From: an uncultured bacterium | Lineage (GTDB): Bacteria; Omnitrophota; Gorgyraeia; Duberdicusellales; 4484-171 | Length of the DNA stretch: 64,000 nucleotides | Reading direction: 5' to 3' | Assembly: GCA_913050175.1 (NCBI GenBank) | Contig: CAJXAF010000002.1 | Coordinates: 185-64,184, forward strand | Part shown: positions 1 to 64,000 of the stretch, one piece after another | Position numbering within the stretch: position 1 is the stretch's first letter | How the letters are laid out: each line of letters starts with the position of its first letter | Made by a program: the position numbers and the translations under genes | Notes under the pieces: model-generated | The model's database searches: none | Told to the model about the DNA's origin: nothing | The model's input: only the letters and a program-made list of their open reading frames with translations

Positions 1-541
1 TTGGACCCTTTGCTTTATTAGTAACAGCGATGATTGTATAGATTTGAGCATCACCACCATTAGTGATAAAGTGCTTGGTTCCGTTGAGAATATAGTAATC
101 GCCGTCTTTTCTTGCTGTGGTCTTAACGCCGGCAGCATCAGAGCCGGCTTCCGGTTCTGTAAGGGCAAAAGCTGTTAAGTGCTTGCCGCTGGCAATATCC
201 GGTAAGTATTTTTTCTTCTGCTCCTCTGTACCGTGCAAAAGAATAGGAAACATTCCCAAAAAAGATGCAGCATAAGAAGTAGCTACGCCTCCATCAACCC
301 GGGATATCTCCTCAGTAGCAATGCATAGCTCCATCAACCCAGTTCCCATGCCTCCATAAGCTTCTGGTATTGCCAGAGAAAAGAGGTCAGATTGAGCCAG
401 GTCTTTCATTATTTGGGTAGGGTGCTCTTCTTTTTCATCAAGCTCTCGAGAATAAGGACGTATTTTTTCTTCGGCAATTTGCCTACATAAATCTCTTAAC
501 ATTTGCTGATCTTCAGTTAAATTATAATCAAGAAGAAACAT
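1..541 (-). CDS. acyl-CoA dehydrogenase, partial (N-terminal part; C-terminus lies beyond the window start)
   Basis: Reverse-strand translation from the ATG at 541-539 reads MFLLDYNLTEDQQMLRDLCRQIAEEKIRPYSRELDEKEEHP... with ACAD-typical ALTEPEAGSD and GTKHFITNG segments. It is open to position 1. It is missing from the ORF track because no stop codon falls inside the window. Confidence 0.8.
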   Translation of the reverse strand, partial: MFLLDYNLTEDQQMLRDLCRQIAEEKIRPYSRELDEKEEHPTQIMKDLAQSDLFSLAIPEAYGGMGTGLMELCIATEEISRVDGGVATSYAASFLGMFPILLHGTEEQKKKYLPDIASGKHLTAFALTEPEAGSDAAGVKTTARKDGDYYILNGTKHFITNGGDAQIYTIIAVTNKAKGP

Positions 542-577
542 CTTATACCTCCCTATAAAATTGGTGTTAACTATTAA

Positions 578-1036
578 TTATGTTTTAATTTTTAATATTA
601 CGGCTTCTTCGCTACAGCCGGGAAATTCTGAGCAGTTGATACAATCACTCCATATTTTATGGGGTAATTTCTTTCTGTCAATAATTTTAAATCCAACTTT
701 CGTAAAAAATTCCGGGCTGTAAGTTAGAGCAAAAACTCCCTTTATGCCCAAAGAAGACGCTTCTTTTAAACTTATCTTTACTAATTTCTTACCAATATTT
801 TTTTTCTGATACTTAGATAAAACAGCTAAAGACTTTATCTCGGCTAAATTCTGCCAACCCGTCACTGAAAGAGCGCAACAGCCAACTACCTTCCCCTTAT
901 CAAGGAATACCCAAAAATCACGAAGATGCTCAAAAATATAGTTTAATGAGCGCCGGAGGAGTTTTCCCTTTTTCGCCCAGGAATTAACGAGGCGCTGGAT
1001 ATCTTCTGCGTCAGATAGCTTAGCTTTACGAATCAT
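578..1036 (-). CDS. GNAT family N-acetyltransferase (amino-acid N-acetyltransferase-like)
   Basis: 152 aa with GNAT acetyl-CoA binding core (VVGCCAL...QKKNIGKKLV) and C-terminal KIWSDCINCSEFPGC. Confidence 0.65.
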   Translation of the reverse strand: MIRKAKLSDAEDIQRLVNSWAKKGKLLRRSLNYIFEHLRDFWVFLDKGKVVGCCALSVTGWQNLAEIKSLAVLSKYQKKNIGKKLVKISLKEASSLGIKGVFALTYSPEFFTKVGFKIIDRKKLPHKIWSDCINCSEFPGCSEEAVILKIKT

Positions 1037-1623
1037 TGAAAAAAGAAAGATATTCCAGCTAAAGCCATATTAGCATCAATACCACCATTGCGTCGTTCCA
1101 AACTATTATTAGAAAGGTGTCGATAGCGGTATTCAAGACTTAAAGCAGCATCATCCCAAAAAAACAAATGACAACCTACACCGGCTTGAGGTAAAAAATT
1201 ATACTGACTACCTTGCTCCTGTGTTTTTTGGCTCATATATAAAGTCCCTAATCCGCCTTTAAAATAAGGCTGGATGAAGTCTGATAAAGGAAATACGTAT
1301 TTAATCAAGAAATTTGATCCAACCTCGACGTTAGCCTCAGGACTTATTATGGTATTAGCAAAACCCTCCATTAAAAACTGTAATTTCCCTTCAGTTCTAA
1401 TGCCTATCATCTCAAATATAGGCTTAGCATCATAGTTAAGAGAAACAAACAGAGGAATACCCTGATAATCATCCCTATCTCTTAAATTAGCCTCAAAAAA
1501 GCCTGAAAGCACCTCAATGCCTTCAAGTTCAAAGGCGTGTGAACTACTTGTAAGGATAATTAAACATAAAGTAAGAATAATTTTTGAAATTAGCCGCATA
1601 GCGCCTCCTTTATAAACATACAC
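1033..1623 (-). CDS. outer-membrane beta-barrel protein, PagL-like lipid A deacylase / acyloxyacyl hydrolase family (tentative)
   Basis: 196 aa with N-terminal signal peptide (MRLISKIILTLCLIILTSSSHA), alternating amphipathic beta-strand pattern and C-terminal aromatic residues (...ISFFFQ). Contains an H-x-S (RHLSN) motif as in PagL. Confidence 0.45.
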   Translation of the reverse strand: MYVYKGGAMRLISKIILTLCLIILTSSSHAFELEGIEVLSGFFEANLRDRDDYQGIPLFVSLNYDAKPIFEMIGIRTEGKLQFLMEGFANTIISPEANVEVGSNFLIKYVFPLSDFIQPYFKGGLGTLYMSQKTQEQGSQYNFLPQAGVGCHLFFWDDAALSLEYRYRHLSNNSLERRNGGIDANMALAGISFFFQ

Positions 1624-1732
1624 CTTGATATTTTGTGGTTATTGGGTAAAAATTACTTACTGTTTTATTTTAACTGCTTGCATTATAACTGTCAATCATT
1701 TATTGACTTTTGCTTTGGTAAATATAGGAAAA

Positions 1733-2974
1733 TTAGGCTTGGGAAGCAATTAGACTTAATATTTCTGATAGGCTGGGATGAATTAGAAGCATCTCTTTAA
1801 GATCAGATAGCTTTAAATGCTTTCTAACGCACAAGGTAAGAGTGCTTATTAACTCAGCGGCAAGAGTAGATATAACACCGGCTCCGATAATTGTATCATC
1901 CTCGCTAACTACTATCTGAATGAAACCATCAGTATCACCATATACATAGCTGGAGGAAAATTTTAAAAAATTTGATTGGATAACCCTGTATTTCAAGCCT
2001 TGAGCTTTAGCTTGATCTTCTAAAATTCCAATTCTGGCTAAAGAAGGCTGGGAGAATACACACTCAGGTATGTTAGAATAGTTTTCCTTTAAATGGTTAC
2101 CCTCTTTAATGTTGGGAATACATATTTTAGCTTGATATTCGCCAACATAAGCCAGTAGTTTTTTCCCGGTTACGTCCCCACAAGCATAAATATTATCAAT
2201 ATTGGTGGCTAAATGCTCATTGGTTTTAATCCAGCCTTTGGAATCATAATCTATACCAGCATTAGCTAATTCTAAAGACTCTGTATTAGGTTTTCTACCC
2301 ACGGCAGAAATTATCAGGTCATACTCATCCAGTTTACAATCTTGATAACTTTTATCAGTTTCAATTTTTATGCCTTTGCGCTGTAAAATAATTCTCAAAC
2401 GATTGGCAAGGTAGGGATTAAAAAAAGGCAAAATAGAGTTTTCCCTTTCAACTAGGGAGACGTTACTTCCGAAACTGTTTAGCAAGGACGCTATTTCAAT
2501 ACCAATATAGCCTCCACCAACAATAAGAACTTTTTCAGGAATTTCCCTCTGTTTAAATAAAGCATCGGCTGATATCACCTTAGGATCATCGATAATTAGT
2601 TTTGGCAATGAACCGCTAGCTACTACAATATACTTACCGACAATAGTTTCGGAGCCAACCTTTAAACTATTCTTATCAAGAAAACTAACTTTACCCCATA
2701 AAACTTCTAAACCCTGCTTTTGTAAAAATTGCAAACTTTGAGTTTTTATCTTGTTAACAACAGCCTTTTTTAAAAGGTATGTATCTTTCCATGACTTATT
2801 TAATTTTGCACTATTGAGAAATAACTTAGTTGGTATGCAGCCTCTATTTAAACAGGTTCCGCCAAAAGAATCTTTATCCTCATCAATTAAAACTGCTGAC
2901 AAGCCTAATTTTTTTGCCTGATGTGCACAAGCTATTCCGGCAGCTCCAGAACCAATTATTATTAGATTATACAT
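1733..2974 (-). CDS. pyridine nucleotide-disulfide oxidoreductase, dihydrolipoyl dehydrogenase family
   Basis: 413 aa. FAD-binding GSGAAG, redox-active disulfide motif GGTCLNRGCIPTK, second Rossmann VGGGYIGIE, C-terminal dimerisation domain with HPSLSE. Shorter than canonical Lpd (~465 aa). Confidence 0.75.
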   Translation of the reverse strand: MYNLIIIGSGAAGIACAHQAKKLGLSAVLIDEDKDSFGGTCLNRGCIPTKLFLNSAKLNKSWKDTYLLKKAVVNKIKTQSLQFLQKQGLEVLWGKVSFLDKNSLKVGSETIVGKYIVVASGSLPKLIIDDPKVISADALFKQREIPEKVLIVGGGYIGIEIASLLNSFGSNVSLVERENSILPFFNPYLANRLRIILQRKGIKIETDKSYQDCKLDEYDLIISAVGRKPNTESLELANAGIDYDSKGWIKTNEHLATNIDNIYACGDVTGKKLLAYVGEYQAKICIPNIKEGNHLKENYSNIPECVFSQPSLARIGILEDQAKAQGLKYRVIQSNFLKFSSSYVYGDTDGFIQIVVSEDDTIIGAGVISTLAAELISTLTLCVRKHLKLSDLKEMLLIHPSLSEILSLIASQA

Positions 2975-3028
2975 TTTATCTATCTTTGGTTTTAACCTTG
3001 CATAAGGCAGGGATGAAAGTATTCTTAA

Positions 3029-3532
3029 CTACTTTAATTGAAAATCTTTATACTTCTCTAAGTACTTAATGATACCTTGACTACTTACTAGTTGCTTGCG
3101 GAAATTATCCCAGGGTTTGAAGTTGATAATTGTCTTAGAAGACTTTTTTTCAATCAACCCCTTACTTAAATCAACACTAAGATAATCGCTTTCTTTTAGT
3201 GACCTAGTATCAGCCTCAATTAAGGCTAAACCTATATTAAAAGCATTACGATAAAAAATGCGAGCAAAGCTTTTGGCGATAACACAAACTACACCAGCCT
3301 CTTTAATTACCCAGGGAGCCTGCTCCCGAGATGAACCCATGCCAAAATTCTCACCAGCGACAATAATTGACTTTTTAGGTATAAGTTCCTTGTAGAATCC
3401 CGGACGTATATCCTCCATTAGATATTGGGATAATTGCTTCATATCTGAAATTTTGAATTTATATCGTCCCGATATAATCCAATCAGTATTGATATTGTCA
3501 CCAAACTTAAAAACTTTTCCCTTTAAAATCAT
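3029..3532 (-). CDS. leuD: 3-isopropylmalate dehydratase small subunit (type 2 / archaeal-type LeuD, aconitase swivel domain)
   Basis: 167 aa. [15 protein letters not shown] and [15 protein letters not shown] motifs of the LeuD/aconitase swivel domain. Confidence 0.8.
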
Positions 3533-3543
3533 ATTTTTTGATA

Positions 3544-4593
3544 TTACAATTGCTCGAATTCAACTACACTCTTTACTTTAGTCAAAGCTGCCTCTTTAGT
3601 TATAACTCCCTTTTTATAGAGAGTTTTAAGAGCTTTATCCATAGTACGCATTCCGTATTGAGCACCCATCTGAAGCAAGGAAGGAATCTGGGCAATATCC
3701 CCTTCCCTGATTAAATTACGTATTCCCGGAGTAGATACCATAACTTCTGTTGATAAGACCCTGCCCTCTCCATCAGCCCGAGGTATTAAAATCTGCGACA
3801 TAACCCCTTGCAAGCACTCAGCCAGCTGAATAATTACCTGTCGCTGTTGGTAAGGTGGAAAAACATCGATAATGCGCTGGACAGTTTGCGGACAATCAGG
3901 TGTATGTAAAGTGGCTAAAACCAAATGTCCGGTTTCAGCTGCGGTTAAGGTTGTTGATATGGTATCTAGATCACGCATCTCTCCCACAACAATGACATCA
4001 GGATCTTGACGCAAAACCCTTTTTAAAGCCTCAGGAAAAGAGTGAGTATCAGAATATACTTCTCGTTGTTTGATAACACTCTTTTTATTGGTAAAAACAA
4101 ATTCAATCGGATCCTCAATAGTGACAATCATCTCACTACGATTAGTATTTATATATTCAACCATTGCTGCCATAGTTGTACTTTTTCCAGTACCAGTTGG
4201 ACCGGTACAGAGAACTAGGCCATTTGGTCTATTTAAAAAATCAAAGACAACATCGGGAAGACCCAATTGATCAATAGAGGGGATCTTCATAGGAACACGT
4301 CTGAAAGCTGCTTCAACATTGCCTTTTTGAAGGTGGATATTTACTCTAAAGCGGTCCATATTAGGAAGAGCAAAGGAAAAATCCAACTCCTTATCCCGCT
4401 CGAATATTGCTTTTTGCTCATCATTTAACATATTATAAATCAAAGTTTTTGAGCTTTGCTGAGTTAAGGGAGGGAATTCTGTAAGCTGGAGCTCTCCGTT
4501 AATCCTTATTACCGGGGGGTTACCAACTGACAAGTGCAGATCGCTGGCACGCTTGGCTTGAGTCAATTTAAGAAGAGTGTTCATGTCAACCAT
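3544..4593 (-). CDS. pilT: type IV pilus retraction (twitching motility) ATPase PilT
   Basis: 349 aa. Walker [11 protein letters not shown], Walker B/Asp box [12 protein letters not shown], His box ATLHT, PilT-specific GIRNLIREG and C-terminal GMRTMD. Confidence 0.9.
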
Positions 4594-4738
4594 TGAAAAA
4601 CCTCCTCAGCTTAAGAAGCAAGACGTTATTAAAAAAATCAAAAACACCTATATATATCGACTAATTAAGGACTTTTTTGCTCAATTTAACTTTTTTGCTA
4701 TACACTTATTGATACCACTACCCGATGGAAAAATCAAG

Positions 4739-5992
4739 TTATTTAAGATATTTTCTTGGATCGGTTATTGCCCCTTTAATGGCTGAAGCAACTACAGTGG
4801 CAACAGAAGCAAGGTATATATAGCTTTTAGGGTTGCCCATTCTCCCCTTGAAATTGCGATTAGCTGTTGAAATCGTAACCTCATTATCAGCCGGAACGCC
4901 TTGATGGGTTCCCACGCAAGGCCCGCAACCAACTGGTAAAACCACAGCCCCAGCCTCCATAAAAACTCTTATAAACCCTTTCTCCAGACTTCTGAGAAAA
5001 ATCTCTCTGGATGCAGGAGCTATAAAAAGTTTTGTATCTTTATCTATTCTTTTTGATTTTAACATTTTAGCAGCAATCTCTAAATCCTCAAGGCGTCCAT
5101 TAGTGCAAGTTCCCAAAAAGGCCTGATTAATCTTAGTGCCGGCTAAAGATGCAACCGGAGCGCCATTATCAACAGTATGAGGTTTAGCTAAATAAGGAGT
5201 TAACCTTGATACATCAAACTCGATAATTTTCTCATATTTACAATCGTTATCAGAGTAAGTTGGATTGCCCTTTTTAATCTTATACTTTTTTAAGTAGTCA
5301 AAAGTAACTTTATCAGGAGCAATAAAACCACACTTTGCACCAAACTCTATAGTCATATTTGTAATAGTACACCTGGCATCAAAGGACATTTTATCAATAG
5401 TGTTGCCGCTAAATTCAACTGACTTATAAGTAGCTCCGTTTGCACCTAGTTTATGTATTATATAAAGAATGACATCCTTACTATAAACTCCTTTTGGCAA
5501 TTTACCTTTAATAATAATTTTAAGAGTTTGGGGAACTTTAAACCAGTTTTTCCCAGTCATTAAAGCTATTGCCAAATCAGTTGAACCTACTCCAAAAGCA
5601 GCTACCCCTAAGGCTCCGGCAGTAGAAGTGTGGGAATCGGCACCGAGAATAAGTGCTCCCGGATAAGCAATTCCTGATTCAAGAACAAGTTGATGGGAAA
5701 TGCCACAGCCAACATCATAAATGCTATTTTTGTTTTTTTTAGTAAAAGACCTCATCCGAGAATGGATCCTTGAGACTCCCAGGTTAGGTGAGGGACTGCT
5801 ATGGTCTATAAACATTGAGTATTTTTTAGGAGTGATAAGTTTACCGTGGGCTTTTTGGATGCTATCTAAGACTAGTGAGGTCGTTCCATCTTGGGAAAAA
5901 CAATAATCGACTTTACAAATACCAACATCTTCTGCCTCTAGACTCTTCCCTGCATGCTTAGAGAGGATCTTCTCTATTATAGTTTTACCCAT
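4739..5992 (-). CDS. leuC: 3-isopropylmalate dehydratase large subunit (type 2, short archaeal-type LeuC; aconitase family)
   Basis: 417 aa. GISHQ, GADSHTST, GTCTNGR, CGPCVG and SxNRNFKGRMG aconitase-family motifs. Confidence 0.85.
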   Translation of the reverse strand: MGKTIIEKILSKHAGKSLEAEDVGICKVDYCFSQDGTTSLVLDSIQKAHGKLITPKKYSMFIDHSSPSPNLGVSRIHSRMRSFTKKNKNSIYDVGCGISHQLVLESGIAYPGALILGADSHTSTAGALGVAAFGVGSTDLAIALMTGKNWFKVPQTLKIIIKGKLPKGVYSKDVILYIIHKLGANGATYKSVEFSGNTIDKMSFDARCTITNMTIEFGAKCGFIAPDKVTFDYLKKYKIKKGNPTYSDNDCKYEKIIEFDVSRLTPYLAKPHTVDNGAPVASLAGTKINQAFLGTCTNGRLEDLEIAAKMLKSKRIDKDTKLFIAPASREIFLRSLEKGFIRVFMEAGAVVLPVGCGPCVGTHQGVPADNEVTISTANRNFKGRMGNPKSYIYLASVATVVASAIKGAITDPRKYLK

Positions 5993-6004
5993 AAGTATTT
6001 TAGT

Positions 6005-7162
6005 CTATAGAGAACTTAGAAAGTCTTTGATTCTTTCAATGCCTTTATCGATCTGTTCATCACTAGTTGAAAAACTTAAGCGGATAAAGCCATCTTTACC
6101 AAAAGCATCGGCCGGGATGCAAGAAACTAGCTTCTCACTTAACAAACGTTGGGAAAAATCAAAAGAATTTAAATTTGTTTTCCTTATGTCAGAAAACATA
6201 TAAAAAGTTCCTTGTGATTTAAAAGGTGTTATTTTCTCTAAGGGATCTAAGCCTTTCCAAAGCCTGTCTCTTCTGGCTGCGAAAATATCTTTTACTTGGC
6301 CTTGCCATTTATTATCTCCCAAAGCCGCAATAGCTGCTTTTTGTGATACGGCACAGGCACATGATGTAGTGTGGTCAATAATCTTAGAAGTTTCTCCAAT
6401 AATCTCATCAGGTCCGGCTAAATATCCTAGGCGCCAGCCAGTCATGGAAAATGTTTTAGAAAAACCATTTACAGTAATTGTATTGTTAAAAGCACCGCCA
6501 AGTGCAGCAAAGCTAGTATGCTGACGGCCGTCATATAACAAAGTCTCATATATTTCATCGCTTACCACATAAAGATTATTATCTTTAACTACCCGGCAGA
6601 TTTCCTCGAGCTCTTTACGATCATAGGTTGCCCCGGTAGGGTTAGAAGGATAATTTAAAATTAAAACCTTTGATTTGCTAGTTATACACTCCTGGAGTTT
6701 TTTCCCTGAAAGCTTAAAACCGTCCTTTTCGTCGGTTTCACAAAAAACAGGCTTTGCCTGACAAAGTTTAGCCATTTGGGGATAGCTAACCCAGTAAGGA
6801 GAAGGGATAATTACCTCATCTCCTGGTTTAAGAAGCGTAAATAAAGCAACGTAAAGAGCATATTTAGCTCCCGCGGTTACTATTACGTTCTTGCCTTCAA
6901 GAGAAATATTATTTTCGCTTTGTAATTTAGAAGCTATTGCTTTGCGTAAATCAGGGAGTCCGGCTGAAGGAGTGTACTTAGTAAAACCTGCATCAATAGC
7001 AGCTTTTCCAGCCTCTTTAATAAAGTCAGGAGTATCAAAGTCAGGTTCGCCGGCAGCAAAATTAACAACATCTTTGCCCTCGGCAACGAGTTTCTTAGTA
7101 AGAGCGGTTATTTTAAGTGTAGCTGACTTTTTAAGCTCGGCTACGCTAGGATTAATTACCAT
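6005..7162 (-). CDS. aspartate/aromatic aminotransferase, class I PLP-dependent
   Basis: 385 aa. GEPDF, NYPSNPTG, and the PLP-lysine region NGFSKTFSMTGWRLGY. Confidence 0.85.
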   Translation of the reverse strand: MVINPSVAELKKSATLKITALTKKLVAEGKDVVNFAAGEPDFDTPDFIKEAGKAAIDAGFTKYTPSAGLPDLRKAIASKLQSENNISLEGKNVIVTAGAKYALYVALFTLLKPGDEVIIPSPYWVSYPQMAKLCQAKPVFCETDEKDGFKLSGKKLQECITSKSKVLILNYPSNPTGATYDRKELEEICRVVKDNNLYVVSDEIYETLLYDGRQHTSFAALGGAFNNTITVNGFSKTFSMTGWRLGYLAGPDEIIGETSKIIDHTTSCACAVSQKAAIAALGDNKWQGQVKDIFAARRDRLWKGLDPLEKITPFKSQGTFYMFSDIRKTNLNSFDFSQRLLSEKLVSCIPADAFGKDGFIRLSFSTSDEQIDKGIERIKDFLSSL

Positions 7163-7245
7163 TTTTTAAAAGTATTATATAAAAGGACCTTATTAAGATA
7201 CAAACTATTAATCTTAACACATCAACAAATCAAAAACAAGAACTA

Positions 7246-7767
7246 CTACCGTTTCCCAGGATTTCGTTCTTTTTTGAAAATTTTCTTTACCCCTGAAATA
7301 ATGCCTTTTTTAGCTGTTTTATCTTTAGCATCTTCGCTTTGGTTGACTTTCTTGGGTGTTAAGCTTTGAGTTTCTTTATCTTTAGCCTCTTTAAGCGGTT
7401 TTTTCTTTCTTTCCACCTTAGTTAATTCGATCAAAGAAAGTTGAGCTCCATCACCCTTACGTCTTCCAACCTTTAAGACTCTTGTATAACCACCGGTAGA
7501 CTGGGGATAGCGCGGCGCTATGGCTTCAAAAAGCCTTCTCACCAACTTATGGTCACCAACAACCTGATAAGCTAGCCTTTTATCATGCAGCCGGCCACGC
7601 TTAGACCAAGTAAGAAGCCTGTCAAATTCACCCCTTAAGTACTTTGCTTTTGAAGTTGTAGTGACTATTCTCTCATTAATTATAAGAGAACGAAGCAAAG
7701 CTTTTACTAAAGCTTTTTTCTGGGCCCGCGAACGGGAAAAATTTTCACTTTTTTTTCTATGTCTCAT
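7246..7767 (-). CDS. rplQ: 50S ribosomal protein L17 with Lys-rich C-terminal tail
   Basis: N-terminal MRHRKK...RSRAQKKALVKAL...TTT.KAK is the L17 signature; last gene of the alpha operon after rpoA. Confidence 0.9.
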   Translation of the reverse strand: MRHRKKSENFSRSRAQKKALVKALLRSLIINERIVTTTSKAKYLRGEFDRLLTWSKRGRLHDKRLAYQVVGDHKLVRRLFEAIAPRYPQSTGGYTRVLKVGRRKGDGAQLSLIELTKVERKKKPLKEAKDKETQSLTPKKVNQSEDAKDKTAKKGIISGVKKIFKKERNPGKR

Positions 7768-7811
7768 ATAAACTCTGTTTAATTAATATAGTTAAAATAA
7801 AGTTAATCCAC

Positions 7812-8798
7812 CTAGACCATGGTCAGTTTATCTTTATCTATTTTCATACCTAAATTCAAACCCATAGTTTTAAGAAGAGCTGCTACTTCATTTAGAGATT
7901 TTTTACCAAAATTCCTGTAAGCAAGTATTTCCGGCTCAGTTTTTGTTACCAGTTCAGAGAGTGTTTTAATAGCAGCATCGCGCAGACAATTGCTACTACG
8001 AACTGACAATTCAAGCTCAGTAACCGGTATTTTCAATTTTTCATAGAGACTAACTTCTTCCGGGGTTAACTCTTCAGTATCTTCCTCGGGAAGGTCGCCA
8101 AGAGTAAAGAATAGTTCGAGATGCTTGCTCATTACTTTAGCTGCATAAATTAAAGCCTCTTTTGGTTCAATGCTGGCATTTGTAAAAATTTCTAAAATAA
8201 GCTTGTCATAATCAGTGCGCTTACCAACTCGAGTGTTTTCAACCTTAAAAGCAACTCTTTTAACCGGTGTAAATATAGAATCAATCGGAATTACACCAAT
8301 GGGCATACCGTCACGCTTATTAGCTTCAGCAGTAACAAACCCTCTACCCCTACCAACTTCCATTTCAATTTCTAACTTTGCCTTGGAAGATGTTACAGTA
8401 GCGATATGTAAATCCGGATTGATAACCTCGATAGTTTCATCAGTTATGATATCCTTAGCTTTAATCTCCTTTTCTCCTTCTTGCTTTATATAGATTTTTT
8501 TCGGAGAACGAGAATAAGATCGTAAGACTAGATTCTTAATATTAAGGATAATCTCAGGTAGATCCTCATAGACACCATCGATAGTAGAGAATTCATGTGA
8601 AACTCCTTCAATCTTAACCGAAGTTACTGCTGCTCCTTCAATCGAAGAAAGAAGAACTCTCCTTAGAACATTACCAAGAGTCACCCCGTAGCCCCTTTCT
8701 AAGGGTTCAGCTACAATCTTACCGTAATTTGGGCTATACTCTTCTTGATCAACTATGACGCGTTTAGGGAATTGAAAATCCCGCCATGTAATTCCCAT
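7812..8798 (-). CDS. rpoA: DNA-directed RNA polymerase subunit alpha
   Basis: 328 aa. N-terminal dimerisation domain (GYGVTLGNVLRRVLLSS) and C-terminal alpha-CTD (ELSVRSSNCLRDAAIKTLSELV). Confidence 0.95.
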   Translation of the reverse strand: MGITWRDFQFPKRVIVDQEEYSPNYGKIVAEPLERGYGVTLGNVLRRVLLSSIEGAAVTSVKIEGVSHEFSTIDGVYEDLPEIILNIKNLVLRSYSRSPKKIYIKQEGEKEIKAKDIITDETIEVINPDLHIATVTSSKAKLEIEMEVGRGRGFVTAEANKRDGMPIGVIPIDSIFTPVKRVAFKVENTRVGKRTDYDKLILEIFTNASIEPKEALIYAAKVMSKHLELFFTLGDLPEEDTEELTPEEVSLYEKLKIPVTELELSVRSSNCLRDAAIKTLSELVTKTEPEILAYRNFGKKSLNEVAALLKTMGLNLGMKIDKDKLTMV

Positions 8799-8858
8799 TT
8801 CTTACCTCCTCATATATATATTTTTTTTGATTAACGAAGACAACTAAAAAATATCTAA

Positions 8859-9488
8859 TTATTTTGAATACAACTCAATAACAAGCTGTTCGTCTATAGC
8901 TATAACTAAATCCTCTTTTTCCGGAGCACGTATGATATCAATCTTATAACTGCTATTATCAACTTTCATCCAAGTTGGGCAACTACGATCCTTAGTATGA
9001 GTTTCTATATTGTCCTTGATGTATTGGCCAAGATTAGACTTAGCTTTTACCTCTATATTCTCACCATCTCGGACGATATAAGAAGGGATGCTGACTCTCT
9101 TACCGGAAATAAACACAAACCCGTGTCGCACTATCTGTCTAGCTTGCTCTCGGCTCGAAGCAAAAAGAGATCGGTAAACAACATTATCCAGGCGTCTCTC
9201 GAGCATTTGTATCAAGTTTCGCCCCGTAACTCCTTTTGACTTATTTGCAACTACAAAGAATCTTTTAAATTGGTTTTCCAGCATTCCATACATTCTTTTT
9301 AGTTTTTGTTTCTCACGCAACTGCAAAGCATAGTTAGTAAGCTTTTTTCTTGAGGGCATAGCAGCACCTGGTGGTTTAGGTCGCTTTGCATATGAGCATT
9401 TCTCAGTAACACAGCGAGTTCCTTTTAAAAAAAGCTTCATATCAGCTCGTCTACATAATTTACATTTTGCTTCTAAATATCTTCCCAT
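8859..9488 (-). CDS. rpsD: 30S ribosomal protein S4
   Basis: The tracked ORF 8859-9536 starts upstream, but the conserved S4 N-terminus MGRYLEAKCKLCRR begins at the ATG at 9488, which also removes overlap with rpsK. This is an S4 variant with a Zn-finger N-terminus. Confidence 0.88.
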   Translation of the reverse strand: MGRYLEAKCKLCRRADMKLFLKGTRCVTEKCSYAKRPKPPGAAMPSRKKLTNYALQLREKQKLKRMYGMLENQFKRFFVVANKSKGVTGRNLIQMLERRLDNVVYRSLFASSREQARQIVRHGFVFISGKRVSIPSYIVRDGENIEVKAKSNLGQYIKDNIETHTKDRSCPTWMKVDNSSYKIDIIRAPEKEDLVIAIDEQLVIELYSK

Positions 9489-9505
9489 TTTTTCCCCTCT
9501 AGGTT

Positions 9506-9898
9506 TTAAACTCTTCTCTTTTTCTTTGGCCTGCATCCATTATGAGGCATTGGAGTTATATCTCTTACTTTTTTTACTGCCAGGCCAGCTGCCTGCAAAG
9601 ACCTAATTGCTGATTCCCTGCCCGGACCAGGACCTTTTACTAAAACTTCTAACTCTCTAAGGCCCATTTCTCTCACCTGTTTGGCTGCATTCATAGATGC
9701 AATTTGAGCCGCATAAGGCGTAGATTTCTTTGCACCCTTAAAACCAACGGTTCCAGCTGAAGACCAGGCCAAAACATTGCCCTTTAAATCACTGATAGTG
9801 ACCATAGTGTTATTAAACGTAGCAGTAATATGAGCTACGCCAATACTTGATGTCAGCTGAATCTTTTTCTTTTTTTCCCGTCGTCTTTTTTGTGCCAT
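9506..9898 (-). CDS. rpsK: 30S ribosomal protein S11
   Basis: 130 aa; [22 protein letters not shown]...[13 protein letters not shown] is canonical S11. Confidence 0.95.
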
Positions 9899-9910
9899 TT
9901 ATTCTCCTTA

Positions 9911-10282
9911 TTACTTTTTCTTAATTCCGCCAACTCTAGGTTTTGGTCCCTTACGGGTGCGAGCATTACATTTAGTCCTCTGCCCCCTAACCGGTAGACC
10001 TTTCTTGTGGCGTGAACCGCGATATGCTCCGACATCGATTAATCTTCTGATATTTTGAGAAATTTCTCGACGTAATTCTCCTTCAATCCTGTGATTTGCC
10101 TGGACAAAAGTAGAAATTCTTGATACTTCCTCATCGCTCAAGTCGCTAGCTTTTCTATCAGGATCAATTTCTACTGCCTTAAGTATATCCAAAGCCTTTA
10201 TAGGCCCAATACCATAAATATATCTTAAAGCTATTTTGATTTGTTTTGTTTTTGGTATATCAACACCGAAAATCCTTGGCAT
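9911..10282 (-). CDS. rpsM: 30S ribosomal protein S13
   Basis: 123 aa; MPRIFGVDIP...ALRYIYGIG...GLPVRGQRTKCNARTRKG. Confidence 0.95.
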   Translation of the reverse strand: MPRIFGVDIPKTKQIKIALRYIYGIGPIKALDILKAVEIDPDRKASDLSDEEVSRISTFVQANHRIEGELRREISQNIRRLIDVGAYRGSRHKKGLPVRGQRTKCNARTRKGPKPRVGGIKKK

Positions 10283-10333
10283 CCCTATCTCCTCTTTTCT
10301 TAACCTTTTTGTCTAAATTTTACGACTTACTTC

Positions 10334-10447
10334 TTATCCTTGTCTCTGCTTATGCTTAGGGATCTTACATATTACCCTAACCACACCCTTTCTTCTTATT
10401 ATTTTACATTTATCACAAATCTTCTTTATTGATGACTTAACTTTCAT
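10334..10447 (-). CDS. rpmJ: 50S ribosomal protein L36 (Zn-ribbon form)
   Basis: Not in the ORF track because it is too short. Reverse translation from the ATG at 10447 gives [37 protein letters not shown], then stop at 10334-10336. It sits between infA and rpsM as expected. Confidence 0.85.
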
Positions 10448-10461
10448 ATCTTCTCCGAATC

Positions 10462-10680
10462 CTATTTCTGTCTGTAAGTTATCCTTCCTCGGGTTAAATC
10501 ATAAGGTGAAAGCTCAAGTTTAACTTTATCACCGGGAAGAATGCGGATAAAATGCATTCGCATTTTCCCGGAAACATGCGCAAGCACCACATGGTCATTC
10601 TCAAGTTTTACCCTAAACATAGCATTTGGTAAAGCTTCAAGAATCTCTCCCTCAACTTCTATTAACTCTTCTTTTGCCAT
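10462..10680 (-). CDS. infA: translation initiation factor IF-1
   Basis: 72 aa S1-like OB fold; [31 protein letters not shown]... Confidence 0.95.
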
Positions 10681-10724
10681 ATATATTTTATATAGTTACC
10701 ATTATAATAAAAACAATTTTTACA

Positions 10725-11486
10725 TTAAGCAGTTAAAATCCAAGGACCCTTCTTAGTCACAGCTATGGTATGCTCAAAGTGAGCTGATAAAGAGTCATCT
10801 TTGGTTTTTGCAGTCCAACCATCGCTAAGTATCTTTATATCATAACTTCCGGCTGAAACCATTGGTTCAACAGCAATGGCCTGGCCGTTAACGAGCTCCA
10901 TGCCTTCACCTTTATCACCGAAATTAGGAACTTCCGGAGGAGTATGCAAATCTCGCCCAATACCATGACCAACGAACTTACGAATAACTGAAAATCCTTT
11001 TTTTTCCACGAAAGTCTGTATGGCATTACTTACATCGCCAATTCTAGCTCCAACCTTAATTCTACGTATTCCCTCATCGAGAGACCGTTTGGAAACAGCA
11101 ACTAAATTGCGAGCAGCCTTGGATACTTTTCCTACCGGGTAGGTATAGGCTGTGTCAACGAATAGACCCTTATATTTTATTCCCAGATCTACACTCACTA
11201 GATCGCCGTCTTTTATCACTCTACCTGAAGGGATACCGTGTATTATCTCTTCATTTACTGAAACACAGCATGAAGCCGTGTACCCCATAAACCCCTTAAA
11301 AGCCGCAGACATTTCTGGATAATCAGCTATTTTTTTTTCAAAGAACTTTTCAATATCCTTAGTTGTAATCTTATCTTTTATAAAGACTTTTAATTCTTTA
11401 AGTACGATTGAGGCAACTTTTCCTGCCTCGCGCATCGTTTTTAATTCATCTAGAGTTAGAGGTTCAAACACTAAGCATCCCTCCAT
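10725..11486 (-). CDS. map: methionine aminopeptidase, type I
   Basis: 253 aa; metal-binding residues in DGDLVSVDLG, FVGHGIG, HFEHTIAVT, VAVEP context. Confidence 0.9.
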   Translation of the reverse strand: MEGCLVFEPLTLDELKTMREAGKVASIVLKELKVFIKDKITTKDIEKFFEKKIADYPEMSAAFKGFMGYTASCCVSVNEEIIHGIPSGRVIKDGDLVSVDLGIKYKGLFVDTAYTYPVGKVSKAARNLVAVSKRSLDEGIRRIKVGARIGDVSNAIQTFVEKKGFSVIRKFVGHGIGRDLHTPPEVPNFGDKGEGMELVNGQAIAVEPMVSAGSYDIKILSDGWTAKTKDDSLSAHFEHTIAVTKKGPWILTA

Positions 11487-11506
11487 CTTTTTTCAAAGAA
11501 CCACAT

Positions 11507-12058
11507 TTACTCTAAAAGGTCTTTTATTCTTTTAAAAATATCTTCGATGCTACCCTGGCCGTTAACTTCCATAAGTTTGCCATTATTTCGATAAAATTCT
11601 AATATTTGATTGCATTCGTTTATAAAAACTTCCCATCGCTTGGCAATAACTTCGGGGTCATCATCGCCTCGGCCTCTCTTGGTTAAACGCTCAATGATGG
11701 TTTCTTGATTGACTTGTAAATAAAGGAAAATATCTATTTCTAAATTCTTTTTCTTTAAAATAGCTTCTAAATTTTTAGCCTGATCTAAATTTCGTGGATA
11801 CCCATCTAAAATAAACCCTGTCTGGGCAATATTTTCCTCAATAACCTGAGAAACTAGATCATCCGGTACTAGTAAGCCTTTTTCCATATAACTTTTAACT
11901 TTTTCACCAAGCTCACTTCCTTTTTTAACCTCTTCTCGCAAAATATCACCTAAAGAGATTTTTTTTAGATCTAACTCTTTAGCAATCATAACAGCTTGCG
12001 TACCCTTACCAGAACCTGGTGAGCCAAAAATAACTATTCTTTTATCTGTCATAATCAT
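11507..12058 (-). CDS. adk: adenylate kinase (short form, no Zn lid)
   Basis: 183 aa; P-loop GSPGSGKGTQ, ILDGYPRN, conserved spc-operon position after secY. Confidence 0.9.
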   Translation of the reverse strand: MIMTDKRIVIFGSPGSGKGTQAVMIAKELDLKKISLGDILREEVKKGSELGEKVKSYMEKGLLVPDDLVSQVIEENIAQTGFILDGYPRNLDQAKNLEAILKKKNLEIDIFLYLQVNQETIIERLTKRGRGDDDPEVIAKRWEVFINECNQILEFYRNNGKLMEVNGQGSIEDIFKRIKDLLE

Positions 12059-12064
12059 AGCTCT

Positions 12065-13420
12065 TTATTTTCTTCCCTTTAAACTGCTTCCCTTAATAAA
12101 ACCATCATAATGACGAATCACGAGCTGGCCTTCAATCTGTTTCATGGTATCAATAATTACACCCACCATAATTAAAAGAGTTGTACCGCCAAATAGTGAG
12201 GCCAGACCATATGATGGCACTCTAAATAAATACATTACACAATTAGGAAATATTGCAATAAGGCTTATATATAAAGCTCCTATAAAAATAATTCTTGTAG
12301 CAACAAAATCTAAGTAGTTAGCAGTCGGTCTACCGGGACGGATTCCCGGAATAAATCCTCCGTGTTTCTTAAGATTATTGGAAATTTCGAGAGGATTAAA
12401 TACCATAGCTGTGTAAAAATACATAAAGAACATAATAAGGCATACGAAAAATAAATTATACCATAGACCCCTCTGTTGAATCATCCCCTGCAGGAAACTA
12501 AGAACACCTGTGGCTTTTGGCAAGAGCATAGCAATGGTTGCCGGAAAAGTCATGACACTACTTGCAAAAATAATAGCAATCACCCCTGACATGTCAACTT
12601 TGATAGGTAAGTATGTACTCTGGCCTCCATAAACTTTTCGGCCGACAACTCTTCTGCCATACTGTATCGGGATACGACGCTGAGCCTGGCTAAAAAGGAC
12701 AACTGCGATTATCATCAGAAACCACAAAGCAAACAACATTAAAACTTTAACTGTATGAATCTGTTGTTTGGAAGGGTCAAAGGGCGACCACAAAATAAAT
12801 AATTGCCTAACCGAAGAAGGAATTCTAGACATAATACTGGCAGTAATTATAATCGAAATACCATTACCAATACCTCTTTCCTGTATCTGTTCACCTAACC
12901 ACATTATAAAAACTGTACCTGCAGTTAAAGTAAGGATAGTGATAAGGCTAAACATCGGTCCGGGATTAGCCACAATAACATAACCCTTAAAATTACCTGA
13001 ATTTGAAAGCCATAAAGACAAAAATAAACCTTGGACAACACAAAGAGCGAATGTTAAATATCTTGTGTATTGATTGATCTTTTCATAGCCAGCCTTGCCT
13101 TCCTTAGCTATACGCTCCAGTGCCGGAACCACGGCTGTAAGAAGTTGCATAATGATTGAGGCTGAAATATAAGGCATTATTCCTAAAGCAAAAATACTTA
13201 AACGAGTCAATGCCCCGCCAGTAAATAGATTAACCATACCTAAGATTCCCTCCCCGGCGGTCTTTGAGAGTTCATCAAAAAACTTAGTTAAATTATAAGT
13301 ATTGATTCCGGCTGTAGGTATAAAACATCCGGCTCGATAAACTATGAGTAGAGAAAGAGTTATTAAAATCTTTCTTTTCAGCTCAGCTATTTTCAGGATG
13401 TTGACTATCGACTTAAACAT
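12065..13420 (-). CDS. secY: preprotein translocase subunit SecY
   Basis: 451 aa polytopic membrane protein; ELKRKILITL...GIMPYISASII N-terminal SecY signature. Position follows rplO. Confidence 0.95.
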   Translation of the reverse strand: MFKSIVNILKIAELKRKILITLSLLIVYRAGCFIPTAGINTYNLTKFFDELSKTAGEGILGMVNLFTGGALTRLSIFALGIMPYISASIIMQLLTAVVPALERIAKEGKAGYEKINQYTRYLTFALCVVQGLFLSLWLSNSGNFKGYVIVANPGPMFSLITILTLTAGTVFIMWLGEQIQERGIGNGISIIITASIMSRIPSSVRQLFILWSPFDPSKQQIHTVKVLMLFALWFLMIIAVVLFSQAQRRIPIQYGRRVVGRKVYGGQSTYLPIKVDMSGVIAIIFASSVMTFPATIAMLLPKATGVLSFLQGMIQQRGLWYNLFFVCLIMFFMYFYTAMVFNPLEISNNLKKHGGFIPGIRPGRPTANYLDFVATRIIFIGALYISLIAIFPNCVMYLFRVPSYGLASLFGGTTLLIMVGVIIDTMKQIEGQLVIRHYDGFIKGSSLKGRK

Positions 13421-13860
13421 TCAGCCACGCCTCCAGCTTTTTCTATAACTTCCTTAGCTTTCAGAGAAAACTTATCAGCTTTTATAGTAACTTTTAGAGA
13501 AAAATCACTTTGAATTTTAGCTAAGATTTTTACAGGTTTCTTTATACTTTTTATAAGGTTTTTTTCCTTTAAGACTTCGGGGTTAATTTCTTTTATTTCG
13601 CCTAACTTAGTCTGAATATCACCTAAGTTAACAACCTGAAAATCTCTTTTACGTACAGGTGTAAAGCCCCTCTTTGGTAGCAATCGGGCAAAAGTAAGGC
13701 TACCGCCACGATAGCCAGGATAAGGTGTCTTTTTACCCTTTCTCTGACCAGCTCCTTTGTGTCCCCGGGTTGAAGTTTTACCTCTACCGGTGCCGGTACC
13801 ACGGCCAACCCTTTTAGTCTTTTTATTAGCTACTTTAGGTTTAATACTTGATAAGTCCAT
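13405..13860 (-). CDS. rplO: 50S ribosomal protein L15
   Basis: 151 aa; Gly/Arg-rich N-terminus (KRVGRGTGTGRGKTSTRGHKG), immediately downstream of rpsE. Confidence 0.9.
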   Translation of the reverse strand: MDLSSIKPKVANKKTKRVGRGTGTGRGKTSTRGHKGAGQRKGKKTPYPGYRGGSLTFARLLPKRGFTPVRKRDFQVVNLGDIQTKLGEIKEINPEVLKEKNLIKSIKKPVKILAKIQSDFSLKVTIKADKFSLKAKEVIEKAGGVAECLSR

Positions 13861-13862
13861 AG

Positions 13863-14381
13863 TTACCCCTTCAAACTCTGAAATCCCTGGAAAGTTGCTT
13901 TAACTACATTTATCTGATTAGTAGAATTTGCTAAATTTTTAGTTAAAATATCTTTTATTCCGGCACACTCACAAACTGCTCGCACAGGACTTGAGGCAAT
14001 AACCCCAGTTCCCTGACCGGCTGGTTTAAGTAGGATTCGGACTGCGCCGAATGAGCCAATTATCTGATGAGTAATAGTTGTTTTCTTTCTTTTTATAGGA
14101 ATTATATCTTTTTTAGCACGACTAATACCTTTGCGAATTGCATCAGCCACCTCGTTAGCTTTACCCAAAGCAAACCCAGCCATGCCTTCGCCGTCACCTA
14201 CTACTACTAAGGCTGAAAAACCTAAATTTTTACCACCCTTAGTTACTTTTGTTGTTCTATTTATAAAAAGTACTTTTTCAATAAAGGCTTTCTCTCTTGG
14301 CTGCGATCCAGAATCGCCAGCTTTATTATCTCTGGCTGCACCTGGTTTCCTATATTCTTGTTTTCTTCCTGATTGATTCAA
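13863..14381 (-). CDS. rpsE: 30S ribosomal protein S5
   Basis: 172 aa; dsRBD-like VNRTTKVTKGGKNLGFSALVVVGDG and C-terminal S5 domain. Confidence 0.95.
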   Translation of the reverse strand: MNQSGRKQEYRKPGAARDNKAGDSGSQPREKAFIEKVLFINRTTKVTKGGKNLGFSALVVVGDGEGMAGFALGKANEVADAIRKGISRAKKDIIPIKRKKTTITHQIIGSFGAVRILLKPAGQGTGVIASSPVRAVCECAGIKDILTKNLANSTNQINVVKATFQGFQSLKG

Positions 14382-14731
14382 AATTTCAATCCTCCTTCTC
14401 TTGCCCCCTCGGCCAAACAGCCTACTCGGCCATGATAGCTATAGCCACTTCTATCAAAAGAAATATTTTTAATTCCAGAATTAACAGCCTCTTGAGCAAT
14501 CATCTTACCAATTTCTTTTGCGGCTTCTTTTCCAGTAGATTTAATCTTCTTAGCTTTAAAATCCTTACTTAAGGTCGATCTTCCAAGAATCACTCTCTGG
14601 GATGAGTCATCCACCAATTGAGTATAGATGTGTTTTTTACTGCGGAAAACAACCAATCGAGGTTGTTCCTTGGATCCACGCATTTTCTTTGTAACTCTTT
14701 TATGTCTTCTTAGTCTACCAATTTTTTTCAT
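14378..14731 (-). CDS. rplR: 50S ribosomal protein L18
   Basis: 117 aa; RLVVFRS.KHIY.Q..DD...VILG.ST... Confidence 0.9.
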   Translation of the reverse strand: MKKIGRLRRHKRVTKKMRGSKEQPRLVVFRSKKHIYTQLVDDSSQRVILGRSTLSKDFKAKKIKSTGKEAAKEIGKMIAQEAVNSGIKNISFDRSGYSYHGRVGCLAEGAREGGLKF

Positions 14732-14742
14732 ATTTTAACTCG

Positions 14743-15282
14743 TTATTTTGCTAAAGCTTTACCTAATTTCTTACGTACTTCTTCTCCGGCATATCTTATT
14801 CCCTTACCCTTATACGGTTCGGGAGGATATATCTTTCTTACGTTTGCGGCAAACTCACCAACTTTCTGTTTATCAATACCTTCAACAACTATCTTTACCT
14901 GGGAAGGAGTTGAAACTTTTAAATCGTCAGAAACTTTAATCTCAACCGGGTGAGAAAATCCTACATTCAGAACTAAAGTTTTCCCTTTCATTTGAGTCTT
15001 GTAGCCAACACCGACTATCTCTAGCTCCTTTTTAAATCCTTTAGTTACACCGAGAATCATATTATTGATTAAAACCCTTATTGTGCCATGAAGACATCTT
15101 GACAATTTTTCGTCATCGGCCCGTTCTACTAAAATTTGATTATCCTTTAGCTTAACTGATACTCCGTCAGGAATAGCTAACTCCAATTTATCTTTTGCAG
15201 TCGCCACAGTACAAAGGCCATCCTTTAATTCAAATTTTACTTCTTTTGGTACTTCTATGGGTTGTTTTCCTACTCTTGACAT
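14743..15282 (-). CDS. rplF: 50S ribosomal protein L6
   Basis: 179 aa; MSRVGKQPIEVP...two L6 alpha/beta repeats. Confidence 0.95.
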   Translation of the reverse strand: MSRVGKQPIEVPKEVKFELKDGLCTVATAKDKLELAIPDGVSVKLKDNQILVERADDEKLSRCLHGTIRVLINNMILGVTKGFKKELEIVGVGYKTQMKGKTLVLNVGFSHPVEIKVSDDLKVSTPSQVKIVVEGIDKQKVGEFAANVRKIYPPEPYKGKGIRYAGEEVRKKLGKALAK

Positions 15283-15304
15283 ATATTCTCCAATTTCACC
15301 TTAC

Positions 15305-15700
15305 TTACCAGACCATTCCGATAACTTCTCCGCCAACTCCTAATTCTTTAGCTTTCCTATCAGTCATAATTCCAGACGATGTCGAAATTAAGGTGATCCC
15401 ATACCCTCCCAAAGCACGGGGAATACTTTTCTTAGGTACGTAGACTCTTCGGCCCGGGGTAGAAATTTTCTTAATTTGAGTTATGGCATTCTTTTTACCA
15501 TCATAACGCAAATATATCTTTATCTTCTTTTTACCTTCTAAATCAATTTCTTTATAGTTTTGCAGATAGCCCTCGTCTTTTAAGATACTACAAATTTTTA
15601 GCATCGAACCTGAATAGGGAAAACTGGCATCGTCCTTTTTGGCGAAAACTGCATTTCTTAAAACTGTAAAGCAATCGCTAATTAAATCTGTTCTACTCAT
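15305..15700 (-). CDS. rpsH: 30S ribosomal protein S8
   Basis: 131 aa; DLISDCFTVLRNA...ILKDEGYL...GGEVIGMVW. Confidence 0.95.
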   Translation of the reverse strand: MSRTDLISDCFTVLRNAVFAKKDDASFPYSGSMLKICSILKDEGYLQNYKEIDLEGKKKIKIYLRYDGKKNAITQIKKISTPGRRVYVPKKSIPRALGGYGITLISTSSGIMTDRKAKELGVGGEVIGMVW

Positions 15701-15766
15701 ATATACTTCCTCGCTTAGTTCTTTTATTAACTAAAGAATACTTTGTCCTAAATCCTACTTGACTTA

Positions 15767-15961
15767 TTACCAGCTAGCTTTCTTCACTCCAGGTATCAAG
15801 CCTCTCCAGGCAAGCTCTCTGAAGCAAATACGACAAAGCTCGAAATCGCGAATGTAAGCTCTTGGCCTTCCACAACGCCGGCAGCGATTGTGGTATCTGG
15901 TTTTAAATTTAACTTTTACTTTTTCGCGCTTCCACTTCTGGATTTTTGCTGTTGTTGCCAT
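15767..15961 (-). CDS. rpsN: 30S ribosomal protein S14 type Z (Zn-binding, 61-residue class)
   Basis: 64 aa with [25 protein letters not shown] Cys4 motif; located between rplE and rpsH. Confidence 0.9.
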
Positions 15962-15975
15962 TTTAATTCTCCGTT

Positions 15976-16545
15976 TTATCTTCTAAAAGGAAAACCAAAG
16001 CCCTTTAAAAGTTCTCTGGCTTCTTCATCATTAGTTGCACTAGTATTAATACTGATGTTCATTCCTTGAGTTCTACTAACTTTATCAAGGTTGATTTCGG
16101 GAAATATACTTTGCTCAGTAAGACCAAAGGTATAATTACCCCGGCCATCAAAAGAATTAGCTGGAAATCCACGAAAATCTCTAATTCGAGGAGATGCTAC
16201 ACTAATGAATCTATCAAGGAACTCATACATTATTTTGCCCCTTAAAGTAGTACAACAACCAATCGGGGCATTTTCTCTTAATTTAAAATTCGATATCGGC
16301 TTGCGAGAACGACAAATCTTAGCCTTCTGTCCGGTAATCTGGCCTAACTCAATAGCTGCTTTTTCAGTTAATTTTGCATCTTGGCTGCCTTGACCAATAC
16401 CCATATTAATAACAATCTTTATAAGCTTGGGCACAGCCATAGAATTCTTAATGCCGAACTTCTCTTTAAGTTGAGAAGCTATTGTGTCTCGATAATAAGG
16501 TATTAACCTTGGTACGTATTTTTCTTCTATATTGGCTTCTGACAT
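15976..16545 (-). CDS. rplE: 50S ribosomal protein L5
   Basis: 189 aa; [37 protein letters not shown]. Confidence 0.9.
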
Positions 16546-16841
16546 TTTTTACAAATCCTTGTTTTACTCTTATCCTCTGCGGTTTGAACTAAAAAACGAA
16601 CTCCTTTATTACAACTGGAACAAAATAAGCTAACGTTAGATATATGTATAGATGCCGGCACCTCTTTTATGCCACCGGGTTCACTTTCTGAGCGACGGCG
16701 AGTATGCTTTTTTACCAGGTTCAACCCCTCAACTACTACTCGTGATTTAGCGGTAAACACCTTTAAGATCTTACCAGTCTTATTCTTCGCCTTACCTGCC
16801 AAAACCACAACTTTATCGCCTTTTTTTACTCTCAAACTCAT
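16527..16841 (-). CDS. rplX: 50S ribosomal protein L24 with C-terminal Cys4 Zn-ribbon
   Basis: 104 aa; KOW domain VKKGDKVVVLAGKAKNKTGKI. The C-terminus carries CSSC...x16...CKKC where E. coli L24 has none. Confidence 0.9.
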   Translation of the reverse strand: MSLRVKKGDKVVVLAGKAKNKTGKILKVFTAKSRVVVEGLNLVKKHTRRRSESEPGGIKEVPASIHISNVSLFCSSCNKGVRFLVQTAEDKSKTRICKKCQKPI

Positions 16842-16846
16842 AACTC

Positions 16847-17212
16847 TTATATTACCTCTGGAGCTAAAGATAAAATCTTACCAAACTTATCCCTTAGCTC
16901 TCTTGCAACTGGTCCAAAAACACGAGTTGCCCTAGGATTGCCCTGTTTATCGATTATGACACAGGCATTCTTATCAAATTTAATTGCTAAACCATCTTTT
17001 CGCTTAATCGGAAAACGAGTTCTTACGACAACAGCCCTAACGACTTCGCCCTTTTTAATCGGAGCATTAGGCATAGCCTCTTTAACGCTGGCATTAAAAA
17101 CATCACCAATATCAGCATGATCTTTATTCTTCTTACCAATAACACCGATAAAAGAAACTTTTTTTGCTCCACTATTATCAGCAACATCTAGCTTTGTTCT
17201 TAAATAAATCAT
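16847..17212 (-). CDS. rplN: 50S ribosomal protein L14
   Basis: 121 aa; [18 protein letters not shown]... Confidence 0.95.
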
Positions 17213-17448
17213 TTTACAATCTCTAAAAGTTGAAAATGGGTATCCTTCGAATAAGGTCGAGACTCAATTATTTTTACCCGGTCACCAACCTTTGCTTTAT
17301 TATCCTTATCATGGGCTTTAAATTTCTTTCTTTTTATTATTGATCTTTTATAGAGCTGGTGGGAAAATTTCATACCCACTAAAACAGTAATGGTTTTATC
17401 CATCTTGTCTGAAACAACTTTTCCCTCAATCACTTTACCTTTTTTCAC
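17209..17448 (-). CDS. rpsQ: 30S ribosomal protein S17
   Basis: 79 aa OB fold; [13 protein letters not shown].....H.LYKR. Confidence 0.9.
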
Positions 17449-17638
17449 TTTCCACCTCTTGCTTTTGCCCCATTATACTTTTAATCCGAGCTATATCGCG
17501 ACGGAATTGCTTAAAAAGATGCGGTTTCTCAACTCCGCTATGTCTTTTAAATTGCAACTCCATAAGCTGCTTATTAAGCTCCTCCATCTTTTCATTCAAT
17601 TCTTGGTTTGATAAACCACGTAAATCTTTTGCTTTCAC
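17435..17638 (-). CDS. rpmC: 50S ribosomal protein L29
   Basis: 67 aa helical; [32 protein letters not shown]. Confidence 0.85.
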
Positions 17639-17667
17639 TTATTACTCCTTCTACTCTTAATCCTAGA

Positions 17668-18078
17668 CTAACGTCTTCGGTTCACAAACATAGTTTTAAA
17701 GGGGAGTTTATAGGCCGCTAATCTAAATGACTCTCTGGCATAATCCTCAGGAATGCCGCCTAATTCAAACAAAACCGCTCCCCGCTTAATTACGGCCACC
17801 CATTTATCAACTTCACCCTTGCCTTTACCCATTCTTGATTCAGCAGGGTGTTTTGTTATTGGCTTATCGGGAAAAACCCTGATCCATAATTTTCCCCCAC
17901 GTCTCAACCTTCTAGTTAAAATAATTCTTATAGTTTCAATAAGATTGTTTTTAAGCCAAGCCGCCTCAAGTGACTTTAATCCGAACTCACCAAAAGATAC
18001 TGCTGCGCCGCGGGTTGCGACTCCTCTTCTTTTTCCTCTTTGGGTTTTTCTATATTTTACTCTTTTTGGCAACAACAT
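17668..18078 (-). CDS. rplP: 50S ribosomal protein L16
   Basis: 136 aa; MLLPKRVKYRK.QRG...G. Confidence 0.95.
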   Translation of the reverse strand: MLLPKRVKYRKTQRGKRRGVATRGAAVSFGEFGLKSLEAAWLKNNLIETIRIILTRRLRRGGKLWIRVFPDKPITKHPAESRMGKGKGEVDKWVAVIKRGAVLFELGGIPEDYARESFRLAAYKLPFKTMFVNRRR

Positions 18079-18081
18079 AAC

Positions 18082-18750
18082 TTACCTAGCCTGCTCTTCT
18101 TTGATCATGTAACTACCTAATCTCTTTTCACCTTTATAAATCCAAACTTTGACTCCGATAGTTCCGTAAGTGGTCCGGGCAATGTAATAGCCGTAATCAA
18201 TATCTGCTCGAAAGGTTTGCAAGGGTACTTTGCCGTATTTATATGATTCCTTTCTGGCAATCTCAACTCCGCCCAAGCGGCCAGAACATCTGATCTTTAT
18301 TCCTTCACCGCCTAAGTTTGTAGCCTGCTGTATTGCTTTCTTCATAGCTCTTCTAAAATTAACCCTCCTGGTCAATTGAAAACCAATCTGTTCAGCTACC
18401 AGCTGGGCCTCAAGTGAAGGGTCGTGAACTTCTTCAACATCAATAACTATTTCTTTTTTAGTTAATTCACCTAGTTGTTTCTTTGTTCTCTCGATATCCT
18501 GGCCTCTTCTGCCAATTATAACTCCCGGGCGAGAAGTTCTTACCCTGACTCTGACCCCTCCGGCAGAAACTCTTTCAACAACTATCGTGGCAACTGAACC
18601 AGCCGGATAGTTAGACTTAACATAATCTCTGATTTTTAAATCCTCTTCTAGGTAATCAGCATATTCTCTCCTTTTAGGCGTAAACCAACGGGAAAGCCAA
18701 TCTTTGCCAAAACCAATTCTCAAAATATACGGATGTACTTTTTGTCCCAT
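18082..18750 (-). CDS. rpsC: 30S ribosomal protein S3
   Basis: 222 aa; MGQKVHPYILRIG...KH domain... Confidence 0.95.
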   Translation of the reverse strand: MGQKVHPYILRIGFGKDWLSRWFTPKRREYADYLEEDLKIRDYVKSNYPAGSVATIVVERVSAGGVRVRVRTSRPGVIIGRRGQDIERTKKQLGELTKKEIVIDVEEVHDPSLEAQLVAEQIGFQLTRRVNFRRAMKKAIQQATNLGGEGIKIRCSGRLGGVEIARKESYKYGKVPLQTFRADIDYGYYIARTTYGTIGVKVWIYKGEKRLGSYMIKEEQAR

Positions 18751-18754
18751 AATC

Positions 18755-19114
18755 CTACCTTATTTTTACTCGTTCTATTAATTTTTCCTTTGTGTCTAAT
18801 TCAATTAATATATGAGATGTTCGTTTACGAATTAAAGACGCCCTTCCGAATGACGCAGCCCGATACCGTTTTAAAGTTGGTCCGGGATTAGCAATTACCT
18901 TGGAAATAAACAACGACTTCTCCTCATGGCCTTTATTTTTTGCGTTAGCTAAAGCTGACTTTAAGACTTTTTGAAGGTAATAAGCTCCTCTTTTAGAAGT
19001 AAGCGTTAACTTGCTCATAGCAACGCCAACAGGGTTTCCCTTAATAAGACTAATAACCGGTCTTACCTTAGTTGGAGAAATTCTTATATATTTTGCGTGG
19101 GCTTTTGCTATCAT
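18755..19114 (-). CDS. rplV: 50S ribosomal protein L22
   Basis: 119 aa; AKAHAKYIRISPTKVRPV..LI.G. Confidence 0.9.
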   Translation of the reverse strand: MIAKAHAKYIRISPTKVRPVISLIKGNPVGVAMSKLTLTSKRGAYYLQKVLKSALANAKNKGHEEKSLFISKVIANPGPTLKRYRAASFGRASLIRKRTSHILIELDTKEKLIERVKIR

Positions 19115-19129
19115 TTATAACCTTATGAT

Positions 19130-19417
19130 TTATTTTTTCGCTATTGCCTTCTTAGCTTTTATTCCGCCATGCTGTTTAAATGTTCTGGTAGGGGCAAATT
19201 CACCTAAGCGATGGCCGACCATACCTTCAGTTACGAAAACCGGCATATGCTTCTTACCATTATGTACAGCAAAGGTTAAACCAACAAAATCAGGAATTAT
19301 CATCGAAGCCCTTGACCAAGTTTTGATCGCTTTACGATCTCCGCTATCTTTAGCTAACTTAGCTTTCTTAAACAGCTTCTCTGCTATAAACGGTCCTTTT
19401 TTTAATGATCTAGACAT
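19130..19417 (-). CDS. rpsS: 30S ribosomal protein S19
   Basis: 95 aa; [10 protein letters not shown]...[30 protein letters not shown]. Confidence 0.95.
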
Positions 19418-19429
19418 TACTTATCTCCC

Positions 19430-20278
19430 TTATTTAGCTCTTTTTTTAGCGCGCCGTTTTACAATAAATTTATTACTTCGGCTGCGAGGATTCCTTGTTT
19501 TCGCACCTTTGGTTGGTTTACCCCAGGGTGTTACCGGATGGGGATTACCTTGTCCGGCTTTTCCTTCACCACCACCATGGGGATGGTCAACCGGATTCAT
19601 AGCCACACCTCTAACTTTAGGACGTCTTCCCAACCAGCGATTTCTTCCTGCTTTTCCGTGCCGGAATGAAGAGTGTTCAATCAACCCAACTTGACCTATG
19701 GTGGCACGACAATCAACCTTAATAAGTCGTATTTCACCTGATGGCATACGCAACTGGGCAAAGCCTTTTTCTTTTGCCATTAATTGAGCCCAACTTCCAG
19801 CACTGCGAGCCATAATAGCACCCTTGCCAGGAGTTAACTCCAAATTATGTACCAAGGTTCCCATAGGCATGTGTTTTAAACGCATAGCATTGCCGGGACG
19901 AATATCAATTTGAGAATCAAAAGCACTTACAATTTTATCGCCGACCTTAACTTTATCAGGCATAACAATATATCTTCTCTCCTTATCAGGATACTCTATA
20001 AGAGCGATTCGGGCACTTCGGTTGGGATCATACTCAATTGCAATAATCTCTCCTTCAACGTCAAATTTATCGCGCTTAAAATCGATTATTCTGTATTTTC
20101 TTTTCGCACCACCGCCACGACGGCGAATAGTTATCCTACCCCGATTATTTCTGCCGCCACTCTTCTTTAAGCTAACAAGAAGAGACTTCTCCGGCTGAGT
20201 CTTGGTCACTTCAGAAAAATCGGAAATCACCTTAAAACGTAAAGATGGCGTTATTGGTCTAAACTTTTTTACTCCCAT
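19430..20278 (-). CDS. rplB: 50S ribosomal protein L2
   Basis: 282 aa; [16 protein letters not shown]...[10 protein letters not shown]. Confidence 0.95.
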
Positions 20279-20284
20279 AAAACT

Positions 20285-20575
20285 TTAATTTATTTTAATT
20301 TCAAACCCTTCCTTAAGAGTGACAATTGCTTTTTTCCAGTCAACTGTCTTACCTGGCTGATTAGCCCTGATTCTCTTCATCTTACCTTTTATAATCATAG
20401 AAGCGATCTTGTCTACTTTAACTTTATATATTTTTTCGACAGCTTGCTTTATCTCAATTTTATTAGCGTTCTTCTCAACGCAAAAAGCATATTTTCTATA
20501 GATAGCGTCCCGGCTTGACTTCTCGGTAACCAATAAAGACTTTAAGACTGAATAGAGGCTTTTTACTGTAGACAT
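20285..20575 (-). CDS. rplW: 50S ribosomal protein L23
   Basis: 96 aa; ...YAFCVEKNANKIEIKQAVEKIYKVKV. Confidence 0.9.
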   Translation of the reverse strand: MSTVKSLYSVLKSLLVTEKSSRDAIYRKYAFCVEKNANKIEIKQAVEKIYKVKVDKIASMIIKGKMKRIRANQPGKTVDWKKAIVTLKEGFEIKIN

Positions 20576-21240
20576 TTTTTAACTCTTTCTTCTATTTTAC
20601 CAATAGCACTCTTTGTTAGAACAAGCTCTTTACAATCAATTAAATCCTTAGCCTGGATATCACTTGCTCTAAGAAGGGCTACTTTTTGTATATTTCTTGA
20701 GGCACGCTTACTTTCAAGACTAAGCTCATCAACGACAAAATTAACTTTCTTTCCCGATAACTTTAAATTATCTATAATTTTTGAAAAATCCTTTGTTTTG
20801 TGAGATTTAACTTTTAAATCATCCAATAGCACTAGCTGATCATCGTTGAACTTAGCATTTAATGCACTTTTAACCGCTAAGATCTTCATCTTCTTAGGAA
20901 AATCTTTACGAAAAGAGTGTGGAAGCGGTCCAAAAGTAACACCGCCGCCTCGCCAAATAGGTGAGCGGTTTGAGCCGACTCTGGCCCGACCAGTGCCTTT
21001 CTGACGCCAAGGCTTCCTGCCGCCGCCTCTGACCTTACCCTTGGTTTTGGTAGAAGCCAAACCTTTTCGCTGGTTAGATAAATACGTAGTAATGGCTTGA
21101 TGCAGGAGTGTGCTATTGACTTGGCCGTCAAATACAGAAGAATCAAGGTTGTAATTACTAACAACGCTCCCTTTTACATCTAAGACATTTATCTTTAGAT
21201 CTTTGGTTTTCTTGGTTTGTTTTTTTGTATCTTTGCTCAT
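20563..21240 (-). CDS. rplD: 50S ribosomal protein L4
   Basis: 225 aa; QRKGLASTKTKGKVRGGGRKPWRQKGTGRAR. Confidence 0.9.
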   Translation of the reverse strand: MSKDTKKQTKKTKDLKINVLDVKGSVVSNYNLDSSVFDGQVNSTLLHQAITTYLSNQRKGLASTKTKGKVRGGGRKPWRQKGTGRARVGSNRSPIWRGGGVTFGPLPHSFRKDFPKKMKILAVKSALNAKFNDDQLVLLDDLKVKSHKTKDFSKIIDNLKLSGKKVNFVVDELSLESKRASRNIQKVALLRASDIQAKDLIDCKELVLTKSAIGKIEERVKKCLQ

Positions 21241-21242
21241 AG

Positions 21243-22001
21243 CTAAACTAATTTTCTTATTCTTACAACAGCTCCTCTTGCTCCTGGTATGCTACCTTTA
21301 AGAAAGAGAAGATTCTTTTCTTTATCTATTCTTAAAACCTTTATATTAGTAATTGTTCTTGGTGCATTGCCCATATGACCAGGCATCCTAAGACCCTTCA
21401 TTACTCTTGAGGGGTATGCAGAGGCACCAATAGAACCAACACGCCTATGCATAGTTGAACCATGCCCTCCAGGCTGACCTGACCAATTATGTCTCTTCAT
21501 GCCTCCGGTGAAACCTCGGCCTTTAGTATTGGTTTGAGCATCCACCTTATCGCCTTCTTTGAAAATCTCTAATCCTACTATTCTTGGATCACTTGGTTCT
21601 TTCACCTCTTCTACTTTCTCACTTCCCTCTTCTACTTCTTCACCCTTGTCTTCTTTAACTCCTTCACCTGCCACCTCTTCCACCTGTTTACCTGCATCCA
21701 CCGGCTTCTCTCCAGATAAAAAAGACAAGTCTGCCGAGCTTTCAGCTTCAACCTCTTTTATGAGTTTATAAGGACTTAAGCCTAACTTGTCAAAATAACC
21801 TTTAACTGGCTTAGTGAGCTTTTTGACCCTATTGGCAGCGACCTTAAAGCAACCTATTTTTACCCTGGTTTTATTCTCATACTCTATTTTTTCCAAGATA
21901 CAAATAGGCTCCACTTCTAGAAGAGTTGTTGCAATCGCATCACCTTCTTCAGTGAAGATTTGAGTCATACCAATTTTTTTTCCGTAAATTTCTTTTAACA
22001 T
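21243..22001 (-). CDS. rplC: 50S ribosomal protein L3 with ~45-aa acidic internal insertion
   Basis: 252 aa; N-terminus MLKEIYGKKIGMTQIFTEEG and C-terminal KGFTGGMKRHNWSGQPGGHGS are L3. A Glu/Lys/Val-rich insert (VDAGKQVEEVAGEGVKEDKGEEVEEGSEKVEEVKE) lengthens it relative to ~210-aa L3s. Confidence 0.9.
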   Translation of the reverse strand: MLKEIYGKKIGMTQIFTEEGDAIATTLLEVEPICILEKIEYENKTRVKIGCFKVAANRVKKLTKPVKGYFDKLGLSPYKLIKEVEAESSADLSFLSGEKPVDAGKQVEEVAGEGVKEDKGEEVEEGSEKVEEVKEPSDPRIVGLEIFKEGDKVDAQTNTKGRGFTGGMKRHNWSGQPGGHGSTMHRRVGSIGASAYPSRVMKGLRMPGHMGNAPRTITNIKVLRIDKEKNLLFLKGSIPGARGAVVRIRKLV

Positions 22002-22043
22002 CTTTCTAACATTTTGTCCTTACAACCTCTAAAGACAAATATA

Positions 22044-22082
22044 GCAGATGAACACAAAACTCGTGATTATGTATTCATCTGC
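22044..22082 (-). promoter_or_regulatory. RNA stem-loop in the rpsJ-rplC intergenic spacer
   Basis: 12-nt arms GCAGATGAACAC / GTATTCATCTGC flank a 15-nt loop. The plus-strand DNA has one C/A mismatch, which in the sense (minus-strand) mRNA becomes a U:G wobble, giving an uninterrupted 12-bp RNA stem. Confidence 0.4.
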
Positions 22083-22099
22083 GTTAATTTTTCTGCAGC

Positions 22100-22408
22100 T
22101 TAGGTTTCTTGTTTGATTTCAACATTAACGCCGGCTGGTAAATTCAACTTGCGTAACGCATCAACAGTCTTAGCTGTAGGGTTTTCTAAGTCAATAATCC
22201 GCTTATGAATCGCTAGCATAAATTGCTCACGTGATTTCTTATCCACGTTAGTTGAGCGATTCACAGTATAAATCTTCTTCTTTGTAGGCATAGGCATCGG
22301 ACCATTAACTTTAGCGCCTGTTCTTAAAGCTACTTCGGCAATATCTTGAGCAGATTGATCAAGAATGCGGTGGTCAAAAGCCTTTAATTTAATCCTTAAT
22401 TTAAGCAT
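22100..22408 (-). CDS. rpsJ: 30S ribosomal protein S10
   Basis: 102 aa; [20 protein letters not shown]... Confidence 0.95.
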
Positions 22409-22448
22409 TGCTATTCTTATACCTTTAGTTCTGAAAACTTCTTATGAC

Positions 22449-23657
22449 TTATTCAGTTATCTCAGTAACTACACCAGCGCCCACTGTTCTTCCGCCTTCA
22501 CGGACAGCAAACCTTAACTCTTTTTCACAAGCTACAGGTTGAATAAGCTCCACGTCTAATTCAATATTATCACCAGGCATAACCATTTCTACGCCGGCAG
22601 GCAATTTACAAGTTCCGGTTACATCTGTAGTTCTAAAATAAAATTGCGGCCTATATCCACCAAAGAAAGGAGTGTGTCTTCCACCTTCTTCTTTCTTTAA
22701 AGCGTAAATTTTAGCCTTAAACTTCTTATGAGGCGTGATTGATCCTGGCTTTGCCATAACCATACCTCTTTCAACATCTTCTTTTTCAATTCCCCGCAAA
22801 AGCAAACCCACGTTGTCACCAGCTTGACCTTCATCAAGAAGTTTTCGAAACATCTCTACTCCGGTGACGACTGTCTTTTTGCTTTCTTCATTTATACCTA
22901 CCATTTCGATTTCTTCACTTACTTTAACCTTTCCTCTTTCAATTCTTCCGGTAACAACCGTTCCCCGGCCAGAAATTGAAAACACATCTTCAATAGCCAT
23001 AAGAAATGGCTTATCAATTTCTCTCTTAGGTGTAGGTATGTGCTCGTCAACTGCTTTCATTAACTCAATGATACACTTACACTCTTCACTATCAGCACCT
23101 TTTCCGGCTGTTGCAGCTTCTAAAGCTTTTAAAGCTGAACCCTTAACTATGGGTATATCTTTGCCTGGAAATTCGTACTTAGTAAGTAAATCTCTTACCT
23201 CTTCTTCAACTAACTCAACTAGTTCAGGGTCATCCATTTGATCAACCTTGTTGACAAAAACAACAAGAGCCGGAACATTAACCTGACGAGCTAGAAGAAT
23301 ATGCTCTCGAGTCTGTGGCATTGGCCCATCAGTAGCAGCTACTACAAGAATAGCTCCATCCATTTGAGCAGCACCAGTAATCATATTTTTAATATAGTCC
23401 GCGTGACCAGGACAATCAATGTGAGCATAATGACGATTATCTGTCTCATACTCAACGTGAGTAATATTGATAGTTACGCCTCTTTCCTTCTCTTCAGGGG
23501 CTTTATCAATATCCTCAAATTTAAGAGCTTGAGCCTTTCCTAAAGCAGCTAAAGTCTGAGTTATAGCCGCAGTAAGCGTAGTCTTACCATGGTCAACGTG
23601 ACCTATGGTACCAATATTAAGATGGGGCTTTGTCCTAACAAATTTCTCCTTTCCCAT
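22449..23657 (-). CDS. tuf: elongation factor Tu
   Basis: 402 aa; [27 protein letters not shown]. Confidence 0.97.
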
Positions 23658-23675
23658 GCTACACCTCCTCCTTCA

Positions 23676-25742
23676 TTAAATACCTAATATCTTTAATAAT
23701 AGTTCTTCGGGAACCTTTTCGTAATACGAAGGCTCTATTGTATAAGATGCCCTTCCTTGTGTCAAGTTTCTTATTGCATCTGCATAATTAAAAGCTTCTG
23801 ACAGGGGGACATCGGTTCTTACGATCCTCAGATTCTTACGCTCCTTAATGGACGATATCTTTGCGCGTCTAGTATTTAAGTCGCCAATAACCTGGCTAAC
23901 GTATTCGGTTGGAGTAACAACTTCTAAGTCCATTACCGGTTCAAGCAAAACTGATTTTGCCTTACGAAGGCTTTCCTTTACTGCCATCTCAGCAGCCACC
24001 TTAAAACTTAATTCAGAAGAATCAACATCGTGGAAAGATCCGTCTATTAAGGTAAATTTAACATCAACGACTGGATATCCGCCTAGAGTTCCGCTGCTTG
24101 AGGCCTCTTCGACACCCTCTTTTACTGCCGGCATAAACTCTTTTGGAATTGCTCCGGCTTTAATCTTATTTTCAAATATAATACCTTTGCTCTTAGCTAA
24201 GGGCTCTACCAGCAAGACAACATGTCCGTATTGACCACGACCACCGGTTTGCTGGATAAATTTACCCACGGCTTCAACTCTTTTGGTAATTGTCTCTTTA
24301 TAGGCAACCTGAGGCTTACCTATATTAGCTTGCACGCTAAATTCTTTAATTAATCTATCTACCATAATTTCCAAATGGAGTTGACCCATACCAGAAATTA
24401 TATTCTGACCGGTTTCCCGATTATAATTAACCTTAAAAGATGGATCCTCATCAGATAACTTTCCTAAGGCTGTGAAAAGCTTTTCCTGATCTGTTTTTGT
24501 TCGTGGCTCTATGGCTAAAGAAACTACTGGTTCAGGAAATTTAATTTCTTCTAAAAGCATCGGGTGGCGAGAATTGCATAGGGTATCTCCGGTAGTAGTT
24601 TGTTTTAAGCCCACCAAACAAACTATATCACCAGCCGTAGCCTCATTGATCATCTCCTGTTTATTTGCATGCATACGCAATATTTTAGTAACTTTTTCAT
24701 TTATTTTCTTAGTAGCGTTATAAATTGATGAAGAAGCTGATATTTTACCTGAATAAACTCTTGTGTAGTAAAGCTTGCCCACAAAAGGGTCTGAAAATAC
24801 CTTAAAGCATAAAGCGCAAGTAAGTTTGCTATTGTCCGGATCTATTGAAGCCTCTTGATCTGTCTTTACATCAAGACCGTTTATCGTTGTCGCTTCTTGA
24901 GGCGATGGTAAATAAGCGCTGACTGCATCAAGAAGTTGCTGTATTCCCTTATTTTTTAAGGATGAACCACAGAAAATCGGAACAAATTTATTCATTATAG
25001 TGTATTTTCTTATAGCGGAACTTATCTCCTCATTGGTAATCTTCTCTCCCTCAATCACCCTATGCATAAAACTGTCATCTAACTCTGCTAATTTTTCAAT
25101 CAGAAGATCTTTGTATTTTCCAGCTTTCTCTAAGTAATCTTGAGGAATCTCTTTAGTTACAACCTTAGTTCCAAATTCATCTTCATAGAAATAAACTTTA
25201 TCAGCAACCAAATCTATAACTCCCATAAATTCATCATCTTTATAGTATGGTATTTGCAACGGTGAAAGCAGCATTTGCAGCTTCTCTTTCATATCATCAA
25301 CTACATTGTAGAAATCAGCACCATTGCGATCCATCTTATTAATAAAGGCGATGCGAGGAATTTGATATTTATCAGCCTGACGCCAAACTGTTTCTGACTG
25401 GGGTTCAACACCACCTACGGCACAAAAAATAACAACCACCCCGTCTAGAACTTTTAAAGATCGTTCAACCTCAACCGTAAAATCAATATGCCCAGGAGTA
25501 TCAATAATATTTATCTGTGTATCTTTCCAGGTGCAATAAGTAGCAGCACTGGTAATAGTTATACCTCGCTCTTTTTCTTGCGACATCCAATCGGTTATAG
25601 TGGTTCCCTCATGGACTTCACCCATTTTATAAGTTTTCCCGGTATAAAAGAGTATTCTTTCTGTAGTCGTAGTCTTACCGGCATCAATATGAGCTATAAA
25701 ACCAATATTGCGGATAGTTTCTAATCCTGTTTTCTTTGACAT
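23676..25742 (-). CDS. fusA: elongation factor G
   Basis: Conserved N-terminus MSKKTGLETIRNIGFIAHIDAGKTTTTERIL starts at the ATG at 25742; the ORF-track start at 25793 adds 17 unconserved residues and would overlap rpsG. G domain plus domains II-V present. Confidence 0.95.
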   Translation of the reverse strand: MSKKTGLETIRNIGFIAHIDAGKTTTTERILFYTGKTYKMGEVHEGTTITDWMSQEKERGITITSAATYCTWKDTQINIIDTPGHIDFTVEVERSLKVLDGVVVIFCAVGGVEPQSETVWRQADKYQIPRIAFINKMDRNGADFYNVVDDMKEKLQMLLSPLQIPYYKDDEFMGVIDLVADKVYFYEDEFGTKVVTKEIPQDYLEKAGKYKDLLIEKLAELDDSFMHRVIEGEKITNEEISSAIRKYTIMNKFVPIFCGSSLKNKGIQQLLDAVSAYLPSPQEATTINGLDVKTDQEASIDPDNSKLTCALCFKVFSDPFVGKLYYTRVYSGKISASSSIYNATKKINEKVTKILRMHANKQEMINEATAGDIVCLVGLKQTTTGDTLCNSRHPMLLEEIKFPEPVVSLAIEPRTKTDQEKLFTALGKLSDEDPSFKVNYNRETGQNIISGMGQLHLEIMVDRLIKEFSVQANIGKPQVAYKETITKRVEAVGKFIQQTGGRGQYGHVVLLVEPLAKSKGIIFENKIKAGAIPKEFMPAVKEGVEEASSSGTLGGYPVVDVKFTLIDGSFHDVDSSELSFKVAAEMAVKESLRKAKSVLLEPVMDLEVVTPTEYVSQVIGDLNTRRAKISSIKERKNLRIVRTDVPLSEAFNYADAIRNLTQGRASYTIEPSYYEKVPEELLLKILGI

Positions 25743-25789
25743 AACTTCTATTTTACTCACTATTACTAACCCAACTGTTGTTTTAAGAA

Positions 25790-26257
25790 TCAATACCTGA
25801 AATGAGCAAAAGCTCTATTAGCTTCAGCCATTTTATGCGTATCTTCACGTTTCTTAACTATTGCTCCTTCATTTTTAAAAGCTGCAAGGATCTCTTCAGC
25901 CAATTTATCCTTCATTGGTCTACCTTTTTTCTTTAAGGCAAAGTCTTTAATCCAGCGCAAGACCGTTGACATGCCTTTTTCTTTGGTGACCTCCATAGGA
26001 ACTTGATAGGTAGCTCCACCAATTCTTCTCGGCTTAACTGCCACACGTGGGCGGGCATTATCCAAAGCAGAAAAGAATACCTTTAAAGGGTCGTCCTTCT
26101 GCTTTTGGGCAACGATATCAAGAGCACCATAAACAATTCGTTGAGCAGTACTCTTTTTTCCGTCACGCATAATAATGTTAATTAGTTGCCCAAGTACTTC
26201 TGAATCATATTTAGGATCTGTTACAACATCCCTTTTTGGGGCTCTTCTTCTTCTCAT
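25790..26257 (-). CDS. rpsG: 30S ribosomal protein S7
   Basis: 155 aa; MRRRRAPKRDV.PD..Y.S. Confidence 0.95.
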   Translation of the reverse strand: MRRRRAPKRDVVTDPKYDSEVLGQLINIIMRDGKKSTAQRIVYGALDIVAQKQKDDPLKVFFSALDNARPRVAVKPRRIGGATYQVPMEVTKEKGMSTVLRWIKDFALKKKGRPMKDKLAEEILAAFKNEGAIVKKREDTHKMAEANRAFAHFRY

Positions 26258-26286
26258 GCTATATTAACTCCTTAAATTTTTAGTCT

Positions 26287-26667
26287 CTACTTACCCTTTT
26301 TAGGCCGCTTTGCGCCATATTTAGAACGTGACTGCTTTCTATTTTGTACACCCTGGCAATCAAGTGTACCTCTGACTATATGATATCTTACTCCCGGTAA
26401 ATCTTTAACTCTTCCTCCTCTAACCAAAACTATAGAGTGCTCTTGTAAATTATGGCCTTCACCAGGTATGTAGGCTGTTACTTCCTGACGATTAGTTAAC
26501 CGTACTCTGGCAATCTTTCTCAGGGCAGAGTTAGGCTTCTTAGGGGTCATGGTTTTAACCTGCAAACAAACTCCCCGTTTTTGCGGACACTGTTGCAAGG
26601 ATGGAGACTTACCTTTCTTTTTCTTATCAACTCTTGATTTCCTAATTAATTGCATTATAGTCGGCAT
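26287..26667 (-). CDS. rpsL: 30S ribosomal protein S12
   Basis: 126 aa; [10 protein letters not shown]...[54 protein letters not shown]. Confidence 0.97.
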
Positions 26668-26692
26668 GTATCTACTCCCTTTGACTTATGTT

Positions 26693-29600
26693 TTAAGATT
26701 TCTTAACCTCTATGTCCCGATATCGTTTCAACCCTGTTCCGGCTGGAATAAGGTGACCAACAATAACATTTTCTTTTAAACCTTGGAGATGATCTACTTT
26801 ACCAGCAGTTGCCGCATCAGCTAAAATACGAGTCGTCTCCTGAAAACTGGCAGCTGAGATAAAGCTCTTGGTGCTTAAAGAAGCTTTAGTTATTCCCAAA
26901 AGAAGTGGTGATGCTGTAGCCGGTTTCCCATTTTTCTTAATAATTTTTTCGTTTTCTTTTCTAAAATCCCACTTATCGACAGCTTCTCCCGGTAAAAAAT
27001 CACTATCTCCCGGATCTCCTATTTTAACCTTCTTAAGCATCTCGCGAATTATAACCTCAATATGCTTATCATTTATACGCACACCCTGAAGTCTATAGAT
27101 TTCCTGGATCTCATTAACTAGGTGTTCTTGCAAAACTTTATCTCCACAAACTCTCAATATATCCTGCAAAACTATCGGCCCCTCTATTAACTGCTGACCA
27201 GCAGCCACTTCATCACCCCTGTACACTATAGGATGCGACCCAACTGGAATAGCATACTCTCTTTTCATGCCAGTAGGGCTGCGCACGATAACTTTTCTTT
27301 CACCCTTTTCTTCAGCAAATTCAATAAACCCGTCGATCTCACTGATAACTGCCGGATTCTTTGGACGTCTTGCTTCAAAAAGTTCAGCCACTCTAGGTAG
27401 ACCACCAGTAATATCTCTGGTTTTTGCTACTAGGCGAGGGGTTTTAGCAATTACATCACCAGCCTCAACAACAGTACCTTCTTCAACCATAATATGGGCA
27501 CCGGTTGGTAAGGGGTAAAAGCCTATAACTTCATCCTTATCAGAAAGAATCAGGACTTGAGGATGGTAGTCACTCTTAAACTCAATTACAACTCTTTCTT
27601 TCCTTCCGGTTGTGATATTCATCTCTTCCTGAATGGTAATTTTGTTTATAATATCTTCATACTTGACCTTACCACCAACTTCAATAAGAATCGGTGAGGA
27701 GTAAGGATCCCAACGAACGAATATTTTATCTTTTTGTATTTCGCCATTATCAGGGATTAAAATCGAAGCACCTTGAGGTACTGGGTTTCTTTGCAATTCT
27801 ATTCCCCGAGGATCATTAACGCTTATCATTCCGTTTCTGTTAAGCACAACAAAGTTACGGCCTTTAGGAGCAATTTTTAAATTATGATATTTAACAATTC
27901 CCTTTTCTCTGGACTTGATGAAAGCTCTTTCAGCTACTCTTGAGGCAGTACCACCAATATGAAAAGTTCTCATAGTAAGCTGTGTTCCCGGCTCGCCGAT
28001 AGATTGAGCAGCAATTACACCTACTGCAGTGCCTATTTCAACCAATTTTCTGGTAGCTAAATTTCGTCCGTAACACTTAACACAACAACCTCGCTCTGAC
28101 TCACAAGTCAAAACGCTTCTAATTCTTATTTTCTCAAGACCTAATCTATCAATCTTGTCAGCTTTTCCGGCAGTAATAACATCGCCAGTTTTAATAATAA
28201 GTTCATCGCTAACAACATCAACAACGTTATCTAAGCCAACCCGGCCGACAATTCTTTCCTTTAAAGTAACAGCTACCTCTTCTCCCTCGACAATTTCTGC
28301 AACTGTGATCCCGTTAACAGTACCACAATCATCTTCAACTATAATTACCTCCTGAGCTACATCAACCAAACGTCTGGTAAGATATCCGGCATCAGCTGTC
28401 TTTAAAGCAGTGTCAGCCAAACCTTTCCTGGCGCCGTGAGTAGAGATAAAGTATTCTAAAACAGTTAGACCCTCCTTAAAGTTTGAAGTTATCGGAATTT
28501 CAATAATTTCACCGGAAGGTTTAGCCATAAGGCCTCTCATTCCGGCAAGTTGCCTAACTTGAGTTTTCGAGCCACGAGCTCCAGAATCAGCCATCATGAA
28601 TACCGGGTTAAATCGGCTCATATTAGCAAAAACAAGATCGGAAACTTTATCGTTTGTTCTAGTCCAAACGTCAATGATCTTATTGTGACGCTCTCTTTCA
28701 GTAATAATTCCTCGACGATACTGTTCCTCCACTTTAGCCAGTTCATTATTAGCTTCTTCAATGCAGGCGTGTTTTTGCTCAGGTATCTCAAGGTCATCGA
28801 GGGAAATACTTATGCCACCTAAGGTAGCGTACTCAAAACCAAGGTCCTTTATATCATCTAAGAGTTTAATTACGGCACTATGGCCAAACTTCTTATAAGA
28901 CTCACTAACAATTTCTGAAACCTGTTTTTTGCCTAAAGACTCATTGACATAACGAAACCCTTTAGGCAGTATTTGATTAAAAATAACTCTGCCGGTAGTT
29001 GTCTCAATTACTTTTCTTTCTCCATTATCCTGAATCCTGAGTTTAATTTTTGCATGTAAGTGCACTTCTTCATCCTGATAAGCAGTGAATACTTCCTGGG
29101 CGTCAGAAAAGAATATACCTTCACCCTTAACTTTTGGCATTTGGAGGGTGAGATAACGAAGACCAATTATCATATCCTGACTGGGAGCGATAACCGGTCT
29201 ACCATCAGAGGGTGAAAAAATATTATTTACTGAGAGCATAATTATTTTTGCTTCGGCTTGAGCCTCCAAAGAAAGGGGCAAATGAACTGCCATCTGGTCT
29301 CCGTCAAAATCAGCATTAAAAGCGGCACAAACCAAAGGATGAAGTTTAATGGCTTTACCTTCAACTAAGATCGGATAAAAAGCCTGTATACTTAGGCGGT
29401 GAAGAGTTGGAGCGCGGTTAAGCATTACCGGATGTCCTTGAATAACATCCTCTAAGATATCCCAAACCTCAACCTTTGCTCTTTCAACCATTCTTCTTGC
29501 ACCCTTTATCGTATGAACAAAACCTTTTTCTCGTAATTTCTTGATTATAAATGGCTCTACCAACTCTAAGGCCATCTGTTTGGGAATGCCACATTGATAT

Positions 29601-30658
29601 AGTTTTAAGTCTGGACCAACAACTATAACACTTCGTCCAGAATAATCGACTCGCTTACCTAAAAGATTCTGTCGAAAACGACCCTGCTTTCCCTTAAGCA
29701 TGTCCGATAAGCTTTTTAAAGGACGATTCTGAGGACCAACAACCGGTCGCCCATGACGACCGTTCTCAATGACTGCATCAACTGCTTCCTGAAGCATCCT
29801 TTTCTCATTACGTATAATAATATCAGGAGCACCTAAAGAAATTAATTTCTTTAAACGGTTATTTCTATTGATTACCCTTCTATATAAGTCGTTTAAATCG
29901 CTGGAAGCGAATCTCCCTCCTTCTAAGGGAACTAAAGGTCTTAGATCAGGCGGAATTATTGGCAAAGAATCAAGTATCATCCAGTCACATTCATTGCCAG
30001 AACGTCTCATGTCTTCAACAATCTTAAGTCTCTTAAGGAGCCTAGTATTAACACTTGCCTTACCCTTTTCTAAACTCTTTCTAATAGCTTTGCTTACCTT
30101 AGGCAGATCAACTTCTTGCAGCAATTGCTTCACTGCTTCAGCGCCTATTTCAGCTTTAAAGTCAGAACCATGCTCCTCAATGCCTTTTCTATACTCCTTT
30201 TCACGCAGTAACTGCATCCTCTTAAAAGGTGTAGTACCGGGATCAATAACTACATACTCTTCATAATATATTACTTTCTCTAACTGCTTAATACTTAGAT
30301 CTAGGAGAGCTCCGATTCGGGAAGGGAGTACTTTAAAAAACCAAATGTGAGTAACTGGTGCAGCCAAATCAATATGCCCCATGCGCTGCCTGCGTACTGA
30401 TGAGTGCAGAACTTCAACTCCACAACGATCACACTTTGTACCCTTGAACTTAATACCTTTTAACTTACCGCAATGACATTCCCAATCTTTAGCTGGACCA
30501 AAGATTCTTTCGCAAAAAAGTCCATCCTTTTCCGGCTTTAAAGTACGGTAATTTAAAGTCTCGGCTTTTTTTACTTCTCCTGAAGACCAGTTTCGAATAA
30601 CATCTGGTGCTGCTAACTTTATTGTAATTCGATCAAAAAATGCACCTTCTTCCAGCAT
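26693..30658 (-). CDS. rpoC: DNA-directed RNA polymerase subunit beta-prime
   Basis: 1321 aa; Zn-finger CHCGK...CDRCGVEV, catalytic [12 protein letters not shown], trigger loop and bridge helix regions. Confidence 0.97.
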
Positions 30659-30673
30659 ATTTTCTCCTATATT

Positions 30674-33600
30674 TTATTTTTTAAGCAGTTCTTTTTCTTT
30701 TTTGTCTTTGTCTTTTGGTTTATCTTTGATCTTGTCTTTCTCGGCTCGGACATCAAGACATAGGCCTTGCAACTCTTTTACTAAAACATTAAATGACTCA
30801 GGAACTGAAGGTTGAAATTTCTGCTCTCCCCGAACAATTGCCTCATAAATCCTTGTCCTTCCTTCAACATCATCACTCTTAACAGTAAGCATCTCCTGTA
30901 AGGTAAAAGCTGCTCCATAGGCTTCCAGAGCCCAAACTTCCATCTCTCCAAATCGCTGTCCGCCAAACTGAGCTTTACCACCCAGAGGTTGCTGGGTTAT
31001 AAGCGAATAAGGCCCTATGGCTCGAGCATGAATCTTATCATCAATCATGTGTACTAATTTCATAATATACATATAGCCTACACCAGCTTGCTGGCCAAAA
31101 GACTTACCAGTGTAACCATCGTAGAGAGTAACTTTTCCGTTTTCCGGTAAATTAGCTTCTCTTAATAATTTTTTAATATCCTCTTCCTTAGCGCCGTCAA
31201 AAACCGGCGAATATGTGCGCAAACCTAATTTCTTAGCAGCCCAACCAAGGTGCATTTCCATTAATTGGCCGACATTCATTCGCGAAGGAACGCCTAAAGG
31301 ATTAAGAATGATATCAACGGTTGAGCCATCTTCAAGATAAGGCATGTCCTCTTCCGGCAAAATCTTTGATATAACTCCTTTGTTTCCATGTCTACCGGAA
31401 AGCTTATCTCCAGCGGAGATTTTACGTTTCATGGCTACAAATGCAACCACTTTCTTTAAAACGCCGGCTTTTAACTCGTCACCTTTTTTTATCTTTGCCA
31501 ACTCTAACTCTTTATCAATAGCCAGAGAGTTTAAGCGTTCGTCATAAATATTTCGGATCGCTCTTAATTCTTCGTTGTTTTCATATTCAGCAGCTGTTAT
31601 CTTCTTTTTTTCTTTACCGGTAATTGCAGTCATACGTTTTTTGCATTCAGTTTCAAGTAGCTGACGCTCTTCCTCATAATACTGCTCAATCTCCTGCATT
31701 CGACGAAGCTCTTCAGTCTTCTCTTTTTTAGAGCGTCTTCCTTTATCCTTTCTTTGAAAGACTTCAGCATTGATTACTACTCCGTGCACACCGGGAGGAA
31801 CGCGTAGTGAGGTATCCTTAACATCAGCTGCCTTTTCACCGAATATTGCCCGGAGTAACCTTTCTTCGGGAGATAGTTCTTTCTCGCTTTTCGGAGTAAC
31901 TCTACCGACTAAAATATCATCAGGACCGACCTCAGCTCCAATTCTAATTATTCCACCATCATCCAAATTACTTAAGGCTTCCTCACTGACATTAGGTATG
32001 TCTCTAGTTACTTCCTCATTACCAAGTCTGGTTTCTCTAGCTTCAAGATCAAACTTTTCCACATGAACAGAGGTTAATATATCATCCTTTACCAGGCGTT
32101 CATTTATAATTATTGCATCTTCAAAGTTATAGCCTCTCCAAGGCAAGAAAGCTACGAGTAAATTAGTACCTAAGGCTAATTCCCCACCCCTAGTTGCCAT
32201 TCCATCAGCTAAAATTGTACCTTTCTTTACTTCATCGCCCTTTTTAACCAAAGGCCTCTGGTTGACACAAGTATCAGCATTGGAACGGTAAAATTTCTTC
32301 AACTTATAAGAGTAGTTATCCACCTTAACAGTTGAACCGTCAATCTCAGTAACTTTACCTGACTCTTTAGCAACAACCATGATAACGCTGTCTCGGGCAA
32401 CCTTTTCTTCAATTCCTGTTCCTACTAATGGTTCTTGAGGGAAGAGAAGAGGTACTGATTGGCGCTGCATGTTAGAACCCATAAGAGCCCGGTTTGCATC
32501 ATCATGCTCTAAGAAAGGTATCAAAGAAGCTGAAACTGAAATTATCTGCTGAGGAGAAATATCCATGTATTCTAGTTTTCGTGGTTTTATTTTGGGGAAT
32601 TTGCCTTTATAGCGGGCATATATTTCTTTATCCTTAATTTTACCATCGGGATCAATGTTGGCAGTCACCTGGGCGATAACTCTATTTTCTTCCTCATCTC
32701 CCATTAAAAAATCTATTTTATCTAAAACCTTACCATCCTCTACTTTTCTATAGGGAGTAGTTAAAAAACCCAAGGGGTTGATTTTTGAGTAGGTAGTTAA
32801 AGAAGACAATAAGCCTATGTTTGCACCTTCCGGCGTCTCAATCGGACAGATCTTTCCGTAGTGTGTAGGATGCACATCCCTAACTTCAAAACCAGCTCTT
32901 TCCCGGGAAAGACCTCCCGGACCCATTGCTGACAGCCTACGTTTATGGGTAATTTCTGCTAAAGGGTTTGTCTGGTCCATAAATTGAGAAAGAGGTGATC
33001 GTCCGAAAAAATCTTGAATTTGAGTTGAGAAGGCGCGGGAATTTATTAGGTGTTGAATTGAAAAATCATTGGAAGAAATCAATGAATAGCGCTCCATAAA
33101 CGTCCGTTCAACTCTTAATAAGCCAATACGAACTTGGTGCTGGAGTAACTCACCAATAAGTTTGACTCTTCTATTAGCTAGATGGTCAATGTCATCGATA
33201 TCCCGCTTTCCAGCTTTAATATGTAGCAAAGTTTTTATAATCTCAATCACTGTAGTCAAATCAAGGGTCCGCTTACTTAAAGCAAACTCCATGTTTAACT
33301 TCTTATTTATTAGATACCTGCCGACTTTACCTAAGTCATATCTGCGGCCATCAAGAAACATCCTTCGAAAGACCTCTTTAGCTGCTTCCAAAGTTATTGG
33401 CTCAGTAGGACGCATCTTTTTATAAAAATCTAAATAAGCTTCTTCAGCGCTACTAGCAGAATCCTTCTTTGCAGTATTAATTATCTCTGGATAGGGCTTG
33501 TCAGAAAAGTGATTGTATATATCGTCATTACTGGAAAGGCCCAGTATTCTTAAGATCTGAGTAGCAGGAAATGTTTTACGCCGGTCAATGATAGCGGTAA

Positions 33601-34141
33601 GTGTATCGTTAATATCAGTTCTAAATTCAAGCCAATAGCCTCGATAGGGTATTATCCGGGCAAAATAAAGACGTTTGCCGGTTGGGTGAGCTTCCTCCTC
33701 AAAAAATACTCCCGGAGAACGCTGAAGCTGGCTAATTACTGATCTCTCATCACCATTTATAACGAAAGCGGCCCCATCAGTCATTAAAGGCAGATCGCCA
33801 AGGTAAATTTCCTGTTCCTTTATATCATGAGCCGGTCCGGATAAACGTAAACGTACATGTAAAGGAGCAGCGTAAGTCTGAGATCGCCTTTTGCATTCAT
33901 CAACACTATATCGCGGTCGGCTTAAATTATAAGAAATAAATTCTAAGCGATATTCCTTATCCGGGCTTTCCATAGGAAAGACTTCCTGCATAATTTCCTG
34001 CAGACCTATAGCCTTTCTCTTCTCAGGTAAGATATCCAACTGCAAAAATTCTTTAAATGAGCGTAGTTGATGCTCAAGAAAATTTGGCATGTTGACTGAC
34101 TTTTTTATTTTGGCAAAGGATAACTTTTTAAGTTTTCCCAA
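30674..34141 (-). CDS. rpoB: DNA-directed RNA polymerase subunit beta
   Basis: 1155 aa; SFAKI...LEVQ N-terminus and rifampicin cluster region. It starts with TTG (34141-34139) 6 nt after a strong AGGAGG Shine-Dalgarno. Confidence 0.97.
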   Translation of the reverse strand: MGKLKKLSFAKIKKSVNMPNFLEHQLRSFKEFLQLDILPEKRKAIGLQEIMQEVFPMESPDKEYRLEFISYNLSRPRYSVDECKRRSQTYAAPLHVRLRLSGPAHDIKEQEIYLGDLPLMTDGAAFVINGDERSVISQLQRSPGVFFEEEAHPTGKRLYFARIIPYRGYWLEFRTDINDTLTAIIDRRKTFPATQILRILGLSSNDDIYNHFSDKPYPEIINTAKKDSASSAEEAYLDFYKKMRPTEPITLEAAKEVFRRMFLDGRRYDLGKVGRYLINKKLNMEFALSKRTLDLTTVIEIIKTLLHIKAGKRDIDDIDHLANRRVKLIGELLQHQVRIGLLRVERTFMERYSLISSNDFSIQHLINSRAFSTQIQDFFGRSPLSQFMDQTNPLAEITHKRRLSAMGPGGLSRERAGFEVRDVHPTHYGKICPIETPEGANIGLLSSLTTYSKINPLGFLTTPYRKVEDGKVLDKIDFLMGDEEENRVIAQVTANIDPDGKIKDKEIYARYKGKFPKIKPRKLEYMDISPQQIISVSASLIPFLEHDDANRALMGSNMQRQSVPLLFPQEPLVGTGIEEKVARDSVIMVVAKESGKVTEIDGSTVKVDNYSYKLKKFYRSNADTCVNQRPLVKKGDEVKKGTILADGMATRGGELALGTNLLVAFLPWRGYNFEDAIIINERLVKDDILTSVHVEKFDLEARETRLGNEEVTRDIPNVSEEALSNLDDGGIIRIGAEVGPDDILVGRVTPKSEKELSPEERLLRAIFGEKAADVKDTSLRVPPGVHGVVINAEVFQRKDKGRRSKKEKTEELRRMQEIEQYYEEERQLLETECKKRMTAITGKEKKKITAAEYENNEELRAIRNIYDERLNSLAIDKELELAKIKKGDELKAGVLKKVVAFVAMKRKISAGDKLSGRHGNKGVISKILPEEDMPYLEDGSTVDIILNPLGVPSRMNVGQLMEMHLGWAAKKLGLRTYSPVFDGAKEEDIKKLLREANLPENGKVTLYDGYTGKSFGQQAGVGYMYIMKLVHMIDDKIHARAIGPYSLITQQPLGGKAQFGGQRFGEMEVWALEAYGAAFTLQEMLTVKSDDVEGRTRIYEAIVRGEQKFQPSVPESFNVLVKELQGLCLDVRAEKDKIKDKPKDKDKKEKELLKK

Positions 34142-34205
34142 ATTGTCCTCCTCTTTATTAAGGATTAATAGCTAAGAATTGACAAACGTAAAATTGTACT
34201 TAAAA

Positions 34206-34580
34206 TTATTTTAATTCGGCAGTTCCGCCAGCTGTTTCAATCTTCTTCTTAATCTCCTCAGCTTCTTCCTTAGAAACATTCTCTTTAACTGGTTTAGGAG
34301 CAGAGTCAACCAACCCTTTGGCTTCTTTTAGGCCTAACTCGGTAATTGCTCTAATTTCTTTAATTACGGCAATTTTATTTGCACCGGCTCCGGTTAAAAC
34401 AACACTAAAAGAAGTTTTTTCTTCCTCTTCCTCAGCGGCTGCACCCGGGGCTGCAGCTACAGCAACGGCTGGAGCACTTGCACTGACTCCAAATTTGTCT
34501 TCACAAGCTTTTACCACTTCAGAAAGTTCAAGAACTGTCATTTCTTCCAGTATCTTAATCATATCTTCTACCTTTGACAT
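34206..34580 (-). CDS. rplL: 50S ribosomal protein L7/L12
   Basis: 124 aa; Ala-rich hinge ([13 protein letters not shown]) and C-terminal domain [19 protein letters not shown]. Confidence 0.95.
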
Positions 34581-34599
34581 AACGACCTCCTCATAATTC

Positions 34600-35145
34600 T
34601 TATTTAGTTTCTTTTACCTTTTTGATCTCTTCAACCACCCAAACAAACTTACAGATTATCTGATTTAGCGCAGATAAAAAACCGGTTAAAGGTGAAGAGA
34701 TAGCAGATAAAGCCGTGCCCAAAAGAACCTCCCGAGAAGGAAGCTTAGCAAGTGCGATTAACTCTTTAGCGCCGACTTTCTTATCTTTAATGACACCACC
34801 TTTTAACTTTAAGCTCTCAAACTCCTTAGAAAAATCAACCAAAGTCTTAGCTGGCTTAACAACATCCTCGTCATAAACCAAAACCAGGGCTGTTTCTGCT
34901 TCAAGAAGGTTGTCAAAATCTTCCCACCCTATTTCACTTAAGGCTTTCAAAAAAAGAGAGTTTTTGGTTATAAAGACTTTTGTATTGGAAGCAGCTAAAT
35001 CATTGCGTAGAACGTTAAAGGGATATGCCGGAAGTTTGTTGAAAGAAATAAAATAGCAAGCTTGGGCTTCTTGAGCTCTCTCTTTAATTTCAGAGATTAT
35101 CTTTTCCCGTGTCATTAATCCAACTTTTTTAGTCTGAGTATTCAT
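34600..35145 (-). CDS. rplJ: 50S ribosomal protein L10
   Basis: 181 aa directly upstream of rplL, conserved position; helical C-terminal L12-binding region. Confidence 0.88.
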
Positions 35146-35163
35146 AAGTTTAAATATTTTACT

Positions 35164-35844
35164 TTAGAGCGCAATTCTAACTGATGGGCTCATTGTGGTT
35201 GATAAATAAAAACTTTTAATATAGTCACCCTTTATTGATTGAGGTTTAGAATTCTCCAAGGCCTCAAGGAAGGCTGTTAAATTGCCTAAAATGTCCTCTT
35301 TGCTAAAAGAAATCTTTCCCAGGCCGAGATGGAGGCAACTCAATTTATCCATACGAAAATCAACCTTTCCTCGCTTTGCTTCTTTAATGGCATGGGCTAT
35401 GTTTTCAGTTACAGTCCCTGTTTTAGGTGAAGGCATAAGGCCTCTTGGTCCGAGGAACTTTCCCAATTTACTCACTAATCGCATTTGCTCAGGGGTTGAG
35501 ATACAACAATCAAAATCAAGCCAACCTTCTTTTAAAATTTTATCAATAACATCCTGGGAACCGATATGATCTGCGCCGGCCTCCTTAGCTTCTTTTTCCT
35601 TTTCCGGTTCGCAAAAAACTAAGACTCTAACAGTTTTTCCAGTTCCGGCAGGTAAGACTACTGACCCCCTAACTAATTGATCAGATTGTTTTGGATCGGC
35701 ACCTAATTTACTGCTTACCTCAATGGTTTCGTCGAATTTTGCTTTTGGTAAAGATTTTAAAACGTCAACAGCCTCAGTGAGAGGATAAGCCTTGTCAAAA
35801 TCAACTTTTTTTAACGCTTCCTTATATCTTTTACTTGGACTCAT
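35164..35844 (-). CDS. rplA: 50S ribosomal protein L1
   Basis: 226 aa; SKRYKEA..KVD..K.Y.L.EA... Confidence 0.95.
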   Translation of the reverse strand: MSPSKRYKEALKKVDFDKAYPLTEAVDVLKSLPKAKFDETIEVSSKLGADPKQSDQLVRGSVVLPAGTGKTVRVLVFCEPEKEKEAKEAGADHIGSQDVIDKILKEGWLDFDCCISTPEQMRLVSKLGKFLGPRGLMPSPKTGTVTENIAHAIKEAKRGKVDFRMDKLSCLHLGLGKISFSKEDILGNLTAFLEALENSKPQSIKGDYIKSFYLSTTMSPSVRIAL

Positions 35845-35853
35845 GAATACACC

Positions 35854-36294
35854 TTATCCTTCTATAATTTTAATACCGCAACTTCGAGCTGTTCCCTCAA
35901 CTACTTTCATTGCCTGCTCTACATCGTTAGTATTTAAATCTTGCAGTTTCTCCTTGGCGATCTCTTTTACTGCTGATTTTGTTACCTCACCAATTATATC
36001 TTTTCCGGGAGTAGAACTGGCCTTAGCCAAGTTTGCTGCTCTTTTAAGAAGAAAAGAAACCGGGGGGCTCTTAACAATGAAATCAAAAGACTTATCTTCA
36101 TAAACGTTAATAACAACTGGGAGGACAATACCTTCTTTCTGTTTTGTGGCATCATTGAAAGCTTTAACAAACTGCATAATCGGCACACCATGCTGACCTA
36201 AAGCTGGGCCAACCGGCGGTGCCGCAGTTGCGCTCCCGGCCGATATCTGAAGCTTGATCTGGGTTACTGGTTTCTTTTTTTTCTTTTTCGCCAT
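35854..36294 (-). CDS. rplK: 50S ribosomal protein L11
   Basis: 146 aa; [33 protein letters not shown]. Confidence 0.95.
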
Positions 36295-36316
36295 TTTTCT
36301 ATCCTTTAATTTGAAA

Positions 36317-36844
36317 TTAAATCTTTTCTACTTGCCAAAACTCCAACTCGACCGGAGTAGTTCTGCCAAAGATTGAAACACTAACTTTTAATTTACCTTT
36401 ATCAAGGGATACGTCATCAACTGTTCCATTAAAATTAATGAATGGCCCTTCGATAACTCTAATATTTTCTCCCTTTTCAAAACTAACCTTTGGCGCTGGC
36501 TTAGCCTTGCTCTCATCAGCCTTAGAGATAATTCTATCTACTTCCTCTTGAGCAATTGGTGATGGTTTTCGTCTTGGGCCGATAAAAGCTGTAATCCCTG
36601 GTGTCTTACGCACAAAGAGCCAGGTATCATCATTCATCTCCATATGGATTAAGATATAGCCTGGGAAAAATTTTCTTTCAAGCACTCTCTTTTTACCAAG
36701 TTTTACCTCAGTAATCTGCTCTTTGGGAATGATAACATCATCAATTAAATCTTGCTGATTGTGAGCTTTTATCCTGGAATCAAGATTATTCTTTGTCTTG
36801 TCCTCGGCCCCGCTAAGAGTGTGCAGTATATACCACTGTTTCAT
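36317..36844 (-). CDS. nusG: transcription termination/antitermination factor NusG
   Basis: 175 aa; N-terminal NGN domain ([16 protein letters not shown]) and C-terminal KOW ([14 protein letters not shown]). Confidence 0.9.
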
Positions 36845-37035
36845 TTTAAAATAAATTGGATAGCTCTTGATAAACCTAAGTCAACCACAAAAATGTAGCA
36901 AGTGATTAAAACCGAGGCAATCACAACTATGACTCCGGCTGAAATCAGTTCCTGACGTGTAGACCAATTTACCTTCTTAAGCTCTTCTCTTACTTCCTTT
37001 AAAAAAACAGGAAGACGTTTAATTTTTTTAATCAT
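36841..37035 (-). CDS. secE: preprotein translocase subunit SecE
   Basis: 64 aa single-TM protein (E.KKV.WSTRQEL...VIVVIASVLI) immediately upstream of nusG, conserved secE-nusG pairing. Confidence 0.7.
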   Translation of the reverse strand: MIKKIKRLPVFLKEVREELKKVNWSTRQELISAGVIVVIASVLITCYIFVVDLGLSRAIQFILK

Positions 37036-37091
37036 TATTTAATTTAAAGAATTATTATGAAAAATGCTCTTATTAAAACAAATCTCTTCAA

Positions 37092-37165
37092 CAGGCGAGG
37101 CAGGAGTTGAACCTGCAACCCCCGGTTTTGGAGACCGGTGCTCTAGCCAATTGAGCTACTCGCCT
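37092..37165 (-). tRNA. tRNA-Trp (anticodon CCA)
   Basis: Reverse complement AGGCGAGTAGCTCAATTGGCTAGAGCACCGGTCTCCAAAACCGGGGGTTGCAGGTTCAACTCCTGCCTCGCCT folds into a canonical cloverleaf (7-bp acceptor, GCTC/GAGC D-stem, anticodon loop CTCCAAA, T-loop TTCAACT). Conserved position between rpmG and secE. Confidence 0.9.
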
Positions 37166-37207
37166 AAAATTAATTTTAGGCTTAGGAACGATTACCAAAG
37201 AACTTAA

Positions 37208-37360
37208 TCAGGGCTTAGCTTCCTTATGATCTATATGCTTACGATCAAAACGACAATACTTATTTAGAGTAAGCTTTTCCGGATGTTTACGCTTATTCTT
37301 AGTAATGTAATAGTTTTTTCGCTTACAATTTGTGCAGGATAACGCAATTAATTCTCGCAT
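37208..37360 (-). CDS. rpmG: 50S ribosomal protein L33 (Zn-binding form)
   Basis: Not in the ORF track. Reverse translation from the ATG at 37360 gives MRELIALSCTNCKRKNYYITKNKRKHPEKLTLNKYCRFDRKHIDHKEAKP, stop at 37208-37210. Confidence 0.85.
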   Translation of the reverse strand: MRELIALSCTNCKRKNYYITKNKRKHPEKLTLNKYCRFDRKHIDHKEAKP

Positions 37361-37370
37361 AATGACTTAG

Positions 37371-37405
37371 GTAAAAAAAATAGAAAAGAGGGTAAAACTC
37401 ACCCT
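37371..37405 (-). terminator. weak intrinsic-terminator-like hairpin plus U-tract between tRNA-Thr and rpmG
   Basis: In minus-strand RNA: AGGGU-GAGUUUU-ACCCU (5-bp GC-rich stem) followed by CUUUUCUAUUUUUUUU. Confidence 0.3.
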
Positions 37406-37442
37406 TTTCCACATCGTGGTACTTATTATATACCTCTTATAA

Positions 37443-37515
<73 letters not shown>

Positions 37516-37699
37516 TTTCTCCCTGATTTTAAAGGGAAAAAGTTGACCATACGATGATACTATAAAAGTTTTTTTTGTCAAGAAAAAAAGAAAAATTTAT
37601 TGGCTGGTAAAAAATATGGCTTTTTTAGCCTTTTTTGAAAAAATGCTCAAAAAAGCAAATTTATTAAAGAAGAGGTATTTATCCTAAAAATGGCTAAAA

Positions 37700-39706
37700 T
37701 CACTTAATTAGCTTTAAAAACTCATCTTCGTAAACAATTCTTACCCCTAGCGCTTTAGCTTTACTAAATTTTGACCCGGGGTTTTTACCAACAACTACAA
37801 AATCAGTATTTTTGCTGACTGTAGAAACTACCTTGGCTCCCTTCTTTTGAATTATTTCCTTTGCCTGATTGCGAGCGATAGAGTTTAGTTCACCGGTAAA
37901 AATAAAAGTTAAGCCGCTAAATGAATTATCTAGGAGTGGTTTATTTAATTCTTTAGTGCTAATACCTAACTTCTTTAAGAGATTAATCATCTTCTTAGTT
38001 TGAGGTTGAGCAAAGTAATTTACAATTGATAAAGCCATGGTAGGCCCAATTTCAGAAATAGCCGTTAAGTCCTCTTCCTTTAATAAAAGAAGCTTATCAA
38101 TGTTTTTAAAATTATCGGCTAAAAGCATAGCTGCTTTCTCGCCTACATGTCGTATGCCTAAGCCATATAATAATCGCGAAAGAGATCTTTGTTTACTCCC
38201 AATAATAGCCTGAATTAAATTATTTGCTCTTTTTTCTTTAAAGAGCGGTAAGCTCAGTAAATCCTCTTTTTTAAGTAGGTATATATCGGCTAAAGTTTTT
38301 ATAATCTTGCGGTCAACTAACTCGGCAACCACGCTTTCTCCCATGCCTTCAATATCTAAGGCGTTACGCGATATAAAATGCAGAACTGATTTTTTAAGTT
38401 GAGCCGGACAATCAGGGTTAAGACAGTAGAGATAAACCTCGACTTGGGCTTCTTTGGCAACTTTGCCAGAACACACAGGACACTTTGTCGGTATAAGCAC
38501 CTTCTTTTCCTTACCCTTTCTTTTTGAACTTATTACTTTTATAATTTTTGGTATAACCTCGCCAGCCCGTTCAATTAGAACAGTATCCTTGTTGCGGATA
38601 TCCAATCTTTGAATCTCATCAAAATTATGCAGAGTAGCCCTTGATATAGTGACGCCACCGCACTCGATTGGCTCTAATATTGCAACCGGTGTAATAATTC
38701 CGGTTCTGCCTACGCCAAATTCTATTTTAGCAATTTTTGTTGTTGCCTGATGCGCCGGGAATTTATAAGCTACTGCCCAACGGGGTGATTTCATGGTTGA
38801 ACCTAATTGGCGGCGCAAAGAAAAGCTATTAACTTTTACCACTATTCCATCAACTTCGTAGTCTAAAGAATCCCGCTGTTTCTCCCACCGAAGACAGTAA
38901 TCAATAACTTGCTTAATGCTTTGACAATGCTTACTATTGAAATCAATTGGCAGGCCCCAAGTTGAAATTCTCTTAAGAAATTGTTTATGATTAGTGAAAT
39001 CAGCATCATCAACCCAACCATAGGAATGGACTAGACAACGCAGATGCCGCTTTGCTACTAGTTTTGAATCCAAAAGTTTTAAGGATCCACTAGTTGCATT
39101 TCGGGGATTAGCAAAAACTGTTTCCTTGGATTCTATTCGTTCTTTATTTATTTTCGCAAAATCTTTTTTTGACATAAAGACCTCTCCCCTGACTTCAAGT
39201 AGTTGAGGATAATTTTTACTTAAACGCAGAGGAATTGATTTAATAGTTTTTAAATTAGGAGTTACGTCCTCACCGGCCTGGCCATCGCCTCTGGTTGTTC
39301 CCAAAAGAAAAGCACCGTTTTTATAAGTTAAAGAGCAGCTTACTCCATCAATCTTCGGTTCAACCACATAATCCAGAGCAACTTCTCTTTTCAGCATCCG
39401 CTTTATTTTTTCTTCCCATTCTTTTAACTCTTGAATGGAATAAGTATTATCCAAAGATAACATTTTTTCCCTATGCTTAACTGTTTTAAAACCGCTGGAG
39501 ATGCCTTGGGCTACTCGCTGTGTCGGTGAATCGGGGGTAATCAGTTGGGGGTTATCTTTTTCCAAAAATTTGAGGTCTCGCAAGAGGTCGTCGTAGGCTT
39601 TATCAGAAATCTCAGGATCGCTAAGAACATAGTAGCAGTAATCAGCTTGCCGTATCTTTAATCTTAAGCTGGCAATTTCTTTTCCTACTTTATCAAGATT
39701 TTTCAT
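37700..39706 (-). CDS. ligA: NAD-dependent DNA ligase LigA
   Basis: 668 aa; adenylation KxDG motif (VEPKIDGVS), OB fold, Cys4 Zn finger (CPVCSGK...CLNPDCPAQ), HhH repeats, C-terminal BRCT. Confidence 0.95.
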   Translation of the reverse strand: MKNLDKVGKEIASLRLKIRQADYCYYVLSDPEISDKAYDDLLRDLKFLEKDNPQLITPDSPTQRVAQGISSGFKTVKHREKMLSLDNTYSIQELKEWEEKIKRMLKREVALDYVVEPKIDGVSCSLTYKNGAFLLGTTRGDGQAGEDVTPNLKTIKSIPLRLSKNYPQLLEVRGEVFMSKKDFAKINKERIESKETVFANPRNATSGSLKLLDSKLVAKRHLRCLVHSYGWVDDADFTNHKQFLKRISTWGLPIDFNSKHCQSIKQVIDYCLRWEKQRDSLDYEVDGIVVKVNSFSLRRQLGSTMKSPRWAVAYKFPAHQATTKIAKIEFGVGRTGIITPVAILEPIECGGVTISRATLHNFDEIQRLDIRNKDTVLIERAGEVIPKIIKVISSKRKGKEKKVLIPTKCPVCSGKVAKEAQVEVYLYCLNPDCPAQLKKSVLHFISRNALDIEGMGESVVAELVDRKIIKTLADIYLLKKEDLLSLPLFKEKRANNLIQAIIGSKQRSLSRLLYGLGIRHVGEKAAMLLADNFKNIDKLLLLKEEDLTAISEIGPTMALSIVNYFAQPQTKKMINLLKKLGISTKELNKPLLDNSFSGLTFIFTGELNSIARNQAKEIIQKKGAKVVSTVSKNTDFVVVGKNPGSKFSKAKALGVRIVYEDEFLKLIK

Positions 39707-39715
39707 AGTCTTAAA

Positions 39716-40441
39716 TCACCACCCCTCAAAAAGCCGGTTAGCAAGAATTGAAGGCAGACCCTTAGCGATTATATTATCAGCTGCTTCTTTGATATTATAC
39801 TCTAACCTTATAAATTTTACTATTGCTCTCTTGCTATCATAGACACAGAAAGATGACCGGTTATCCCGATCCCGTGGTTGACCAACGCTGCCAATATTTA
39901 TTATGTACTGTTTATCTTTATCAAGCCTAATAGCCTCAGTTCTCAAAACCTCAATTTTATTGTTAGAAAAACTAAATCCCCCAGCTCTATGGGTATGACC
40001 GATAAAGCATATTTGTCTATCTAGCAAAGAAAAGCTGGTTTCAGAATCAAAGGATGAGTGGATATAACAAAACTCTTGCGGTTTATAAAGACTACCGTGG
40101 ACACAAACAAAATTGCTTTCCTCATAAGATAAGCTAAAGGTTTCCAGATATGCAAAATCATCCCGGTCTAGTTGGTTTCTACTCCAAAGTAAAGCATCTC
40201 TGGCAAAAGCATTAAAATTACCTAAGCCAAACTTCGAAAGTGCACCCCACTCATGGTTACCGGCTATAAGAAAGGGTTTAAGGGTTTTGACAATTTTAAT
40301 ACACTCGGTGGGACTGCCCCCGTAACCAATAAGGTCACCAAGAAATATAAGCTTATCAATTTGTTCCTTATTTAAAAAGTTAACTACTGCCGCCAGGGCC
40401 GGAAGGTTTCCGTGGACATCGGAAAAAATACCATACTTCAT
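39716..40441 (-). CDS. metallophosphoesterase (calcineurin-like phosphoesterase family)
   Basis: 241 aa; DVHGN, GDLIGYG, GNHE, GHTH metal-binding motifs. Confidence 0.7.
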   Translation of the reverse strand: MKYGIFSDVHGNLPALAAVVNFLNKEQIDKLIFLGDLIGYGGSPTECIKIVKTLKPFLIAGNHEWGALSKFGLGNFNAFARDALLWSRNQLDRDDFAYLETFSLSYEESNFVCVHGSLYKPQEFCYIHSSFDSETSFSLLDRQICFIGHTHRAGGFSFSNNKIEVLRTEAIRLDKDKQYIINIGSVGQPRDRDNRSSFCVYDSKRAIVKFIRLEYNIKEAADNIIAKGLPSILANRLFEGW

Positions 40442-40474
40442 AAATTAAAGTAAAAAATATAAAAAGCGCGCCTC

Positions 40475-40750
40475 TTAAAATCTTATCCCGAAACCAGTGT
40501 GTTCCTCATCGCACTTTACTTGGCTTTCATTAGATTCGCTAATACTTCTTTTAAACTCATTTCGTAAATCAATAAAAAAATTATCCACATCCTTATCGCT
40601 GCCAGAAGCTAAGAGTTCGACTCTGCCATCGGAAAGGTTTCTAACCCATCCTTTAACGCTATGTCTATTGGCAATCATCCTTGCTGTAAAACGAAAACCT
40701 ACTCCCTGGACAATACCGGAATAATAGGCATGAATAGTTTTATTTTTCAT
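40475..40750 (-). CDS. acyP: acylphosphatase
   Basis: 91 aa; VQGVGFRFTARMIANRHSVKGWVRNLSDGRVE is the acylphosphatase signature. Confidence 0.85.
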   Translation of the reverse strand: MKNKTIHAYYSGIVQGVGFRFTARMIANRHSVKGWVRNLSDGRVELLASGSDKDVDNFFIDLRNEFKRSISESNESQVKCDEEHTGFGIRF

Positions 40751-40761
40751 TTTAAATCAAT

Positions 40762-41718
40762 CTAAAGCTTGATTTTATCGGTAAAATGATCGCCGACTTT
40801 GAGGTTATGGCCGCAAATAAATGCTTGAGCGGACATCTTTTTCTTACCTTGAGGCTTTAACTCTTTAATTTTTACTACGCCCAAAGAAGTAGCAACATAT
40901 ATGCCATGTTTATCAATTTTGACAACTACTCCCGGTGATTGGTTATTTTCTAAATCCAGAGCTTGAGCTGATAAAATCTTTAAGCCTGAACTCTTATAAT
41001 AGGTATAGGCTGAAGGCCAACCAGCTGTTGCCCGGATTAAATTTACTATTTTTTCAGCTGGCTTGCCCCAGGAGATTAAACCATCGCTTTTTTTAAGTTT
41101 ATGGGTAAGGGTTGCTTTCGACTCATCCTGAGGAATTAAAACAAAATCATCACTAGTAATTTTTTTGATAGCTTCAATTAAAATAGGTACTGACTCTTTA
41201 GCCAGGCGTTTACGTAAACTTAAAAAATTATCATTCTCACTTATGGTTGCTTCCTTTTGTAAAATTATATCGCCGGCGTCTACTCTGTCATTAATTTTAA
41301 AAATTGTAACCCCGGTCTTTTTATCGCCCTCCAGCAAAGTATATTCAATTGGTGAGGCACCGCGATAGTTAGGCAATAGGGAAGGATGTGCACAGAGGCT
41401 GAATATATTCGGGAAAGAAAGTATATTCGAAGGTATTATTTTGCCGTAGTCAGCAACAATAAAAAGATCAGCTTCTTTTTCTTTTAGGGTTAATTTAAAT
41501 TCTTCATCGGATAAAGATGCCGGCTTAAGGCATTCTATTTTCTTATCTGAGGCAAGATCGCTAACTTGAGTAGGAAAAACTTTTAGCCCCCTCCCTTTTG
41601 GCTTATCGGGCTTGGTTATGATTAAAAGCGGCCTATAGCCTTTTGAGCATAAACCATCGAGGATAATTTTAGAGAATTCTGACGAACCAAAATAAACAAA
41701 TTTAATTTTAGTTTTCAT
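40762..41718 (-). CDS. fmt: methionyl-tRNA formyltransferase
   Basis: 318 aa; N-terminal formyltransferase domain (IKFVYFGSSEFS...KPDKPKGRG; SLLPNYRGASPIE) and C-terminal Fmt domain. Confidence 0.9.
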   Translation of the reverse strand: MKTKIKFVYFGSSEFSKIILDGLCSKGYRPLLIITKPDKPKGRGLKVFPTQVSDLASDKKIECLKPASLSDEEFKLTLKEKEADLFIVADYGKIIPSNILSFPNIFSLCAHPSLLPNYRGASPIEYTLLEGDKKTGVTIFKINDRVDAGDIILQKEATISENDNFLSLRKRLAKESVPILIEAIKKITSDDFVLIPQDESKATLTHKLKKSDGLISWGKPAEKIVNLIRATAGWPSAYTYYKSSGLKILSAQALDLENNQSPGVVVKIDKHGIYVATSLGVVKIKELKPQGKKKMSAQAFICGHNLKVGDHFTDKIKL

Positions 41719-41726
41719 ATATTTAT

Positions 41727-43544
41727 TTAATACATCTGGATAGCTGCATAAGTTGATCGGCTACGTAAATTTTTTACCTGGTTCTTTATAATATTCCTTG
41801 AGTCTAAATTGCGCTCGGTCTTAATAATAATTGTATACCTGTACTTATCACGCAGTTTAAAAGGCTGCTCTTTAAATGGGCCGTGGGTTTGAGGAAACTC
41901 TCTTTGTAGTTTATTATATAAGTCTTGGCTCCTTTTAAAAAGAGTATTTTCGTTCTTTGATCTTAAGGTGATTTTAACTAAGAGCCCATAAGGCGGAAGT
42001 TTAAGCTTTTTCCTCAATTCTAATTCAAAGTTGTAGTAGTCTACCCATTCCTGGTTAAGGTATTGAAATAAATAATAAGAATTGTTTTGTGTAAAAAGAT
42101 ACAGAGACCCAGTACATAAAAGTGCCAGTTCTTTTAAATAAAGGTAAGCATTAAAAGTTGCCTCATAATCATTTCTCATTAAAGCTGCATCTATATCAAG
42201 AACAAAACAGGAGTCAAATTCTTTAGGTTCATAAAGATGGCTGAGTATCTTTGAGGTAGAAAGAACAAATTCAGATTTAGGATTTCTTTGCGAGAATGGA
42301 TCGATTTTAACTTCCGGAAACAGGCTCTTTAACATACCCTCCACACGCTGGATACCAAAACCTCTACTTTTCAAGTAACCGTTTTTGCAATTAGTACAAA
42401 CTGACGGAAGGCTAGTGACTTTATGACAATAAGGACAAGTTCCTTCATTTTTATTTATACCTGATTGAAGAAAGCCTGAGCAGTGGCTGCACTTATAAAC
42501 AAAACCACAATTAGAGCAGGACACCATCCTATTAAATCCAGTTTTATTCCAGATAATAACTGCCCTTTTCTTATCGGCGGCAGATTTGCGCAAAAGCTCT
42601 ATAGCGACCGGGGAAAGTATTTTTTTCTTTGTACTTGATTCAAGGCCAACAACATTTATCTTATCTTGCTGGCTTTTGTTCTCGGATAAAGAAAACTTAC
42701 CCTCTTTAATAAGACGATAAGCCGAAAGAGTCGGGTAATCAGAGGCAGCAATAAGATCTATCTTTTTAAAATCACTGAGTAAAATAGCTAGGTCAAAAAG
42801 GTTATGAAAAGGCTTTTCCTGCTGAAAATAGTAGGGACTATTTTCCTGCTCAATTATGAGCAGACCTAAATCCTCAGGGTAATAAAAAAGTGATACCCTT
42901 GTTCCCAAAATCAAAGTCTTTCTTCTTGAGGCCTTCCAGGAAGAAAATAGCTCTTTTTCTTTTTTTTGACTGTGGATAACTTGCAATTTATCCTTAAAAT
43001 CTTTTTCTAGAATCTCTTTGGCTTTGAGAAGGTAGGAAAGTTGGGGAAAACAAATTAAAACTGAAGATTCTTCTAATTTAGCCCTCAATAGAGTTTTATA
43101 CTTATCATAGCGTAAGTTAAAAGTATCGGCTTTTATGTAGGTTCGTTTTATTGGTTTGTTGTTTCCTATTAATTGGCAACTCTCTTCTATCTTATCTCCT
43201 CTGAGCGGATGAGGCTTTTTTAAGTATCCCGGCAACATCATAAACAGAAACTCGCCTTTAGCATAAGGATAATTCTTAGTTAACCTCTCACTAAAGAGAA
43301 TCTGCTCATCATTTAATACAGGATATGAATCAAGTTTTTTAACTATAGTCTTTAACTTTTTAATCTTTGAAGTCTTACTGGTTTTAATCACTAAGGCCAG
43401 TCTCTTTCGACCACGAAAATCAACGATTACTCTCATCCCTCTCTTTATATCAAAAGAGGGCGAAAACTTATAATCAAATTCTTTATCCAAAGCAATCGGT
43501 AAAACAACTTTTGCTATTTTTTCCTTATTCATGTTGGGTGTCAA
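41727..43544 (-). CDS. priA: primosomal protein N' (PriA) homolog lacking Walker A and with degenerate DExH box
   Basis: 605 aa; the N-terminal 3'-DNA-binding domain, the PriA-specific Cys-rich Zn-binding insert (CSNCGFVYKCSHCSGFL...CPYCHK...CTNCKNG) and the C-terminal domain are all present. No GxGKT/S P-loop exists anywhere, and the DEEH position reads IEQEN. Confidence 0.75.
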   Translation of the reverse strand: MTPNMNKEKIAKVVLPIALDKEFDYKFSPSFDIKRGMRVIVDFRGRKRLALVIKTSKTSKIKKLKTIVKKLDSYPVLNDEQILFSERLTKNYPYAKGEFLFMMLPGYLKKPHPLRGDKIEESCQLIGNNKPIKRTYIKADTFNLRYDKYKTLLRAKLEESSVLICFPQLSYLLKAKEILEKDFKDKLQVIHSQKKEKELFSSWKASRRKTLILGTRVSLFYYPEDLGLLIIEQENSPYYFQQEKPFHNLFDLAILLSDFKKIDLIAASDYPTLSAYRLIKEGKFSLSENKSQQDKINVVGLESSTKKKILSPVAIELLRKSAADKKRAVIIWNKTGFNRMVSCSNCGFVYKCSHCSGFLQSGINKNEGTCPYCHKVTSLPSVCTNCKNGYLKSRGFGIQRVEGMLKSLFPEVKIDPFSQRNPKSEFVLSTSKILSHLYEPKEFDSCFVLDIDAALMRNDYEATFNAYLYLKELALLCTGSLYLFTQNNSYYLFQYLNQEWVDYYNFELELRKKLKLPPYGLLVKITLRSKNENTLFKRSQDLYNKLQREFPQTHGPFKEQPFKLRDKYRYTIIIKTERNLDSRNIIKNQVKNLRSRSTYAAIQMY

Positions 43545-44592
43545 TTATATCAAAGACTAAATCCTTAAGCGGCTCTCTAATATCTTTTATTTCTAAAGGG
43601 TATTCTTTCTCTAAAAAACTTTTTTTATTGGCAAAATAATTAACTGCCTTCACTAATTCCTGACTACCCCTAACAAAACGGCCCAAACCGTGTTTTATTA
43701 CAATATTCATATTCTCTGTCTCCTGTCCGGGTATGTAGTGGGTAAAGACAAAAGCAATCCGCTTATAAATTCCTTCAAAAACTGTCAATCCTCCCGGCTT
43801 GGTAATTATAACAGAGCTTATTGATACCAACTCCCACATCTGTTCATAAAAAGAAAAAGTCCTGATATATGGTGAAGCCAGACTATCAAGATAGCTTTTT
43901 AACTTGGTATTTTTTCCATAAATAATTATCAAGTTGTAATCTTTAAGAAGTTGATTGATCGACTCCTTTAGATAGGGAAAATTTCCCCGGGATGAAGAAA
44001 CAAAAAGGATTGTCGGTCTATCTTTGAGAGAAAACTTCCTTCTAAGTTCGCTTGAATTTAGCTCTTTTAAAAACCCCTCTCTTAGGGCCGCGTAGCCACA
44101 AATGATTTTCTTAGGGTCAACACCCTGGGCTATTAAATCTTTTCTTGTAGCTTCAAAGGATGCAAAATAATAATCTACACTTTCATAGACCCACAAGGGG
44201 TGCACCCTTATATCAGTAACAATATTAATTATTTTAAATCCCAATTCTTTTTTAAGTTTGCGCATAAATCTGGGGCAGGAAAAATGGGTAGAAATAACTA
44301 TCTGTGGCTTTTGGCTGCGTAAGTGCTTTAAAAAAGGAGCCAGAAAAAATAACTGTAAGCCATGGACACCTGATGCAATAAAGTTTATTTTAGAGAGGTT
44401 AAAAATTGCCTGCCATATAAAAGGAGTCTTATCAGTTATAAATAGATAGCCTGATACATATAGCTTCTTTAATAAAGGGTGGGTAAAATCTAAAATGTCA
44501 CAAGTTGGAGCATTAAATACGCTGGCGGCTGCCTCGGCTGCTTTCTTATGGCCCTGACCAAAACTAGCATGTGTTATGAGTATTTTAGACAT
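43525..44592 (-). CDS. glycosyltransferase family 28, MGDG synthase / diacylglycerol glycosyltransferase (UgtP/YpfP)-like
   Basis: 355 aa; N-terminal ILITHASFGQGHKKAA (MGDG_synth domain) and C-terminal GT-B nucleotide-sugar domain (ITKPGGLTVFEG). Confidence 0.6.
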   Translation of the reverse strand: MSKILITHASFGQGHKKAAEAAASVFNAPTCDILDFTHPLLKKLYVSGYLFITDKTPFIWQAIFNLSKINFIASGVHGLQLFFLAPFLKHLRSQKPQIVISTHFSCPRFMRKLKKELGFKIINIVTDIRVHPLWVYESVDYYFASFEATRKDLIAQGVDPKKIICGYAALREGFLKELNSSELRRKFSLKDRPTILFVSSSRGNFPYLKESINQLLKDYNLIIIYGKNTKLKSYLDSLASPYIRTFSFYEQMWELVSISSVIITKPGGLTVFEGIYKRIAFVFTHYIPGQETENMNIVIKHGLGRFVRGSQELVKAVNYFANKKSFLEKEYPLEIKDIREPLKDLVFDIIDTQHE

Positions 44593-44610
44593 AAAAAGTG
44601 TTCCTAGGGT

Positions 44611-45171
44611 TCACCCGTAATGAGAACACAGATAATGTGCCGCTAGAAGGAGGTTGTCGAATACGTAATCTGGCTCAAACTCCCACTTATCACGATTAGA
44701 TATTTTCTCTTTTCCCGATAAAACTAATATTGGCTTAGCTCCAAAGGAAACGGCCGTTTGCATATCACGAAAAGAATCACCGATAAAAAAAGATATAGGA
44801 GACTTAAGATCTGACTCAGATACTGCCTGAGTTAAGAGACCGGTTTTCGGTTTTCGACACTCACACCCTTGATCCGGAGAATGGGTACAGTAATAAATGC
44901 CGGATATTTTGGTATTGCTCTTATTGAGCTCTTTTACTATTTTTTTATTCATCTTATCTAAGTCCTGGGTACTATAAAGACCTTTTGATACTCCTGACTG
45001 ATTGGAAATAATAAATAGTTTAAAACCCTTCTCGTAGAGTTTTTTCATACCTTCTAAGCTTCCCGGGATAAATTTAAACTCCTTTAAACTACTTACATAG
45101 TAGCGCTCTCCGGGTTCTTGGTTTATGACCCCATCACGATCAAGAAAAACTATTTTTTCTCTATTTTCCAT
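44611..45171 (-). CDS. gmhB: D-glycero-beta-D-manno-heptose-1,7-bisphosphate 7-phosphatase (HAD family, GmhB-like)
   Basis: 186 aa; HAD motif I FLDRDGVIN, GmhB Zn-binding Cys cluster CTHSPDQGCECRKPKTG, motif III/IV GDSFRD. Confidence 0.7.
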   Translation of the reverse strand: MENREKIVFLDRDGVINQEPGERYYVSSLKEFKFIPGSLEGMKKLYEKGFKLFIISNQSGVSKGLYSTQDLDKMNKKIVKELNKSNTKISGIYYCTHSPDQGCECRKPKTGLLTQAVSESDLKSPISFFIGDSFRDMQTAVSFGAKPILVLSGKEKISNRDKWEFEPDYVFDNLLLAAHYLCSHYG

Positions 45172-45191
45172 GAAGTAAGTTTCCTTATTTA

Positions 45192-46001
45192 CTATTTTGT
45201 TGTATTTTTAGCTGCGGTAAGATTTTTCTTCATTTCCCAATACTTTGCATAAGCAATGATTTGATACAAGGAAGCAAAAAAAGAGAGCATAAAACCTCTA
45301 AAGCCATCTCGCCAACCTTGTTTGCGAATAAAGGTTCGAAAAAATCTATCGTTATAACGCCATAAAGCATGAAATAGGTTCATCTTATAATTTGCTTTTT
45401 TAGGATCATCGCTAAGTAGAGTTATCCATTTTTTGGCTTCCAAGGTAGTTTGGGAATTTAACTTTTTTAGAAAATCTGCCCAATCTCTGTAGGTGTAATG
45501 CAACATTGGCTCTTTTAAATGTAGACACTCTCCGTCAAGAAAAGCTCTGGGATGGACCTCAACTTCTTCCCATCTAAATTTATCCTTTTTAAAGAGTTTT
45601 AACTGCGGGCTTGGATATTGGCCTCCCCATTTAAGCCAATAATCACCAAGAAAATTTTTCCGGGGAATTGTATAAGCTGCGCCTTTAGGATTCTCTCTTA
45701 ACACATGGCCTATCTCATCTCTTAAATCTTGAGTCAGGCGCTCATCAGCATCTAAACTCAAAACCCACTGATTGTTAGCTTGAGCATAAGCCCAGTTACG
45801 ATGCCGGCCCTCGATATCCATCTTCCGGGTAAAAATTCGATCGGTATAATTAGTTGCTATTTGGCGAGTTTTATCAGAACTCTCATCATCAACTAAGATT
45901 ATCTCATTTGCCCAGCCCTTAACACTGTCAAGACAAGCCTCTATGCGTGTTTCTTCGTTTTTTGTAATGATAACTACTGATATCGATGTTTCCATAGGCA
46001 T
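45192..46001 (-). CDS. glycosyltransferase family 2 (LPS core-type)
   Basis: 269 aa; N-terminal GT-A fold SVVIITKNEE...ILVDDESSDKT, DAD-like SLDADERL. Confidence 0.7.
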   Translation of the reverse strand: MPMETSISVVIITKNEETRIEACLDSVKGWANEIILVDDESSDKTRQIATNYTDRIFTRKMDIEGRHRNWAYAQANNQWVLSLDADERLTQDLRDEIGHVLRENPKGAAYTIPRKNFLGDYWLKWGGQYPSPQLKLFKKDKFRWEEVEVHPRAFLDGECLHLKEPMLHYTYRDWADFLKKLNSQTTLEAKKWITLLSDDPKKANYKMNLFHALWRYNDRFFRTFIRKQGWRDGFRGFMLSFFASLYQIIAYAKYWEMKKNLTAAKNTTK

Positions 46002-46046
46002 CTATACTACCATCAATTAAACCTTTTTCAACTCCAAACACTACTT

Positions 46047-46733
46047 TTAAAGGATGACTTCTCTTTTTACCATTCTATAGCTGCCCGGCTTTAAACTACC
46101 CAGCTTAACTTGATCAATAGCTGTCCGTTTAAGATCTTTTACCGGCAAACCAAGCTTTGAGAATAACCGTCGTAAGTGTCTTTTTTTACCCTCTCTAATA
46201 ATCACCCTAACAATCGTTTTTTCGCTAGAAGTAGATATAATTTTAATATCTTCAACTTTTAGGCGTTCACCCATATCAACTACACCATTCTTGGCCTTCC
46301 TGCTCAGAAATTCATTGAGCTGGCCTCTTAGGGTTAGCAGATACTCCTTCTTAACTTTAAATTTAGGATGGGTTAATTTATAACAGAGATCGCCGTCATT
46401 AGTAATAATTATTAATCCGCTTGAATTCTTATCCAGCCGTCCTACCGGAAATATGCCTTTGTATTTGCCGGGAAAAAAATCTATAATCTTTTTCCCGGCA
46501 AATATGTCCCGGCAAGTTGTAATTACGCCCTTTGGCTTATTGAATAAAAAGTAAACTTGATTCTTCTGCTTAATAACCTTTCCCTTAAAGCAAATTACAT
46601 CTGAATCAGATACAGTAAAAAACGGCTTACTAATTACTTCGCCATTAACAGTAACTACGCCTGCCCTTATGAATTCATCAGCCCGGCGGCGACTACATAT
46701 ACCTGATTTTGCAATAAATACACTTAAGCGCAT
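46047..46733 (-). CDS. rRNA pseudouridine synthase, RsuA/RluB family
   Basis: 228 aa; N-terminal S4 RNA-binding domain and catalytic GRLDKNSSGLIIITNDG motif. Confidence 0.8.
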   Translation of the reverse strand: MRLSVFIAKSGICSRRRADEFIRAGVVTVNGEVISKPFFTVSDSDVICFKGKVIKQKNQVYFLFNKPKGVITTCRDIFAGKKIIDFFPGKYKGIFPVGRLDKNSSGLIIITNDGDLCYKLTHPKFKVKKEYLLTLRGQLNEFLSRKAKNGVVDMGERLKVEDIKIISTSSEKTIVRVIIREGKKRHLRRLFSKLGLPVKDLKRTAIDQVKLGSLKPGSYRMVKREVIL

Positions 46734-46746
46734 TATAATTTAAAAA

Positions 46747-47997
46747 TTAGAGTAAATGAGCGGCAATCTTGCCGTTTGAAAAACTATCAATTTCCACCGG
46801 AACAATCTTACCTAGGTTAACCTTTTCTCTTAGGTGAACTTTTAAATAATTCTCTGTGCAACCTATAAGTAAACCATTCTTATATTCTTCGGCTACCATG
46901 TGTAGCTCCTTGCCTATAAATTGCTCTATGTATTCGCGAGATAGTTGTTTAGCCATATCATTTAAGGTATTATATCGGTTGCGAATTGTTTTTTTATCCT
47001 TTATGGTATGACTAGCGAATTCTGTTTTTTCCCGGGGAGAAAAAGTAAAAATATGCATCCGCATTGGTTTTACAGTCTTAATAAAATCAACTGTATTTTT
47101 AAAAGTCTCATCGGTCTCATCGGGAAAACCAACCATGATATCGCAGCTGATTGCGATACCAGAGCGCACAGCTCTTGCCTGATTAACTTTTTGACAATAC
47201 ATTGAAACTGTCTCTTTCTTATTCATTGACTTTAATATGGTGTCATCTCCATACTGAAAAGGAAAGTGAAAATGCGGACAGAATTTCTCATTTTTAAGAA
47301 AAGAAAACAGCTCCTCTTCAACAAATAAAGGCTCCAGCGAGCTTAGACGCAAGCGGCCCAATGACTTTATTTTTAAAATTTCTTCAACCAGGAGATTTAA
47401 GTTCAGTTTTGGTTTTAAATCTCTACCGTATAAACCTAAATTAACGCCGCAGAGGACTATTTCTCTATGCTTTTCTGAGATTCTTTTAATTTCCGCTAGG
47501 ATGCTCGATATATCCCGGCTCCGAGAGGGGCCTCTTAAGTGAGGGATTTTGCAAAAAGTACAAAAATGATCACAACCGTCCTGGACTTTGATAAAGGCCC
47601 GATAATTAAAAAAATTAGTTATTGATAAGGACCATATATCCTGGGGACTACCTGCTTTTTCTTGAGCTTTATTATTGCCTAGAACAATCGACGCTAGGAG
47701 ATGTTTTTTCTCCTGGGGCACAATATAGTCAACACCCAAATTTTGTATATCATCACTATTAAGTTGTGCCAGGCATCCACAAACAACAACTATACTTGCA
47801 GGGTTCTCCTTTTTGGCTGAAAGAATAGCTTCTCTTGATTTACTATCAGCACGCTTAGTAACAGAGCAAGTATTGATTACGTATATATCAGCCTTGTTCT
47901 TAGTCGGCACAACACCTAAAGATAAGAACTCTTCCTGTATCCCTTGAGTCTCGTATTGATTGACCTTGCAGCCAAGTGTTATAAATTTAACTTTCAT
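46747..47997 (-). CDS. mtaB: radical SAM methylthiotransferase, MtaB-like (tRNA ms2t6A37) lacking a C-terminal TRAM domain
   Basis: 416 aa; N-terminal MTTase domain (ITLGCKVNQYET...NTCSVT...CGCLAQ) and radical SAM CDHFCTFC motif. Confidence 0.75.
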   Translation of the reverse strand: MKVKFITLGCKVNQYETQGIQEEFLSLGVVPTKNKADIYVINTCSVTKRADSKSREAILSAKKENPASIVVVCGCLAQLNSDDIQNLGVDYIVPQEKKHLLASIVLGNNKAQEKAGSPQDIWSLSITNFFNYRAFIKVQDGCDHFCTFCKIPHLRGPSRSRDISSILAEIKRISEKHREIVLCGVNLGLYGRDLKPKLNLNLLVEEILKIKSLGRLRLSSLEPLFVEEELFSFLKNEKFCPHFHFPFQYGDDTILKSMNKKETVSMYCQKVNQARAVRSGIAISCDIMVGFPDETDETFKNTVDFIKTVKPMRMHIFTFSPREKTEFASHTIKDKKTIRNRYNTLNDMAKQLSREYIEQFIGKELHMVAEEYKNGLLIGCTENYLKVHLREKVNLGKIVPVEIDSFSNGKIAAHLL

Positions 47998-48709
47998 TAT
48001 TTAAGAAAAAATAATTTAAAAACCCCACTGCAAAGATTGCTGCAGTTTCTACACGCAAAACTTGCGAAGCCAGTTTAACAAGCTTAAATTGGTTTTCTTC
48101 TAAAATACCAAACTCTTGGAGAGAAAAATCACCAACCGGTCCGACAATAAAAAGAATATTGCTGTGCTCTTTATTTAAAACTTTCTCAAAAGCTTGGCCC
48201 TTAATTGAACCAGCTAGTTTAATCCGATAGTCGCTCTCAGCTATCGCCTTAAAAGTAGATACTTCTCTAATACCTGGTATCCAAAGCCTCTCTGACTGCC
48301 TTACAGCTTCAACAATGATTCTCTGCCAACGCTTTAATCTTTGCGGAGATACTTTCTGTCTTAAGCTTCTCTGAGAGCTAAAAGGTAAAAAATCTGACAC
48401 CCCAAATTCAGTCGCTTTTTGTAAGATAAAATCTACTCTTTCTTCCTTTTCAATCGGAAAAGCTAGGGTTACTTTACTATCTCTTTGATTACTAACTCTT
48501 AAAATTGATTCCTGTTTGAGGCTAAGGGTGTTTTTTTTAATATTCTCTATCCGGTAGGTATATTCTTTACCCAGCCCATCAAATATATATATGATGTCGG
48601 CACTCGCCAAGCGCAAAACATTCTTTATCTTATGGATAAGTGTTTTATCGCCTATCTTTACAACATCGGTTATTCGGCCTGGTTGGAGGTATATTCTTAT
48701 TTTTGACAT
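47987..48709 (-). CDS. rsmE: 16S rRNA (uracil1498-N3)-methyltransferase RsmE
   Basis: 240 aa; N-terminal PUA-like domain (MSKIRIYLQP...) and C-terminal SPOUT knot (IFIVGPVGDFSLQE). Confidence 0.8.
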   Translation of the reverse strand: MSKIRIYLQPGRITDVVKIGDKTLIHKIKNVLRLASADIIYIFDGLGKEYTYRIENIKKNTLSLKQESILRVSNQRDSKVTLAFPIEKEERVDFILQKATEFGVSDFLPFSSQRSLRQKVSPQRLKRWQRIIVEAVRQSERLWIPGIREVSTFKAIAESDYRIKLAGSIKGQAFEKVLNKEHSNILFIVGPVGDFSLQEFGILEENQFKLVKLASQVLRVETAAIFAVGFLNYFFLNNES

Positions 48710-48720
48710 AAAAACTCCTT

Positions 48721-48793
48721 TTAAAAAACATGGACCGAAGCGGATTCAAACCGCCGACCTCCTCGTTGCGAACGAGGCGTTCTCCCAACTGAA
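48721..48793 (-). tRNA. tRNA-Ala (anticodon CGC)
   Basis: Reverse complement GGGCTGGTAGTTCAGTTGGGAGAACGCCTCGTTCGCAACGAGGAGGTCGGCGGTTTGAATCCGCTTCGGTCCA. The cloverleaf has a G3:U70 pair, A73 discriminator and anticodon loop TTCGCAA. The acceptor stem closes only with three G:U pairs, and the T-loop reads TTTGAAT (U at position 56). Confidence 0.7.
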
Positions 48794-48976
48794 CTACCAG
48801 CCCAAAAGCTTACAAAATAAAAATAAGGATTCCATCATATTTTGACAAAGATATCAAAACATGTCAAGAAAGACAAATAAACAGGCGTAAAAAATAAGGA
48901 TAGACTTCAAAAGGCAGGTTTTCAATAATCAAAAATATTCAAAACCTAAGCAAAACTCAATTGGATAATAAGTGGA

Positions 48977-49297
48977 TTAAGGCTGATAGTTTACTTGTAC
49001 GTCAACCTGATTTGTACCCGATGGGCCTATACCAGGCGTTACGGTTATGGCAACATCACCATTGGGAATACCGTTTAAATTCGCAGCCGGTGCCCAAGTT
49101 GGAGCAGCAACTCCTCTTCGCAATTCTTCCAAGGTATGCACCATAGCAGCCCTGGCTGTAAAGACTCCTGCGATTCTTCTTATTTTATGTTCAGCAATTC
49201 GGGATTCCTGAGTTAAAAGATATAAAGCAACTAAAGCTAGAGTGAAAACAACAATTAATATTCCAATTACAACTATTAAAATAACACCCTTTTTCAC
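48977..49297 (-). CDS. small membrane-anchored protein with PilX_N-like N-terminus (putative type IV pilus minor pilin-like)
   Basis: 106 aa; MKKGVILIVVIGILIVVFTLALVALYLL...ESRIAEHKI...AAMVHTLEEL resembles the PilX N-terminal domain pattern, and the Ala/Pro/Gly-rich C-terminus gives the gene locally elevated GC. A 61-aa ORF on the opposite strand overlaps it; the minus-strand reading is preferred. Confidence 0.4.
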   Translation of the reverse strand: MKKGVILIVVIGILIVVFTLALVALYLLTQESRIAEHKIRRIAGVFTARAAMVHTLEELRRGVAAPTWAPAANLNGIPNGDVAITVTPGIGPSGTNQVDVQVNYQP

Positions 49298-49527
49298 TTC
49301 TCCTCCTCTTTTGCTAAATCAGCGTCTTTTTCCCGTAAGCTAACTCTATAAGTATCATTTTGGCATTCTACCAAAACATGCCCTTCGCGGGCCAACCACC
49401 CAAGACTCATAAGAATTAAATCTTTAGATCTGTCAACGCCACCGATAAGAGTATCTAAGCCAACTATACCATTTTTGTCTAAAAAATGCCATATTTCACC
49501 TGCTATTATGCCTATCTCTGTAATCAT
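49294..49527 (-). CDS. small winged-helix (DUF2582-like) protein
   Basis: 77 aa; MITEIGIIAGEIWHFLDKNG...DLILMSLGWLAREGHV pattern typical of small wHTH proteins; 4-nt overlap with the downstream gene. Confidence 0.4.
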   Translation of the reverse strand: MITEIGIIAGEIWHFLDKNGIVGLDTLIGGVDRSKDLILMSLGWLAREGHVLVECQNDTYRVSLREKDADLAKEEEK

Positions 49528-49542
49528 TATTGCCTATTTCAC

Positions 49543-49791
49543 CTAAGAACTTGTTATTTTTGGCTTTTGGTGCGATTTCCTATTTATGCTACCACATAAA
49601 GGGCAGTGCCAAAATTCTGACAAAAGAGAAACAAAATACACCGAAGAACATAACTCGCACTGCCTTTTCTCCAGTTGTATTTCCTTCTTTAATTTAGTAA
49701 GGCGTATGTTGTTTACATATTCGAGTAAAAAGGCAAGGAAAACACAGAAACTTAATGAAAAACCAATAAAAGATGCAAGGTTAATCTTCAT
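49543..49791 (-). CDS. small membrane protein with C-terminal Zn-ribbon
   Basis: 82 aa; one N-terminal TM helix followed by CELC...x17...CPLC. Confidence 0.35.
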   Translation of the reverse strand: MKINLASFIGFSLSFCVFLAFLLEYVNNIRLTKLKKEIQLEKRQCELCSSVYFVSLLSEFWHCPLCGSINRKSHQKPKITSS

Positions 49792-49793
49792 TT

Positions 49794-50351
49794 TTATTTT
49801 ACTACCCCATCAACTTTTGTCCAGAAAAATTTATCATTTAGGAAGAAACCAGCACTATGAATGTGCTCTTGAAAATGTAAATTTCCTGAAGAATTAGCTG
49901 TCAGCTTTTGGGGGTAAGTAAACAAAACCTTGCCTCTTTTGGAAACAAAAGCTTTATATGATACCTTCTCTTCCTCAAGAGGAAGAAATGGCATCCTATC
50001 TTCCCACAAATAATAAAATTGAGGTTTAAATTCTCTTAAATTATCGTTTTTCCGGAGATTATTGGTTTTTTTGTGTAAAGCTACTTCTTGATTAAAAAAA
50101 GAATTAACCTTGCCGGTAATAGCTTTAGAAAAATACTTATAGCGTAATTTGTCTGAGGAAAAAAAGGCTTCTTTTGGTAAAGTTTTTACTTTTTCTTTAC
50201 TTAAAAGATCTCTCTTGTTAAGAATATCAGGCCAGACATATATTGCAGGTGTACGTTTAGCGTCAATCTCAAACCTAAAAAATGAAAAAATAAAGACATG
50301 GACAAGAAAAGAAAAAAACAAAACTATCAATAAAGATCTTCTCTGTCTCAT
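49794..50351 (-). CDS. N-terminally membrane-anchored hypothetical protein at the TonB/TolA position of the ExbBD operon
   Basis: 185 aa; single N-terminal TM segment (LLIVLFFSFLVHVFIFSFF) then a soluble domain with no recognisable TonB C-terminal or TolA signature; immediately downstream of exbD. Confidence 0.35.
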   Translation of the reverse strand: MRQRRSLLIVLFFSFLVHVFIFSFFRFEIDAKRTPAIYVWPDILNKRDLLSKEKVKTLPKEAFFSSDKLRYKYFSKAITGKVNSFFNQEVALHKKTNNLRKNDNLREFKPQFYYLWEDRMPFLPLEEEKVSYKAFVSKRGKVLFTYPQKLTANSSGNLHFQEHIHSAGFFLNDKFFWTKVDGVVK

Positions 50352-50426
50352 ACTTACAATTCCCTAACACTGTATATAATTTTTATCCTTAAATATCCCT
50401 GTATTTATCAAAAAAACTATATGATA

Positions 50427-50822
50427 TTAATCGTAAGTAGTTGCAATGCCAATTTTCTCTATGCCGACTTTTTTGCTAATATCCCAGACGCTAACAACAG
50501 TGCCTAAGCTGGCATCTCTATCTGCTTTGATAAAAATAGAATCAAATCCTTTGTTTTGCAAAACTTCCTCCACTTCCTTAATTGTTAGAGGCTTAGAATC
50601 TACATACATAATATCTTCGCTGGAAACAACTATCGTCAATGATCTTGAATCCAACTCCTCCGACGTCACAGCTTTAGGAAGTTTTACATTGATTCCCGGA
50701 ATTACAACAAAGCTAGATGTTAGCATAAAGAATACTAAAAGGAGAAAGACACAATCAATTAAGGGGACAATATCAATCTGATGCAGACCAGCTTCAACTT
50801 TTGCACTTTTTCTAAATTTCAT
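50427..50822 (-). CDS. biopolymer transport protein ExbD/TolR
   Basis: 131 aa; N-terminal TM with the conserved Asp (IDIVPLIDCVFLLLVFFM) and a periplasmic domain. Confidence 0.8.
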   Translation of the reverse strand: MKFRKSAKVEAGLHQIDIVPLIDCVFLLLVFFMLTSSFVVIPGINVKLPKAVTSEELDSRSLTIVVSSEDIMYVDSKPLTIKEVEEVLQNKGFDSIFIKADRDASLGTVVSVWDISKKVGIEKIGIATTYD

Positions 50823-50863
50823 CTATTTCACCTACTAGTAAATGTTTATTTTTTTATGACCCT

Positions 50864-51502
50864 TTATTGGTCTGCATACCTACTCTGAGGTAAGACTTCC
50901 AGCAACTCAGTTGCACCGCGCTCTGACTCTAAAGTAGCAAGATTGACTTTATGAACAAAAAAGTTATACATGATATAACTAGGTATAGCAACACAGAGGC
51001 CAGCAACTGTAGTAAGAAGCGCTACCCAAATACCGTCAGCTAAATCAGTAGGATTTACCATGCCAACCGTAACAGTCTTTTGGGCAATTGTACGAAAACA
51101 AATCACCAGTCCGACAACAGTACCAAGAAGACCGAGAAGTGGTGAAACATGAGAAATAGTGCTTAAGAAATTAAGATTTTTCTCAAGCTTTGGAACTTCA
51201 TATAGAGAAGCATTTTCCATAGATTCACGAATAACATCTTTTGTCTCTTCATAACGAATAAGGCCTGATTTTAAAATATTAGTAGCGTAGAAAGGGTTCT
51301 TCTCGCATAGATCAATTGCTTCGGTTATATTATTTTTGCGAACAAAATCAATGATTTGCGATATAACTGACTGAACGTTTACCTTAACACTCAAATAAAA
51401 AAATATTCTTTCAAAAATTATAGTGACAGAAAATACTGAACATAAAAAAATTGGCAGCATTAGCCACATTAATGAACTGTTCTTAGATATCAATTCCCAC
51501 AT
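50864..51502 (-). CDS. MotA/TolQ/ExbB proton-channel family protein
   Basis: 212 aa; three TM helices with the conserved C-terminal GLLGTVVGL...A motif of TolQ/ExbB. Confidence 0.8.
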   Translation of the reverse strand: MWELISKNSSLMWLMLPIFLCSVFSVTIIFERIFFYLSVKVNVQSVISQIIDFVRKNNITEAIDLCEKNPFYATNILKSGLIRYEETKDVIRESMENASLYEVPKLEKNLNFLSTISHVSPLLGLLGTVVGLVICFRTIAQKTVTVGMVNPTDLADGIWVALLTTVAGLCVAIPSYIMYNFFVHKVNLATLESERGATELLEVLPQSRYADQ

Positions 51503-51561
51503 ATTAACCTCCTTAAAAAAATATAACTTATGCTAACAAAGTGAACCTAAATCCGATTTCT

Positions 51562-54003
51562 TTAACGGACTGATTTTAGTTTCTCTAGTCTCGCTGCTGC
51601 TATCTTAGACTCTTTTACGCCTAAATCTATTATCTTTTGATAAATTTTTTTTGCCTCTGTGAAATTAGCTTCCTTTTCATAAATTCTGGCTATACGAAAG
51701 TAAGACCTGGTTTGATAATACTGCGCATCCTTGGAATATTGTTGACCGCTATCAGGCGAAAACATATAAATAATTTTAAAGTATTCATCAATGGCCTCTT
51801 TGCTCCTGCCGACTTTCTCAAGAGAAGTGCTGTAGGAAAATATTATATCCGGAGAATCAATCCCTTCATCAATAGCTTTTTTAAAGAAATTTATGGCTTG
51901 ACGATGATCTTTCATCTCTTTAAGTAAGTTTGCCTTATTCACTAAGGCAATCTTTGCTATCGGCGAAGATGAATTAATGAGTTCGTTATATATCTTTAAA
52001 GCCTCTACGCTTCTGCCCTTTTGAGCCAAAATTTCAGCTAAATAAAGCTTTCCTTTTATTGCTAACGCCGAATGTGTCTCAACTAACTTGCTAAAGTAAT
52101 CCTTAGCCTTATCCAAATCTCCTATAGACCAATAAAGGTGACCTAAAGAAAGTAAGGCTTCATTCCCCCAGGAATCGTTACCGAATTCATTAACAATCCT
52201 TAGATAATGTTTTTCTGCATCAGCATAATTGCCTTCCTTCTCCTCTAGACCACCTAAATATAACCCCACTGAAGGCCGATATTCTGATTCCGGATAAAGC
52301 TCAAGAAAAGAATTCCATGTTTTTTTAGCGTCTACATTCATCTCCAGATTAAAATAAGTATTACCAATATCAATATAAATAAATTCTTCAATATCTTTAT
52401 CCTTATTTTTTCCTGAGATTGATTTAAAAAGCTCTAATGCTTTAAGAAAGTTTCCCTCGTTAAAAAAACACTTACCATAAAGATAACGGGCCTTATAAAT
52501 ATAGCTATTCTGAGGAAACTTCTCTATAAAATCCTCTAAAAGATTCTTACTTTCAGAGTAATCTTCTTTTGAAAAATAACTTACGGCAAGGTAGTATTGT
52601 GATTGGGGAAGAAGTTTAGAGTCAGGAAATTTTTTTGCCAGATTACGAAGAGCTAAGGAAGCGCTTTTAAGATCCTTTTTTCTTAAAAAAGTAACGCCGA
52701 TTTGAAATTGTATATAATCAGCATATATAGTATTGGGGTAGCTCTTGATAATTTCATTATAAACATCTAAGGCTTGATCATATTGAGCTGTTTCTAAATA
52801 AGTGTCTGCTATTTGAATTTGGGCGCTGATTTTTACCAACACATTATCAGTAGCCTCAAAAGCACTCTCAAAGCCCTCAATTGCTTCTTTAAACTTCCCA
52901 CTTTTTAGATAGCACCAACTCAAACCATATTTAGCCTTATTAATTACATTGGCTTGTTCTTTTTCGTCAAATCTACTTAAAATATCTCTATAGGCAAAAA
53001 TTGAATCATTTAGCCTTCCCATCTCATAAAGTAAGTCAGCTTTGTTTAAATAGATAATAGGGATGAACTTACTCTGGGGGTAAGTTCTTATAAAAATATC
53101 AAAAGTATCCAGGGCTTCTATATGATTACTACTTCTAAAATAGAATACACCTTGAGAAAAAAGACGCAGCTCTTTATCCCTGATTTTATCTATATTTAAC
53201 TTAGCCTCCATTTTATTGTCAATTTCAATATAAGAAAAACCCAAACCCTGATTTATTAAATCCTCTAATTGGATACTAGGCCTCTCAAGCAAGGCCCGCT
53301 TGTGGTTATCTACTGCTAAAGCGTAGTCACCCTCTGCATACGCACCTTCGCCAAGATAGAAAAACGCCTGGGCCCTTAAGCTACCATTAGGAAAATCTTT
53401 AAGATATTGAAGACCTGACGACTTAAGAAGAGAGTTTTTTCTATTGTCAAAACAATATTTAATGAGTTTTAAATATGTGCTGTCAATTAAGTCAGTATCT
53501 TCGGACTCATCAATGATTGATCTTAATAGCTCTATGGCTTCATCTTCATTGCCTAAGGCTAAGTTATTATTAGCAATCAAATAATAACTCCACAGTTTAA
53601 ATTTTGAACTAGGATAGTGCGATATAATTTTCTCAGCATACTCAAGAGATTTTGTAAAGTTTTTACCCTTAAAATGGATTGTTGCCAGCCAGTAGTATAC
53701 CTCCTCTAAGAGTTCATGCAGATATTTGTTGGTTTCTAATTTATTGAGTACTGTTAATGCCTTAGGATAATCCTCGTTATTAAAATGGCACTTTGCTATA
53801 TAAAGTTGCGCTTCATAAAAAAGAGGACTGTCAGGGTATTCCTTGAGAAACTTTTCCAAAAGTGAAAGCGAGGCATCGTAGAAGCCGTCTGAGTAAGCTT
53901 TAACCGCAACATAAAAGCGCTCCTCTCCTTTTTCAAAGCAAAAACAACTATTGCTAATTAGTAATATTAACCCCGTTAGAATAACTATAATTTTTTTTCG
54001 CAT
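51562..54003 (-). CDS. secreted tetratricopeptide-repeat protein
   Basis: 813 aa; N-terminal signal peptide (MRKKIIVILTGLILLISNSCFC) followed by >15 TPR-like repeats (recurring A..Y..G..Y..A...F pattern). Confidence 0.8.
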   Translation of the reverse strand: MRKKIIVILTGLILLISNSCFCFEKGEERFYVAVKAYSDGFYDASLSLLEKFLKEYPDSPLFYEAQLYIAKCHFNNEDYPKALTVLNKLETNKYLHELLEEVYYWLATIHFKGKNFTKSLEYAEKIISHYPSSKFKLWSYYLIANNNLALGNEDEAIELLRSIIDESEDTDLIDSTYLKLIKYCFDNRKNSLLKSSGLQYLKDFPNGSLRAQAFFYLGEGAYAEGDYALAVDNHKRALLERPSIQLEDLINQGLGFSYIEIDNKMEAKLNIDKIRDKELRLFSQGVFYFRSSNHIEALDTFDIFIRTYPQSKFIPIIYLNKADLLYEMGRLNDSIFAYRDILSRFDEKEQANVINKAKYGLSWCYLKSGKFKEAIEGFESAFEATDNVLVKISAQIQIADTYLETAQYDQALDVYNEIIKSYPNTIYADYIQFQIGVTFLRKKDLKSASLALRNLAKKFPDSKLLPQSQYYLAVSYFSKEDYSESKNLLEDFIEKFPQNSYIYKARYLYGKCFFNEGNFLKALELFKSISGKNKDKDIEEFIYIDIGNTYFNLEMNVDAKKTWNSFLELYPESEYRPSVGLYLGGLEEKEGNYADAEKHYLRIVNEFGNDSWGNEALLSLGHLYWSIGDLDKAKDYFSKLVETHSALAIKGKLYLAEILAQKGRSVEALKIYNELINSSSPIAKIALVNKANLLKEMKDHRQAINFFKKAIDEGIDSPDIIFSYSTSLEKVGRSKEAIDEYFKIIYMFSPDSGQQYSKDAQYYQTRSYFRIARIYEKEANFTEAKKIYQKIIDLGVKESKIAAARLEKLKSVR

Positions 54004-54020
54004 TTATTAGTATTTTAGGA

Positions 54021-56828
54021 TTATTTATTTTTAAACTTTTCTTTTAGGAATTTTCCTGTATATGATCTTTTTATTTTAATGACCTCCTCCGGAGAACCGC
54101 AAGCAATAAGCTCTCCTCCTTGGTCACCGCCTTCCGGACCTAAATCAATAATAAAATCAGATGATTTTATTACATCCAGATTGTGCTCAATAACTAAAAC
54201 AGTATTCTTCTTATCTACTAAACGCTGCAAAACAAAGAGCAACTTCTTAACATCATCAAAATGTAGGCCTGTAGTTGGTTCATCAAGGATATAAAGAGTT
54301 TTCCCGGTTGCTCTTTTCCTTAATTGCGAAGCCAATTTTATACGCTGAGCTTCACCTCCGGAAAGTGTAGTCGCTGACTGGCCTAAACCAATGTAACCTA
54401 AACCAACATCTTTAATTGTCTTTAAAATATTCTTAATTCTAGGGAAATTTAAAAACAACTCGTAGGCTTCATCAACATTCATAGCCAAAACACTAGCTAT
54501 GCTATGACCTTTAAATTTTACTTCTAGAGTTTGTTTATTAAATCTTTTCCCCTGACAAACCTCACAAGGTATGAAGACGTCGGGTAAAAAATGCATTTCT
54601 ATTCTCTTGGTTCCTTCACCTGAGCAAGCCTGGCACCTTCCTCCCGAAACATTAAAACTAAACCGCGCTGGCTTAAATCCTCTGGTCCTTGCCTCTGGTA
54701 GCTGGCTAAAAACCTCACGGATAAAAGTAAATACGCCTGTATACGTTGCCGGATTCGATCGCGGCGTCCTTCCAATTGGCGATTGATCTACTATAATAAC
54801 TTTATCAATATTTTCTAAACCGTCAATCTTTTTAAACTTTCCCGGTTTAAGATGAGAGTCGTAGAGGCCTTTAGCGATGGACCGATAAAGAATATCTTCT
54901 ATAAGAGTAGATTTCCCTGATCCGGAAACACCGGTTACACAAATAAAACTCTCTAAAGGTATCTTTACATCTATATTTTTTAAATTATGCTCCTTAGCGC
55001 CCCTTATAAAAAGATAGGGGTTATCTCGATAGATTCGTCTCTTTAAGGGCAAGGGTATAGACTCTACCCCTTTTAGGTATTTGGCAGTTAGAGTATTCTC
55101 TTTAAATATTGCTTCCTTCTTACCGGAAAATACAACTCTTCCTCCATGTATTCCGGCTCTCGGCCCAAGATCGACCAGCCAATCGCAAGCTCCAATCATC
55201 TGCTCATCATGTTCAACAATTATAACCGTATTACCGTTATCCTTTAATTTTTGCAAAGTAGTTATTAGTTTAATATCATCACGTGAATGCAAGCCAATAG
55301 TCGGCTCATCAAGAATATAGATTACCCCTGAGAGGGCTGAGCCAACTTGCGTTGCTAATCTTATTCTTTGGGCTTCTCCACCGGAAAGAGTATTGCTTAA
55401 TCTATCTAAAGATAGGTAAGATAAACCGACGTTATTGCAAAAAGATAAGCGCTCTTTTATCTCCTTAATTATATGTTTTGCTATTTTTTCCTCATACTCA
55501 CTTAATTTTATTTTTGAAAAAAAAGCCTTACACTCTTCTATACTCATACGGACAACATCCCAGATTGACTTGTTATTGATAAATACGGCTAAAGCTTGCC
55601 TTTTAAGACGTTGACCTCGACACTGAGGACAGGAAAGTTTGGACATATACTTAGCGATTTCCGATTTTCTATATTCACTATCGGTATTTTTAAAAGTTCT
55701 TTCAAGGTTAGGTATTACCCCTTCAAAAGGCTTATCCCAGACATCCGTATCTGAATCACCATATAAAATTTTACCCTGTATCTTCTTGGATAACTTTTTA
55801 AACGGCGTATGCATTGAAAAGCCTATTTCGCTTGCTGCTTCGCGAAGTAAAGCTTTATAATACATGATATAACCTTTACCGCCTCTACGCCAAACCTCAA
55901 TTGCCCCTTCATCGAGAGTTTTATTCTCATCAGTTATAATTAAATCAAGATCAAACTCTAGTTTTATACCTAGCCCATTACAAGCCGGACAGGCTCCATA
56001 AGGAGAATTAAAAGAAAAACTACGCGGTTGGAGTTCCTCAAAAGAAATACTACAATGGCTGCAGCTTAACTGGGTATTGTAAAAATATTCTTTTTTTATA
56101 GAATCATCAAAAATAAGACAAAATCCTTTTGAGTATTTAAGCGCCAATTCAATCGAATCTCCAATACGTTTTTTATAGTCAGATCTAACTTTTATTCTAT
56201 CGATAACAATATCAATGGTATGAATTTTATATTTACTGAGTTTGATATCTTCATCTAAATCATAAATATTACCGTCAATACGTACTCTGGCAAAACCCTC
56301 ACGTAAGAGTCTCTTGAAGAGAGCTTGGTGTTGACCTTTTTTGCCGCGAATAACAGGAGAAAGAATCAAAATCTTATGATCCCTAGGTAAACTTAAAACC
56401 CTGTCTATAATTTCACTGGAAGTCTGCTTAGTGATTGGCCGTCTGCACTTATAGCAATGAGATTTACCGATACGAGCATAAAGCAAACGGAGGTAATCAT
56501 AGACTTCAGTTTGAGTGGCTACAATTGAACGGGGTGAACCGCCGGCAGTTCTTTGCTCTATAGCAATTGCCGGAGACAAACCTTCAATATGCTCAACATC
56601 TGGTTTTTGCAGTTGATCTAAAAATTGGCGGGCATAACTTGAAAGGCTTTCAACATAGCGACGCTGACCTTCAGCGTATATCGTATCAAAAGCCAAAGAT
56701 GACTTCCCTGAACCAGAAAGACCGGTAATTACAATTAGTTGGTTTTTGGGAAGCTTGAGATTGATATTTTTTAAATTATGCTCTTTAGCTCCTTTAATAT
56801 CAATATAATTATTCATATTACTTTGCAA
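54021..56828 (-). CDS. uvrA: excinuclease ABC subunit A
   Basis: 935 aa; two ABC ATPase modules (GLSGSGKSSLAFDT; GVSGSGKSTL), ABC signature LSGGEAQR twice, and Zn-finger Cys clusters. Confidence 0.97.
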   Translation of the reverse strand: MQSNMNNYIDIKGAKEHNLKNINLKLPKNQLIVITGLSGSGKSSLAFDTIYAEGQRRYVESLSSYARQFLDQLQKPDVEHIEGLSPAIAIEQRTAGGSPRSIVATQTEVYDYLRLLYARIGKSHCYKCRRPITKQTSSEIIDRVLSLPRDHKILILSPVIRGKKGQHQALFKRLLREGFARVRIDGNIYDLDEDIKLSKYKIHTIDIVIDRIKVRSDYKKRIGDSIELALKYSKGFCLIFDDSIKKEYFYNTQLSCSHCSISFEELQPRSFSFNSPYGACPACNGLGIKLEFDLDLIITDENKTLDEGAIEVWRRGGKGYIMYYKALLREAASEIGFSMHTPFKKLSKKIQGKILYGDSDTDVWDKPFEGVIPNLERTFKNTDSEYRKSEIAKYMSKLSCPQCRGQRLKRQALAVFINNKSIWDVVRMSIEECKAFFSKIKLSEYEEKIAKHIIKEIKERLSFCNNVGLSYLSLDRLSNTLSGGEAQRIRLATQVGSALSGVIYILDEPTIGLHSRDDIKLITTLQKLKDNGNTVIIVEHDEQMIGACDWLVDLGPRAGIHGGRVVFSGKKEAIFKENTLTAKYLKGVESIPLPLKRRIYRDNPYLFIRGAKEHNLKNIDVKIPLESFICVTGVSGSGKSTLIEDILYRSIAKGLYDSHLKPGKFKKIDGLENIDKVIIVDQSPIGRTPRSNPATYTGVFTFIREVFSQLPEARTRGFKPARFSFNVSGGRCQACSGEGTKRIEMHFLPDVFIPCEVCQGKRFNKQTLEVKFKGHSIASVLAMNVDEAYELFLNFPRIKNILKTIKDVGLGYIGLGQSATTLSGGEAQRIKLASQLRKRATGKTLYILDEPTTGLHFDDVKKLLFVLQRLVDKKNTVLVIEHNLDVIKSSDFIIDLGPEGGDQGGELIACGSPEEVIKIKRSYTGKFLKEKFKNK

Positions 56829-56894
56829 TTGGTTTTTAGAATTGATAAGGGTTAAAATTAAGGATTAGGTAACTGAACTTAAATTATTATATCG

Positions 56895-57713
56895 TCAACT
56901 ACCGATTTTAAAAGAAGAAAATAGCTTCCTAAGCAAGTATTGGGTAGAAAGAATGGCTAAAGCACTTGTTTTCGGGTTTAATCGACTAGGCATATTTTCA
57001 ACTTCAATGTTAATCTTAGCTTCCTTTGCCTCTATTCTTATAGAATGAACATTCCTTTTGAGCCGGGGATCTGCTTTTATAATGACTTTCACCTTTTTAA
57101 AGGAAGAAGCCAGGAGGAGCGTAGCAGCTACATTAATATTTTTAGGAAAACACTTAACAGCATCCTTAACACTCCCCTTAAATACTGTTTGAGTGGTTTT
57201 TAGTTTATTTAAATTTATTCGTTTCTTTTTAAGGTAATCAGCACCAACTAAACCTTTAGGAGGTTTAGAAGTTGTTAGGGTTAGGCTTTTTATACCCCCC
57301 AAACTCAAAGCTCCCAGACCATCAGCGCCGCAGATAGCTCCGGAAGGAACATAGATATTTACACCTTTATTACGGGCTTGTGTCAAAATTGATAAGTTTT
57401 TTATAAGAGCACCAACGCTTAAAATTATAACCGGCTTTCCTTTGGGTATTGCTTTTTTTAAAATATAATCAGCTGCTTTAACTGAAGCTGCCTCAATTAT
57501 TAAATCAACCCCATCAATTAACTTATCGATTCTATATACTCTGGGTTTAATGGCAATCTTCTTACGTAAAGCAATGGCCGCTTCTGGATTCATATCAGCT
57601 AAAGCGTAGAGAGACGTCTTCTCCTTTAGCTCTTTAGCAATAAATAAAGCCAGACCCTCGCCAATTGCACCACAGCCAATGATACCAATTTTTACTTTTT
57701 TATTTTTTAACAT
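56895..57713 (-). CDS. nadX: L-aspartate dehydrogenase
   Basis: 272 aa; N-terminal Rossmann IGIIGCGAIG and the DUF108/AspDH C-terminal domain. Confidence 0.7.
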   Translation of the reverse strand: MLKNKKVKIGIIGCGAIGEGLALFIAKELKEKTSLYALADMNPEAAIALRKKIAIKPRVYRIDKLIDGVDLIIEAASVKAADYILKKAIPKGKPVIILSVGALIKNLSILTQARNKGVNIYVPSGAICGADGLGALSLGGIKSLTLTTSKPPKGLVGADYLKKKRINLNKLKTTQTVFKGSVKDAVKCFPKNINVAATLLLASSFKKVKVIIKADPRLKRNVHSIRIEAKEAKINIEVENMPSRLNPKTSALAILSTQYLLRKLFSSFKIGS

Positions 57714-58551
57714 TAATAATAATATTATCTATTAAACGAACATTGTCAATATATATAGCTACAGCTATTAAGGTTTTTCCATTTATCAAATTTAATTTTG
57801 TTAAAGAGTTTGCATCGAGAATTTGAATATAATCAATCTTGACTCGCGCTTTTGATCTTATGAGCTGAGTCATCTCTAATATTATTTTATCGGTATCTCT
57901 TCGACCCTTCCTTATAAGATTCCTGGCTAATGCCAGAGACTGATAAATGCACCTACTCTTTATACGAGCTTTATCATCCAGGTAAACATTGCGGGAGCTC
58001 ATTGCTAAATTATCATCTTCACGAATTATTGGTAGAATCTTAATTTTAATATTGTAATTTAAATCAGCCACTAGCTTTTTAACAATTACCCCCTGCTGGT
58101 AATCTTTTTGACCAAAATAGGCTATATCCGGATTAATAATATTAAAGAATTTAACTAATACTGTAGAAACACCTTTAAAATGTCCGGGGCGAGATTTTCC
58201 GCATAAAACCTTACTAAGCCTATCCTCGTAAACAAAAACAGAAGCGCCCTCTGGATATATTGCAGCCGACTCCGGAAAAAACAATAAATCCACCCCTTCT
58301 TTAAGTAGAGAGGCCCTATCTTGCTTTATCTTACGGGGGTACTTTCTAAAATCCTCTTTTGGCCCAAATTGAAGCGGGTTTACGAAAATACTCACGATTA
58401 AAAAATCAGATTCGGCTCGAGCCTTTCTGATTAAAGATAAGTGACCTCGATGCAGTGCTCCCATAGTCGGAACAAAGCCCAGACACAAACCTTTTGCTTT
58501 GGTTTTAGCAATAAGTTGTCTTGCCTTTTGGGGACTTTTTATTGTAATCAT
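57700..58551 (-). CDS. panC: pantoate--beta-alanine ligase
   Basis: 283 aa; PTMGALHRGHLSL (HIGH-like motif), FVNPLQF, RVKIDY. Confidence 0.9.
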   Translation of the reverse strand: MITIKSPQKARQLIAKTKAKGLCLGFVPTMGALHRGHLSLIRKARAESDFLIVSIFVNPLQFGPKEDFRKYPRKIKQDRASLLKEGVDLLFFPESAAIYPEGASVFVYEDRLSKVLCGKSRPGHFKGVSTVLVKFFNIINPDIAYFGQKDYQQGVIVKKLVADLNYNIKIKILPIIREDDNLAMSSRNVYLDDKARIKSRCIYQSLALARNLIRKGRRDTDKIILEMTQLIRSKARVKIDYIQILDANSLTKLNLINGKTLIAVAIYIDNVRLIDNIIINVKK

Positions 58552-58979
58552 AGTTTTATTTTCTTAACCTTATTCTTAAAATCAGGATATATCTCAAGCA
58601 ATGGCTTCATTACAAATTCCCGATTAAACATTCGCGGATGAGGTATGGTTAAGCTTTGAGTATTGATAATTTTATCTTCATATAAGAGAATATCTAAGTC
58701 CATAGTTCGGGGGGCGTTTTTTTCTCCTCTTATTCTCCCTAAATCTTTTTCAATTTTCAACAAAACTTTTAGCAAATCTTTTGGCTTTAAGGCTGTGCTC
58801 AATTGTAAGACTGCATTCAAATATTTTCCTTGCTGCGGCCCACCTTGCGGCTCAGTCTCAATAATTGAAGAAATACCCTCTATAGCTATTGATGCAATTG
58901 CTTTTAGTTTATCTACAGCCTTTTTTATATTATCTTCCCGTGCTCCTAAGTTTGAACCAATGCCAATAAAAACTCTCAT
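58548..58979 (-). CDS. folK: 2-amino-4-hydroxy-6-hydroxymethyldihydropteridine diphosphokinase (HPPK)
   Basis: 143 aa; MRVFIGIGSNLG...PRTMDLDILLY. Confidence 0.85.
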   Translation of the reverse strand: MRVFIGIGSNLGAREDNIKKAVDKLKAIASIAIEGISSIIETEPQGGPQQGKYLNAVLQLSTALKPKDLLKVLLKIEKDLGRIRGEKNAPRTMDLDILLYEDKIINTQSLTIPHPRMFNREFVMKPLLEIYPDFKNKVKKIKL

Positions 58980-58988
58980 TTATCTTTA

Positions 58989-60590
58989 CTAAAGAAATTG
59001 ATTGGTTATGGGCATGCGCCTGTCCTTACCAAAAGCTTTAGGCGTTATTTTTATCCCGATTGGTGCCTGGCGGCGTTTATATTCATTTAAATCAACCATA
59101 CGAATTACTTTCTTAACTACTTCTTTCTTATAGCCCATTTTTACTATTTGCTCGCAAGAATAATCTTTCTCTACGTATAGTTTTAAAATTGGATCGAGCA
59201 CTCTATATACTGGCAGGCTATCACTATCCTTCTGATTAGGTTTTAATTCTGCCGAAGGTGCCCTCCTAATAACTGAATTCGGTATAAGTGTAATTTTTGA
59301 AATCTCATTTATGTAGCCGGCAATCCTATAAACTAATAGCTTAGGAACATCTTTTAAGATACCGAAACCACCAACCATATCACCGTAAAGTGTACAATAG
59401 CCGCAGGAAACTTCACTCTTATTGCCCGTATTTAAAACTAAATAACCAAATTTATTGGAAAAGGCCATTAAGATATTCCCTCTAATCCTAGCCTGAAGAT
59501 TTTCCTCGGTTACGCCTAAAATAGAACCTTTAAGATGATCACTTAACTCCTTAAGGTAAGATTGCAAAATTCTGTCAATATTGACAACTCTATGCTTTAT
59601 ACCTAGGTTCTGACAAATTTTCTTAGCATCGCGAAATGTCTCCTTAGAAGTATAATTTGAAGGCATGATCAAACCATAAACATTATTTTTGCCTAAAGCT
59701 AATCTGGCTAAACTTACAACTACAGCCGAATCAATCCCGCCGCTTACACCAACCACCACCTTGGTGAATTTATTTTTATTCACATAGTCAAAAAGACCTA
59801 GCTTTAATGCTGAGTACGCCTCTTCTTCTAATTTAGAGATTATTTTTGTCTGAGCGGATGTTTTTACTTTTTTGAGATCAAAAGTAAACAACTCTTCCTT
59901 AAATCGCTTAGCACAAGCAATTATTTTGCCGGTTTCGGATACAACCTTACTTGTTCCATCAAAAACTATCTCATCCTGGCCACCAACCAAATTGCAGTAA
60001 AAAACGCTGCTTTTTATTTTCTTTGCTGCTTTAGCTAAAATTTTCTCTCGTTGAGTAATCTTGCCCAAATGAAATGGAGACGCAGAAATATTTATAATGA
60101 AATCAATGTTTTTGCCCTTTAAGGAATCGATGATTTCATCCTCCCAGATGTCTTCGCAGATAGTAACTGCAAATGTATATTTACCAAGTTTATATAAGGG
60201 CAGGACATGCCCGGGGTAAAAGTACCTTTTTTCATCAAAGACACCGTAATTGGGAAGAATTATCTTACGATATACATCTTTGACCCTCTTATCCTGAATA
60301 ACTGCACAAGAATTAAAAAGATTACCTGCTTCTTCATCTACAAAACCAACTAAAACAGTTATCCCCTGACACTTACTTTTAATAAGACCTAAAAAATGCT
60401 TATTTCTCTTAATAAAATGAGATTTATGCAGTAGGTCTTCCGGGGGATAGCCGACTAAGGCTAACTCAGGAAAAGCAACCAGGTCAGCTCCACTTTTTCT
60501 GGCCTTGCTTATATATTGAATGATTTTTAAGGCATTACCCTCAAGATCACCAACTGTTGGATTAATTTGTCCTAATGCTATCTTAAACAT
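58989..60590 (-). CDS. nadE: glutamine-dependent NAD+ synthetase
   Basis: 533 aa; N-terminal nitrilase/CN-hydrolase domain (E-K-C triad context FPELALVGYP...VTICED) fused to NAD synthetase domain with PP-loop GVSGGIDS. Confidence 0.9.
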   Translation of the reverse strand: MFKIALGQINPTVGDLEGNALKIIQYISKARKSGADLVAFPELALVGYPPEDLLHKSHFIKRNKHFLGLIKSKCQGITVLVGFVDEEAGNLFNSCAVIQDKRVKDVYRKIILPNYGVFDEKRYFYPGHVLPLYKLGKYTFAVTICEDIWEDEIIDSLKGKNIDFIINISASPFHLGKITQREKILAKAAKKIKSSVFYCNLVGGQDEIVFDGTSKVVSETGKIIACAKRFKEELFTFDLKKVKTSAQTKIISKLEEEAYSALKLGLFDYVNKNKFTKVVVGVSGGIDSAVVVSLARLALGKNNVYGLIMPSNYTSKETFRDAKKICQNLGIKHRVVNIDRILQSYLKELSDHLKGSILGVTEENLQARIRGNILMAFSNKFGYLVLNTGNKSEVSCGYCTLYGDMVGGFGILKDVPKLLVYRIAGYINEISKITLIPNSVIRRAPSAELKPNQKDSDSLPVYRVLDPILKLYVEKDYSCEQIVKMGYKKEVVKKVIRMVDLNEYKRRQAPIGIKITPKAFGKDRRMPITNQFL

Positions 60591-60595
60591 CTTGG

Positions 60596-60678
60596 CTAAT
60601 TATACCCCTTTTTCTCATCACTTCCCACCTCTTTCTTCACTCCCCACTCCCCTCTCTTTCTCTACACTCTCTTCACCT
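60596..60678. repeat. 83-nt G-free polypyrimidine (plus strand) / polypurine (minus strand) tract filling the dtd-nadE spacer
   Basis: No G on the plus strand from 60596 to 60678 (tatacccctttttctcatcacttcccacctctttcttcactccccactcccctctctttctctacactctcttcacc). On the minus-strand mRNA it reads as a GA-rich leader with several GGAG/GGGG motifs ending ...AAAGGGGUAUAAUUAGCCAAG-AUG(nadE). Confidence 0.6.
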
Positions 60679-61119
60679 GGATTTACTGTCCAAAATAATA
60701 TTAACCGGTCCGTTAAGAGAAAGGTCTATATCCATATGCTTACCAAAACTACCCTTTTTTACAACTACACCATAGTTTAAAAGACATTGGACAAACTCGT
60801 CAAATAAAGAGCTGGCCTCTATCGGAGCCATAGTATCATCAAAAGATGGACGCCGGCCGCGACTAGTTCGAGCACAAAGTGTAAAATTAGGTATGCATAA
60901 AAGCTCTAGATTTAGATCTTTAAGCGAATAGTCCATCTTAGCTTTATCGTTGGCAAAAATTCTTAAATTTATAACTTTATTTGCCATTTCCTTGGCGACT
61001 AAATCATTATCTCCTTTTTCTATACCAACAAATAAAACCAAACCCCTATTGCAGCTGGATACAGTGGCGCTATCTACCTTTACAGAACCTTGGTTAATTT
61101 TTGAAAGAAGAATTTTCAT
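60673..61119 (-). CDS. dtd: D-aminoacyl-tRNA deacylase
   Basis: 148 aa; SQFTL-equivalent NFTLCA and NGPVNI motifs. Confidence 0.85.
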   Translation of the reverse strand: MKILLSKINQGSVKVDSATVSSCNRGLVLFVGIEKGDNDLVAKEMANKVINLRIFANDKAKMDYSLKDLNLELLCIPNFTLCARTSRGRRPSFDDTMAPIEASSLFDEFVQCLLNYGVVVKKGSFGKHMDIDLSLNGPVNIILDSKSR

Positions 61120-62029
61120 GTAAGAACCCTTGGCATATACCTTTTTCTTTAAACTTTATCCTTAATTCTCCGATGACTTTACCCTTTTGATTTATCCATT
61201 CAGGAGCCACTAAATAATCAGGGTTAGCACTTGAGCTTAATCTAAAAACAACCATATCTTTAGGTATAAGCTGTAAAAATTGAAAAAGAATATCGACATA
61301 TTCCTGGCGACTTAAGAGTTTAATTTTATTACTTTCATATAATTTATGAAAAGGGGTATCCTTTAAAATATGAAAAGAGTGCAATTTAATACCTTGAATG
61401 TCGAGGGAAGATAAACGCCTGGCATCTAAAAGTATGTCATCGGTAGTTGTATCTGGTAAACCTAAAATCATGTGCACGCCAACATTTATATCAAATTTTC
61501 GTGTTTGCTCCAGAGTTTTAAGAAAATCTTTGCATGTATGGTTTCGATTAATAGCCGCTAAAATCTTATCATGGGTTGTTTGCAGACCGTACTCAAGCCA
61601 GACTAAGTAGTCTTTCTTATATTCTGATATTAGCTTAAGTTTATTCTCATCTATACAATCACAGCGAGTGGAAATAAACAAGCCTACTATCTGAGGAAAT
61701 TTTCTTATTACCTCATATCTTTCTTTTAAAACTTCTATATCGGCGTTAGTATTGCTAAAAGCTTGAAAGTAAGCGATGAATTTATTAGCTTTCGCGGATT
61801 TTGAGTAAAATTCTATTGATTCTCTAATTTGATCTTCTAAAGACTTAAGACTGCCGGCATAATGAGAGAAACCTTTGTTGTTACAGTAACTACAACCATC
61901 CTCACTTAGACTGCCGTCAAGATTAGGACAATTAAAACCGGCATCCAGACTAATTCTCTGTACGCGCTCGCCAAATTGCTTCCTTAAATACTGGTTAAAA
62001 GAGTAAAATTCTTCGCTCAATTCTACCAT
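61094..62029 (-). CDS. radical SAM protein, TIGR01212 (YhcC-like) family
   Basis: 311 aa; CPNLDGSLSEDGCSYC N-terminal radical SAM cysteine motif characteristic of TIGR01212. Confidence 0.75.
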   Translation of the reverse strand: MVELSEEFYSFNQYLRKQFGERVQRISLDAGFNCPNLDGSLSEDGCSYCNNKGFSHYAGSLKSLEDQIRESIEFYSKSAKANKFIAYFQAFSNTNADIEVLKERYEVIRKFPQIVGLFISTRCDCIDENKLKLISEYKKDYLVWLEYGLQTTHDKILAAINRNHTCKDFLKTLEQTRKFDINVGVHMILGLPDTTTDDILLDARRLSSLDIQGIKLHSFHILKDTPFHKLYESNKIKLLSRQEYVDILFQFLQLIPKDMVVFRLSSSANPDYLVAPEWINQKGKVIGELRIKFKEKGICQGFLHENSSFKN

Positions 62030-62036
62030 CGTTTAC

Positions 62037-62561
62037 TTATGCTTTACTAAATATGCAACCACAATAATCCTGCCGGTAAAGTTTGTGTTCCTTGGCTAGG
62101 GCAATAGTCTTTTTAAAGCCGTCCTTCTTTTTAAAATCAATTGCCAAAAATGAATCACCGGCAATACTTTTTCCAATTTCAAATATCTCCTTACTCTTTT
62201 TATAAGGACTAATCGTAAGAGTAGTAGCAATATAATCAAACTTTGCGGCTTTAGCCTCTTTAAAGGTTTCTTTTAACCTAAGCTCATAGCAAAGCGCACA
62301 TCTCTTATCGCCTTCTTTCTGATTAGCATAAGGACTGCATAAATCATGCCACTGGCTCGAACCAGATTCTTTCTCAAGAAAATCAACTTTTTCTAACCTG
62401 CACACTTCTTCTGCCACTTCCTTCCTTCGCGCGTACTCATCTTGGGGATGAATATTAGGGTTGTAGAAAAATCCTTTAACACTAAAACCATCGTTTTTCA
62501 ATTTTCTTAATGAATATATACCGCAGACACCGCAGCAAATATGCAACAAAACTGTTTTCAT
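62037..62561 (-). CDS. queH: epoxyqueuosine reductase QueH (DUF208)
   Basis: 174 aa; LLHICCGVC and CALCYELR...CGC Cys motifs of QueH. Confidence 0.75.
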   Translation of the reverse strand: MKTVLLHICCGVCGIYSLRKLKNDGFSVKGFFYNPNIHPQDEYARRKEVAEEVCRLEKVDFLEKESGSSQWHDLCSPYANQKEGDKRCALCYELRLKETFKEAKAAKFDYIATTLTISPYKKSKEIFEIGKSIAGDSFLAIDFKKKDGFKKTIALAKEHKLYRQDYCGCIFSKA

Positions 62562-62693
62562 TGAATTTTGCCCCTCACGATAAAACCCAGGCTTTTAAGC
62601 CAAAGATAAAAGCAGTTGCAGGATTCCGCTCCCCAAGAAGAGTCGCGTAGAAAATCACAGACTTTAGCCAGCGGAGCTTCATTTTTATTTAGT

Positions 62694-63518
62694 CTAAAGG
62701 TCAAAATAATCTTTGACTGTAATGAAATCGACTTTTTCTTCTATCCGGGGAAGGTTGTTTCTTAGAAAATCAACAGTGCTTTTTTTGGGGTGGGCAATAA
62801 CAATTATCTTACCCTTGGATTGTGCTTTTAAAATGAGTTCCTCTATCCTCTCCTCCATAAAGGCCGTATCATCTAAAGAATCAAGGAAGCCTTCGTTGTA
62901 ACCACAGACCAGTCCGCTTGAATTAGCTACCTCATAAGCAACTGAATTCGCTGAAGTCTTGCTATCGACAAAAATTAAACCTTTATTCTTTACAGCTTTC
63001 ATAACAATCTCCATCAACCTTCTATCCTGAGTTGCCTCTGAGCCCATATGATTGTTAACCCCTATAGCGATACGTATATAATTGAGGTATCGTCTAAGGA
63101 TTGCTTCGACTTCTCGTTTGCTTAAATCACTACTTATAAACCTGTATTTGGCAGATTCAATCTTCGAACGGTCCTCCGGCGCCAGAGGAAGATGGATAAA
63201 AACCGAGAAACCGCACCGCGCACCAATATGGGCTATGTTTCTAGAAAACTTTAAATCAGGAATTACTGATATTGTAAGAGGAATATTAAGTTTATATAAT
63301 TGCCTTAATTCCTCTAGACTTCCCCCCAAATCATCAAAAATAATAGCAATTTGACCGCGAACCTGGGTATTTTTTATTTTAAGCGGCACTACCTCCGTTA
63401 AGTCGATGAAAGAGTTATTGTTTGTCGTTACATGGTTGTTACGGTTTACTGATTTATAGAAAAAAATCGGTGTTGCTATGAGAATTATGAAAAATGTAAC
63501 TCTTATAAATCTAGCCAT
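62694..63518 (-). CDS. divergent polysaccharide deacetylase family protein (YibQ-like)
   Basis: 274 aa; N-terminal TM anchor then the YibQ-type deacetylase domain (IAIIFDDLG...HLPLAP...VNNHMGS). Confidence 0.65.
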   Translation of the reverse strand: MARFIRVTFFIILIATPIFFYKSVNRNNHVTTNNNSFIDLTEVVPLKIKNTQVRGQIAIIFDDLGGSLEELRQLYKLNIPLTISVIPDLKFSRNIAHIGARCGFSVFIHLPLAPEDRSKIESAKYRFISSDLSKREVEAILRRYLNYIRIAIGVNNHMGSEATQDRRLMEIVMKAVKNKGLIFVDSKTSANSVAYEVANSSGLVCGYNEGFLDSLDDTAFMEERIEELILKAQSKGKIIVIAHPKKSTVDFLRNNLPRIEEKVDFITVKDYFDL

Positions 63519-64000
63519 TTATCACTTTTAATAAATTTTCGTAGGCTTGCTGAGGATTGTCGCTTTTAAGTATTGCACTGCCCACACAAATATAGTCGGC
63601 CCCGGCTTTTCTGGCATTGGCAACATTGGTAAGCTTCATACCTCCATCAATGCCTATATTTTTTTCCGGATAAGCACCTTTAAAGTCTTTCATCTTATCT
63701 AAAACCTCAGGAATAAAGGTAGCCCCGTAGAATCCAGGGTTTACCGAGAGAAACAAAACCGTGTCTATCTGAGGCAGGAGATTTGAAAATTCACTGATTT
63801 TCGTCTCTGGATTTACGGCTATCCCGACCTTAAAACCTTTGGCTTTTATCTGAGAAATTATTTGGCTGTGATCTTTATCAATCTCATAGTGATATATTAT
63901 CCTTTCTGAACCTATTTCTTTAAAGGCATCCAACCATTCTAGGGGATCGGTTACCATAAGATGAGCCTCGCTGCGTATTGATGATTTTAAATTTTTCAAA
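63511..64000 (-). CDS. rpe: ribulose-phosphate 3-epimerase, partial (N-terminus beyond window end)
   Basis: Open frame continues through position 64000; HLMVTDP..., VNPGFYGATFIPEVLDKM, GIDGG motifs of Rpe. The ORF-track start is an internal TTG. Confidence 0.85.
   Translation of the reverse strand, partial: LKNLKSSIRSEAHLMVTDPLEWLDAFKEIGSERIIYHYEIDKDHSQIISQIKAKGFKVGIAVNPETKISEFSNLLPQIDTVLFLSVNPGFYGATFIPEVLDKMKDFKGAYPEKNIGIDGGMKLTNVANARKAGADYICVGSAILKSDNPQQAYENLLKVING

Follow-up and report, generated by a model that had tools for sequence, protein, structure and literature searches.

The open reading frame at positions 41727-43544 encodes a full-length PriA homologue with a 3'-DNA-binding domain (3'BD), both RecA-like lobes, an eight-cysteine zinc region and a C-terminal domain (CTD). 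From its sequence we infer that this 605 aa protein is unable to bind or hydrolyse ATP, to translocate along DNA or to unwind it. The gene is probably an orthologous priA that has turned into a pseudohelicase, i.e. an ATP-independent platform for fork recognition and helicase loading. The state is clade-wide in Omnitrophota and under strong purifying selection; it is neither an artefact nor a decaying gene. Judged from the sequences compared, Omnitrophota would be the second natural PriA pseudohelicase lineage after Deinococcus. It appears to be independent and far more degenerate, and to comprise a large part of this phylum. In what follows, the window is the whole 64,000-nucleotide (64-kb) stretch of DNA that was analysed.

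Gene, domain architecture and fold

The priA ORF is located on the minus strand (Table 1). It lies exactly at the coordinates of the original prediction and, read from a TTG codon, comprises 605 aa with a single terminal stop and zero Ns, and the strings LQVIHSQ, LILGTRVSLFYYPEDLGLLIIEQENSPYYFQQE and NLRYDKY quoted in that prediction are all located in it. The 605 residues hold for the ORF, but the protein itself probably comprises 601 aa: ATG 43532 is the likelier start and matches the N-terminus of the family. This ATG overlaps the stop of the upstream gene at ATGAATAA.

Table 1. Features of the priA region in the window; residue numbers refer to the PriA protein.
Feature	Coordinates	Strand	Basis
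priA CDS, predicted pseudohelicase	41727..43544	-	ORF, Pfam, PDB matches, profile-profile alignment
3'-DNA-binding domain (PriA_3primeBD, PF17764), residues 12-105	43230..43511	-	Pfam, E 3.8e-20
Short low-confidence linker replacing the winged-helix domain, residues 106-130	43155..43229	-	alignments, AF2
RecA-like lobe 1 remnant, residues 131-300; fold kept, catalytic motifs gone	42645..43154	-	
Walker A relic A139-DTFNLRY146; three Gly lost	43107..43130	-	alignments, hhalign
Motif II relic E232-Q-E-N235 (family consensus EEEN), replaces DEEH	42840..42851	-	alignments
Aromatic-rich loop / motif IIa, Y239 FQQEKPFH, retained	42804..42830	-	alignments; function PMC5175346, PMC10175261
Cys-rich region (CRR), residues 340-390; 8 Cys, two Zn sites	42375..42527	-	alignments
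RecA-like lobe 2 remnant, residues 391-515 plus 301-339	42000..42374 plus 42528-42644	-	
PriA C-terminal domain (PriA_C, PF18074), residues 518-597	41754..41993	-	Pfam, E 2.1e-10
fmt (methionyl-tRNA formyltransferase), 9 nt downstream of priA	40762..41718	-	
MGDG-synthase-like glycosyltransferase, directly upstream, overlaps priA start	43525..44592	-	

Profile-profile alignment with hhalign matched the protein to the canonical PriA profile with a probability of 100% and E 2.5e-86 over 595 collinear columns, and phmmer matched solved PriA structures at E 5e-39 (4nl4). This bears out the proposed alignment to PriA along the full length. A Pfam scan of the 605 aa protein detected no DEAD, ResIII or Helicase_C domain. 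With TIGR00595 ('replication restart helicase PriA'), the protein scores 190.8 bits and misses the equivalog threshold of 230.35, and it stays far below the cut-offs of all NF0040xx models, because the helicase motifs are missing. Many family members are labelled 'hypothetical protein' by NCBI.

The AF2 model of the protein has a pLDDT of 90.5 and a pTM of 0.89. In a Foldseek search with this model, E. coli PriA 8fak_H was the best match (TM 0.85/0.81, RMSD 4.4 Å), followed by the E. coli winged-helix deletion 6DCR (TM 0.75). Since 8fak_H is fork-bound and CRR-rotated, and the RMSD to apo structures was 9-10 Å, a pseudohelicase 'locked' in a loading-competent pore state was considered. This idea was rejected: The AF2 model of P0282, a canonical PriA from the syntenic locus, also prefers 8fak_H (TM 0.88/0.91, RMSD 3.4 Å), and the preference is therefore not specific to the dead protein.

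Both the 3'BD and the Cys4/Cys4 zinc insert had been predicted to be kept, and both are. In the 3'BD, which matches PF17764, F23-D24-Y25 stand opposite the residues F16-D17-Y18 that belong to the 3'-end pocket in E. coli, where a role of D17 has been described (PMC5175346); this FDY triad is 100% conserved in the family. The zinc ligands C343, 346, 352, 355, 370, 373, 383 and 386 correspond to E. coli C436, 439, 445, 448, 463, 466, 476 and 479 (8/8), and all of them are invariant among 76 aligned sequences. In the aromatic-rich loop, Y239 and P245 are invariant, and Q241, E243 and K244 are at least 90% conserved.

Only 30 residues separate the 3'BD from the P-loop position compared to 119 in E. 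coli, and a winged-helix domain is lacking. In E. coli PriA, this domain touches the parental duplex. Given its absence, fork recognition by Omnitrophota PriA may differ in detail. Loss of the winged helix as a companion of ATPase loss was rejected, as the winged helix is already vestigial in the closest canonical PriAs, in which no more than 53-58 residues lie between 3'BD and P-loop.

Loss of the ATPase motifs

Neither [AG]xxxxGK[ST] nor GK[ST] occurs anywhere in the 605 aa protein, and no P-loop is encoded in the six frames of 41500-43800. This confirms that the GxGKT/S motif is absent, and it disposes of a frameshift hiding a Walker A segment, which had been named as a possible refutation. 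ADTFNLRY stands opposite E. coli GVTGSGKT, and NLRYDKY is indeed found at the aligned site. R145-Y146 were placed opposite K230-T231 in three independent alignments, A139-L144 opposite G224-G229 in two of the three. A 10-aa gap in the first alignment had suggested that the P-loop is deleted. This was rejected, because two better-sampled alignments and hhalign put ADTFNLRY opposite GVTGSGKT. As judged from these alignments, the P-loop is substituted rather than deleted.

Motif II, DEEH in canonical PriA, reads E232-Q233-E234-N235, in agreement with the predicted IEQEN. As the family reading is EEEN, this motif is only mildly altered. The weightiest losses concern motifs I, III, V and VI. In motif III, SAT is changed to SDY, and DYP appears in place of SAT as family-specific residues. 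Motif V is degenerate (GTQMxAKG to STSKILS). GRAGR of motif VI is gone in every member with a 5-aa deletion; E. coli R584 corresponds to L476, and R587 is deleted. In addition, ~15 aa are missing before motif V, which brings the deletions in lobe 2 to ~20 aa. The alignment suggested at the outset as a check on motifs I and II thus found both off consensus and no cryptic P-loop, and the degeneration proved to be wider, including motifs III, V and VI. The 120 closest relatives all lack a P-loop and GRxGR, as do the ~55 genome loci, and a helicase Pfam domain was detected in no member of the P-loop-less family. A proline at the position of E. coli W333 was discarded as a pseudohelicase signature, since most canonical non-proteobacterial PriAs also read PRYH.

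R145 and the acidic motif II probably survive as an internal structural contact and not as a catalytic site. As motif II is still acidic and R145 is invariant where the Walker lysine would be, the old site may have some ligand-binding role.

Conservation across Omnitrophota and decay in place

P-loop-less PriA is represented by >150 protein clusters and by ~55 species-level Omnitrophota genomes including three complete chromosomes (CP070807, CP070684, CP070797). The ~600-aa architecture is repeated in >50 independent assemblies. The family alignment has 29 invariant columns, among them FDY, R145 and the 8 Cys, and dN/dS is 0.08-0.2 in every domain, dead lobes included (12 pairs). The loss of helicase motifs had originally been framed for a single organism. 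The loss itself stands, but it is not peculiar to this organism and is common to a whole clade within Omnitrophota.

The P-loop-less proteins form one clade, which is sister to canonical PriAs from the matching locus. The comparison of loci covered the window and, at related loci, at most 10 kb of flanking DNA. The gene order rsmE-miaB-like-rlu-(GT2)-HAD-MGDG-priA-fmt-acyP-(MPE)-ligA is conserved in ~50 loci. In basal relatives, the MGDG...priA...fmt locus encodes canonical PriAs (P0282, P0281), and at the same locus, P0288 is partly decayed with GALSAGRS and DEEN. Because basal relatives have canonical or intermediate PriA at this very position, the Omnitrophota priA is an orthologue that decayed in place. 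In canonical PriA genes of basal relatives, Armatimonadia and Margulisbacteria, fmt is located 1-4 kb downstream. The ancestral priA locus is recognizable by its conserved linkage to fmt. A series leads from the canonical form via GALSAGRS/DEEN and DVSGNARW/DQEGH to ADxFxxRY/EEEN at one locus. Such decay intermediates could be used to map the PriA surfaces needed for ATP-independent function.

Proposed role and comparison with known PriA proteins

In PriA, the aromatic-rich loop is inserted into the fork junction as a wedge, and the 3'BD binds the 3' terminus of the newly made leading strand (PMC5175346, PMC10175261). Omnitrophota PriA has kept the PriA fold and what is required to recognize an abandoned fork: the 3'BD including the 3'-end pocket, the aromatic-rich loop as junction wedge, the CRR with two zinc sites and the CTD, with the two RecA-like lobes as a structural frame. 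The nucleotide site is dismantled: P-loop, SAT and arginine fingers are absent, and E(E/Q)EN is found instead of DEEH. The pseudohelicase is predicted to bind forks or D-loops on which the lagging-strand template is already exposed as a single strand, and to recruit the replicative helicase DnaB, together with whatever loader or adaptor the lineage uses. None of the genes for DnaB, DciA, DnaC, SSB, PriB and DnaT was found in the 64-kb window. PriB and DnaT would be expected in some Proteobacteria only.

A more speculative and rather unlikely variant is that the old pocket has been rebuilt. F142, R145-Y146, E232/E234 and DYP might then form a new site for a partner or a small ligand that switches PriA without ATP. 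In that case, Omnitrophota would restart replication with a novel adaptor and omit the helicase step, and the decay series would be a stepwise record of an essential motor protein turning into a pure scaffold.

Among the rival explanations, it is conceivable that a PriA-derived protein still binds forks or D-loops but no longer reloads the replisome. Its task could be to cap forks or protect them, to prevent inappropriate loading or recombination, or to serve as an adaptor in a different DNA transaction. The disappearance of all catalytic motifs, the ~20 aa deleted from lobe 2 and the lack of a known partner gene nearby in the 64-kb window are in line with such a repurposing. The same holds for the new family-specific conserved residues F142, R145-Y146 and DYP, the latter replacing SAT, which suggest a remodelled surface under its own selection. 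However, the elements for fork recognition are retained and are the most conserved parts, namely the FDY pocket together with the aromatic-rich loop, CRR and CTD. Furthermore, the gene is still at the ancestral priA locus without any sign of replacement, and an ATPase-dead PriA is sufficient for restart in E. coli and has been proposed to be so in Deinococcus. Repurposing is therefore considered improbable.

Very unlikely is a specialised paralogue that acts as an accessory scaffold beside a canonical active PriA encoded elsewhere in the genome. Such a gene could lie beyond the visible DNA, which comprises 64 kb of the own genome and at most 10 kb of flanks in relatives. The window itself does not code for any canonical P-loop of the PriA type (G[VI]T[GA]SGKT). 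In different lineages, the syntenic locus holds the canonical, the intermediate or the degenerate form and never two of them side by side, a pattern of decay of a single orthologue. One metagenome-assembled genome labelled Omnitrophota (L063) carries a canonical PriA, which would fit a second gene. However, this PriA is 70-74% identical to PriAs from Margulisiibacteriota and Saganbacteria, so the label is probably wrong. An Omnitrophota genome keeping canonical PriA was, in the case of L063, rejected on these grounds.

A cryptic ATPase that uses R145-Y146 together with the acidic E232/E234 as a non-canonical site is scarcely credible. It is true that R145 is 100% conserved at the position of the Walker lysine and that E232 and E234 at the Walker B positions are 95% conserved. 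However, the three P-loop glycines are replaced, E. coli G227 by F142, which is a Phe in 95% of the family, and SAT, motif V and both arginines of motif VI are lost or deleted. No member has a helicase Pfam domain. Moreover, K230R alone abolishes the ATPase activity of E. coli PriA, and Deinococcus PriA with the same Lys-to-Arg exchange is inactive. An assembly or sequencing error or a functionless decaying gene, to which the TIGR00595 shortfall and the many 'hypothetical protein' calls might point, is effectively refuted by the intact ORF without Ns or missing motifs in an alternative frame, the recurrence of the architecture in >50 assemblies and three closed chromosomes, the low dN/dS and the confident AF2 model.

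The ATP-independent platform for fork recognition and helicase loading remains the preferred reading. The Omnitrophota case would strengthen the view that the indispensable role of PriA is fork recognition and helicase recruitment and not unwinding. As annotation pipelines call many members 'hypothetical', replication restart would look absent in these genomes, though it is probably present.

A literature search on Omnitrophota PriA or other PriA pseudohelicases found nothing beyond Deinococcus. Actinobacterial PriAs have also been described as devoid of helicase domains, for which the name given to the PRK14873 models in NCBIfam, 'primosome assembly protein PriA', is only a hint. The helicase-dead Deinococcus PriA cited with the original prediction is a real precedent: Lopper et al. 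(2015, PMC4504706) showed that PriA of D. radiodurans is devoid of ATPase and helicase activity but still binds ssDNA, forks and DnaB, which is the behaviour predicted for Omnitrophota PriA. As in Omnitrophota, the Deinococcus-Thermus protein is a PriA orthologue with motifs I and II off consensus and the Walker lysine replaced by Arg, and this state is kept lineage-wide. Deinococcus-Thermus PriAs retain a recognisable GxxxxGRT-type P-loop (PMC4504706). Compared by published description, decay in Omnitrophota has gone further: The P-loop glycines, SAT, motif V and GRAGR are gone, and lobe 2 has suffered deletions. Since the sister PriAs at the same Omnitrophota locus are canonical, the loss in Omnitrophota is probably separate from that in Deinococcus. 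With two probably separate losses, the suggestion of a 'recurrent evolutionary state' appears justified.

With the PriA structures from E. coli and Klebsiella (4NL4, 6DGD, 8FAK), Omnitrophota PriA shares the order of domains, i.e. 3'BD, lobe 1, lobe 2 with the Cys-rich insert and CTD. It also shares with E. coli PriA the predicted fold (TM 0.85 to 8fak_H), the FDY pocket, QQE as the core of its aromatic-rich loop and the 8 zinc-binding Cys. In contrast to E. coli PriA, it has neither a winged-helix domain nor functional motifs I, III, V and VI. E. coli D438 and H483, onto which PriB docks, are replaced by N345 and Y390, as expected for a lineage without PriB. The E. coli winged-helix deletion (6DCR) also lacks this domain but is engineered and has an intact ATPase core.

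The predicted role would parallel both the role proposed for D. radiodurans PriA and that of E. coli PriA K230R and K230A in the PriA-PriB pathway. K230R, encoded by priA300, carries the same Lys-to-Arg exchange at Walker A as Omnitrophota PriA. Both E. coli variants are ATPase-dead, yet they assemble the primosome and support restart and DnaB loading via PriA-PriB with PriB and DnaT (PMC5778457, PMC10175261). By analogy, priA300 and K230A are the best functional counterparts of Omnitrophota PriA. They are, however, engineered single substitutions in an intact helicase and are defective without PriB, whereas Omnitrophota PriA has lost the entire site.

Identity of the protein and loss of the ATPase site

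The product of the priA-like ORF is PriA. Pfam assigned residues 12-105 to the 3'-DNA-binding domain of PriA (3'BD, E 3.8e-20) and residues 518-597 to the PriA C-terminal domain (CTD, E 2.1e-10). The helicase domains of canonical PriAs (DEAD, ResIII, Helicase_C) were not matched. All NCBIfam PriA equivalogs match below their cut-offs (TIGR00595 with 190.8 vs. 230.35 bits). Two blocks, query residues 3-114 (chain 12-125) and 160-547 (chain 261-676), align with solved PriA structures from Klebsiella and E. coli (E values of 5e-39 to 4e-34). In a profile-profile comparison (hhalign), 76 relatives aligned with 63 canonical PriAs over 595 collinear columns (probability 100%, E 2.5e-86). An AlphaFold2 model based on the family alignment (mean pLDDT 90.5, pTM 0.89) is weak only at about residues 111-130. 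Its top structural matches are all PriA (8fak_H with TM 0.85/0.81, then 6dcr, 6dgd, 4nl4 and 4nl8), with other SF2 proteins (Mfd, DEAD-box, RecG) ranked far below. The Pfam domains, the hhalign result and the fold bear out the original prediction of PriA homology along the length. It had also located the ORF exactly, and all peptide strings it quoted were found in the translation.

The real priA start is most likely the ATG at 43532, four codons inside the listed TTG. This ATG overlaps just the stop codon (ATGAATAA) of the glycosyltransferase gene lying upstream and matches the N-terminus MxKIAKV common to all relatives, which argues for a probable product of 601 aa, translationally coupled to the upstream gene. 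The TTG start would overlap that gene by 20 nt (43525-43544). Residues are counted here on the 605-aa translation.

A P-loop (Walker A, motif I) is absent, as predicted: neither [AG]xxxxGK[ST] nor GK[ST] was found in the whole protein or in the six reading frames of 41500-43800. Therefore, the objection that a frameshift might hide it falls. In three independent alignments, R145-Y146 stand opposite E. coli K230-T231. In the two better-sampled of these and in hhalign, A139-DTFNLRY-146 lies directly opposite G224-VTGSGKT-231. The P-loop is therefore not deleted but so heavily substituted that it can no longer be recognised. Each of its three glycines is replaced, G227 by a Phe that is 95% conserved. 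The DExH box (motif II) is likewise altered, with E232-Q-E-N235 (family consensus EEEN) opposite D320-E-E-H323. Since only motifs I and II had been listed originally, degeneration is considerably wider than noted there. In motif III, S356-A-T358 corresponds to S268-D-Y270, and in motif V, GTQMLAKG to STSKILS. In motif VI, R584 corresponds to L476 and R587 lies inside a 5-aa deletion. The lobe 2 segment (E. coli 500-579) comprises 64-68 aa in the family, against 79 aa in each of the canonical PriAs examined.

Retained elements and model conformation

Both DNA- and Zn-binding regions are kept, as had been claimed: F23-D24-Y25, equivalent to E. coli F16-D17-Y18, is invariant across the family, and so are eight of eight zinc-ligand cysteines. 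E. coli D17 is implicated in binding the nascent leading strand's 3' end (PMC5175346). The aromatic-rich loop after motif II is one of the best conserved segments, with Y239 and P245 invariant and Q241, E243 and K244 at least 90% conserved. The Pro that aligns with E. coli W333 was rejected as a feature of pseudohelicases (helicase-dead PriAs), as PRYH is found in most canonical non-proteobacterial PriAs. The PriB-docking residues D438 and H483 of E. coli are replaced by N345 and Y390. Such a loss is expected outside PriB-bearing Proteobacteria.

From the 3'BD end to the P-loop position, E. coli PriA has 119 residues and the query 30, a low-confidence linker in the model. The spacing is already 53-58 residues in the nearest canonical relatives and 44-72 in other short canonical PriAs. 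Therefore, the reduction of the winged-helix domain is unrelated to ATPase loss, and a tie between the two was rejected.

The query model fits fork-bound 8fak, in which the Cys-rich region (CRR) is rotated, far better than apo PriA. A frozen loading-competent conformation was rejected, because the control model of the canonical PriA P0282 (pLDDT 90.8; 8fak_H with TM 0.88/0.91, RMSD 3.4 A) shows the same preference, which is thus not pseudohelicase-specific and carries no weight. Dead and canonical Omnitrophota-type PriAs are both modelled in an 8FAK-like rather than an apo crystal conformation; 8FAK, released in 2023, presumably postdates the AlphaFold2 training data.

Distribution and history of the locus

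A protein search yielded 189 relatives. The best 120 of them comprise about 595-625 aa (or are fragments), are 39-53% identical to the query, carry only 3'BD and CTD as Pfam domains and are labelled Candidatus Omnitrophota/Omnitrophica wherever a name is given; many are named 'hypothetical protein' at NCBI. All of these 120 lack a P-loop at the expected position. Scanning one genome per species, 68 loci were found. P-loop and GRxGR are both missing from all proteins of L002-L055 and L067; among these loci are those of three closed Omnitrophota chromosomes (CP070807, CP070684, CP070797) and that of 'Ca. Susulua stagnicola'. The loci L056-L066 from other phyla are canonical (GVTGSGKT, GRAGR). 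Nei-Gojobori dN/dS of twelve pairs (75-88% amino-acid identity) amounts to 0.08-0.2 overall, and the values for the dead RecA-like lobes do not exceed those for 3'BD, CRR or CTD. Hence, the P-loop-less priA is functional, and its ex-motor domains are constrained as structure. At L041 (1165-2968), the priA frame stops early (489 aa) and the tblastn match runs on, reflecting either a sequencing frameshift or a true pseudogene in one lineage.

Essentially all of the about 50 P-loop-less loci, the deep branches L052 and L067 included, share the order rsmE, miaB-like, rlu, (GT2), HAD phosphatase, MGDG-synthase-like GT, priA, fmt, acylphosphatase, (metallophosphoesterase), ligA. In the window, fmt directly follows priA (40762-43544) without def (peptide deformylase) in between; in the canonical loci examined it lies 1-4 kb downstream, with space for an intervening gene. 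A search seeded with the L067 protein revealed further groups. P0241-P0277 are a second P-loop-less Omnitrophota clade (620-650 aa) with acidic residues and His in motif II (EEEEH, DEEDH, DQEGH) and P-loop vestiges, e.g. DVSGNARW. P0288, one of the isolated intermediates, has the near-P-loop GALSAGRS and the motif II DEEN. The closest canonical proteins (P0278, P0280-P0286; 660-700 aa) contain GIT[GA]SGKT, DEEH and GRAGR. Three contexts appear decisive for an orthologue of priA instead of a paralogue: HAD-epimerase-MGDG-UDG-priA (canonical P0282), MGDG...priA-TPR-fmt (canonical P0281) and GT2-HAD-MGDG-priA-fmt...secE-nusG-L11-L1-L10-L12-rpoB (P0288), the last with the macro-synteny of the window. 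In a rough NJ tree, all P-loop-less proteins form one clade, sister to the syntenic canonical proteins. The simplest history would be that the resident priA was inactivated once and then eroded progressively. Nearly all members have Arg as the K230 equivalent, with Trp or Tyr as the next residue. P0251 (DLSEKGKW) keeps Lys at the old Walker lysine, and L052 has Cys there; together with P0288, they would be the most informative proteins for timing the loss of ATP binding.

Several public MAG labels look wrong (L063, L009, L004-L006 and others). L063 (DATJPS010000062.1) is the only Omnitrophota-labelled MAG with a canonical PriA in the genome scan. This label is probably erroneous, because its PriA is 70-74% identical to those of Margulisiibacteriota and Saganbacteria. 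The full Omnitrophota priA synteny block is present in L009 (JAIWAR010000002.1), labelled 'Methanosarcinales archaeon', and in many 'uncultured Planctomycetia' contigs.

Apart from the three tRNA genes in the table, Rfam and ARAGORN matched nothing in the window. By its position, the 185-aa ORF could encode a divergent TonB/TolA-like partner.

Features located in the window
Feature	Coordinates	Strand	Remarks
priA ORF	41727-43544	minus	605 aa from TTG; one terminal stop; 0 ambiguous bases
ORF, 185 aa	49794-50351		no Pfam match; immediately upstream of ExbD
ExbD	50427-50822		
ExbB/TolQ	50864-51502		
tRNA Trp-CCA	37091-37166		
tRNA Thr-GGT	37442-37516		
tRNA Ala-CGC	48730-48804		

Proposed mechanism and known PriA systems

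The protein combines the PriA fold and intact fork-recognition elements with the lack of a nucleotide site. By analogy with E. coli K230R/K230A and D. radiodurans PriA, it is probably a structure-specific platform that works independently of ATP, marks forks or D-loops that have been abandoned and would recruit the replicative helicase. E. coli PriA K230R (priA300) and K230A have no ATPase, helicase or translocase activity, yet in vivo they are close to wild type and in vitro, together with PriB and DnaT, they load DnaB; the PriA-PriC route and forks whose lagging arm is duplex are the only cases that require helicase activity (PMC5778457, PMC10175261, PMC13594977). If the Omnitrophota protein is ATP-independent, restart would occur only from substrates with lagging-strand ssDNA already exposed, or another helicase would expose it. 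Within the 64-kb window, which holds housekeeping genes only, DnaB, DciA, DnaC, SSB, PriB and DnaT were not found.

All credible genes of the window (1-64000) are on the minus strand, among them ribosomal protein operons, rpoB/rpoC, EF-Tu/EF-G, ligA, priA, uvrA and nadE, and GC skew is negative in 32 of 32 two-kb bins. Together, this indicates one replichore with fully co-oriented genes, which would minimise head-on replication-transcription conflicts. Speculatively, co-orientation might be linked to tolerance of a helicase-dead PriA.

The original prediction had referred to a helicase-dead PriA in Deinococcus and to a possibly recurrent state. The former is documented: D. radiodurans PriA has the same K-to-R exchange as E. 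coli K230R, lacks ATPase and helicase activity, binds ssDNA (Kd ~215 nM) as well as forks (~109 nM), with evidence also for physical contact with DnaB (PMC4504706). Recurrence is supported as well, as the Omnitrophota clade, sister to syntenic canonical PriAs, appears to be an instance independent of Deinococcus-Thermus. Nothing further was found in the literature on Omnitrophota PriA or on PriA pseudohelicases beyond Deinococcus-Thermus. Here, a pseudohelicase PriA extends across a large clade within an uncultivated phylum, with intermediates kept at the same locus. It is of the same kind as the already described Deinococcus-Thermus PriA; compared by description, the Omnitrophota protein is more extreme, with motifs I, III, V and VI erased and deletions in lobe 2.

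Follow-up and report, generated by a model that had tools for sequence, protein, structure and literature searches.

The seven genes between positions 48977 and 54003 of the 64-kb stretch of DNA analyzed here (the window), from an uncultured Omnitrophota bacterium, raise the question of what an ExbB/ExbD stator pair serves when the TonB/TolA slot is filled by a cryptic 185-aa protein and three further small genes follow. The answer that we favor, with a confidence only somewhat better than even, is that this is a phylum-typical core Omnitrophota locus in which two modules are joined, a Poc/TonB3-like or Tol-like motor and a pilus-associated pair. All seven open reading frames were found on the minus strand, exactly where a preliminary description had placed them. 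The intergenic gaps from the TPR gene to the 106-aa gene were determined to be 59, 41, 75, 2, 15, and -4 nt, so the spacing of 0-60 nt with a 4-nt overlap that had been described is correct for most junctions, one gap being 75 nt. On the upstream side, the TPR gene is separated from the end of uvrA by only 17 nt. The window is entirely minus-strand, with 76 ORFs, 95% coverage, a median ORF gap of 15 nt, and 87% of the gaps at 75 nt or less; the tight co-directional spacing of the seven genes is therefore no more than the genome background.

The earlier identification of the TPR, ExbB, and ExbD proteins was confirmed by Pfam profile searches. The 813-aa TPR protein (51562..54003, minus strand; TPR_6, 5.7e-61; YfiO, 5.1e-24) has a hydrophobic signal or anchor at the N-terminus and contains many YbgF/CpoB-like and BamD-like TPR units. 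The NCBIfam model TIGR02795 (tol_pal_ybgF) is matched over nine stretches with 211.5 bits (cut-off, 90.1). The protein is probably a periplasmic scaffold, and its gene is found upstream of the module in nearly all relatives. The 212-aa protein (50864..51502, minus strand) is an ExbB/TolQ-type proton-channel stator subunit with three TM segments (PF01618, MotA_ExbB, 1.6e-29). Its best NCBIfam match is TolQ, at full length (2.2e-27), followed by ExbB (1.1e-14), both under the equivalog cut-offs, and the solved structures of TolQ (8odt, 3.1e-10) and ExbB (5sv0, 7.3e-10) are equally close. The 131-aa protein (50427..50822, minus strand; PF02472, 3.1e-27) is an ExbD/TolR-type stator subunit that retains the conserved TM aspartate (D23 in P-L-I-D). 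It is nearer to the solved ExbD (7ajq_F, 1.1e-10, with 'plidcvflll' aligned over 'pfidvmlvll') than to TolR (9e-4).

These assignments bear on an alternative in which the locus encodes a Tol-Pal-like system for envelope maintenance or division. The TPR protein would be a giant CpoB-like coordinator, the stator subunits TolQ and TolR, and the 185-aa protein a short TolA analogue, while the small genes downstream would have no relation to the system and be kept beside it by frozen synteny. The full-length TolQ match and the YbgF/CpoB score argue for this assignment, as do the core character of the unit, its setting among housekeeping genes, and the lack of a nearby TonB-dependent receptor. However, the Tol and Exb equivalog scores are all far under their cut-offs, the ExbD subunit resembles ExbD more closely than TolR, and the long helical domain II of TolA is missing from the 185-aa protein. 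Genes for tolB, pal, or a TonB-dependent receptor were absent within ~10 kb on either side in the Pfam-annotated locus (L001), in agreement with what had been reported for the adjacent genes. The Tol-Pal-like reading also leaves unexplained why the zinc-ribbon gene is nearly always directly behind the TonB-like gene and why a separable pair of small genes lies beside the pilus genes, both described below. We regard it as possible but rather unlikely.

The 185-aa protein (49794..50351, minus strand) has zero matches in Pfam or NCBIfam, and the PF03544, PF13103, and TolA profiles match none of the 65 members of its family. The description of a TonB slot without a TonB C-terminal or TolA signature is thus borne out at the level of sequence. 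Like TonB and TolA, the protein is encoded after exbB-exbD and has a single N-terminal TM anchor with an SxxxH motif (S14 and H18, kept in at least 90% of the 65 members). The linker of ~100 aa is not Pro-rich. In the AF2 model the C-terminal domain adopts the beta-beta-alpha-beta fold of a TonB C-terminal domain (pLDDT 84-87), similar to the solved TonB and TolA domains (9ddz, 1xx3, 2grx, and 1tol). In a second clade the slot is occupied by a family with invariant S13 and H17; hhalign matches its N-terminal anchor to that of the window-type family with a probability of 80% (E 1.3e-5), the alignment being limited to the N-termini. The positional orthologue in one relative (L084) matches TonB_C (9.2e-5), and no sequence profile ties the window-type C-terminal domain to TonB_C. 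Because of the conserved SxxxH anchor and the modeled fold, we assign the 185-aa protein as a predicted divergent TonB/TolA-type energy transducer. It differs from E. coli TonB and TolA in its length of only 185 aa, in having neither the Pro-rich spacer of TonB nor the long helical spacer of TolA, and in its family motifs P-x-IY-x-W, YLW, and DKFFWTK.

A divergent TonB could also belong to an ordinary TonB-ExbB-ExbD energizer of nutrient uptake, with the transporters encoded elsewhere and the small downstream genes unrelated. The SxxxH anchor and the solved ExbD as the closest structure to the ExbD subunit are consistent with this proposal, and tonB is often unlinked from its receptors, as is established for E. 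coli. However, an adjacent transporter was found in none of the ~100 loci examined, and the 185-aa protein has no Pro-rich spacer. A complete Omnitrophota genome (L021) encodes a separate conventional TonB_C protein (1.7e-7), which makes the cryptic protein an extra paralogue. A survey of Omnitrophota genomes found no canonical TBDR/sus import architecture flanking the giant-protein genes that it examined (bioRxiv 10.64898/2026.06.07.730766). Nutrient uptake is, in our judgment, an improbable role. The preliminary description had opposed its own reading to that of a divergent TonB beside small genes not conserved in relatives; the SxxxH motif and TonB-type fold agree with the first part, but the small genes are conserved.

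The 82-aa protein (49543..49791, minus strand) spans the membrane once and carries a Cys4 zinc ribbon at its C-terminus, as had been proposed, and the CxxC-x15-CxxC motif is kept in 15 of 15 distinct loci. The ribbon is predicted to be cytoplasmic from the positive-inside rule. The gene starts 2 nt past the stop of the 185-aa gene, and the two may be translationally coupled. The gene is left out by several gene callers. It comes directly after the TonB-like gene in ~41 of the 44 clusters that could be evaluated. Zinc ribbons are joined to the inner membrane in two characterized systems: Myxococcus GltJ (ZnR-GYF-TM-TonB_C), in which one protein of a TolQR-driven machine unites a zinc ribbon with a TM helix and a TonB-C domain, and Caulobacter ZitP, a membrane zinc-ribbon regulator of pili (PMC11135422). 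The likeness is an architectural analogy, with no sequence homology claimed: a ribbon on the cytoplasmic side would be linked across the inner membrane to a TonB-C-type machine, as in GltJ, or to the biogenesis of pili, as in ZitP. In the window a separate polypeptide carries the ribbon, in the opposite order, TM first and ribbon last, and the GYF domain of GltJ is absent.

The last two genes form the second module. The 77-aa winged-helix protein (49294..49527, minus strand) was verified as DUF2582 (PF10771, 45 bits with the cut-off at 24.2, 1.2e-11; PDB 2l02, 3.6e-6). It has no signal peptide, and its gene is the best conserved of the set (68% mean column identity). Of 3166 homologues, the best 120 are at least 55% identical, most of them above 60%, and the named sources of these 120 are all Omnitrophota. 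The 106-aa protein (48977..49297, minus strand) is encoded with a 4-nt overlap with the DUF2582 gene. Its reported resemblance to PilX_N stands at the family level, where 13 of 20 members match PF14341 (best 1.4e-7) and the L023 orthologue does so at 5.2e-5, but not for the window copy, which gave no match at E <= 1. The canonical G/FTLxE prepilin signal that had been put forward as a check is also absent. Instead, the N-terminus (MKKG-VILIV) has Lys-Gly followed by hydrophobic residues and no Glu5, like GspK and PilX, the Glu5-less minor (pseudo)pilins that are tip subunits of the T2SS and type IVa pili. A PilX_N-type N-terminal helix and Lys/Arg-Gly before the hydrophobic residues are further features in common with GspK and PilX, and the AF2 model consists of a 60-residue helix and a beta-hairpin (pLDDT 84.6). 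Unlike GspK and PilX, the family members are 106-147 aa rather than ~190-330 aa, the globular part of the modeled 106-aa protein is the hairpin only, residue -1 is G, A, or S and not an invariant Gly, and the putative mini-pilin gene, which forms a pair with a winged-helix gene, precedes the pilM side. In relatives it is encoded beside a cluster supplying Glu5 major and minor pilins with the canonical G/FTLLE signal.

The gene order was surveyed in 84 non-redundant loci (clusters), with the number evaluable differing for each question. The order obtained was UvrA, TPR, [ExbB-ExbD-TonB-like-ZnR], [DUF2582-PilX-like], with a complete type IV pilus cluster coming next in 37 of 57 evaluable clusters; the PilX-like gene follows DUF2582 in 59 of 69. 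The pilus/T2SS-like cluster of relatives contains HTH_17, PilMN, PilO, a PilP-like protein, an STN-bearing secretin (STN domain in L023, 3.3e-5), PilB, PilC, and Glu5 pilins. The DUF2582 and PilX-like genes are present without ExbBD in 13 clusters, where the TPR gene abuts DUF2582 directly; TonB-like and ZnR genes are present without ExbBD in 5. Since 13 of the pilus-linked clusters have no motor block at this locus, the pilus cluster needs no motor in cis. Thus, the small genes are conserved beside exbBD as had been anticipated, but they are two separable pairs and not one accessory set, because TonB-like and ZnR travel with the motor and the other two occur without it. In the clade of the window, tRNA-Ala(CGC) (48730..48804, minus strand) and rsmE follow the PilX-like gene in place of the pilus cluster. 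All 12 window-type loci have this tRNA directly behind the PilX-like gene and none of the 13 pilus-type loci has it, so that it marks a rearrangement breakpoint. The functionally unrelated uvrA is as constant beside the TPR gene as the module neighbors are; the adjacency of motor and pilus genes could therefore be frozen synteny and is weak evidence in this phylum.

The locus keeps its position across the phylum, beside uvrA, rsmE, and pilus genes and with no variable-island setting. The unit is core and syntenic, neither accessory nor defensive, and the earlier view of it as the most accessory-looking stretch does not hold. Nor is the 106-aa gene compositionally atypical: with a GC content of 0.411 it is matched or exceeded by 14.7% of all 321-nt windows, GC3 is 0.262 (typical or low), and the excess at codon positions 1 and 2 arises because the protein is rich in Ala, Gly, Val, and Pro. 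These data also bear on the suggestion that the stator pair drives an accessory module or one for defense against phages (Zorya-like or similar), in which the four small proteins would be the effectors. A stator pair is indeed followed by small, conserved, uncharacterized proteins, and PADLOC returned weak ZorA matches (2.8e-4). However, these matches of ~18 bits are confined to the shared MotA/ExbB channel region and no other PADLOC family matched; a nuclease, ATPase, or other effector is absent, the codon-position GC is native, and the locus is fixed across the phylum. We consider a defensive function extremely improbable.

In the two-module reading, the TPR, ExbB, ExbD, 185-aa, and 82-aa proteins would make up a Ton/Tol-type proton-motive-force motor. 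The stator, with its TM aspartate intact, would energize the 185-aa transducer, whose SxxxH anchor would dock in the stator and whose periplasmic beta-beta-alpha-beta head may hold a partner through strand addition. The membrane partner of the transducer would be the 82-aa protein, with its ribbon in the cytoplasm, and the TPR protein would serve as a periplasmic scaffold. The DUF2582 protein and the mini-pilin, a candidate Glu5-less tip or initiator subunit, would form the second module, placed directly upstream of a complete pilus cluster in most Omnitrophota and separated from it at the tRNA-Ala breakpoint in the clade of the window. Most probably, the motor would support a type IV filament or secretin machine. 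The gene content, homologies, modeled fold, and synteny counts are observations, whereas the physical interactions and the connection of the motor to the pilus are inferred.

The closest precedent is the Pseudomonas aeruginosa PocA-PocB-TonB3 system, made up of paralogues of ExbB, ExbD, and TonB that are needed to assemble type IVa pili and to place them at the pole. Type IVa pili depend on PocAB-TonB3, the N0 domain of PilQ resembles the signaling domain of a TonB-dependent receptor, and TonB3 has been proposed to contact the N0 domain of the secretin (PMC5285504). In Pseudomonas, and as we propose here, the ExbB/ExbD/TonB-type trio is associated with a type IV pilus instead of a nutrient receptor, and the proposed TonB3-N0 contact is paralleled by the STN-bearing secretin in the adjacent clusters of relatives. 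The Pseudomonas link is genetic and its genes are dispersed, whereas here the link is genomic adjacency in relatives only. The Omnitrophota transducer has no detectable TonB_C sequence signature, and the TM zinc-ribbon partner, giant TPR protein, and DUF2582 protein are present here and not in the Poc system. Within the window no pilus assembly genes are adjacent to the seven-gene unit. An orphan gene for a 349-aa PilT/PilU-family type IVa pilus retraction ATPase (3544..4593, minus strand; HMM match 2.7e-67; TIGR01420, 469.6 bits, cut-off 319.1) was found between leuD and leuC, which indicates that the organism keeps type IV pilus components.

Seven head-to-tail ORFs were found on the minus strand, with coordinates exactly as reported in the preliminary description. 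From the upstream end, these encode a TPR protein (51562–54003, 813 aa), ExbB (50864–51502, 212 aa), ExbD (50427–50822, 131 aa), a membrane-anchored protein in the position expected for TonB or TolA (the slot protein; 49794–50351, 185 aa), a transmembrane protein with a Cys4 zinc ribbon and no family match in Pfam or NCBIfam (ZnR; 49543–49791, 82 aa), a winged-helix protein (49294–49527, 77 aa), and a PilX-like protein (48977–49297, 106 aa). The successive gaps from the TPR gene to the PilX-like gene are 59, 41, 75, 2, 15, and –4 nt, and uvrA ends 17 nt from the TPR gene on the upstream side. This tight, co-directional spacing had previously been taken as the sign of a single unit. It is uninformative because the entire window is equally dense and essentially all genes of the 64 kb lie on the minus strand: 76 ORFs cover 95% of the sequence, and the gaps have a median of 15 nt and do not exceed 75 nt in 87% of cases. 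Promoter-like matches (28 versus 19 ± 5 in shuffled sequence) and terminator-like matches (5 versus 3.3 ± 2) were not above expectation. The sequence derives from a Tara Oceans mesopelagic metagenome scaffold, and all named homologues are from Candidatus Omnitrophota. Elsewhere in the window, ORFs of 1321 and 1155 aa at 26693–34141 and a run of small ORFs at ~8–22 kb suggest, by their sizes only, rpoBC and ribosomal-protein operons.

The gene order was determined across the phylum by using the winged-helix protein, DUF2582, as the query, which returned 80 further metagenome loci. With HMMs for all components, 84 non-redundant clusters were then tabulated; one locus (L014) was left out downstream of ZnR, where the sequence is a masked run of N. 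Relatives with 30–46% identity in the slot protein retain the order ExbB, ExbD, slot protein, ZnR, DUF2582, and PilX-like. Immediately upstream of DUF2582, the genes for ExbD, the slot protein, and ZnR were found in 35 clusters, plus locus L022; the TPR gene abuts DUF2582 directly, with no room between them, in 13 clusters; and the slot protein and ZnR are present without ExbBD in 5 clusters. Loci L007/L017, L015, L034, L048, and L070 carry the slot protein, ZnR, DUF2582, and PilX-like genes without TPR, ExbB, or ExbD. The PilX-like gene directly follows DUF2582 in 59 of the 69 evaluable clusters. The next genes encode, by Pfam assignment in the relatives, an HTH_17 protein, a PilM/N fusion, PilO, a PilP-like protein, a secretin, a PilB-type ATPase, a PilC-type platform protein, and several pilins in 37 of 57 evaluable clusters, and rsmE in 17 of the 57. 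A PilX-like gene is present in 35 of the 37 clusters where the pilus genes follow DUF2582.

From these tallies upstream and downstream of DUF2582, the phylum-typical array is uvrA, TPR, [ExbB-ExbD-slot protein-ZnR], [DUF2582-PilX-like], and [type IV pilus/T2SS-like cluster]. The four small genes that had been described behind exbBD are thus conserved in that position among relatives, and they form two separable pairs rather than one set. In the loci with a pilus cluster (L022, L023, L027, L031, L043, and others), a gap of constant size (140–290 nt) separates the PilX-like gene from HTH_17-pilM and may serve to regulate the pilus operon. The HTH_17 protein in these loci is 62–65 aa long and excisionase/MerR-like, and its gene overlaps that of the PilM/N fusion. 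In two high-GC lineages (L094, 3906–4259; L098, 1433–1813), DUF2582 follows ExbB-ExbD with no slot protein, ZnR, or PilX-like gene, and a ~120-aa ORF, putatively CutA-like, comes next, before pilM.

ExbB matches MotA_ExbB (PF01618) at 1.6e-29 (102.6 bits versus a gathering score of 22.9) and ExbD matches PF02472 at 3.1e-27 (95.6 versus 25.4 bits), with D23 of ExbD aligned to the transmembrane aspartate of solved ExbD. Among the NCBIfam models, ExbB is nearest to TolQ, yet far under every equivalog threshold. In comparison with solved structures, ExbB is equidistant from TolQ and ExbB, and ExbD is nearer to ExbD than to TolR. These comparisons demonstrate a complete ExbB/ExbD stator with the catalytic aspartate, and their scores do not separate the Tol from the Ton subfamily. 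The TPR protein matches many TPR families in Pfam and the BamD, PorW, and PilW/Tgl TPR models, and its score against TIGR02795 (YbgF/CpoB), 211.5 bits versus a cut-off of 90.1, is summed from 9 repeated stretches of the 813 residues. A Tol-like role in the envelope is a serious rival explanation for such a motor, and the proximity of ExbB to TolQ and the YbgF/CpoB match are what it can draw upon; neither tolB nor pal was found within ~10 kb of the locus or in the flanks of the relatives. It was also noted by eye that TM3 of the window ExbB (residues ~160–170) reads G-I-W-V-A-L-L. In both ExbB and TolQ of E. coli this helix carries G-x-x-E-A-L with a conserved glutamate, which may be replaced by valine here.

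The preliminary description found no TonB or TolA signature in the slot protein, and for sequence profiles this is correct. No Pfam or NCBIfam match was obtained at E ≤ 1; TonB_C (PF03544), TonB_2 (PF13103), TolA, and other informative Pfam models are absent from all 65 aligned family members at the same threshold; and the family profile found no solved structure among the PDB sequences. It does not hold for architecture and fold. The SxxxH anchor motif defines TonB (S16/H20) and TolA (S18/H22) of E. coli, and S14 and H18 of the slot protein are at least 90% conserved in the 65-sequence alignment. In the predicted model, residues 2–24 form the N-terminal helix and the C-terminal region adopts the β-β-α-β fold of the TonB/TolA domains. 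The intervening residues 26–125 contain 6 prolines and no repeat and are modeled as low-confidence coil; this spacer is neither Pro-rich, as in TonB, nor a long Ala/Lys-rich helix, as in TolA. The protein is named TonB-like rather than TonB because the profile and spacer do not correspond to TonB or TolA, while the anchor and fold do. A word-indexed search for homologues returned only 2 proteins, yielding one relative; an exhaustive HMMER search returned 79 representatives (clusters at 50% identity), nearly all of 180–200 aa. The gene adjoins exbB-exbD in most loci (35 clusters with ExbD versus 5 without). A whole family of TonB/TolA-like transducers escapes sequence searches of Pfam, NCBIfam, and the PDB.

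In the pilus-linked clade, proteins of 205–235 aa are encoded between ExbD and ZnR. Their S13 and H17 are invariant, they share a C-terminal KRKISSGNLExDLL motif, and they are again without a Pfam match. Alignment of the two families with hhalign (probability 80%, E 1.3e-5) covered only the anchor and juxtamembrane region and did not reach the C-terminal domains, for which homology between the clades is at most putative. The protein at the same position in a distant high-GC lineage (L084) gave the only TonB_C match for this position, at 9.2e-5 and below the cut-off. Taken together, the anchors and this match support a TonB-like assignment for this position across the clades. Plain TonB-dependent uptake is a lesser rival explanation. 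A conventional TonB_C protein (17010–17639, 209 aa; PF03544, 1.7e-7) is encoded ~7 kb on the downstream side of the cryptic module in the complete genome CP070684.1 (L021), so that the two kinds coexist in at least some Omnitrophota.

The start of the ZnR gene lies 1–3 nt past the stop of the TonB-like gene in relatives (2 nt in the window), and all four cysteines are kept in 15 of 15 distinct loci. The zinc ribbon is predicted to be cytoplasmic by the positive-inside rule. The gene is absent from the ENA/NCBI gene sets of the window's own locus and of L003, L005, and L021 and is called by JGI; in this way annotation systematically misses a phylum-wide conserved gene. The identification of the 77-aa winged-helix protein, which is of a cytoplasmic type, as DUF2582 was confirmed by PF10771 (1.2e-11, 45 bits versus a gathering score of 24.2) and by PDB 2l02 (3.6e-6). 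There are 3166 homologues, the best 120 of which are at least 55% identical, most of them above 60%. DUF2582 is much the best conserved of the seven proteins (68% mean column identity), and nothing about it was found in the library searched.

The resemblance of the 106-aa protein to PilX_N was found to hold for the family and not for the window copy, which has no match to PilX_N (PF14341) at E ≤ 1 and none to N_methyl or any other family of Pfam or NCBIfam. Among its relatives, 13 of 20 match PilX_N (best 1.4e-7), and the L023 protein matches below the cut-off, at 5.2e-5. Conservation is high over the first 60 residues (MKKGVVLVVVIG...TQESRIAEHKIRR), in which Lys-Lys and then Gly (Ala or Ser in some members) precede a hydrophobic segment that lacks Glu at +5. 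The window copy reads MKKG|VILIV, with Gly4 present and Glu5 absent, and the complete class III signal peptide (a short, basic leader with Gly at –1, then a hydrophobic helix with Glu5) is not found in the PilX-like proteins. In the pilus-type loci, the neighboring pilins and three minor pilins carry the canonical G|FTLLE with Glu5, and the PilX-like protein never does. GspK and PilX, which are tip subunits, are normally without Glu5, so its absence makes membership among the pilins less likely without being disqualifying, and a Glu5-less protein beside Glu5-bearing pilins is the pattern of these tip subunits. A Foldseek search of the model against the PDB gave nothing at E < 1. Judged by its sequence, the protein is PilX_N-like at the family level and without a canonical prepilin signal. 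Its gene had also been called compositionally atypical. The GC content is 0.411, and the excess is confined to codon positions 1 and 2 (0.55 and 0.42); GC3, at 0.262, is among the lower values of the locus, and 14.7% of the windows of the same size are as GC-rich or more so. The last two values rule out a foreign origin.

The suggestion of an accessory or defence module was not borne out, as the seven genes are a core syntenic unit. PADLOC, applied to all seven proteins, returned only a weak similarity to the channel region of ZorA (best E 2.8e-4, at most 17.8 bits) and nothing meaningful for the other six. The unit instead belongs to the core and is a lineage-specific form of Ton-type motor, whose coupling to a type IV filament system is at least a genomic one. 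In Omnitrophota, the motor, ZnR, the winged-helix protein, the Glu5-less mini-pilin, and the full pilus cluster with its STN-bearing secretin (STN domain, 3.3e-5) make up one conserved array. The literature yielded no account of an array of ExbBD with pilus genes in Omnitrophota, and nothing of relevance on ExbB of the phylum. Its members are nanobacteria with a predatory or episymbiotic way of life and probably rely on hosts or prey, a contact for which pili are leading candidates. The interest would be greater if the coupling of motor and pilus were physical.

Such a unit would work like a Ton/Tol/Poc motor. The stator would draw on the proton gradient to move the TonB-like arm, and the head of this arm would bind a partner in the periplasm or outer membrane by strand addition. 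The STN/N0 domain of the pilus secretin is the most promising candidate, given the precedent of PocA-PocB-TonB3: type IVa pili of Pseudomonas aeruginosa depend on this system, and a contact of TonB3 with the secretin N0 domain has been suggested for it (PMC5285504). The zinc ribbon, predicted to be cytoplasmic, might anchor DUF2582 or signal to it, and GltJ and ZitP are precedents for a zinc ribbon on machines of this kind (PMC11135422). We consider it conceivable, though rather improbable, that these parts form an integral proton-motive-force motor of the Omnitrophota type IV filament machine, with the TonB-like arm pulling on or gating the secretin STN/N0 domain, the ribbon holding or releasing DUF2582, and the mini-pilin acting as the initiator of the filament. 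With an integral motor, the connection between Poc/TonB3 and pili would be present here in hard-wired form, and the link from ribbon to DUF2582 would couple the state of the envelope to pilus gene expression or assembly. uvrA adjoins the TPR gene as faithfully as the motor adjoins the pilus genes, and frozen synteny may therefore account for neighborhoods in this phylum. In Pseudomonas there is as yet no explanation of how motors of the PocAB-TonB3 type act on type IV pili, and the natural variants that lack single blocks of the array make the question of motor and pilus approachable.

The window belongs to a minority clade in which the PilX-like gene is followed by tRNA-Ala(CGC) and rsmE. The tRNA gene (48730–48804, minus strand), the only Rfam match, lies in the 267-nt gap between the PilX-like gene and rsmE. 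All 12 of 12 window-type loci have it behind the PilX-like gene, versus 0 of 13 pilus-type loci, and it therefore marks a clade-defining rearrangement breakpoint. Locus L020 has a distant TonB-like protein of the window type with the pilus cluster still attached. No pilus assembly genes were found in the 64 kb of the window, which on its own is a core Ton/Tol-like module with the orphaned head of a pilus locus, and not an accessory or defence island. An orphan type IVa retraction ATPase of the PilT/PilU family (3544–4593, minus strand; TIGR01420, 469.6 bits versus a cut-off of 319.1) indicates that the organism keeps parts of a type IVa pilus. This gene is wedged between leuD-like (3029–3532) and leuC-like (4739–5992) genes, 45 kb from the PilX-like gene. 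A promoter-like TTGACA-17-CAAAAT with a TG extension (48867–48839) precedes the tRNA-Ala gene. In the window, rsmE comes directly after this tRNA; in several relatives a Memo/AMMECR1 fusion gene (a component of the AmmeMemoRadiSam type) is located between the two (L015, 2885–4387; L016, 9649–11154; L018, 9795–11279; L021, 10509–11708; and L007, 8593–9366).
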